Positions 1 to 31,179 of a DNA stretch of 31,179 bases are shown here, piece after piece. Position numbers and translations under genes: made by a program. The stretch is from Myxococcota bacterium (GTDB lineage Bacteria; Myxococcota_A; Polyangia; Polyangiales; Houyiibacteriaceae). Under the pieces are notes generated by a model. That model had not been told where the DNA came from. It worked only from the letters and a program-made list of their open reading frames with translations, and did no database searches. The DNA is taken from NCBI GenBank assembly GCA_039030515.1, contig JBCCEA010000044.1, positions 1-31,179 on the forward strand. Direction: 5' to 3'. The number at the start of each line of letters is the position of its first letter. Positions within the stretch are counted from its first letter, which is position 1.

Positions 1-61
1 CATGCCCTCAGCGCGTGCCTGCGCCGCACCCTTTCGCTAACCTTAGTAGTGCGGAGTTTGG

Positions 62-2623
62 GTGACCATCAAGCAGACCAAGAGGCGTAGTCGACTCCTC
101 GGCAGAGGTCTCGGGGCGGCGGTGCTTGCCCTGGTCTCGACCGTAGGTGTTCTCCAGGTTTTGCTGCCCAGCCTCGTGCGGTCACAGATCATCCATGTCC
201 TTGCGGAGCAAACAGGTCTGGTGGCTCGTGTGGACCGAGTCGCTTTTCACATTTGGGGTTGTTCGGTTTCTGGAGTCACCCTGCAAAGTCCAGATGGGCG
301 CTTCCGTGGCCGCGTAGCGATACTGGAAGTTCACGGCGCCCCTTGGAATTTGTATCGAGGTAGCTTGGAGGCGGTAGAGCTCTTGCGCCTTACAGAAGTG
401 AACATCGAGGTCGAGAGGAAAGACAGTTTTGCAGAAGCTACTCCTGTCGGCCCTCGGATAGGCTCTTCAAAGATGCGTCAATTACTTAAGATGATGCAGA
501 AGAACACACGCTTTGAAGTAGATGGTTTTCATATTTCGGTCGAAGACTCGTTCGGAAATTTGCTCTCGCTTCAGGGCCATCATGCCCATGCCTCTCGCGA
601 TGATGCGGTCATGAACCTGCCATGGATTCAGATCGGAGAACTTCCAGCACATCGGATAGCACTGGGAGATCTACAACTGACCGCTCGCCGAACTGCAGAA
701 GGTTGGAGTGTGTCAGAGGTGAGTTTGGGGACTGCACGATTGTTGTGGGCCCACGCCGGGGAAGATGCCCAGAATCAAGGTGCTGGAGCGTTGATGATCG
801 ACCGTCTGTTTCGTTTGATCGGAGGTCATGGTTCGGAGAATCTAGCGGCACCTCGAGATCTTCCTCAGGTCTCGTTTCGAGGCGTAAAGGAACTAATACC
901 GTCAGGACTAATCGCCTTGGTCTCCAAGTTGAGAAAGCGCTTTCTCGATCGGTCGATCGTTCGTTGGAGTGAGGTTTCGGTGGCTTTGCTCACCGACGAC
1001 GGCACCGTTGAACTCCTCCAACATCTCTCCGGCAGCCTGATCAAGGACGGTCAGTCTTGCATACGACTTCAAGGTCAGGGTAGGCGTGCGGAGGGCGGAG
1101 AGGTAGTTTGGGATTTGAATATCGATTCTGAACAGCTTGACGTCGAAGGGACCTTAGCGTTCGATGGAATGTCGCTTGCCGTCATCCAGCCACTGCTTCC
1201 TGATGTGCTTTGGCACAAGCCTCAGGATACTCGTTTGGACGGACGACTTTCGGTCAAATCGGATGAAAACGGAACTCTGAAGTTGGCGCTGGAGCTCGAA
1301 GCAAGTGGACTTGAGATTTCGTCTCCTCGAGTCGCACCCTCAGTTTTGCGTTTCGCTCCTGTGCATTTGAACGGCACGTTGGTTTTTGAGAACGCATTCA
1401 AAAGAATCGGCGTTCGTGATCTACGCGTCGCCATGGGGGCGGCCGCTATTATCGTCAATAGCGATGTAGAACTGTCCTCCTCCCATTTCGCCTTAACGTC
1501 GGATCTACGCCTGCCGCTATCTGTGTGTGAAGACGTGTTCCATGCGTTTCCGAAGGAAGTCCTGGGTGAGGTGGCAGGTTTTCACTGGATTGGAGATATC
1601 GCGATCGATGCACATCTCGAGCTTGATACACGTGATCTAAGCGCAACGGATCTCGACGTGCAGGTAGCCAACGACTGTGACTTTGTAGAGATTCCCGGGC
1701 ATTTAGATACTGAACGATTACGAGGCATTTTTACTCATAGAGTCCGTACATTAGAACAAGATTTTTTCGAGCTCACGACGGGGCCTGGGAGTGCACACTG
1801 GACTCCGCTATTGGCTGTATCTCCCTACTTGATGCATGCAGTAATCAAGCAGGAAGACAGTAGTTTTGCCTGGAACTCCGGTTTTGCGGTGTTTGCGATT
1901 CGTGACGCGCTCATCAAGAATATTAGGCTGGGCCGATTCGCGTATGGCGCTTCGACGATCACCATGCAGCTAGCGAAGAATATTTTTTTGCATCGCGACA
2001 AGACCTTAGTTCGTAAGTTCCAGGAACTATTTTTTGCTTGGTACTTGAATAGCGAGCTCGAGAAGAGCGAGGTGTTGGAGCTGTACCTAAATGTCGTCGA
2101 GTTTGGTCCTTCGATCTACGGGGTCCGTCAGGCCAGTCTTCATTATTTTGGAGTGGAGCCACGCGACCTTTCTCCTGCAGAGGCTTGTTTCTTGGCTGCA
2201 GTCCTACCGGCTCCTACGACTTATCATCAACAGTGGGAAGATGGCGTTCTTTCGCTTTCGATGAAAAAAAAGATTCGCCGTATGCTTCAGAGGTTAATTA
2301 AGTCTGAGAGGATTGATCAGGCAGCTCATGACTTCGGCGTGAACGAGCTCGAAGATCCTATGTTTTTTCGATCGCTAGAGGAGTCCGCACTACCAGAGGA
2401 ACAATCGCAGTTTGCAGGCCACGGGCATCTAAATCGACTCTGGTCAGATGAGCCTTCGCCGTCTGGACAGTCGACATCTTCCCGAGAACTCATACAGCGT
2501 GTGGAGACTGAGCAAGTGGAGCGACCGTGGATTGGAGAAGCTCGCCCATTACCTTTCTTGTCACCATCTGTACCTCTTGAAACAGAAGCGTCTGAACGAG
2601 AAAGCTATCGCACTGGAGAGTGA
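62..2623 (+). CDS. Biosynthetic peptidoglycan transglycosylase (GT51, MtgA-like) with N-terminal TM anchor and long N-terminal extension; no transpeptidase domain seen
   Basis: C-terminal GT51 motifs EDSSFAWNSG, GASTITMQLAKN, RKFQE, KSEVLELYLNVVEFG, LAAVLPAP; N-terminal basic stretch plus hydrophobic helix. Confidence 0.85.
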   Translation: MTIKQTKRRSRLLGRGLGAAVLALVSTVGVLQVLLPSLVRSQIIHVLAEQTGLVARVDRVAFHIWGCSVSGVTLQSPDGRFRGRVAILEVHGAPWNLYRGSLEAVELLRLTEVNIEVERKDSFAEATPVGPRIGSSKMRQLLKMMQKNTRFEVDGFHISVEDSFGNLLSLQGHHAHASRDDAVMNLPWIQIGELPAHRIALGDLQLTARRTAEGWSVSEVSLGTARLLWAHAGEDAQNQGAGALMIDRLFRLIGGHGSENLAAPRDLPQVSFRGVKELIPSGLIALVSKLRKRFLDRSIVRWSEVSVALLTDDGTVELLQHLSGSLIKDGQSCIRLQGQGRRAEGGEVVWDLNIDSEQLDVEGTLAFDGMSLAVIQPLLPDVLWHKPQDTRLDGRLSVKSDENGTLKLALELEASGLEISSPRVAPSVLRFAPVHLNGTLVFENAFKRIGVRDLRVAMGAAAIIVNSDVELSSSHFALTSDLRLPLSVCEDVFHAFPKEVLGEVAGFHWIGDIAIDAHLELDTRDLSATDLDVQVANDCDFVEIPGHLDTERLRGIFTHRVRTLEQDFFELTTGPGSAHWTPLLAVSPYLMHAVIKQEDSSFAWNSGFAVFAIRDALIKNIRLGRFAYGASTITMQLAKNIFLHRDKTLVRKFQELFFAWYLNSELEKSEVLELYLNVVEFGPSIYGVRQASLHYFGVEPRDLSPAEACFLAAVLPAPTTYHQQWEDGVLSLSMKKKIRRMLQRLIKSERIDQAAHDFGVNELEDPMFFRSLEESALPEEQSQFAGHGHLNRLWSDEPSPSGQSTSSRELIQRVETEQVERPWIGEARPLPFLSPSVPLETEASERESYRTGE

Positions 2624-2662
2624 AGAAGGCGTTCCGAATGGCACTCTGTGTTGAGCGGTACA

Positions 2663-3100
2663 TCAAATACGAAGCGAGAATAAAGGCAGTTGATAGAGCA
2701 TCAAATATACGATGACACCGGTGATCGATACGTAGAGCCATATCGGGAAGGTCCATCGGGCGATCCTGCGGTGGGCAGTAAATTCTCCTCTGTATGCAAG
2801 CCAAAGGGTTCTCAATACCAGTGGTACGACCGCCATCGCTAAAGTTACATGTGATATGAGAATGGTGAAGTATACTTGCCTAATGGGACCTTGCCCCAGA
2901 AACTTAGTGTCACCCGCAATGGCCATACGTGTGGTGTAGGAGGCCAGGAAAAGGCATGAGACCAAAAATGCCCCGGTCATCAAACGTTGGTGCCAAATCA
3001 GCCTTCGTTTTTTTACCATTACATATGCGAGACTCAGCAGGATTCCCGAAGTCGCGTTGAGGCAGGCATTGAGGCAAGCGAGGTATTCTGGCAAATTCAT
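2663..3100 (-). CDS. DUF420 family membrane protein (cytochrome oxidase assembly associated)
   Basis: Four hydrophobic helices with LNACLN, HQRLM, YFTILISH and HRRIARWTFPIWLYVSITG; next to SCO and cyoE. Confidence 0.88.
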   Translation of the reverse strand: MNLPEYLACLNACLNATSGILLSLAYVMVKKRRLIWHQRLMTGAFLVSCLFLASYTTRMAIAGDTKFLGQGPIRQVYFTILISHVTLAMAVVPLVLRTLWLAYRGEFTAHRRIARWTFPIWLYVSITGVIVYLMLYQLPLFSLRI

Positions 3101-3155
3101 CGTTTGTCCAATTCAGTGCAGTTGCGGGCTTTGGAGATAAGCCAGTGTGTCCAGC

Positions 3156-3746
3156 TCATCGACCGCGGCTGAGGCGTATCGCATCGTGCATCAACTGCGA
3201 TAGACCTTGTTCATCTGTGTCATAGAATCCTCTTAGAGTTCTCGTTTCGTCGACGAGAAAGAGTTTCCGTGAGTGCACGATGTCGTAGCCATTGTCGACG
3301 CGTTCTCTGGCGCCAACCGCCACGAGAAACCCTTTGAGCGCAAGTTCCTTAATTGTCTCTCGCGGTCCGGTGAGAAGCCGCCACTGCTTTTGATCTGCGC
3401 CATATTGACGTGCGTAGTCGCGAAGTTTCTGAGGCTGATCTGTTTCCGGATCGACGCTGATGCTTAGAAAATGAATTCCTGCATGGCTTTGTAGCGATTT
3501 CTGTAAGTTTGCTTGCCGTGCGGTGATTAGCGGACACGAAGTCGGGCAAGAGGTGAAGATGAAGCTTGTGATCCAAGTTTTGCCGCTCATATCTTCGGAC
3601 GTAAAAACGTTGCCATCCTGATCGATAAGTTCAAATTGGGGCAGGACTTTGAAACTTGGCGGTGAAGAGTCGGCACTGTCGCAAGCGGTCATCACAAGCA
3701 AAGCGACGATCTTTAAAGCCCGCCAAGCAAAGCGGTATGCGCTCAC
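3156..3746 (-). CDS. SCO1/SenC family copper chaperone, probable lipoprotein
   Basis: FTSCPTSCP (CxxxC), SISVDPETD, conserved His in DIVHS; lipobox-like MTAC. GTG at 3746 preferred over 3815, which overlaps cyoE. Confidence 0.9.
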   Translation of the reverse strand: MSAYRFAWRALKIVALLVMTACDSADSSPPSFKVLPQFELIDQDGNVFTSEDMSGKTWITSFIFTSCPTSCPLITARQANLQKSLQSHAGIHFLSISVDPETDQPQKLRDYARQYGADQKQWRLLTGPRETIKELALKGFLVAVGARERVDNGYDIVHSRKLFLVDETRTLRGFYDTDEQGLSQLMHDAIRLSRGR

Positions 3747-3774
3747 CGACTCAGATCGCTTCCATTTTCTACTC

Positions 3775-4671
3775 TCATCGATTACCGATGCCGGCGTCGA
3801 CGATGAGCACAACAAAGAGCAGGGTCAGGTAGAGCAGAGATGCAAAGAAAAGTTGCCTGGCCCATCTGCGTCCCGCGGTAGGCTTCAGGCCAACTAAGGT
3901 AACCGTCAAAAAGAACAGCCCGAGAGCCAAGGCAGTCACCAAGTATGCGGTACCCGCGACCCCCATCGGCACTAAGAGTAGTGATACTGGGATCAAGATG
4001 GCTGCCCAAAAGACCGCGTGAATTTTCGCAGTCTGAGCTCCGTACACTGCTGGCAGAACCTGCATGCCAGCTCGGGTGTAGTCTTCCTGTCGGAATATGG
4101 CGATGGCGATGAAGTGAGGTATCTGCCACAAAAACAGTATTAAGAATAATACAACAGCCGGTGCCTCAAGGCGTGACGTTGCTGCTGTCCAGCCCATCAG
4201 CGGAGGTAGCGCGCCGGGAATGGCTCCTATCAGAAGCGCCACGGGGGATTTCTGCTTCAGAGGTGTATAGACCGCGACATAGCTTATGAGCGCTGCCGCC
4301 CCAACGAGTCCCGTTAGCGGATTGACGAGGAAGGTGAGCATCGGCACCGATATCAGTCCGAGGCCAGTGCCAAAAATCAGTGCGTGGCGCGGGTGCATCC
4401 GCCCAGCAGGAAGAGGTCGGCTTGCGGTGCGGACCATTAACCGGTCGGCGTCTCGTTCAATCCAGCAGTTGAGTGCATTCGCTGAGCCGACGACCGTGGC
4501 GGTTCCTAACAACGCGGCAAATACGACGGCTAGGGAAGGGGTTTGGGGGGCAAGCCACATGCCTCCAGCCATCGTGATCAAAACAAGGGTTGTTACCCGA
4601 GGCTTGGTGAGGGCGACGTAGTCTCGGAACGTGCCGAGGCCGGCAAGGGAAATCGTCTGGGACGTGCTCAT
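3775..4671 (-). CDS. cyoE: Protoheme IX farnesyltransferase (heme O synthase)
   Basis: LTKPRV, NCWIERDADRLMVRTASRPLPAG, YTPLK, GAIPGALPPLMGW, LWQIPHF, DYTRAG; ATG at 4671 likely (ORF open to 4743). Confidence 0.95.
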   Translation of the reverse strand: MSTSQTISLAGLGTFRDYVALTKPRVTTLVLITMAGGMWLAPQTPSLAVVFAALLGTATVVGSANALNCWIERDADRLMVRTASRPLPAGRMHPRHALIFGTGLGLISVPMLTFLVNPLTGLVGAAALISYVAVYTPLKQKSPVALLIGAIPGALPPLMGWTAATSRLEAPAVVLFLILFLWQIPHFIAIAIFRQEDYTRAGMQVLPAVYGAQTAKIHAVFWAAILIPVSLLLVPMGVAGTAYLVTALALGLFFLTVTLVGLKPTAGRRWARQLFFASLLYLTLLFVVLIVDAGIGNR

Positions 4672-4880
4672 CACGGTTTTGCGGGTTCGACCTGAGATAA
4701 AAACTCTGTCGAGGCGCAACAAGCGCCGGTCGATGTGTGGCATAGGGCTGCATTCACTTCAAGACAAGACCGAACGCGATAGGCGACGCCGTGAACCTCG
4801 CCGAAGACATGTCTCCCCTGAGTCACGTTCAGAAACAGGGCTGAGAAGGCAAGGTTCTGCCCTACGGTCGGACCCATTCG

Positions 4881-6035
4881 CTATCGATAGTTCAACGCAA
4901 GCACCAGCGCGACTACGCCACCGACTGCCAGGATGAGTCCGGCTACAAAGACGATCCAGGGAAGCATCGAACTGAATGAGTTCGATGCCGGACTCGGTAC
5001 GAAGCCTCGCGGTAGCTGAAATTTCCTCACATGCCTTGGGTGCTCCGACGAAGCCCAGGGTGACACTTTTTGACTCGGGTGGAGGTCGTTATCGTCGTCA
5101 ACGAACGATGGGGTTTCTCGAGTGCTTAGGCGTGCTGGAAGCATACCTGTCAGATGTGCGTTCCAGGGTTCCTCGCCGCAGGACCGCAGAGCTTGGGCAA
5201 ACAAAGCTGCGGTCTCGAACCGATACGTAGGCTCCTTCGCAAGCGCCCGCATGAGTGCTGCATCTAGCCCTGCAGGTATGTGCAGCTGAGGTGCCCGTTC
5301 TCCAAGCGGGATCGGAGAGGTGTTCAGATGATGATTGATGTACTCCATCGGTTGCTTGGCGTCGAAAGGAAGCTTCCCAGTCAGCATTTCGTAAGAAATC
5401 ATGCCGAGCGAGTAGATGTCTGAGCGAGCGTCCAAGGTTTTGCCGCGCGCTTGCTCTGGGCTCATGAACTCTGGAGTGCCAAACACCATGCCCTTGCGCG
5501 TGAGGATGAGCGAATCCGGTCGCATTTGGCGCTCTGTTACCTTCGCAAGGCCGAAATCTAGCACTTTGGGGAAGTCTTCGATCCCCCCTTGGCAGGTTAG
5601 AAAAATATTTTCGGGTTTGAGATCCCGATGGATGATCCCCATCCGATGCGCCTCTTCGAGCGCTCCGCATACCTGCACCATGATGTGGATGGCTCGTCCG
5701 GGCTCTATCGGTCCTTCATCGCGCACGACCTGAGCGAGATTGCAGCCCTCAAGATATTCCATCACAAAATAGCAAGCTCCGTCCTCGAGCTGTCCATGGA
5801 GAAATACACGCGCGGTATTCGGATGCGAAAGATGACTCATGGCCCGAGCTTCGCGCCTGAAACGCGACACCAGGTCTGCTCTCGGTAGGTATTTGGAGTG
5901 TAGAATCTTGATCGCTACGAAGCGATTCATGTCCACTTGCTCCGCTCGGTACACTGCACCCATTCCGCCGGAGCCGATGCGTTGCACTATGCGGAACTGA
6001 CCCGCAATCTCCCTACCCATGTAAGGGTCGGACAT
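4881..6035 (-). CDS. Hanks-type Ser/Thr protein kinase with C-terminal TM anchor
   Basis: GSGGMGAVY, VAIKIL, HRDLKPENI, DFGLAK, GTPEFMSPE, DIYSLG; terminal hydrophobic helix followed by only NYR. Confidence 0.95.
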   Translation of the reverse strand: MSDPYMGREIAGQFRIVQRIGSGGMGAVYRAEQVDMNRFVAIKILHSKYLPRADLVSRFRREARAMSHLSHPNTARVFLHGQLEDGACYFVMEYLEGCNLAQVVRDEGPIEPGRAIHIMVQVCGALEEAHRMGIIHRDLKPENIFLTCQGGIEDFPKVLDFGLAKVTERQMRPDSLILTRKGMVFGTPEFMSPEQARGKTLDARSDIYSLGMISYEMLTGKLPFDAKQPMEYINHHLNTSPIPLGERAPQLHIPAGLDAALMRALAKEPTYRFETAALFAQALRSCGEEPWNAHLTGMLPARLSTRETPSFVDDDNDLHPSQKVSPWASSEHPRHVRKFQLPRGFVPSPASNSFSSMLPWIVFVAGLILAVGGVVALVLALNYR

Positions 6036-6150
6036 GGGACGGCATCATAACAGATGCGTGCGGGCTCATGCACCTCATCCACTAAGGAACCGTGAACGCC
6101 GTTGGCGGATACAAGTCTAACAGCACTGTGCGCCAGCCTGCGCGGACCGT

Positions 6151-7116
6151 TTATGCACGGGAAGGTTCCCGAACCCACAGCGCTGTTCGATGCGCGGTAG
6201 CTCGTTCGAGTGCCAGAAAGATCAGTCCAATCCATAGGAGGTCTGCAAAGAAAAGATGGACGATCTGTAGCCAGGCCGGAGCGAGCAGCGCCACGTTGGT
6301 TGCGCCGATTCCTAGCTGGAGGATCACGCAAACCAAACAGCCGATCGCAATTCGGTGGGCCTGCACCGACGTTTCCGCGCCCACTGTGTACCCCAGCGCG
6401 GTCACAATAATCGCGGCCCCGAGGAGGGCTGTGAGCGGGTGAAGTAACCGGGCTTGTATCAGAGGCGGTGCTGTCCGGTATGTTTGAAGGCTTAGGTGCG
6501 TCCCGAAGTCTGTCCCAAGGTACAGGGTGTCTCCGAGGGCGGCGAGGGCTCCGGTGATGCTGATCGCGACGAGGCTAGCACAAGCGAGCGCGATCCACCT
6601 TTGGACCGCCGTATCGAAGAATCCCCGAGAAGTTGCGGCGGGATAGAAACTCGACCACGTCTGCCAACACATCGCCCCGAGAAGGAGAAACGTGTTGCTC
6701 AGGTGAGCTGCCATCCACCAGGCGCGGCCCTGCACTTGATTCTGAGCCACCATCTCCAAGAGCACGAGCCCGGCTCCGATCAGTGCCTCCGTAGTCATGA
6801 AAAACAGCACCCAGCCGCTAGAGGTTCGTCGTACGTCATCCGTTTTGAACCACAGCCTAGCTCCCAGAAAACCGACACCACAGGCGATCCAGGCTAGACC
6901 GCTGGTGGTTCGATGCAGAAACTCGACCGCTTTTTGAAAACTTGGACTAGAAGGAAGCAATTCTCCGTCGCACAGAGGCCAGTGATCCCCGCATCCATCC
7001 CCGGAGAGCGACGCTCGCACGAAGGCACCCCAGAGGATCACGAAAACGCTGTAAAAAAGGATCCAGACCGAATACCGGCGGAAGATTCTATCTCTTTCGG
7101 GCACCGCAAAATGCAT
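6151..7116 (-). CDS. ctaA: Heme A synthase (COX15/CtaA family)
   Basis: GCGDHWPLC loop, EFLHR, conserved His in AAHLS, LLHP and IVHL; multiple TM helices. Confidence 0.9.
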   Translation of the reverse strand: MHFAVPERDRIFRRYSVWILFYSVFVILWGAFVRASLSGDGCGDHWPLCDGELLPSSPSFQKAVEFLHRTTSGLAWIACGVGFLGARLWFKTDDVRRTSSGWVLFFMTTEALIGAGLVLLEMVAQNQVQGRAWWMAAHLSNTFLLLGAMCWQTWSSFYPAATSRGFFDTAVQRWIALACASLVAISITGALAALGDTLYLGTDFGTHLSLQTYRTAPPLIQARLLHPLTALLGAAIIVTALGYTVGAETSVQAHRIAIGCLVCVILQLGIGATNVALLAPAWLQIVHLFFADLLWIGLIFLALERATAHRTALWVREPSRA

Positions 7117-7153
7117 TGTCTTCAGGTAGGGTCGGTGCGAGCGGACTTCACCC

Positions 7154-7693
7154 TCAGTCTGAGTCAGTGATGCGCCATCGCGCCACGAGACGCTCCTCTG
7201 CTCGGAGATATTCCACTACGAGTTCGCTCGCGACCCGGAGTCCCTCCCATACCTGAAGCGCTTGCTCGGGCCTCTCGATATTTCTGCCGTTCACCTTCAC
7301 GATCGTGTCGCCTGGTTGTAGGGCAACATCTGTGAAGCGAGGGTCCTCCGGGTACAGGCTGATCAAACGGAAACCGACAAACTGATCCTCTTCGACATGG
7401 GGCTCTGTAGCCACACCTCTCAGAAAGTTTCCTAGACCGGCCTCTAAAATGGGGTTGAGGATGGAACGCCTCAGCACGTGGGCGGCGCTGTCCCCTGATA
7501 CATCGGGGTGAGACGTCGATGCGCCTTCGTTCGCCACGACGGGATCGTTTGTGGCTCCGCGTGAGATTGAGGAGGCCGAGATTGAGGAAGCAGAGCCGGA
7601 GCATCCGGTGTTCAACCAGAGAACCGTAAAGACGGCAGCCATCGTGATTAGCGAGATGGCGTATCTCGGCTCATCCACTGGACCCATCGTCAA
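7154..7693 (-). CDS. PDZ-domain protein resembling the GspC C-terminal PDZ; possible lipoprotein
   Basis: FVGFRLISL...ALQPGDTIVKVNGRNIERPEQA...VEYLR PDZ signature; N-terminal hydrophobic segment ending NTGC. Confidence 0.7.
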   Translation of the reverse strand: MTMGPVDEPRYAISLITMAAVFTVLWLNTGCSGSASSISASSISRGATNDPVVANEGASTSHPDVSGDSAAHVLRRSILNPILEAGLGNFLRGVATEPHVEEDQFVGFRLISLYPEDPRFTDVALQPGDTIVKVNGRNIERPEQALQVWEGLRVASELVVEYLRAEERLVARWRITDSD

Positions 7694-8343
7694 TCCACCT
7701 CCCTTCGGAGAAGGCGTACGTGATGTAGAATTTCTGCTGCAGTTTCCTCCACCGGTTTGTTTGCATCGAGGTGTGCGATGTTGTCGGAAGGAAAATGTTG
7801 ATCGATCTCTTGATAGAACTTGCAGAGCTGCGACTGGAGCTCGTCATCGTCATATAGTTCGGATCCTGCAGCTCGGTATTCGCGGCGTCGTGCGGCAACC
7901 TCTGCGGGCACGTCGAGTATGAGGGTCAGGTCGGGGCGTCGTGCATGCCGATTCAGCTCGAGAATCCAGTCCTTGGCGGCTGACGTTCCACCGGCGGTAA
8001 CCGACTGGTACGCGATCGATGAGTAATCGTATCGATCGCAGATCACAGTGACCCCATCCATCAAGTTTGGCACGATCTCCGCCTCTTGGTGATCGAGGCG
8101 ATCTGCCGCAAAGAGAAGTGCCATCGTGGTCCAAGTAGGCGGCCGGCTTCCTCGGATGCCGGGTACGACGACGCGGCCTGCGAGGATTTGGCGTAACATC
8201 ATCCCCAGAGGCCCGTCACTCGGTTCGTGCGTTGCATGAACGGGCAGCCCCTGGTTTCTGAGCTGTTTTGAAAGCAGTCGCGTGTGCGTTGTTGTACCCG
8301 CCCCGTCAATTCCTTCGAGCACGATGAAGTGTCCCTCAATCAA
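7690..8343 (-). CDS. tmk: Thymidylate kinase
   Basis: FIVLEGIDGAGTTT P-loop, THEPS, LLFAADR, ICDRYDYSSIAYQ, PDLTLILD; TTG at 8343 preceded by AAGGAG. Confidence 0.95.
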   Translation of the reverse strand: MIEGHFIVLEGIDGAGTTTHTRLLSKQLRNQGLPVHATHEPSDGPLGMMLRQILAGRVVVPGIRGSRPPTWTTMALLFAADRLDHQEAEIVPNLMDGVTVICDRYDYSSIAYQSVTAGGTSAAKDWILELNRHARRPDLTLILDVPAEVAARRREYRAAGSELYDDDELQSQLCKFYQEIDQHFPSDNIAHLDANKPVEETAAEILHHVRLLRREVD

Positions 8344-8535
8344 GGTTCGCTCCTTTTGCAAATTCGATAGGCCGATCGCCCTAGGACGCACCCATGAAAC
8401 GCAGGCGCTCTAACGACTCTCTTCACACTCGCGCCGGCCCACTCGTACGGTGGCGAGGCGCAGCGGGAGGTTAGCGTTACCCGGCTTGCGAGGAAACCGA
8501 TTTTCGTTCCAGCTTTCTACTGCGCCAGTAACCCG

Positions 8536-9396
8536 CTAGCTCGTGCAGTAATTGGGGGTCGAACGTTGGACTTCGCGGAGTTTTGCTCTGGCTTGAGTCC
8601 TCAGAGGTGAACGCGGGTACCCCGACAGCAGAGCCTGTAGTGCGGTTCGCGCATCTGTACATGCGTGAAGTGTGAAAAATGCTGTGCCCATGGCCAGAAG
8701 AGCATCGTCCGCTCGGTCTCCCCGAGGATGGTCGGTAATCACGCTTCGAAACGCTCCGAGCGCCGATGCGGGGCGTCCTTCATCGAGATAGCTCTGGCCG
8801 ATGAAATAGTGGGCATCGTCCGTACGCTCGTCCTGCGGATAGCGCTCCGCGTAGGCGCGAAACAGGGCTCTGCATTTGGAATAGTCTTGGTTTTGATATG
8901 CGTTCTCGGACGCCGTGAAATGCGACTGCCGATCCGCTGGAATTTCTGAATCCGGAACGCTGAAGTCGATGCCCGCCTTGCGAGCGACAACATCTACGCG
9001 TTTTTCGAGTTCGATGCGTGACCTACTGAACTCCCTTGCGCTTGATTCAGACTGGTTACGGACCTCTGCTATCTGACCCTCCAAAATAGCCAATTGTTCC
9101 CGCAACTGCTCGACCTCTAAACCCAGGTCTGCGCTGTTACGACGAACTCGCTCCGTGGCTTCCTTAGTCAGGCCGTCCAGCTCCAGTATTTGAGCATTGG
9201 CCTTCGCGAGGTCTCGTTGCAGCTGATTGCGCTCCTCGCTCAGGTTTGCCTCCAGGGTCGATAGGCGCTCCTCGTGATTCGCACTCGTTTCCCTCAACTG
9301 ATTGCCGGTACTCCTTGTGGTGAACAGGCACCCCGCGGAAAGGGAAGCGCTCAAAGCGACCGGTATCAAGACCATCTGCACTCTGTTCGAGGTCAT
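8536..9396 (-). CDS. cpoB: Tol-Pal system protein CpoB/YbgF (coiled coil + TPR), lipoprotein
   Basis: Lipobox LSAGC, coiled-coil N-terminal half, TPR motifs (DDAHYFIGQSY, DDALLAMG, YPRSP); directly downstream of the pal-like gene. Confidence 0.8.
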   Translation of the reverse strand: MTSNRVQMVLIPVALSASLSAGCLFTTRSTGNQLRETSANHEERLSTLEANLSEERNQLQRDLAKANAQILELDGLTKEATERVRRNSADLGLEVEQLREQLAILEGQIAEVRNQSESSAREFSRSRIELEKRVDVVARKAGIDFSVPDSEIPADRQSHFTASENAYQNQDYSKCRALFRAYAERYPQDERTDDAHYFIGQSYLDEGRPASALGAFRSVITDHPRGDRADDALLAMGTAFFTLHACTDARTALQALLSGYPRSPLRTQARAKLREVQRSTPNYCTS

Positions 9397-9399
9397 GCG

Positions 9400-10107
9400 T
9401 TACCGCTGCATAAATTCGACACGTCGATCCCGAGTCCACCCGGAGTCCGAAGCTCCGGTCGCCATTTCTTCGCCCATCGAAGAGCTCGAGACTGAGGACC
9501 GTACGCCAAGGGAGTTGAGAAAGCGTGCGACCGAACGTGCTCTGCGATCGCCAAGAGCCAAGTTGTATTCTTCGGTGCCTCGCGGATCTGCGTGTCCGGT
9601 TAAGTGAACCGCCGACATATCTCGCTCACGAATGCATGAAGCGTTGGACTGCAGTGCATCGCGTGCTGTCGAGTCCAAATCGTCAGAGTCAAAGCTGAAG
9701 TAGACGCTTTGCAGCTGGCATTGCACAGGCGGGGGAGACGAAGGCGGAGAAGGAGGTGCGGCGGCTGTTTCCGGTACAGAACAGCGATTTTCGATACATT
9801 CTTGACCCGATGGGCAGTCGCTGTCCTCATCGCAGTAACCAGGAATCGGCTCACATGCCCCAGAGTCACATTGCTGGCCCGATGGACAGTCGGCGGTTTC
9901 TCGGCACTGCTGGCAAAGTCCATTAACGCAGTATTCGCCATCGCGACACTGCTGGTCTTCGTCGCAGTTTGGGTAACTTGGGCCGCAGCCCCACGCGAAC
10001 AGTGCCGTCGCGACGAGACCGGCTGCAGCCAACCCCCTTGCGGGAAATCCACTCGTGACAAGTTCTGTAGAAGTTTTGATCAACCTGCAGAAGCTTTGGT
10101 CCCGCAT
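9400..10107 (-). CDS. pal: Pal/OmpA-family peptidoglycan-associated lipoprotein with three Cys-rich repeats
   Basis: VYFSFDS, GHADPRGTEEYNLALGDRRA, DRRVEF; lipobox AWGC; RBS GGAGGAG upstream of ATG 10107. Confidence 0.8.
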   Translation of the reverse strand: MRDQSFCRLIKTSTELVTSGFPARGLAAAGLVATALFAWGCGPSYPNCDEDQQCRDGEYCVNGLCQQCRETADCPSGQQCDSGACEPIPGYCDEDSDCPSGQECIENRCSVPETAAAPPSPPSSPPPVQCQLQSVYFSFDSDDLDSTARDALQSNASCIRERDMSAVHLTGHADPRGTEEYNLALGDRRARSVARFLNSLGVRSSVSSSSMGEEMATGASDSGWTRDRRVEFMQR

Positions 10108-10230
10108 CCGAGACTCCTCCTCGCCTAGCCCACGACGTCGGGCCGTAGGTCGGTCAAGCGGGTACTCTGCGGGTAAAGTGATGTCAAATGGACCCGGTCT
10201 CGAAGCTGATGGAAAGCGACTTGGAGGAAG

Positions 10231-11463
10231 ATGCCGGCAGTGGTATTCCCCGAATGCATGAGTATCAGCCTTTCAGAACGAATGAACGTCGTAAAACCCT
10301 CCGCAACTGTCGCGGTTTCTCAGCGGGCAGCTGAACTCAGGGCGCAAGGGGTAGACGTTCTCTCCTTCAGCGTAGGTGAGCCGGACTTCGACACGCCAGC
10401 GCACATTCGCACAGCCGCAAAAGCAGCAATGGATGCGGGCTGCGGCAAGTACACGAGCGTTCGAGGTATTCCGGAACTACTCGATGCGATTTCGGCGGAT
10501 TCAGCCCGTCAGCGAGGTGGATTGAAGCACGAACGCAGCGAGATTGTCGTGTCGGTGGGCGCGAAGCACACGCTTTTCAACCTTTCGATGGTGCTGTTCA
10601 ATCCCGGAGATGAAGTGATCATTCCGGCGCCTTACTGGGTTAGCTACCCAGCACAGGTACGCATTGCCGAGGCAAATCCAGTGGTCGTTCAGACGACAGC
10701 CGACGACGGCTACCGAATCACTCCGGCACAGCTGCGCGATTCCGTTAACGAAAAGACAAAGGCTCTCGTTCTGTGCAGTCCTTCGAACCCGACGGGTAGC
10801 GCCTATTCGCCAGACCACCTCAGGGCGCTGGCAGGCGAGATTGCGAAGGGAGACTACTGGGTCGTCGTAGATGAGATCTATGCGCAGCTGGTATATGGAG
10901 GGTTCGATCAGCGTTCGCTTCTCGAAGTGGCCCCCGAGCTTCGAGAGCGGATCATCGTCGTCGACGGCGTTTCAAAAACCTACGCGATGACCGGCTGGCG
11001 AATCGGATGGATGCTCGGTCCCAAGCATGTAGCGAAGGCTTGTGAGAAGCTTCAGGGCCAATCCACCACCAACCCGACCGCTGTCGCGCAGCATGCAGCC
11101 CTTGCCGCGCTCACGGGTGACCGTGCTCCCATCGAGTCCATGCGGGTCGCCTTCGAGGAGCGTCGCTCCGTCATGGTGCAGGGTCTAGATTCGATCGCCG
11201 GGATCCGTTGTCGCATGCCGGAGGGAGCCTTTTACGCCTTTGCGGATGTATCGAAGCTCATCGGAACCAGGACCCCCGGAGGATCCACGCTGGAAAACGA
11301 CGTAGCGCTTGCCACGCACCTACTCGATTCGGCACGCTGTGCGACGGTCCCCGGCAGCGCTTTCGGTGCTCCCGGGCACCTACGGCTTTCCTACGCCGCC
11401 GCGACGTCTACGATTGAGGAAGGGTTGCGGAGGTTGCGTAAGGCAGTGTCCGAACTCAGCTAA
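10231..11463 (+). CDS. aspC: PLP-dependent class I aminotransferase (aspartate aminotransferase-like)
   Basis: VGEPDF, SPSNPTG, DEIY, SKTYAMTGWRIG, PEGAFY, LRLSYA; alternative start 10258. Confidence 0.9.
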   Translation: MPAVVFPECMSISLSERMNVVKPSATVAVSQRAAELRAQGVDVLSFSVGEPDFDTPAHIRTAAKAAMDAGCGKYTSVRGIPELLDAISADSARQRGGLKHERSEIVVSVGAKHTLFNLSMVLFNPGDEVIIPAPYWVSYPAQVRIAEANPVVVQTTADDGYRITPAQLRDSVNEKTKALVLCSPSNPTGSAYSPDHLRALAGEIAKGDYWVVVDEIYAQLVYGGFDQRSLLEVAPELRERIIVVDGVSKTYAMTGWRIGWMLGPKHVAKACEKLQGQSTTNPTAVAQHAALAALTGDRAPIESMRVAFEERRSVMVQGLDSIAGIRCRMPEGAFYAFADVSKLIGTRTPGGSTLENDVALATHLLDSARCATVPGSAFGAPGHLRLSYAAATSTIEEGLRRLRKAVSELS

Positions 11464-11464
11464 A

Positions 11465-12055
11465 GCCCAGGGGGCCTATGTCGGCCCAAACAGCTGCTTA
11501 CCTCCGATGCTCGTCGCTCAACGTACTTAAAGTACGCCTTCGCTCCTGCGCTTCGTGGGCGCTGGCTGTTTGAACCAACCTAGGCCCGCTGGGGTGTGGT
11601 GAGTGAGTCGGCCCAAACAGCTGCTTACCTCCGATGCTCGTCGCTCAACGTACCTAAAGTACCCCCCTCCTCCTTGGCCCAGGGGGCCTAGGTTGGTCGA
11701 AACAGCTAGCGCCCCGCACGCGCAGGAACGAAGGAGTAGTTCCGCTACTTCGAACGTCGAGCATGGGAGGCAAGCGGGCGTTCAGGCCTAGCGAGGCGTG
11801 CTGGGGGGTGCTGGCTGTTTGAACCAACCCAGACCCCCTGGGGGTGTGGTTGCTGAGTCGGCCCAAACAGCTGCTTACCTCCGATGCTCGTCGTCGTCAG
11901 GTACCAACTCGTACCCTCCTCCTTGGCCCAGGGGGCCTAGGTTGGTCGAAACAGCCAGCGCCCCGCACGCGCAGACGTGAAGGAGTATTAGCGATACTTC
12001 GAACGTCGAGCATGGGAGGAAAGCAGCTGTTTGGGCCGACATAGGCCCGCTGGGC
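11465..12055. repeat. Cluster of a ~130-bp palindromic MITE/REP-like element: full forward copy 11465-11594, half copies 11607-11662 and 11857-11915, reverse partial copy 11677-11775, full reverse copy 11926-12055
   Basis: Repeated GTCGGCCCAAACAGCTGCTTACCTCCGATGCTCGTCG and CCCAGGGGGCCTA...TAGGCCCGCTGGG termini; ~249-bp tandem duplication (11561.. vs 11810..); lies between convergent genes. Confidence 0.9.
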
Positions 12056-12085
12056 CGAGGAGGGTGAGTTGGCGTGAGCAGCGGC

Positions 12086-13192
12086 TCAGCTTGATTGCAT
12101 TGCTTCGGGAGGCTTGGAGCTTGAGAGTTCCGCGTTCGTGAGCGGTAGCGCCGATCGAAGCAGACATACGGCCGCGATGAGACTGAGCAAGTCGGCCATC
12201 CTGGTGGGGGAGGAGCCAGCCGCGACGTAAGCCAGCAAGCCTGCGCCTGCGAGTCGCGAAGTAGCTTTGGTTCCAAGCATCAGGCCGATCGATAGCCCGA
12301 TCGAGAGTGAAATGGGCGCACACAGAAGCGCGGGGTTCCCGCCGGTCGGTAGCTCGAGCTTGAACATGCCGTAGAGCAGATCTGCATGGCGAATCTGTTT
12401 GGTAAACAGGAGAGACGTGCCGGTGCCGACGGCGGATACAAGGAGAATCACAAAGGGCTGAAGATGGCGGCGGAGTCGGTCCAAAAAGTACGTCGACTCC
12501 GGTTTGGTGGTGCCAGCGCTGCGCAGATGAAGGTGTTTCCACTGCACTCGATAGATCACGCCTGCGATCGCGAGCGGAGCGATGACGTACAGAGTCTGGC
12601 CGATAGCTCGCAGCATCTGCGCGACCATGACTCCTCGATGCGATCCGAGTCGGGCGCTGACGACGGTGGTTGCGAATGCAGTGAAGCTCAAGACGATCGA
12701 GAGCGGTATGGCGGAAGACATCAGACGTACCTTGTTCCACGCCCCCCCTTTCGCCCGTAGCTCTCGCATGGCTTGAAGACTGAGATGGGTCGCGAGCACG
12801 TAGGCCGCAGAGGTCGCCATGCGAAGTAGATGCACTCGGCTGTAGTCGGCGGGCATCAAGAGTGCGCCAACTGCTGAAGGGAGGAACAGGAGAGAAAGCA
12901 GCGCGATCCCTGTGCGCTGAGACAGAGGCACATTGGAACCCGATCTCAGCAAGGCATGCAGCGTGAAACAGCTCGTTCCCACGGCTCCCACCGCACCGAG
13001 ATTACGAAAGAAGTCTCCGAAACGCACCATCGTAAGCGCCGTGTCGTGTTCCAGTGCCGGGTACGAAGCCGGTACAAGACCGCGGTGCACCAGCATTTCT
13101 AAAGTTGCGAACACCGCCGCGAACATGCCGAGCAGAAGGATAGCGGATCGCGAGAGCGGTTTGCTGACGGTCGGGTCGGTCGCTTGGGACAA
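12086..13192 (-). CDS. Hypothetical multi-pass membrane protein
   Basis: 368-aa ORF with many hydrophobic helices; GAGG upstream of the TTG start; no recognised motif. Confidence 0.7.
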   Translation of the reverse strand: MSQATDPTVSKPLSRSAILLLGMFAAVFATLEMLVHRGLVPASYPALEHDTALTMVRFGDFFRNLGAVGAVGTSCFTLHALLRSGSNVPLSQRTGIALLSLLFLPSAVGALLMPADYSRVHLLRMATSAAYVLATHLSLQAMRELRAKGGAWNKVRLMSSAIPLSIVLSFTAFATTVVSARLGSHRGVMVAQMLRAIGQTLYVIAPLAIAGVIYRVQWKHLHLRSAGTTKPESTYFLDRLRRHLQPFVILLVSAVGTGTSLLFTKQIRHADLLYGMFKLELPTGGNPALLCAPISLSIGLSIGLMLGTKATSRLAGAGLLAYVAAGSSPTRMADLLSLIAAVCLLRSALPLTNAELSSSKPPEAMQSS

Positions 13193-13386
13193 AGCTGTCG
13201 CTTCCTCAGAAGCCGAATCTACGAAAAAATGCGGTGTGTTTCAAATCTTGCGGACGTCGCCGAATCGGTAAGGCGTTCCCGTGCTGAAGACGTTTCCAAT
13301 GTTGCAGGTCGCGTGCGCTTCGAGTCTTGGGCCGCCCGAGTGCGGTGGCGCTTGCCGGGGCATCGGTCTGCGCGCTAAGCCACGGG

Positions 13387-14367
13387 ATGCTGCCGGCCAA
13401 TCCATCCTCGACCAGCTCTGTTCGGAATACCCCGCCCCGCCATACCGTTGCCGAGGCCAAAGCGCTCTATGCACTGCCGCTGACCGACCTGCTGTTTCGA
13501 GCACAAAAGGTTCATCGAGCGCATCATCCACCGGACGCGGTACAGCTCTGCACGCTCCTCTCTGTCAAAACCGGAGGCTGTCCTGAAGACTGCGCCTACT
13601 GCCCGCAAAGCGCACGCTATCAGACGGGGGTCCAGCGAGAAGAGCTGCTCGCAGTCGACGAGGTTCTAGAAAAAGCGCGCCGGGCCAAGGCGGTGGGGGC
13701 TTCTCGGTTTTGCATGGGTGCGGCCTGGCGAAGTGCCAAGGGAGGAAGCCAGTTCGAGCAGGTACTCGAGATGGTCAAAGGCGTACGTGATTTGGGGATG
13801 GAAGCTTGCGTGACCGCCGGCATGCTGACCGCGTCTCAGGCCGAGCGACTCAAAGACGCAGGACTGACGGCCTACAACCACAATCTGGATTCTTCCAAGG
13901 AGTTTTACGGGGAGATCATCTCGACGCGCACCTACGAGGAGCGTCTCGACACGCTGCGCAAAGTCGCTGATGCCGGGATTTCGGTTTGCAGTGGCGGCAT
14001 CATCGGCATGGGAGAAAGCGATGGGGACCGCGTAGGCATGCTGGTCACCCTTGCCAATCTAGATCCGCAGCCGGAAAGCGTGCCGATCAACGCGCTAGTC
14101 CCAGTCGAGGGCACTCCCCTTGGGGATCAACCCGAGGTAGATCCCCTGGACCTGGTGCGCATGTGCGCTACCGCGCGCATCCTAATGCCCAACGCGATGG
14201 TTCGTCTCAGCGCGGGTCGCACGCGCATGAGTCGCGAGGCGCAGATGCTTTGCTTTATGGCGGGAGCCAACAGCATTTTTTATGGAGACAAACTACTCAC
14301 CACCGGCAATCCCGACGTTGCCGCGGATACCAAACTCCTGGAAGATGCCGGACTTCGACCGCTCTAG
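13387..14367 (+). CDS. bioB: Biotin synthase (radical SAM)
   Basis: [65 protein letters not shown] 13387 preferred over TTG 13327. Confidence 0.97.
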
Positions 14368-14446
14368 GTAGGAGCGAGCTCGCCGTCCCTAAGTCGCTGC
14401 CCGCCCCTCAGTCGTCAACCCTAGCCGGATTCAGCAGAGTAGCCTC

Positions 14447-14477
14447 GCCGAGGCCAGCAGAGCAGCCCGGCCTCGGC
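14447..14477. terminator. Possible bidirectional hairpin terminator between convergent genes
   Basis: GCCGAGGCC...GGCCTCGGC 9-bp stem; no clear U-tract. Confidence 0.35.
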
Positions 14478-15190
14478 TAGGAATTTCTTGGAGACCAACC
14501 AAAAGGGCCGCGGCTTACCGGAGCCGGAACAGCTGGAGGTGCGTATGAACCCCACGTCGCGCCGTGCGGTGTGGCCTTTCTGTGCGCCGCTCGCTGCTGG
14601 TCTTCTGCAAGAACCTCCAGGGTTTTGTAGTGATCAGTTGAATAGCCGATGAAGACGACCTTGCCGTTTTCAATCAAAAACAGGACTCTTTCGTCTCCGA
14701 CCACGTACGCGCTGACATCATAAGGTTTCTGAACTGCCTCTCTTGTCGGCGTTGCAACGTAGAATTTGACGAGGAGACAGTAACCCCGAGCGCCTTTAGC
14801 TATCCTCAACTCGGGATGCTGCTCGTTGTTCGCATACTCCGAACCGTCGTTGGACGTCATGTTCTCCAGCTGGGCATGTCCCGGTCGGAAGCACGCTTTT
14901 TGAGCATCTGGCAAAGTTCCCTCGAGCTTGAGACCACCTGAGAACCGCACCAGCGCGAGGCCGAGACCGTTAGGTTGTCGGTTCCCCACCGCGTTCCGAA
15001 CCAGTCGGGGATACTGCTTAGCGAGGCTGTTTGCCGGAGATTGAGCCAGATCGCCGGGCGCGTGCTTCCTCAGCTCTGCCCTTACGAGTGCATCATTGAC
15101 AGACATTTGGTTACCGCCGGACAACATAGGATTCATGAGCATGTCGTCGTGACCTGCATGTTCTGTACCGGGGGAGGTAGGTTCTCGCAA
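14477..15190 (-). CDS. Divergent barnase/RNase Sa (N1/T1 superfamily)-like protein
   Basis: Ordered motifs YANNE (cf. barnase FSNRE), VKFYVATP (cf. RNase Sa HEYTVITP), GDERVLF (cf. SDRILY), YSTDHYKT (cf. KTTDHYQT); start codon uncertain. Confidence 0.6.
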   Translation of the reverse strand: MREPTSPGTEHAGHDDMLMNPMLSGGNQMSVNDALVRAELRKHAPGDLAQSPANSLAKQYPRLVRNAVGNRQPNGLGLALVRFSGGLKLEGTLPDAQKACFRPGHAQLENMTSNDGSEYANNEQHPELRIAKGARGYCLLVKFYVATPTREAVQKPYDVSAYVVGDERVLFLIENGKVVFIGYSTDHYKTLEVLAEDQQRAAHRKATPHGATWGSYAPPAVPAPVSRGPFGWSPRNS

Positions 15191-15407
15191 CGCCCTGTGT
15201 ATCGCTTTTGCAGTCGTTTGCGGCGCCGGCGTTGCTTCGAGCCTGGTTTGAGGAAGCGTCAGGTGGCGACTATGGTTACCACCCGTAAACTCGGCGCACT
15301 GAATGCGTCCGGCGCGTGAGCGGCCTCGAGCAATGGAAAGCGCGCCGATAGAGGGATCGGCACCAACCGACCTATCGCGATCGGTTAGGCAGAGGCGCCT
15401 CGGTTGA

Positions 15408-15653
15408 TTAGGCAGAAGCGTTTTGGTCGAGGCTCTTGAGTACTCGAGCGTGCACCTTCGCGAGATCGGTAAGCTCTGCGAGTTCTTCCTCTGCGATCGA
15501 GATCTTATACTGGCGCTCTACCTCCGCCACGATCTCGATCGCCATCATGCTGTCGATACCGAGGTCAGCGAAGGGAGTCGTCTCCGGAACCTCGTCGATC
15601 TCGGCGACCTCCGCAATGATTTCAGCGAGCTTGGTTTTGATCTCCTGGGACAT
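15408..15653 (-). CDS. Acyl carrier protein
   Basis: 81-aa acidic protein with DLGIDSMMAIE phosphopantetheine site; GGAG RBS before ATG 15653. Confidence 0.93.
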   Translation of the reverse strand: MSQEIKTKLAEIIAEVAEIDEVPETTPFADLGIDSMMAIEIVAEVERQYKISIAEEELAELTDLAKVHARVLKSLDQNASA

Positions 15654-15706
15654 GATGCTTGTCTCCGACATTTCAGACGTGTTCAAACGCGACTTCGGTA
15701 CGAGAA

Positions 15707-17386
15707 CTAAGGGTGCTGCGCAAGACGACCGCTTTCGAAAAGCTGCTTTGCCTTTCGGCGCTGGGCCTTGCCGCTCGACGTTTTGGGTAGGCTGCCGACC
15801 GGAGCGATGCACACCCGATCGGGCGTCAATCCGAACTCGCGCTGGACGCATACCGGAATCTCACGACGCAGGCGCTCCGCTTCGGTCGAGTTGGCCTCGG
15901 CTGCGATCACCAACTGCTCCCGCCCCTCTTGCATCACGCTGAAGGCGAAGACGTTCCCCCGTCGCACGCCTTCGATCTCCGCCACAGCCCATTCGATATC
16001 TTGCGGATGATGGTTGGCGCCCCGAATGATGATCAGATCTTTGAGCCGGCCGCAGATGTAGAGCTGACCTTCAGCGAGGTAGCCAAGGTCTCCGGTGTGC
16101 AGCCAGCCGTCGCGGATCACCTCGTCGCTTGCCTCGGGGTTCTCAAAGTAGCCCGGCGTCACGCTGGGACCGCGAACGACGACTTCCCCCACACTTCGAG
16201 GCTCCAGTTCACGACCGTCCTCGTCGACAATATTCAGCTCATGCCCCGGAAAGGGCACCCCACAGCTTACCAGTTCGAGTGCCGGTCGTTCTGGCTCCGC
16301 GGGTAGGGCTTGACCGCGCTGCATCGCTTCCGCGTCGACGTTGTCGACCGTGATAGCCTTTGCGACATCGTGAAAACTGATCGCAAGCGTGCTTTCCGCC
16401 ATCCCGTAGCTCGGTAAGAAGGCGGTTTGCCGAAACCCTGCGGGCTCGAGTCGAGCTGCAAAGTCGCGTAGGGTGGAAGCCCGTATTGGCTCGGCGCCGC
16501 AGCCGGCAACCCTCAAGGACGACAGGTCGAGTTGCGCGATATCTCGATCTCGCAGCCTCTTCGTCACCAGCTGGTAGGCAAAGTTTGGCGCGTAGGTGAT
16601 GGTGGCTCGGTGTTTCGAGATCAGCTCGAGCCACATCCGTGGACTACGGCCAAACAGCTCCGTCGGGAAGAGAACTACGGGGATGTCACATACCAAGGTC
16701 CCCAGAACAAATCCGATCAGCCCCATATCGTGAAAGAGCGGAAGCCAGCTTACGCCGATGTCGTCATCCGACCGGTTGAGGCCGTCAGGTCCCAAAAAGG
16801 AACGGGCGTTGGTGATGACGTTGCGGTGGGTGACCATCACCCCCTTGGGCTTGCTGGTGCTTCCGGACGTAAACTGAAGAAAACAAAGATCCTCCGGCGT
16901 CAATTCGGGCTCTTTGAATCCGATAAGGTCCTCCGGGGTAGGGTTCAAATCGTCAGGCGCGATGAAAAAACGGACCTGCTTCAGCTTGCGTTGTTTCAGC
17001 TTTGAAACCAGTTCGAGGTTTCGCTGCATGCACACGAGCCATCTCGCTCCTGAAGTTTCGACAATGTGCTGTAGCGAATCGAGGTAAGCCTCGGTTTTTC
17101 GAAAAGAGGCTTGAGGGAAGATGGGCACGGGCACGGCGCCGGCAAAAGCCGCTCCAAGAAACGACAACACAAACTCGTGAGGCTCGGGGAGCACCATCGC
17201 GATCCGATCGCCCCGTTCGATCCCCAGGGCCTGTAGCCGAGCGGCGCGGCGCAAAGCCTCTGCCTCGAGCGCCTCGTAGCTAAAATACCGCTCTTGCCGA
17301 TCGAGTCCCAGGAACCGAAAGCCCCGATTTGGGTCTTTTCGAAGCTGACGAACGGCAGCGGTCAACGTTTCGGCAGTCTTTCGCAT
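15707..17386 (-). CDS. Fatty acyl-AMP ligase (FAAL)
   Basis: FLQFTSGSTSKPKGV, WLPLFHDMGLIG, GAEPI, SYGMAE, FAAL-type insertion (AITVDNVDAEAMQRGQA), TGDLGY, GRLKDLIIIRG, PKTSSGK; ATG 17386 likely. Confidence 0.92.
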   Translation of the reverse strand: MRKTAETLTAAVRQLRKDPNRGFRFLGLDRQERYFSYEALEAEALRRAARLQALGIERGDRIAMVLPEPHEFVLSFLGAAFAGAVPVPIFPQASFRKTEAYLDSLQHIVETSGARWLVCMQRNLELVSKLKQRKLKQVRFFIAPDDLNPTPEDLIGFKEPELTPEDLCFLQFTSGSTSKPKGVMVTHRNVITNARSFLGPDGLNRSDDDIGVSWLPLFHDMGLIGFVLGTLVCDIPVVLFPTELFGRSPRMWLELISKHRATITYAPNFAYQLVTKRLRDRDIAQLDLSSLRVAGCGAEPIRASTLRDFAARLEPAGFRQTAFLPSYGMAESTLAISFHDVAKAITVDNVDAEAMQRGQALPAEPERPALELVSCGVPFPGHELNIVDEDGRELEPRSVGEVVVRGPSVTPGYFENPEASDEVIRDGWLHTGDLGYLAEGQLYICGRLKDLIIIRGANHHPQDIEWAVAEIEGVRRGNVFAFSVMQEGREQLVIAAEANSTEAERLRREIPVCVQREFGLTPDRVCIAPVGSLPKTSSGKAQRRKAKQLFESGRLAQHP

Positions 17387-17594
17387 CAGAAGATTCTGGC
17401 CGTGCTGTAGCAGACATTCGTTCGATCCAACACTTCGACGAACGCCGATCCGACACTGAGATCGAAATCTACAGCATGGCTCGATCGCCCCCACCTCTTC
17501 TCTGTGCCGGAACTCCGAGGTGGGTCGCTAAACCTGAGTGTCCGTTCGGTCTGCTTGCATCTCCAGGTTCTCGCATTGTAAGAGGAGCGGCTTG

Positions 17595-18833
17595 ATGTCC
17601 CGAGTCTTTGTGACAGGCGTTGGCGTCGTCGCTCCGACTGCGATCGGTCGAAGCGAGTTCCATGCGGCTCTCTGTGCCGGTCGCAGCGGTGTCGCTGAGG
17701 TAACTCACTTTGATACCGCCGGGATGGACCGCACGCACGCCTGTGAAGTGAAGGGATTTCGATCTCGGGATCACCTTACAGCGGCTGAAGATCGTCGTTC
17801 CGGACGCTGTAGCGCTATGGCGATTGCGGCTGCGCGCATGGCGGTTGAAGACGCTGGGATGGAAAGTTCGCTCCTTTGCACCGATCGATGCTCGGTGATC
17901 CTAGGCACTACGATGGGTGAGGCGAACCTGCTTGGCGAGCTCGAGAAGGTGTGGATTCATGAGGGTGAGGAGGCGGTCGCTCCCACTCGGTTGCCCCGTT
18001 ACGGCACGACGCTTCTTCCCATCCACGTAGCACGCGCGCTCGGTGCACGAGGCATGGTGTTGACGCTCCCAGCGGCGTGTGCTGCAGGAAACTACGCCAT
18101 CGGATTCGCCTCGGACCAGATTCGTGAAGGCAGAGCGGATGTGGTGATCACCGGAGGTAGTGAGGTGATCGAGCGGCTGCAGTATGCGGGTTTTCTGAGG
18201 CTTGGAGCCATGGCGCCCGACCACTGTCGTCCTTTCGACGCGAATCGTCGAGGGCTCATCATCGGAGAGGGAGCGGGCATTTTGGTGCTCGAGTCCGAAG
18301 CGCACCTCGTCCGGCGTGGCGGGAGGCCTCTTGCTGAGGTCGGGGGCTACGGCTTGGCGTGCGATGCCCATCACATTACCCGGCCACATCCTGAGGGAGA
18401 AGGGAGCGAGCGTGCGATGCTTGGCGCGATCGCGTCCAGTGGCTTGACCGCCTCAGAGGTCGACTTCATCAACGCTCACGGGACAGGAACTCAGACCAAC
18501 GACCCGATCGAGAGTCGCGTGTTGGCACGCCTTTTCGGCGAGGGTGCAGTGCCGGTGAGCAGCATCAAGTCGATGATCGGTCACTGCATGGGCGCCGCGA
18601 GCGCTATCGAGGCCGTATCCTGTGTACTTACTCTGGACCATGACCTAATGCCCCCCACCATCCATCATGAGCACACCGACCCTGCCTGTCCTGTCGATGT
18701 AGTGGCCAATCGACCTAGGTCCCAGCGCGTGAACGTGGTGCTCAACAATTCTCTCGCATTTGGGGGTTACGATGCGGTGGTTACGTTTGCTCGCGTCGGA
18801 ACCCTACCTAACGTGGAAGAACGCGGTCACTGA
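17595..18833 (+). CDS. Beta-ketoacyl-ACP synthase (FabF/KSalpha-like), catalytically complete
   Basis: Cys-His-His triad in AACAAG, NAHGTGT and KSMIGH; GEGAG; NSLAFGG; RBS AGAGGAG before ATG 17595. Confidence 0.93.
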   Translation: MSRVFVTGVGVVAPTAIGRSEFHAALCAGRSGVAEVTHFDTAGMDRTHACEVKGFRSRDHLTAAEDRRSGRCSAMAIAAARMAVEDAGMESSLLCTDRCSVILGTTMGEANLLGELEKVWIHEGEEAVAPTRLPRYGTTLLPIHVARALGARGMVLTLPAACAAGNYAIGFASDQIREGRADVVITGGSEVIERLQYAGFLRLGAMAPDHCRPFDANRRGLIIGEGAGILVLESEAHLVRRGGRPLAEVGGYGLACDAHHITRPHPEGEGSERAMLGAIASSGLTASEVDFINAHGTGTQTNDPIESRVLARLFGEGAVPVSSIKSMIGHCMGAASAIEAVSCVLTLDHDLMPPTIHHEHTDPACPVDVVANRPRSQRVNVVLNNSLAFGGYDAVVTFARVGTLPNVEERGH

Positions 18834-20041
18834 TGCCCCTGTGTGTGACCGGAGCGGGGGTAGTGAGCACCCTCGGGGTGGGGCGCAAAAACTTTCATGA
18901 CGCCTTGTGCGACCTGCCGCAGACCGAGAGGCGTCTCGAGTCCTTGACCGAGGTTTCCATTGATGGAGCGCTCAGCACGACCCTGCTGAGCGATTTTGAC
19001 CCGAGTGAGTACCTGGGCAAAAAGGGGCTTCGGAACATCGATCGACTCACCGGCTTTTTGATCGTTGCGGGACGAGATGCGCTGCGCGATGCGGGTCTCA
19101 AGGGAGACGATGGCACCTTTCGAGTGTACGAGGCCCATCGGGTGGGCATCTGCTCGGCCACCGCATATGGCTCACTCGATGCGATCACCGAGCTCAACCG
19201 AGTCGCTGAACTCGAAGACCCCCGATACATCAATCCTGCTCGATTCCCGAACACGGTGATCAACGCTGCCGCAGGATATGTGAGCATTTGGGAAGGGCTG
19301 AAGGCGCCCAACACCACCATTGTGGATGGAAATTGCGGCGGACTCGACGCAATCCTTTACGCGGCAACACACCTGAATGCCGGACGAGGCGATGCGTTTC
19401 TGGTCGGCGGCGGTGAAGTGTGTAGTGAGCCCCTTCAGTTGGCGATGCGAAAGCTTGCTCGCTTTGCGCCTTCCTACGCTGGTGGGGCGCACGGTGGCGG
19501 TTCGGCGGAAGATCCTGGCCGAGCTTCGCAGTGCTTGCGACTGGGAGAGGGGGCGGTCTTTTTGGCGGTCGAGCGCACCTCCGATGCCTACGACCGAGGG
19601 GCCCATGTGCTTGCCCGTCTTGCCGGGTTTGGAACGGCATTCGAGCCTCCGTCGTCGGAGGCACAGCTTGTCGGCGTGTCGAGAGAAGCGATCGAGCGAG
19701 CGGCACGCGGAGCTATTTCCGATGCGGGGCTGCGCCCCTGTGATATCGACGTCGTTTGCGGTGCGTCGTGTTCTGCACGTGCCGTAGACACGGAAGAGAT
19801 CAAAGCGTGGGCATCGGTGTTCGGGGAGCAGACCGCGGTTGTCGCACCCAAGCGATTGTACGGCGAGACCTTTGGGGCGGCGGGAGCGTTTGGGATGCTT
19901 CATGCGCTCTCGTGGTTCCAGGGAGCCCCAATACAGCCGCTTCTTTCCGGGCATCTACCCTCACGAGTCGAACACGTATTGATTGCGACCGTCGGGTTCT
20001 ATGGCAACGTCAGCGCCGCGGTGCTGGCTCGAACGAGCTAG
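18833..20041 (+). CDS. Chain-length-factor-like (catalytically degenerate) ketosynthase
   Basis: KS-fold motifs (VTGAG, INPARFPNTVINAAAG, LGEGA); Asn at the catalytic Cys position (DGNCGG), HGTGT replaced by GASCS, second His replaced by Glu (KRLYGE); TGATG translational coupling to the upstream KS. Confidence 0.85.
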   Translation: MPLCVTGAGVVSTLGVGRKNFHDALCDLPQTERRLESLTEVSIDGALSTTLLSDFDPSEYLGKKGLRNIDRLTGFLIVAGRDALRDAGLKGDDGTFRVYEAHRVGICSATAYGSLDAITELNRVAELEDPRYINPARFPNTVINAAAGYVSIWEGLKAPNTTIVDGNCGGLDAILYAATHLNAGRGDAFLVGGGEVCSEPLQLAMRKLARFAPSYAGGAHGGGSAEDPGRASQCLRLGEGAVFLAVERTSDAYDRGAHVLARLAGFGTAFEPPSSEAQLVGVSREAIERAARGAISDAGLRPCDIDVVCGASCSARAVDTEEIKAWASVFGEQTAVVAPKRLYGETFGAAGAFGMLHALSWFQGAPIQPLLSGHLPSRVEHVLIATVGFYGNVSAAVLARTS

Positions 20042-20084
20042 CAAGCGAATGTCGCCGCGGACTTGATGGAGGTTTACCTAGTCG

Positions 20085-21320
20085 ATGAGCTGGATTCGAG
20101 CGAAAGCAAAGCGGGAGATCGCCCGTATCGAAGAGGCGAAATCCCAGCAGGTCTACCCTTACTTCAGGGCTTTCGAAACGGGCGGGCTTCACACCCGTAT
20201 CGAGGGAAAGCCTGTAGTCAATTTCAGTTCGAACGATTATCTCGGACTCACGAATCATCCCAAGGTCAAAGAAGCTGCCCGAAAGGCCGTCGATGAGTTT
20301 GCCTGTGGGTTGAGCTCGTCACGGGTTCAGGCGACGACCACGGCGCATGTAGAACTTGAGCAGCGACTTGCGGATTGGTTTGGTTTTGAGAGCTGTTTGG
20401 TGTTTACCACGGGCTATCAGGCCATGCTCGGTGCGGTGATGGCGCTCGCCGACAAAGACACCACCCTCATCCTCGATAACCTAAGCCACGCCTGCATGCT
20501 CGACGGGACGTTTTTGGCGGCAGGCACCCCGCTTCGGCAGCCTGAGGTGCGATTTTTCAACCACAACAGCGCCCGGAGTCTTGCCCGGTGTTTGAAGACT
20601 AGGGAACGCACCAATGCACTCGTGATGGTCGAGGGGATCTATTCGCTCGATGGGGACGAAGCCAATCTCGAAGAGTTCGTCAACGTGGTCAAAGATTTTG
20701 AAAATACCGTGATCCTTTGCGACGACGCTCACGGCACCGGAACCTTAGGAACAGGCGGTCGCGGCATCATCGAAAAATATGGGCTGGAAGGTGAGGTGCC
20801 GGTGGTTGTCAGCACCTTTAGCAAGACCTTCGGAGGCATCGGAGGCATCCTTTTGGGGGAGCGGGATGTCATAGACCATGTGAAGCATTACGCGCGCTCT
20901 TTCCTATTCAGTGCTTCGCTACCGGTGCCGATCGTGGCGGCCGCCGGAACGATACTCACGATGCTGGAGGACGAAGGTGAGGCGATGGTGGCGGAGCTTC
21001 ATGAGAAGACGGCCTACATGCGTCGCGGACTTGATGAAATCGGCTTCGACACGGGCAAGAGCAATACCCACATCATGCCTTTAATGTGTCGAGACGAACG
21101 CAAAACGCTGTTCATGCATATCGGCTTGCTGGAGAGCGGCATTCTGATGATTCCTATTACCTATCCTGGCGTCAAACGAGGAGAGGAGCGTCTGAGGTTG
21201 AACGTGACCCGAGGACACTCCCGGGAAGATATGGATAGAGCACTTGAAGCGCTATCGATGTACGGAGAATCATTCTTCGTGCTCAGTGGAGAGCCCCTGG
21301 AGTTAGAAGTAGGAGCTTAG
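20085..21320 (+). CDS. PLP-dependent alpha-oxoamine synthase, serine palmitoyltransferase-like (BioF/Kbl/SPT family)
   Basis: VYPYFR, SSNDYLGLTNHPKV, TGYQAM, SHAC, EGIYSLDGD, DDAHG, TFSKTFG (PLP Lys), RLRLNV. Confidence 0.88.
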   Translation: MSWIRAKAKREIARIEEAKSQQVYPYFRAFETGGLHTRIEGKPVVNFSSNDYLGLTNHPKVKEAARKAVDEFACGLSSSRVQATTTAHVELEQRLADWFGFESCLVFTTGYQAMLGAVMALADKDTTLILDNLSHACMLDGTFLAAGTPLRQPEVRFFNHNSARSLARCLKTRERTNALVMVEGIYSLDGDEANLEEFVNVVKDFENTVILCDDAHGTGTLGTGGRGIIEKYGLEGEVPVVVSTFSKTFGGIGGILLGERDVIDHVKHYARSFLFSASLPVPIVAAAGTILTMLEDEGEAMVAELHEKTAYMRRGLDEIGFDTGKSNTHIMPLMCRDERKTLFMHIGLLESGILMIPITYPGVKRGEERLRLNVTRGHSREDMDRALEALSMYGESFFVLSGEPLELEVGA

Positions 21321-21380
21321 CAGTCGGCGAGGTGGCGGCAGTTTCGCAGGAAACGAAGCGCGCCATCCGATTTACTGAGA

Positions 21381-21503
21381 GAGTTCGGGGTTGAGCCGAT
21401 CTGCGCCGTATTGCCGATCATCCCGTCGACGTATGATGAGCACCATGCCCGCGGTCTTGACCCTAAGCGCCGCCCGGCCCGCGCGAAGGACGACGAGCAG
21501 CTG
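21381..21503 (+). mobile_element. IS3-family (IS51/IS629-like) transposase OrfB N-terminal remnant
   Basis: Translates FGVEPICAVLPIIPSTYDEHHARGLDPKRRPARAKDDEQL, matching the YGVEPICxVLPIAPSTYY start of IS3-family OrfB. Confidence 0.8.
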
Positions 21504-21612
21504 CCCCTCACCGGTTCAACAGGATAGACGCAGTAACAGACAGACTTGCTTTGCAGTCTGAAGAGCGCATCGACTGCGAGAGCTCTCTGGATGCCGCACC
21601 TTGTACTAAGGT

Positions 21613-22233
21613 ATGAAACGTACAAACGGAGTCCACGACCCACCCAGCCGGCAAGCCCGACCGGCAGTTGGCAGACAAGCTAGACTGCCGGAGGATATCG
21701 TTACCAAAGCACTCCATTTCTTCGATACCGATGATCCCGTGATCTTCAATCGAGCATCGAGGCATCATTTCAACCGTAAACCGCGACTGGTGGGAGTGTT
21801 AAGAGAGCGTGAGACGTTCCCTGCGTTCCTTAGGTTCTTGGTCTCCGCAGCGTTTTCTCTTGATAGCCAAAGCATTGCTACCATTTCGCCACACGGCAAG
21901 ATAACGACTTAGGACATCCGCCCACAAACAAGCTACAGCCAAAGAGTCGTTCGACAGGTGTGGGCAAGCGCTTCGATCCCGAGGTTGCAAAACGGTTCAG
22001 GACAACAAGTATCAACCGCCGCGTTTTCTCCGGACGGCTCCGAGGTCATCACTGGCTCGAGCGACGGCTTCGCCAGGATTTGGGACGTCCTCTCGGGAGA
22101 ACCTCTCTCTAACCTAACACACGACGTACCGATTGTCTCCGCGGCGTTTTCACCCAACGGCGAACGCATCGTCACTGTCACAGAGCGGTTAGGGGCTCAC
22201 GTGTGGGTTTACCATCCGCTCACCGAAAAGTAG
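21613..22233 (+). pseudogene. WD40-repeat protein pseudogene/fragment
   Basis: Three repeats in one frame (VSAAFSLDSQSIAT, VSTAAFSPDGSEVITGSSDGFARIWD, VSAAFSPNGERIVT); in-frame TAG at 21910-21912 sits where the W of a WD is expected. Confidence 0.75.
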
Positions 22234-22476
22234 TCACAGGCCGCGTCATTCCACGCCGTCAAAGAGGCAATGAAGTTGCAACTCCGGGTAAAATATCGTT
22301 TGGCCACGGCACGAGCAGGTAGACATGGTCTCAGCGATGATCAGCGGCCATGTATTTCGGTGCGTACTCCTCGAGAATGCGATCGAGTCGGGACTCCGGC
22401 GAACATAAGCAATCGGCAAGTCGCTCATGCGGCGCTGTGGGCTCCAAAAACGCAGCTTACCTTATCGGGTACACGG

Positions 22477-22562
22477 CCTACCTGACCAGGTACGGTGCGT
22501 AGAAATCGGATGCGCCTTTCACCTTTCGCCCACCTCCGCCCACCCGACCGGGTACGGTGCGT
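22477..22562. repeat. Pair of 24-bp imperfect direct repeats, each with an internal palindrome
   Basis: CCTACCTGACCAGGTACGGTGCGT (22477-22500) and CCCACCCGACCGGGTACGGTGCGT (22539-22562), 3 mismatches. Confidence 0.6.
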
Positions 22563-22564
22563 CC

Positions 22565-22846
22565 ACGATCGAGTCGTTATTGACGAATCGATAGGTAGCC
22601 TCCAACTCTGCGCTGCCGGACATCGATTTTGGGCCGCGTATTCCGTACGAGTGTCATGTTTTGCCGCATCCGAGGAAGCCGAGCCCCAAGGCGCGCATCA
22701 TCAAGGTCCGCCCCTTCAAACTCCTCGTGGATGCCTCCCACTAGCGGGCGATCTGAGTTGTCGTACGTAGAGATCCCGGCTTCTCCACCACGTCTCATAC
22801 TCCCCCCAAACACATCTATCCCCAAAAAGATGTGTAGGATCATGAG
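22565..22846 (-). mobile_element. IS4-family (IS50/Tn5-like) left end and frameshifted transposase N-terminal remnant
   Basis: EEFEGADLDDARLGARL then, after a frameshift, PKSMSGSAELEATYRFVNND; 19-bp end CTCATGATCCTACACATCT (22828-22846) is 12/19 identical to the Tn5 mosaic end. Confidence 0.75.
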
Positions 22847-22849
22847 ACA

Positions 22850-23192
22850 CAGTATCTATCGATTCCATTTGCTACGCCGATGGCTTCGTCCATGCCGACG
22901 TCAAGCCCCAGCGGGCAGCGTCGGAGACTCCTGTGATGACGCCATGGCTGAGATTATCATCGGCTCATACAATACTGAGGCCCTCTGTACACAGAGGCCT
23001 TGGCGCAGCGGCGGCGACGTCGAGATCGCCACCCTGTGTCGGGTCGATTGGTTCAATAAGCGACGACGAGTCGGACCCATCGGTTACGTCTCACCAACCG
23101 AGTTCGCGTCAGACTACTATGCAAAACAACAGAGCCCAGCCCTCCAGGTTGGACTCTCCCAACCGAGTCTCCGGCAAACTTGGAGCGACTTA
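22850..23192 (+). mobile_element. IS3-family transposase C-terminal remnant and degenerate right inverted repeat
   Basis: QYLSI, then after frameshifts GSVGDSCDDAMAEIIIGSYNTE...PWRSGGDVEIATLCRVDWFNKRR...IGYVSPTEFASDYY; end GTCTCCGGCAAACTTGGAGCGACTTA resembles an IS3 IRR. Confidence 0.85.
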
Positions 23193-23391
23193 AACCGTTC
23201 ACTACGGAGGTCGGGGGGGTACGCACCGAGCCGATGCCGTGACCGCTTCATATCCTCACCCCGAACTTACGATCGATCACGCGTTGCCATCGTACGGCAT
23301 ACGTTCAAAAGGTCCGTGACCGCTGGTCTATCAGCACCTGCAGCCGGATAAGTTTCTTTACTTGGCGAGCAGTTTCTGGAAGCGAGGTAGG

Positions 23392-24189
23392 CTATGGCGT
23401 ATCGAGTCTGTCGAAGGGATTCTCCTCTCCTCCAAGCAACGCCTCAAGCGAATGGGCAGCCTCGACTTGGCTGAGCTCCAAAACTAGAGGTCCGAGGCGA
23501 TGTTGGGTGGCCACGAGAGCCCCCGTGGAGAGCTCACGGTATCCCGCCCATGGAACTTCCAAACCGCCGATCGGCAAGACCGATACCCACATCCGGCAAG
23601 CCTTTGGGAGTCCACTGCGACCTAATATCCACAAGTAGCTATCGCCAGGAGTAAGTCCCCCTTCAGGGTAGGTCACAAGTAGGGCTTTCTGGTCTTTCAG
23701 ATGAACCAGGGATCTTCGCGCGCCCGGATCGAATAGCTTCGCGAGAGGATTGAGCCAGAACGAGTCATTAACGAACTGGCTGTACGCCGCGTTTACCTCG
23801 CGATTTCGAGCGTTGCCTTGAAGCTCCAAACCATTTGCGAATGCCAGGCTCCGTGATCGATCTTCGAGCGCGAGCAGTACCTCGACGTCGTCGCTTAGGA
23901 ACTGAACCTGCTGATTTTTTCGATCCCAAAGATGACGTCGCATTCCCGCGAAGGTCCAACGTACAGCCTTGGTCTCTTTCCAGCGGTCGACATGAACCGA
24001 GATCTCGATTTTGCGGCCAAGTCTATCGGCCTCAATACCCTCTAAGCCGCTCGGCAATGGTTGATCGATCCATAGCGCAAGCATCAAACAGGAGCAGTAC
24101 ATGGCCGTAAGGCCGATGAGGAGACGATAGAGAACGGTTCGACGTCGACTCCCCTTCGAGAGATGCCTGCTTCTCAACATCCCCTCCAA
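23392..24189 (-). CDS. Hypothetical protein with N-terminal TM anchor
   Basis: 265-aa ORF; N-terminal TM helix; motif-like segments FVNDSFWLNP, GGLTPGDSYLW, MWVSVLPIGG. Confidence 0.75.
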   Translation of the reverse strand: MEGMLRSRHLSKGSRRRTVLYRLLIGLTAMYCSCLMLALWIDQPLPSGLEGIEADRLGRKIEISVHVDRWKETKAVRWTFAGMRRHLWDRKNQQVQFLSDDVEVLLALEDRSRSLAFANGLELQGNARNREVNAAYSQFVNDSFWLNPLAKLFDPGARRSLVHLKDQKALLVTYPEGGLTPGDSYLWILGRSGLPKACRMWVSVLPIGGLEVPWAGYRELSTGALVATQHRLGPLVLELSQVEAAHSLEALLGGEENPFDRLDTP

Positions 24190-24484
24190 TACCTATTCCA
24201 TAGCCAGCGTGGAGTCGTAACGATTTTGATATACATGTTCCTCGCCTGTAAATAACCGTAGATATTTGGTTTTTCTGAGCGATCTTTGTTTTTTAAATTC
24301 GTAAATCTCGGACGAAATAACTCCTCGGTCCTGAGGAGCGTAGAAGGCTCGTATGCTTCGTCTTCGATTCGTCCGGCTTCCCATGTGCCAATCGCTTGGA
24401 TTGTCAGGTGATTCGACCAGTTCAAGTTGCCTCAATCTTTACCTCGCTCTTGATAGGGTGCACTTCAACTAGCATTCTTGGCAG

Positions 24485-25165
24485 ATGCTCCTCTTCGACA
24501 GATGCTTCAGGACCCCCAAGCACATAGTGCGCTACGTTCCACGACTTCTCTTACTCCGAGCACTACTGGTTCTTCTCACTCTCTCGTCTTTTACTCGATC
24601 TGCACGAGCGGATGCGATTCTCGTCGCTGTGGTAGAGTCTGAAGTTCCATCGGTTGATCCGATTGCCTTTCGAGACCGTTTGACCGAGGAAGTGGGCGGA
24701 CTGGTTGTGTCTCTCACGGATGTGCGAGCGTTAGAGGCCCAAGCTTCGCTTGCCCTGACTATCCTTGCGTCGGGTGTGTATCGAGTACACCTAAGAACAC
24801 TCTCCGGAGCGCAGACTTCGATTGGAGGTAGTGTGGCTCCTCAGAACATAGGTGACGGGGCTTTTTTGGTAGACGTCTGTCTTGAGATTTTCGACGAGTT
24901 CGCGTTGTTGCCGCTGGCCGATCTCCATCTCGCTGAGGTGCTTGATCCGTGGCGACGTCGAAGATGGTTGAATTCCGGTCGCTGGCTCCTCCACTCAGAG
25001 GTCATCGACCCCTTCCCGAACGTGCCACCCCGGAGGCGTTTGCCCCAAAGTCTCAGCGAGGTCCTTGATCCATGGTCAAGGGTTACACGTCGAACCTTAC
25101 CATCTGACCTCGACCCTTGGGCCAGTCGTCCAGATACCGCATTTAGACTCGGTGCACCTCGATAG
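24485..25165 (+). CDS. Hypothetical exported protein with C-terminal DPW/DPF repeats
   Basis: Signal-peptide-like segment ending ARA-D; repeats EVLDPW, EVIDPF, EVLDPW, DLDPW. Confidence 0.65.
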   Translation: MLLFDRCFRTPKHIVRYVPRLLLLRALLVLLTLSSFTRSARADAILVAVVESEVPSVDPIAFRDRLTEEVGGLVVSLTDVRALEAQASLALTILASGVYRVHLRTLSGAQTSIGGSVAPQNIGDGAFLVDVCLEIFDEFALLPLADLHLAEVLDPWRRRRWLNSGRWLLHSEVIDPFPNVPPRRRLPQSLSEVLDPWSRVTRRTLPSDLDPWASRPDTAFRLGAPR

Positions 25166-25315
25166 GACGAGCGGCGTAGTCCCTTGCGTTATTGAAATTT
25201 AAAACCGCCTTAAAGCAGACTGATAGAAAGAGAATCGCGCAGGAAGTGGTTGCATCACTGCAGGTGGTCGTGCCGCTCGCGGAGGTGATCCGGACCGACT
25301 CGGTCTTCGAGCGCG

Positions 25316-26464
25316 TCACCTATGACGAGGTCGTCGTCTGGATGCTCTCGATCTTTTGGTTCGCATTCTTGTGCTCCCGAAAAGTTCAAGTGCTTGCCTC
25401 CATAATGACTCCCTACCCGCAATAAAACCGTATGGATCGATCTCTATACCTCGCGTGGCCTCAATGACTCGAAAAGGCCGAGAGGGCATGTCCGGTTGAG
25501 ATATCCTCCCATCCTCGATAGTAATGTGCTCCTCAACCTGCATTGTCCCATCTGCGTAACTAAGAGAGGCGTTGAGTACAAAACTTCGAGCTCGGTTGCC
25601 TCCTACATGGATGGTCTCTACCTTATCGATATAAACGATGTCTGACTGAAGGCACTCTCCCGCTTGGTTGTATATTCCGCGACGCACCAGCCTCCCGTTT
25701 TGAGCCATGAGTAGACGAGCGTAGCGTTCACATGAAGCTCCCGATTCATTTCCAGCACAGGTGCCTCCCTCTGCTACCACCACCGTCCCATCTCTGAGTT
25801 CGCTCTCTGCGGTCGTATTGGATTCTTTGGAGGAATCGTTCTCTGGTGGTTCAAAGAGGCGGAGTAGCGCTCTTTCTGTTGGGAGCCGTAAAATGCCTAA
25901 GGCACGCACACCCCAACCTTGAGACCTGTTTTTGAACTGCGGAATCCATTGCACAAGTGCCACCGGCCCAAGTCCCTCGCCGTTTTCGTACCGGTGAGTG
26001 ATAACCCAAACCAAAAATCTGGAACCTGATAGTGCTTTAGTCACAACTGATATGTGCTCAGCAGCGGTAGGTTGACTCGTGTCTTGACTGGTATCGCAGG
26101 GCTCTCGCTCCCTAAGGTGAATCGATCTCCCATCACAGGTATGTAATAATCGATGGTTTACATGAGGATTTGCTCCATCGAAATCCAAAGGATGTGAGGC
26201 GAGATCTAGAGGTAGGCGAGTGTCCTCGGTAAGTAAGGACAACCATTCGCTGGCCGAAAGTGAGGCTTCTGAAGTCTCCGTATCCATGGGTGACCGAACA
26301 TGTTTTTCTTGCTCCGCGGATTTGAGATCATCTATCCAGTCAATAGAAGATGTAGAGAAGCAAACGATAGAAGGCCTCGGGTCGACTTTCGCACAGCCTC
26401 CAATTGCACAGAACAAGAATGCTGGGCAAAGAAACACTAAGTGCTTTTTTTGATGTGTTTTCAC
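25316..26464 (-). CDS. Hypothetical lipoprotein downstream of tssG
   Basis: 382-aa ORF; basic N-terminus, hydrophobic stretch and IGGC lipobox; beta-rich, several Cys. Confidence 0.7.
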   Translation of the reverse strand: MKTHQKKHLVFLCPAFLFCAIGGCAKVDPRPSIVCFSTSSIDWIDDLKSAEQEKHVRSPMDTETSEASLSASEWLSLLTEDTRLPLDLASHPLDFDGANPHVNHRLLHTCDGRSIHLREREPCDTSQDTSQPTAAEHISVVTKALSGSRFLVWVITHRYENGEGLGPVALVQWIPQFKNRSQGWGVRALGILRLPTERALLRLFEPPENDSSKESNTTAESELRDGTVVVAEGGTCAGNESGASCERYARLLMAQNGRLVRRGIYNQAGECLQSDIVYIDKVETIHVGGNRARSFVLNASLSYADGTMQVEEHITIEDGRISQPDMPSRPFRVIEATRGIEIDPYGFIAGRESLWRQALELFGSTRMRTKRSRASRRRPRHR

Positions 26465-26594
26465 TACAAGAGATTCTTGGGGTAATCTGATGTGTTATGG
26501 CTCTTTCGAATTATAGACTGTGTTTGGTTAACAATAAATCAATATATTGTGTCATTGACTATACCAAGGAGATTTGATTTTCTATCTGATCACA

Positions 26595-27647
26595 CTAAGA
26601 GTGGAATGTGGCCCTGCCTGGTACTCGGATTGTCTGATGCAGTGACTGATTCCTCGACTGAAGCCAGCATCTACCCAGAGTTCCCATCGAATCGCCTTGG
26701 CTAGACAGTTGCATGCGAAACAACGAATTGTCTGATATGAGAATATCTAAGTCCCATTCCATCCAGGGAGGACACAGAAGGTTTACAACAGCAGAAACCT
26801 GTTTGAAGCCAATTTTAGATGAAAAGAATTTTTTACAAATTGCAGTGTTCCGCGGAACTATCTTGACCACAAATCGTCCAGAAGGATTAAACACACTGTG
26901 GCCAATCAGGCAGCTTTCTCCCAAATTGTTTCCTGATTTTCCGAGACAAAATTGATCGCCAGGCTCCAGAGTTTCTCTGGTTCCCTGGAACTCAACGATC
27001 CTCACGCTTTCCGGCGACGCCACTAGTTCTGCGACACATAAATACAGGCATCTTTCTATAGACGCTTTACTAAATACGGAACCCACAAGAAGAGGAAGAA
27101 TACGAAGTAGAGCGGATCTATGCAGAGCTTCAGACTGAGCATGGTATTCGCTTCCAATCCCTGCCAAGCAAAGGGAGTAACGCATCCACATATCATTTCC
27201 ATCACTAGAATGCTCATTTTCGATTCTATATCGAGAAACCAATCGATACAGCAATGAGAGAGCTCGATGATGGAAAATATCCAGGAAATCGCGGCGAGCC
27301 GTATTCTCAGGAAGATCCTGCAATACTTCCTCGGCTAGGTAGCTAGGTAGCGGACTCGTTGAGCCACTTAGTCCGAGAAAGGTGGTAACGATATCACACC
27401 TTAACTCCGAGTCCTCAGACGAATCCTCAGACCTAGTCCTATATACATTACGAATATCACTAGCGTGAAAACCCATCGAGGGATGATGTCGAAGTCGTAA
27501 TGCCTCCTCGCATGGTGACTCCGAACCTCCTATTCGAGAAGCGTGAGGAGTCAGACGCTCCAATAGTCCGACGAGATGAAAGAAAGACAATCGATGAGGA
27601 TGATCTTCGATCCAGTCAAGCAGTTCCTCTCTGGTTTTTTGTGGCAA
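26595..27647 (-). CDS. tssG: Type VI secretion baseplate subunit TssG
   Basis: FFHLVGLLERL, PSMGFHASDI, TFLGLSGSTSPLPSY, FLDIFHHR, LGESCLIG; follows tssF. Confidence 0.93.
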   Translation of the reverse strand: MPQKTREELLDWIEDHPHRLSFFHLVGLLERLTPHASRIGGSESPCEEALRLRHHPSMGFHASDIRNVYRTRSEDSSEDSELRCDIVTTFLGLSGSTSPLPSYLAEEVLQDLPENTARRDFLDIFHHRALSLLYRLVSRYRIENEHSSDGNDMWMRYSLCLAGIGSEYHAQSEALHRSALLRILPLLVGSVFSKASIERCLYLCVAELVASPESVRIVEFQGTRETLEPGDQFCLGKSGNNLGESCLIGHSVFNPSGRFVVKIVPRNTAICKKFFSSKIGFKQVSAVVNLLCPPWMEWDLDILISDNSLFRMQLSSQGDSMGTLGRCWLQSRNQSLHQTIRVPGRATFHS

Positions 27648-27886
27648 GTTGTATTCCTATGGATTGATATGAAACACCACGCGTGAATGGTTGACGTATT
27701 CTTATCGTTGTACCTTCAAATCGGATTATGATCATATCGAACAACACCGCTGCAGTAGTTGAACATCAATGAAAGCTTTCGTTAGAAGAATAAGATATTG
27801 ATATAGTAATTACGCAAGATTGGAAAGAAATGGTACGCCTTGCGCATTACTCGTGTCAACCGCTGTAGTCACTCGAGAGTTAACTG

Positions 27887-29632
27887 TCAAAGACAAGAAT
27901 GACCTCCTGCTTGTGCGCTCCATAAAAACTCGATGTCTCTGGGAATGAGAGATATCGCAGTTTCATGGAAGGAATTAATAGGTGTTCTTGTCACAAAAAG
28001 CTCATGAAGAGCGCAGCCAAATACAAAAGCATCTCCTTCAGACACGAAGCTCTTGCTATCTAGTTCGAGTGTTGCCCTCAGCCCACGTATAAGAGATTTA
28101 TCCATTAGTCTGGAGACGCTTTTCTTGCTCAATTTCTGGATGGAGTCGACTCTTCGTCGATTGGCACGTTCTCTTTGCGTCTCTTGATTGTTATTTAATA
28201 TATATAGACCAAGAATTGACTTGATCGAGCGATGATCTGAAAAGCCGAGGGTGCTGGACGCAAGATGAGATATCATCTTCCAATGGAGATTACTTCCAAC
28301 AGGTGGGAAAGATGGCTTGGAAATTTCGGTAATATTAGAAAACGTCGCTACAGTCGGGGAATTTTTGGTAGGTAAAGATATATCGCCGATACCTAACTTA
28401 TCGGTTAAATTTCGATTGCTGCAAGTTAGGTCTATCGAGAGGGTCTCTTTTCTATACTCCGGCGCAACGTCTCGTGGAGTTTGCAACGAAAGATAGATAT
28501 CGAATCCATCGTCATGTACAGAAGGCCTCCGTCGTACATTGTAGAAAGAATCAATTCCATCTGATCGATCCATATGTTCGAATGAGTGTAGTGAATGGTA
28601 TTCGGTGCGACTTTGACTGCTCCGTGACTCGCCAGTGACCTGTAGTACCTCTTCGACCTGCACGTGCCTCGGATCGATGTTCGTGGCTCGTATCAAATAT
28701 TCGTTCATACCTACATCTACCGAAATAGGGTTGGCCTGAGTTTCAAATAGATTTACGACTGGAACGCAATGGAGGCAAAACATCTGCCTTGTGACTTTCT
28801 CTGGAAGCTCAGGAGGACGATTAAATCTGAAAATGATCTCAAATTCCTCATCACAGTCATGGCCAACACTCTGAAGATCGGTCACCTGAAGAAAGAGTAG
28901 CTTGGCCGGTAAAGTAAAATATTCTTGTATAAGCCTAAGTCCTCCGGGTGTGGAGCGAGGCCACGGAAGCATGGGTAAAGATTCGGATAGGCCTATCGGT
29001 CTGATACAATCTGGGTTTAGATTGTGCTCGTTATTTTCTCTGTCGATATATGACACGGCGTCCAAATATCGATTCATCCACAGATACATTTGAGACGTGA
29101 CGCCTATAGGTCCGTTAAAAAACAGTCGGAAGCCGTGTGAAGATAGTACAGAGTCTCTTCCCGACTGCGGCACGGTAAGTCGCATGCGAAGAGCCGGTGT
29201 ATGTTCGATAGAATAGTCTAGAAGTACATCGATAATTTCTAAACTAGTTAAGTCCACTGAAGCTGTAGTACGAAATGTACAGAGTTCGCCCTCCACTGTC
29301 TTGGCTGAGAGTTCGGTGCCGGGCTCCACTCGATATGCACCTCGAATCGCAGAGCGTTGAGGGTAGAATTGCACCACGGAACACGCCGGAGTGGTCTGAA
29401 GATACTGAGGAAGTAGTAGTCTAGTTAGATCCTCAACGATTTCCGGTACAGCATCATCTACGCGTTCTCTGATCCGTGCAGTTAGAAATGCAAATCCTTC
29501 GAGTAGGCGTTGAACGTCGGGATCGCCACCTTGTGTAGAAAAAAGACCTGCCAACGATGGATTGGTTTTGGCGAATTCCTCACCGAGTTCTTTGAGGTAG
29601 CTGAGTTCACTTTGATAATAACGACTGAACAT
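27887..29632 (-). CDS. tssF: Type VI secretion baseplate subunit TssF
   Basis: YYQSELSYLKELGEEFA, DPDVQRLLEGFAFLTARI, LIQEYF, LHCVPVVNLF, LTCSNR, INSF. Confidence 0.96.
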   Translation of the reverse strand: MFSRYYQSELSYLKELGEEFAKTNPSLAGLFSTQGGDPDVQRLLEGFAFLTARIRERVDDAVPEIVEDLTRLLLPQYLQTTPACSVVQFYPQRSAIRGAYRVEPGTELSAKTVEGELCTFRTTASVDLTSLEIIDVLLDYSIEHTPALRMRLTVPQSGRDSVLSSHGFRLFFNGPIGVTSQMYLWMNRYLDAVSYIDRENNEHNLNPDCIRPIGLSESLPMLPWPRSTPGGLRLIQEYFTLPAKLLFLQVTDLQSVGHDCDEEFEIIFRFNRPPELPEKVTRQMFCLHCVPVVNLFETQANPISVDVGMNEYLIRATNIDPRHVQVEEVLQVTGESRSSQSRTEYHSLHSFEHMDRSDGIDSFYNVRRRPSVHDDGFDIYLSLQTPRDVAPEYRKETLSIDLTCSNRNLTDKLGIGDISLPTKNSPTVATFSNITEISKPSFPPVGSNLHWKMISHLASSTLGFSDHRSIKSILGLYILNNNQETQRERANRRRVDSIQKLSKKSVSRLMDKSLIRGLRATLELDSKSFVSEGDAFVFGCALHELFVTRTPINSFHETAISLIPRDIEFLWSAQAGGHSCL

Positions 29633-29783
29633 CGAGTATTCTTTTTTGCTTATTGAATAAAAATATATGCTGCACGAGCACGCACACCTGTTTTTCTAGT
29701 AAACGCAGGTGTCGTAAAAGAGCTATTGGATATCCAGAGTAATTAGTAGAACTCTTGTTCCAATTATGAATAATTGAATATCG

Positions 29784-30161
29784 TTAAAGCAGAGTGAATC
29801 TTCCTGATGAATTGCAAATGACAACGATATGAACCAATTTTTCTGAAGAGTTGTTAATTCTCCCATTGATTTCGAGACCGACAGAAAACAATTCGTCAGC
29901 TTCGACTTCTCGAATGGTTAAGCTTGTAACTCTCGGTTCATATCGAAGTATGGTGTTCCTAATTGAACGCCGTAAATTAGGAATCGCATCCGGAATATTA
30001 TGACAAATTTCTGAAAAATCACTTATGCCGTAACCACTGACGGTAGCAGAGTTGTTGACACGTGTATTCAAAAGCACATGTAGATGTGCTCGGATGCGAT
30101 CGGTGACTGTGTCATCGCCCCTGCCAAAGGAAATACGATCAAGAATTCCGCGACTTGCCAT
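29784..30161 (-). CDS. tssE: Type VI secretion baseplate subunit TssE (gp25-like)
   Basis: IRAHLHVLLNTR, YGISDF, IRNTILRYEPRV; lies between hcp and tssF. Confidence 0.92.
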   Translation of the reverse strand: MASRGILDRISFGRGDDTVTDRIRAHLHVLLNTRVNNSATVSGYGISDFSEICHNIPDAIPNLRRSIRNTILRYEPRVTSLTIREVEADELFSVGLEINGRINNSSEKLVHIVVICNSSGRFTLL

Positions 30162-30365
30162 GGAACACTACATTTCCAGTAGAGTACATGAAAGAGAAAA
30201 CGAAGTGCTCTGACCGTGATAGGTTATAAGCCACTTCTGTTTTATACAGTCAGTTCCCATGAATATTGATTTTTAATGAATTGAAGAACAATTCTGGAGA
30301 ATATAGATAGCCAATCAGTTGAACCGCGGCACAATTGCTTCAATCGACAGATTGTATGCGAATAT

Positions 30366-30863
30366 CTAAGCCCTGCTAGACCAACTATCTGTGTGCTCCG
30401 TAGAACCGACGTTGTGTGACCAGGTTATATTTTCGAACACAAAGCCAACACGTTCCCACATTTCGTTGTTTGCGGTTCCTGGTTCTCTGCAATCAGGGCT
30501 TGTGCGTTCGATGCTGGCTACTCGTCCTCCTCCGATAGTCACAGTCCAATACTGTTCATAAGTGCCATCGCCGGAATAGGTGGCGCGACTAAAGAGAAAT
30601 TTCCCTTCGATTAATTCATTATGAGTCATAGCTTTTTGAATTAGCGGAGATGCTTTACAGACCTCCTTCCAGACAGCTATTTCATCGTACTGCAAATCAC
30701 CATGCATTCTTCCGGTTCGGCGATCTATAGCAGCGCGAGAACCTTCACTGAACTTATAGCATTCGATCATATCTGCATATTCGTTATTGGGTCCAAAGTG
30801 AGTTGGCTCGCCGATAATATTGTTTCCATTTGCTGTAAGCTGTACGTAGACTGGTCGTGACAT
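30366..30863 (-). CDS. hcp: Type VI secretion tube protein Hcp (TssD), divergent myxobacterial type
   Basis: LTANGNNIIGE, TGRMHG, KEVCKASPLIQKAM, GDGTYEQYWTVTI, ERVGFVFENITW, HTDSW. Confidence 0.92.
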   Translation of the reverse strand: MSRPVYVQLTANGNNIIGEPTHFGPNNEYADMIECYKFSEGSRAAIDRRTGRMHGDLQYDEIAVWKEVCKASPLIQKAMTHNELIEGKFLFSRATYSGDGTYEQYWTVTIGGGRVASIERTSPDCREPGTANNEMWERVGFVFENITWSHNVGSTEHTDSWSSRA

Positions 30864-31179
30864 GATTTTGGATGTTTTCCTTCTGAAAAGAGATAGGTTA
30901 ATGTGTCTTGCTCAGAATACGGCATCCTCGGTGATAAACTTCCCAACTTTTTACCGCTACGGATCTGGATATATAATTTCCTATTCGAGCGAAGACTCAG
31001 CTTCATACGAAAGGCCTTTTATAGGCTCTATGGGGACTCCAGGGCGAGCGCATCTAAATCTGGGGAAAACCGTTAGCTAGGACTTCAATGAAATAGGATT
31101 GGCTCCAAGCCGCCTTTCGCTTCTTCATCGCTACACTCATTTTGACAGGGTCGCATTTCAAGAATACTGACCGCATATC

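Follow-up and report, generated by a model that had tools for sequence, protein, structure and literature searches.

A stretch of DNA from a Myxococcota bacterium carries genes for a fatty acyl-AMP ligase (FAAL), an acyl carrier protein (ACP1), a KS, a dead KS paralogue (CLF) and a PLP-dependent alpha-oxoamine synthase (AOS), which raises the question of what product five such proteins would make together. Our analysis of the window (the whole 31,179-nucleotide stretch), of the other contigs of the genome and of related genomes suggests that, in most families of the order Polyangiales, ceramide (sphingolipid) synthesis probably starts with this cassette.

Organisation of the locus

ORF calls and a profile search of the window found all five ORFs of the cassette present and uninterrupted (Table 1). 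They form the two divergent units described in the initial annotation, FAAL-ACP1 on the minus strand and KS-CLF-AOS on the plus strand, and the spacer, given there as about 210 bp, measures 208 bp. CLF is translationally coupled to KS, the KS stop codon overlapping the CLF start codon (TGATG). ACP1 has its phosphopantetheine serine within a DSM motif, and a 147-aa ORF from position 15851, overlapping the end of FAAL, is probably an over-call of ACP1. The promoter scan found no sigma-70-like site in the spacer, matches in the promoter and terminator scans did not exceed those in shuffles, and an Rfam search of the window returned no match. As first noted, no AT, KR or DH gene adjoins the cassette in the window, and a FabG query revealed no conserved SDR beside KS-CLF cassettes in 80 related loci. 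The gene bioB (13387-14367) lies two genes from the cassette.

Table 1. Features of the five-gene cassette and their positions in the window.
Feature	Position	Strand	Length	Domain or residues
FAAL	17386-15707	minus	559 aa	PF00501
ACP1	15671-15408	minus	87 aa from likely start	PF00550 (3.6e-14)
Spacer between divergent units	17387-17594		208 bp, start codon to start codon	
KS, active	17595-18833	plus		Cys162/His295/His330 intact
CLF, dead KS paralogue	18833-20041	plus		triad absent
AOS, PLP-dependent alpha-oxoamine synthase	20085-21320	plus		PF00155; PLP lysine K247

Distribution of the cassette

AOS was detected in 39 of 40 relatives, as one copy with 69-78% identity, CLF in 37 of the 40, and the complete cassette is retained in genomes of 1.8 Mb (G149) and 2.7 Mb (G116), as well as in Labilithrix luteola DSM 27648. 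Among 54 related loci with at least 7.5 kb upstream of AOS, KS-CLF stands directly upstream of AOS on the same strand in 40, and together with FAAL in 32, so the five-gene synteny that the initial annotation looked for in relatives is conserved. The gene order of the cassette is not due to chance, and the genes are near-core genes of the order Polyangiales, not a rare secondary-metabolite cluster.

The KS/CLF pair

The catalytic triad is kept in all 41 aligned KS orthologues and absent from all 55 aligned CLF orthologues; the two adjacent subunits, one with Cys-His-His and the partner without, are thus the active KS and coupled inactive KS of the first reading. The top PDB sequence matches of KS were 9s5h_B (5.7e-111) and the ishigamide KS 6kxd_A (6e-93), its fold was nearest to 6kxd in structure comparison, and the top match of CLF was 9s5h_C (4e-39). 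PDB 9S5H appears to be the anammox amxFabF2/amxFabFmut pair, because the Phe135/Val139 spacing given in the accessible part of a preprint (bioRxiv 10.64898/2026.05.19.726425) fits chain C; Phe138/Val142, invariant in 46 CLFs, match Phe135/Val139 of the anammox partner. The modelled KS-CLF pair scored 0.95 (best of three controls, 0.00), with at least 96% of contacts agreeing between runs and a partner pLDDT of at least 89, the pairing mark being one reached by 116 of 157 solved pairs and 2 of 215 mismatched pairs. A physical heterodimer is therefore supported by the model, with the qualification that KS-CLF is a textbook pair and the pass may come from likeness to solved pairs.

Identity and lineage of the oxoamine synthase

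Against curated Spt models, AOS scored 311, 276 and 212 bits, all below the cut-offs of 640, 500 and 670, and on the BioF model TIGR00858 it reached 317 bits (cut-off 426), slightly above its Spt scores. Canonical Polyangia Spt also falls below the curated cut-off (about 460 of 640 bits), and since the Kbl of this genome outscores AOS on the Bacteroidota Spt model (332 bits), profile scores were uninformative as proof of Spt identity. The oxoamine synthase phylogeny proposed in the initial annotation (33 rows, with a single reference each for Kbl, BioF and characterised-family Spt, and six 'canonical band' proteins placed out of 76) made AOS a sister lineage of known Spt, but did not put it within the group formed by E. 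coli Spt and canonical Polyangia Spt.

AOS has residues equivalent to Asn52, Ser81, His138, Ser185, Asp210, His213, Thr241 and Lys244 of Sphingobacterium multivorum SPT, the PLP-site residues being those in the accessible text of PMC10196870. Its PLP motif, STFSKTFGGIGG, retains four of the first six letters (STFSKT against GTFSKS) and the GG of the SPT-type motif GTFSKSxxxxGG, as that motif appears in the accessible text of PMC5519370 and PMC10196870, and differs from the motif of this genome's Kbl and BioF. The modelled fold carries the PLP lysine, the stacking His and the Asp and His of the PLP site. This model, whose underlying alignment had 6 canonical-type rows among 55, was nearest to the Bacteroidota-type SPT of S. 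multivorum (PDB 3A2B/8GUH; Z 52.5, rmsd 1.4 over 388 residues), followed by ThAOS (Z 50.2), Kbl (49.7), BioF (at most 47.8) and cysteate acyltransferase (46.8). The same SPT was the joint-best PDB sequence match with ThAOS, and the cysteate acyltransferase 28eh was the fifth.

The amino-acid-pocket loop (Gly80-Asn85) is, however, changed relative to both Bacteroidota-type and canonical Spt: Ser stands at the position of Gly80, which is also the case in Kbl, the loop has lost one residue, and two Asn that are usually conserved have given way to other residues, so that serine as the substrate is not assured. We propose that AOS is a putative serine:acyl-ACP C-acyltransferase. It shares 35-41% identity with canonical Polyangia Spt and never occurs in the same genome. 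In G062, sister-clade AOS proteins belong to KR-KS-CLF-ACP clusters that include an MMPL exporter, and in three genomes sister-clade AOS occurs together with canonical Spt; the lineage is therefore not always Spt.

Carrier proteins, FAAL and tailoring genes

The best NCBIfam model for FAAL was the fatty acyl-AMP ligase PRK09192 (530 bits, cut-off 600), its top PDB match was the fatty acyl-adenylate ligase 3pbk (5e-107), and it was the top match in this genome for E. coli BL21 AasR (36%, 1e-111); on this similarity it is a predicted fatty acyl-AMP ligase/acyl-ACP synthetase, AasR-like. ACP1 forms its own clade, separate from ACP2 and AcpP, in a tree that, like that of KS, was a quick tree only. 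The second carrier, ACP2, is present in 30 of the 32 loci having FAAL, KS-CLF and AOS; in this genome it lies outside the window, on contig C12, where genes for an acyl-ACP desaturase and a methyltransferase of the cyclopropane-synthase type accompany it, all three having been missed in the first reading. In several relatives the desaturase and methyltransferase are located inside the cassette. The methyltransferase was found in 21 of 39 genomes of the sister family f17 with window-type AOS and in 27 of the 82 other f17 genomes; it is thus part of a broader module and was rejected as cassette-specific. A hotdog thioesterase (PF13279) occurs in 11 of 80 related loci and was not found in this genome.

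ACP1-AOS stands without other cassette genes in 13 of the 54 loci, and the genus g3 retains ACP1-AOS only (ACP2 and cassette KS each in none of five), which points to ACP1 as the AOS carrier and to the remaining genes as an optional tailoring unit. Five canonical-Spt genomes were examined, and each carries a FAAL-methyltransferase-ACP2-KS operon of its own that is not linked to spt. FabD is encoded on contig C1 of this genome, while a FabA/FabZ-family gene was not found in it (85% complete) or in two of five near-complete relatives.

Ceramide genes and the exclusion of canonical Spt

Homologues of the E. coli BL21 genes for bCerS (C4:5276-6484; 39%, 1e-85) and CerR (C4:4299-5279; 32%, 2e-39) overlap on another contig, both identified by this similarity only, and bCerS is present in 41 of 41 genomes. 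No Spt candidate besides AOS was found in this genome, which has separate BioF and Kbl; its other two oxoamine synthase genes stand before bioD and before a tdh-like gene. Canonical Polyangia Spt lies directly before bCerS-CerR in G155 and before bCerS in G160 and G174. The G155-type Spt had a close match in one of 41 genomes (G033), which is without the cassette, and window-type AOS was the top match to this query in 38 of the other 40. Within f17 (121 genomes), 39 have window-type AOS, 76 have a protein of the canonical band, none has both, three have an intermediate only and three have none, a pattern among kin that follows genera and may reflect few events. CLF is present in exactly the 39 genomes with window-type AOS, including where it is unlinked, and the 82 others have neither. 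Window-type AOS is back to back with bCerS in G026, and a sister-clade AOS immediately follows bCerS-CerR in G127. A search for LpxC gave a match in 3 of 41 genomes and in none of 25 in this family; the cells seem to be without ordinary lipopolysaccharide, and the accessible text of PMC10572746 describes Sorangium as replacing LPS by sphingolipids.

Proposed pathway and alternatives

From the gene identities, catalytic residues and distribution, we infer the following reactions, substrates and product. FAAL would activate a fatty acid and load it onto a dedicated ACP. This carrier is probably ACP2 in most relatives, and on it the acyl-ACP desaturase and the SAM-dependent CFA-synthase-type methyltransferase, where present, may modify the bound chain. 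KS/CLF would then take the acyl chain and condense it with malonyl-ACP1, lengthening it by a fixed number of C2 units, in the simplest case a single one, with FabD, FabG and a presumed dehydratase acting in trans. AOS would join acyl-ACP1 to serine (or another small amino acid) to give a 3-keto long-chain base, which bCerS and CerR would acylate and reduce. The order of ACP loading, KS/CLF extension and decarboxylative release put forward in the initial annotation holds in this proposed pathway.

In fungi, membrane desaturases and a ceramide methyltransferase are used for bases with C9-methyl and delta-4 features, and C9-methyl-C20-sphingosine was reportedly found in Sorangium cellulosum So ce56 by Keck et al. 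in 2011. It is possible, and we suggest it tentatively, that the sphingoid chain is finished on the carrier before the Spt step: a C16 acyl-ACP would be desaturated and methylated, one KS/CLF extension left as trans-2-enoyl (or beta-keto), and serine added to give a C20, C9-methyl, delta-4 unsaturated base, with no need for the two kinds of enzyme employed in fungi. The FAAL-methyltransferase-ACP2-(desaturase)-KS operon of canonical-Spt relatives might serve the same end, and the So ce56 base would then be explained.

Alternatively, an ordinary acyl chain could be the substrate from which ACP1-AOS makes the ceramide base, with FAAL, ACP2, KS and CLF merely co-located and building a different chain, either the N-acyl chain for bCerS or that of another lipid. 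The g3 genomes, with ACP1-AOS and bCerS but no KS/CLF or ACP2, agree with such a division, as do the unlinked operons in the five canonical-Spt genomes and the lack of KR or DH in the cassette. We nevertheless think it unlikely, since CLF presence tracks AOS type in 121 of 121 f17 genomes, not the universal bCerS, and KS-CLF is so often (40/54) directly upstream of AOS on its strand.

The cassette had been read initially as a dissociated type II RedL-like line. RedL (undecylprodigiosin) and PigJ/PigH adenylate, extend and release with an amino acid, and the cassette has the same reaction order; an unreduced beta-ketoacyl-ACP would be joined to glycine or serine by AOS to give a cyclised alkyl-pyrrolinone or pyrrole, a signal or specialised metabolite. 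Unlike RedL, which is one polypeptide (A-ACP-KS-AT-ACP-OAS), the cassette comprises five separate type II ORFs with no AT nearby, and it differs from both systems in its core-gene distribution and in having no conserved pyrrole-pathway genes. The missing KR and DH and the Kbl-like Ser of AOS would suit this chemistry. Among the red/pig genes, the conserved prodiginine gene RedH was searched for, and its one match, full-length and sub-threshold (437 of 1350 bits), was a PPDK-family protein 3 kb from the methyltransferase on C12; this gene was not found in two of five near-complete cassette genomes, lies far from the cassette in the other three and is in none of 170 other loci, and it was rejected as a cassette partner for being unlinked and not conserved. 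Against a RedL-like line also stand the presence of the cassette in reduced genomes and the bCerS genes, which would mostly be left without an Spt if AOS were not one. We consider it improbable: single-copy near-core genes, co-occurrence with bCerS and exclusion of canonical Spt speak against the pyrrolinone or signal lipid offered at first, while the sphingoid base offered beside it is well supported.

Quite improbable in our view is that AOS uses a different amino acid to make a non-ceramide aminolipid (capnine-like or other), ceramides being made otherwise or not at all; the altered substrate loop, the separate lineage and the match to 28eh would allow it, whereas bCerS-CerR are present with no other Spt candidate and SPT ranks above the cysteate transferase in the fold comparison. 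A biotin precursor route, in which AOS is BioF and FAAL/ACP/KS/CLF supply pimeloyl-ACP, is hardly credible and was rejected: despite the AOS score on the BioF model and the nearby bioB (at most 10 kb away in 14 of 80 loci), the genome has separate bioF-bioD (C29; 383 bits on that model) and bioA (C5), the 14 bioB loci are those without FAAL/KS/CLF, and bioB, together with cyoE, SCO and an aminotransferase, makes up a neighbourhood that is common at family level.

Relation to known systems

For ceramide synthesis through the cassette, RedL is an analogy only, and AasR-AcpR-Spt with an added extension step is the closer model. According to the accessible text of PMC9386255, the AasR-AcpR-Spt system of Caulobacter crescentus and E. 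coli BL21(DE3) likewise combines an acyl-ACP synthetase, a private ACP and an oxoamine synthase with bCerS-CerR; the same text gives sce7052/sce7053 of So ce56 as distant homologues of AcpR/AasR and groups Sorangium Spt with the Bacteroidetes type. The cassette differs in its AOS, a separate lineage with 32% identity to E. coli Spt, and in having two ACPs, an extra KS/CLF and an optional desaturase, methyltransferase and hotdog thioesterase. An active KS with a dead partner is also found in ishigamide Iga11/Iga12 and in amxFabF2/amxFabFmut of the anammox ladderane cluster, whereas the cassette has an oxoamine synthase in place of radical SAM genes. The accessible part of the anammox preprint calls that CLF the first in a fatty acid pathway, and the cassette KS/CLF would be another primary-lipid case beside it.

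The literature searched contained no description of this gene combination and no characterised match, as the initial annotation had supposed, and chain-extending enzymes of this sort are not known to have been reported for bacterial sphingolipids. If our reading is correct, a large and ecologically common order makes ceramides via a second, non-orthologous Spt lineage missed by current Spt models, with a long-chain base shaped by KS/CLF, an arrangement for which polyketide synthesis is the main known setting. It would also supply candidate genes for how LPS-lacking myxobacteria build long, methyl-branched sphingoid bases, and g3 and the canonical-Spt genera would be natural comparisons for which different lipid structures are predicted. 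Genome-mining tools may take the cassette, on this reading a locus for core lipids, for a new type II PKS cluster.

Composition and distribution of the cassette

ORF calls and family scans confirmed the five genes of the cassette where the initial annotation had placed them (acyl carrier protein ACP1, fatty acyl-AMP ligase FAAL, ketosynthase KS, inactive ketosynthase CLF and alpha-oxoamine synthase AOS; see table), and its statement that AT, KR and DH genes are not adjacent also held. The window corresponds to contig C44 in its entirety, from a 4.08 Mb genome (G000, 85% complete), and the divergent start codons of FAAL and KS are separated by 208 bp. In alignments, Cys162/His295/His330 were intact in 41 of 41 full-length KS orthologues, and the catalytic triad was kept in none of 55 CLF orthologues.

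Coordinates of the cassette (window positions) and of related units
Feature	Location	Strand	Basis or reading
ACP (ACP1)	15671-15408	-	ORF, family scans
FAAL	17386-15707	-	ORF, family scans
KS, active	17595-18833	+	ORF, family scans
Dead KS (CLF)	18833-20041	+	ORF, family scans
Oxoamine synthase (AOS)	20085-21320	+	ORF, family scans
ACP2 and acyl-ACP desaturase facing CFA-synthase-type methyltransferase	G000:C12:14785-16815 (L084)		Displaced half of cassette
FAAL-methyltransferase-ACP2-(desaturase)-KS operon	L149-L153 (G211, G260, G240, G258, G227)		

The related loci surveyed were the best 80 of 570 confirmed (AOS identity 65–77%), with record titles naming Sandaracinaceae, Polyangiaceae, Labilithrix, Polyangiales and unclassified deltaproteobacteria. 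Gene order was counted on the 54 loci with at least 7.5 kb upstream, the 26 shorter ones being set aside: KS-CLF lay immediately 5' of AOS in 40 of the 54 (FAAL also present in 32 of these), a divergent ACP alone accompanied AOS in 13, and one had neither KS-CLF nor ACP. Among the whole genomes of 40 relatives (24 from the same family, 16 from the same order), a single-copy AOS orthologue was present in 39 (one cut, one split) and CLF in 37. Outside the order, AOS matches with an E value no higher than 1e-62 occurred in 14 of 128 class genomes sampled and did not exceed 47%. Two small genomes (1.8 Mb and 2.7 Mb) carried the complete cassette. Such a distribution is what a core lipid pathway would show.

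Elsewhere in the window, a WD40 fragment and an IS3 transposase remnant lie directly 3' of AOS (21958-23351), and two minus-strand ORFs lack a family match, one (14477-15142) without counterpart in the 80 related loci and the other (23392-24084) conserved in 12 of them. An 853-aa protein (62-2623) combines a DUF748-like N-terminal part with a C-terminal monofunctional transglycosylase domain. The T6SS genes tssG, tssF, tssE and hcp (26595-30863) occupy a stretch of ~44% GC (genome, 57%) that was probably acquired.

Relationship of AOS to serine palmitoyltransferase

In a tree with few references, AOS formed its own clade (100/99), sister to an intermediate type and separate from Kbl, BioF and the serine palmitoyltransferase (Spt) clade. 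Its structure model (pLDDT 90) was nearest to the SPT of S. multivorum (Z 52.5, rmsd 1.4, 388 residues), with lower scores against ThAOS (Z 50.2), Kbl (49.7) and BioF (47.8). The PLP-site residues of SPT named in PMC10196870 are kept in AOS, whereas Gly80 is replaced by Ser and the Gly80-Asn85 loop is shortened by one residue. AOS scored below every curated Spt cut-off and is not placed within the known Spt family; the genomic evidence makes it a candidate Spt-like enzyme, which may use serine or another small amino acid.

Ceramide genes and proposed replacement of canonical Spt

The gene set is real, conserved and uncharacterised, and most likely represents a variant of bacterial ceramide synthesis. 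With the E. coli BL21 yghO-aasR-cerR-acpR-spt locus as query (gene roles from PMC9386255), overlapping bCerS and CerR homologues were found on contig C4 of G000, and the top AasR match was the window FAAL. All 41 genomes encoded bCerS, and LpxC was found in three of them. The canonical-type enzyme of some order members grouped with E. coli Spt (99/93) and lay immediately 5' of bCerS or bCerS-CerR in G155, G160 and G174. A close match to it occurred in one of the 41 genomes, which lacks the cassette; for 38 of the remaining 40, the best match was the window-type AOS.

Among 121 genomes of a sister family, the window type (66–74%) was found in 39, which were exactly those with CLF, and a 38–42% match read as canonical type (six checked on the tree) in 76, the two occurring together in none; the intermediate type was present in six, three times beside a canonical copy, and three genomes had no match. 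Since related genomes are not independent, these counts show consistent replacement, not a probability. In G026, bCerS and the window-type AOS stand back to back, and in G127 an intermediate-type AOS lies 3' of bCerS-CerR. In the literature searched, no publication describes this gene set.

Proposed chain loading, tailoring and extension

A second carrier protein, ACP2, lies between ACP1 and FAAL in 30 of the 32 full cassettes; in G000 it (68%) is on contig C12, immediately 5' of a gene homologous to soluble acyl-ACP desaturases (PF03405); the two face a methyltransferase of CFA-synthase type (PF02353). Of 40 relatives, 13 carried the desaturase, placed after ACP2 in 12 of them and cut off by a contig end in the 13th. 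The methyltransferase was found in 30, and one or both genes lie within the cassette in G025, G035, G037, G040, G228 and G273. A hotdog thioesterase 3' of ACP1 in 11 of 80 loci was not found in G000 (85% complete). G000 has two more stand-alone ACP2-like genes (45–49%; C2:119511-119777 and C13:98338-98589), and a third ACP clade (17 rows in the ACP tree) sits just 3' of AOS near thiE/thiG in Polyangiaceae loci (L031, L033, L037, L043, L044, L072 and others).

The best PDB matches of KS and CLF were the two chains of 9S5H, which we infer to be the anammox amxFabF pair, with the ishigamide KS next. Modelling supports a KS-CLF heterodimer (0.95 versus 0.00 for the best control), a pass that may reflect likeness to solved pairs. 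FabD and FabG are encoded elsewhere in G000; a FabA/FabZ-family gene (PF07977) was not found in G000 (85% complete) or in two of five near-complete relatives (G149, G228), and this group may use a fatty acid dehydratase from another family.

All five near-complete canonical-type genomes examined carry a FAAL-methyltransferase-ACP2-KS operon, including the desaturase in two, with an active, FabF-like KS and without ACP1. Taken with the cassette, this operon indicates that both types own a load-tailor-extend unit; in the window type, KS/CLF and ACP1 would provide the link from this unit to that type's own AOS. The operon may by itself constitute a separate pathway to methyl-branched acyl chains; its genomes carry a second ACP-FAAL pair elsewhere. 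Genus g3 retains ACP1 and AOS at the window's chromosomal place; ACP2 and the cassette KS were found in none of its five genomes, and CLF and the methyltransferase in neither of two searched. That FAAL, ACP2, KS and CLF build a separate chain and are only co-located with ACP1-AOS as ceramide-base genes is the best-surviving alternative, which we judge improbable.

Sorangium cellulosum So ce56 sphingolipids reportedly contain C9-methyl-C20-sphingosine; the C9-methyltransferases of fungi are CFA-synthase relatives, and delta-6 18:1 in plants arises by desaturation of 16:0-ACP followed by extension. Together, these precedents suggest a chain finished on the carrier before the Spt step, and we tentatively propose that the cassette and the ACP2-desaturase-methyltransferase unit could there complete a C20, C9-methyl, delta-4 sphingoid chain.

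Other readings and neighbouring clusters

A RedL-like line to a pyrrolinone, one of the two products initially proposed, appears quite unlikely. A RedH/PigC-like PPDK-family protein (G000:C12:9008-11746) was rejected as a candidate partner: its full-length match was sub-threshold, and relatives show no linkage of the gene with the cassette. Outside the order, L131 (G042) and L133 (G062) are KR-KS-CLF-AOS-ACP clusters whose AOS belongs to the intermediate clade. In G062 the cluster runs on into flavin oxidoreductase, acyl-CoA synthetase-like and MMPL transporter genes, and is more like a specialised-metabolite cluster.

Synthesis of another, non-ceramide aminolipid by AOS, an enzyme nearest to SPT in structure yet outside its clade, is slightly less probable again. 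The two remaining oxoamine synthases of G000 lie 5' of a tdh-like gene and 5' of bioD, respectively, and service of a biotin precursor route by the cassette is very improbable. A further lipid cluster in G000 (C34:3250-13376, L087) comprises an acyltransferase, a DAG-kinase-like protein, an acyl-CoA ligase, an ACP, an enoyl-CoA hydratase, two fatty acyl reductase-like proteins and a HAD hydrolase, and its products are possibly ether or alcohol lipids.
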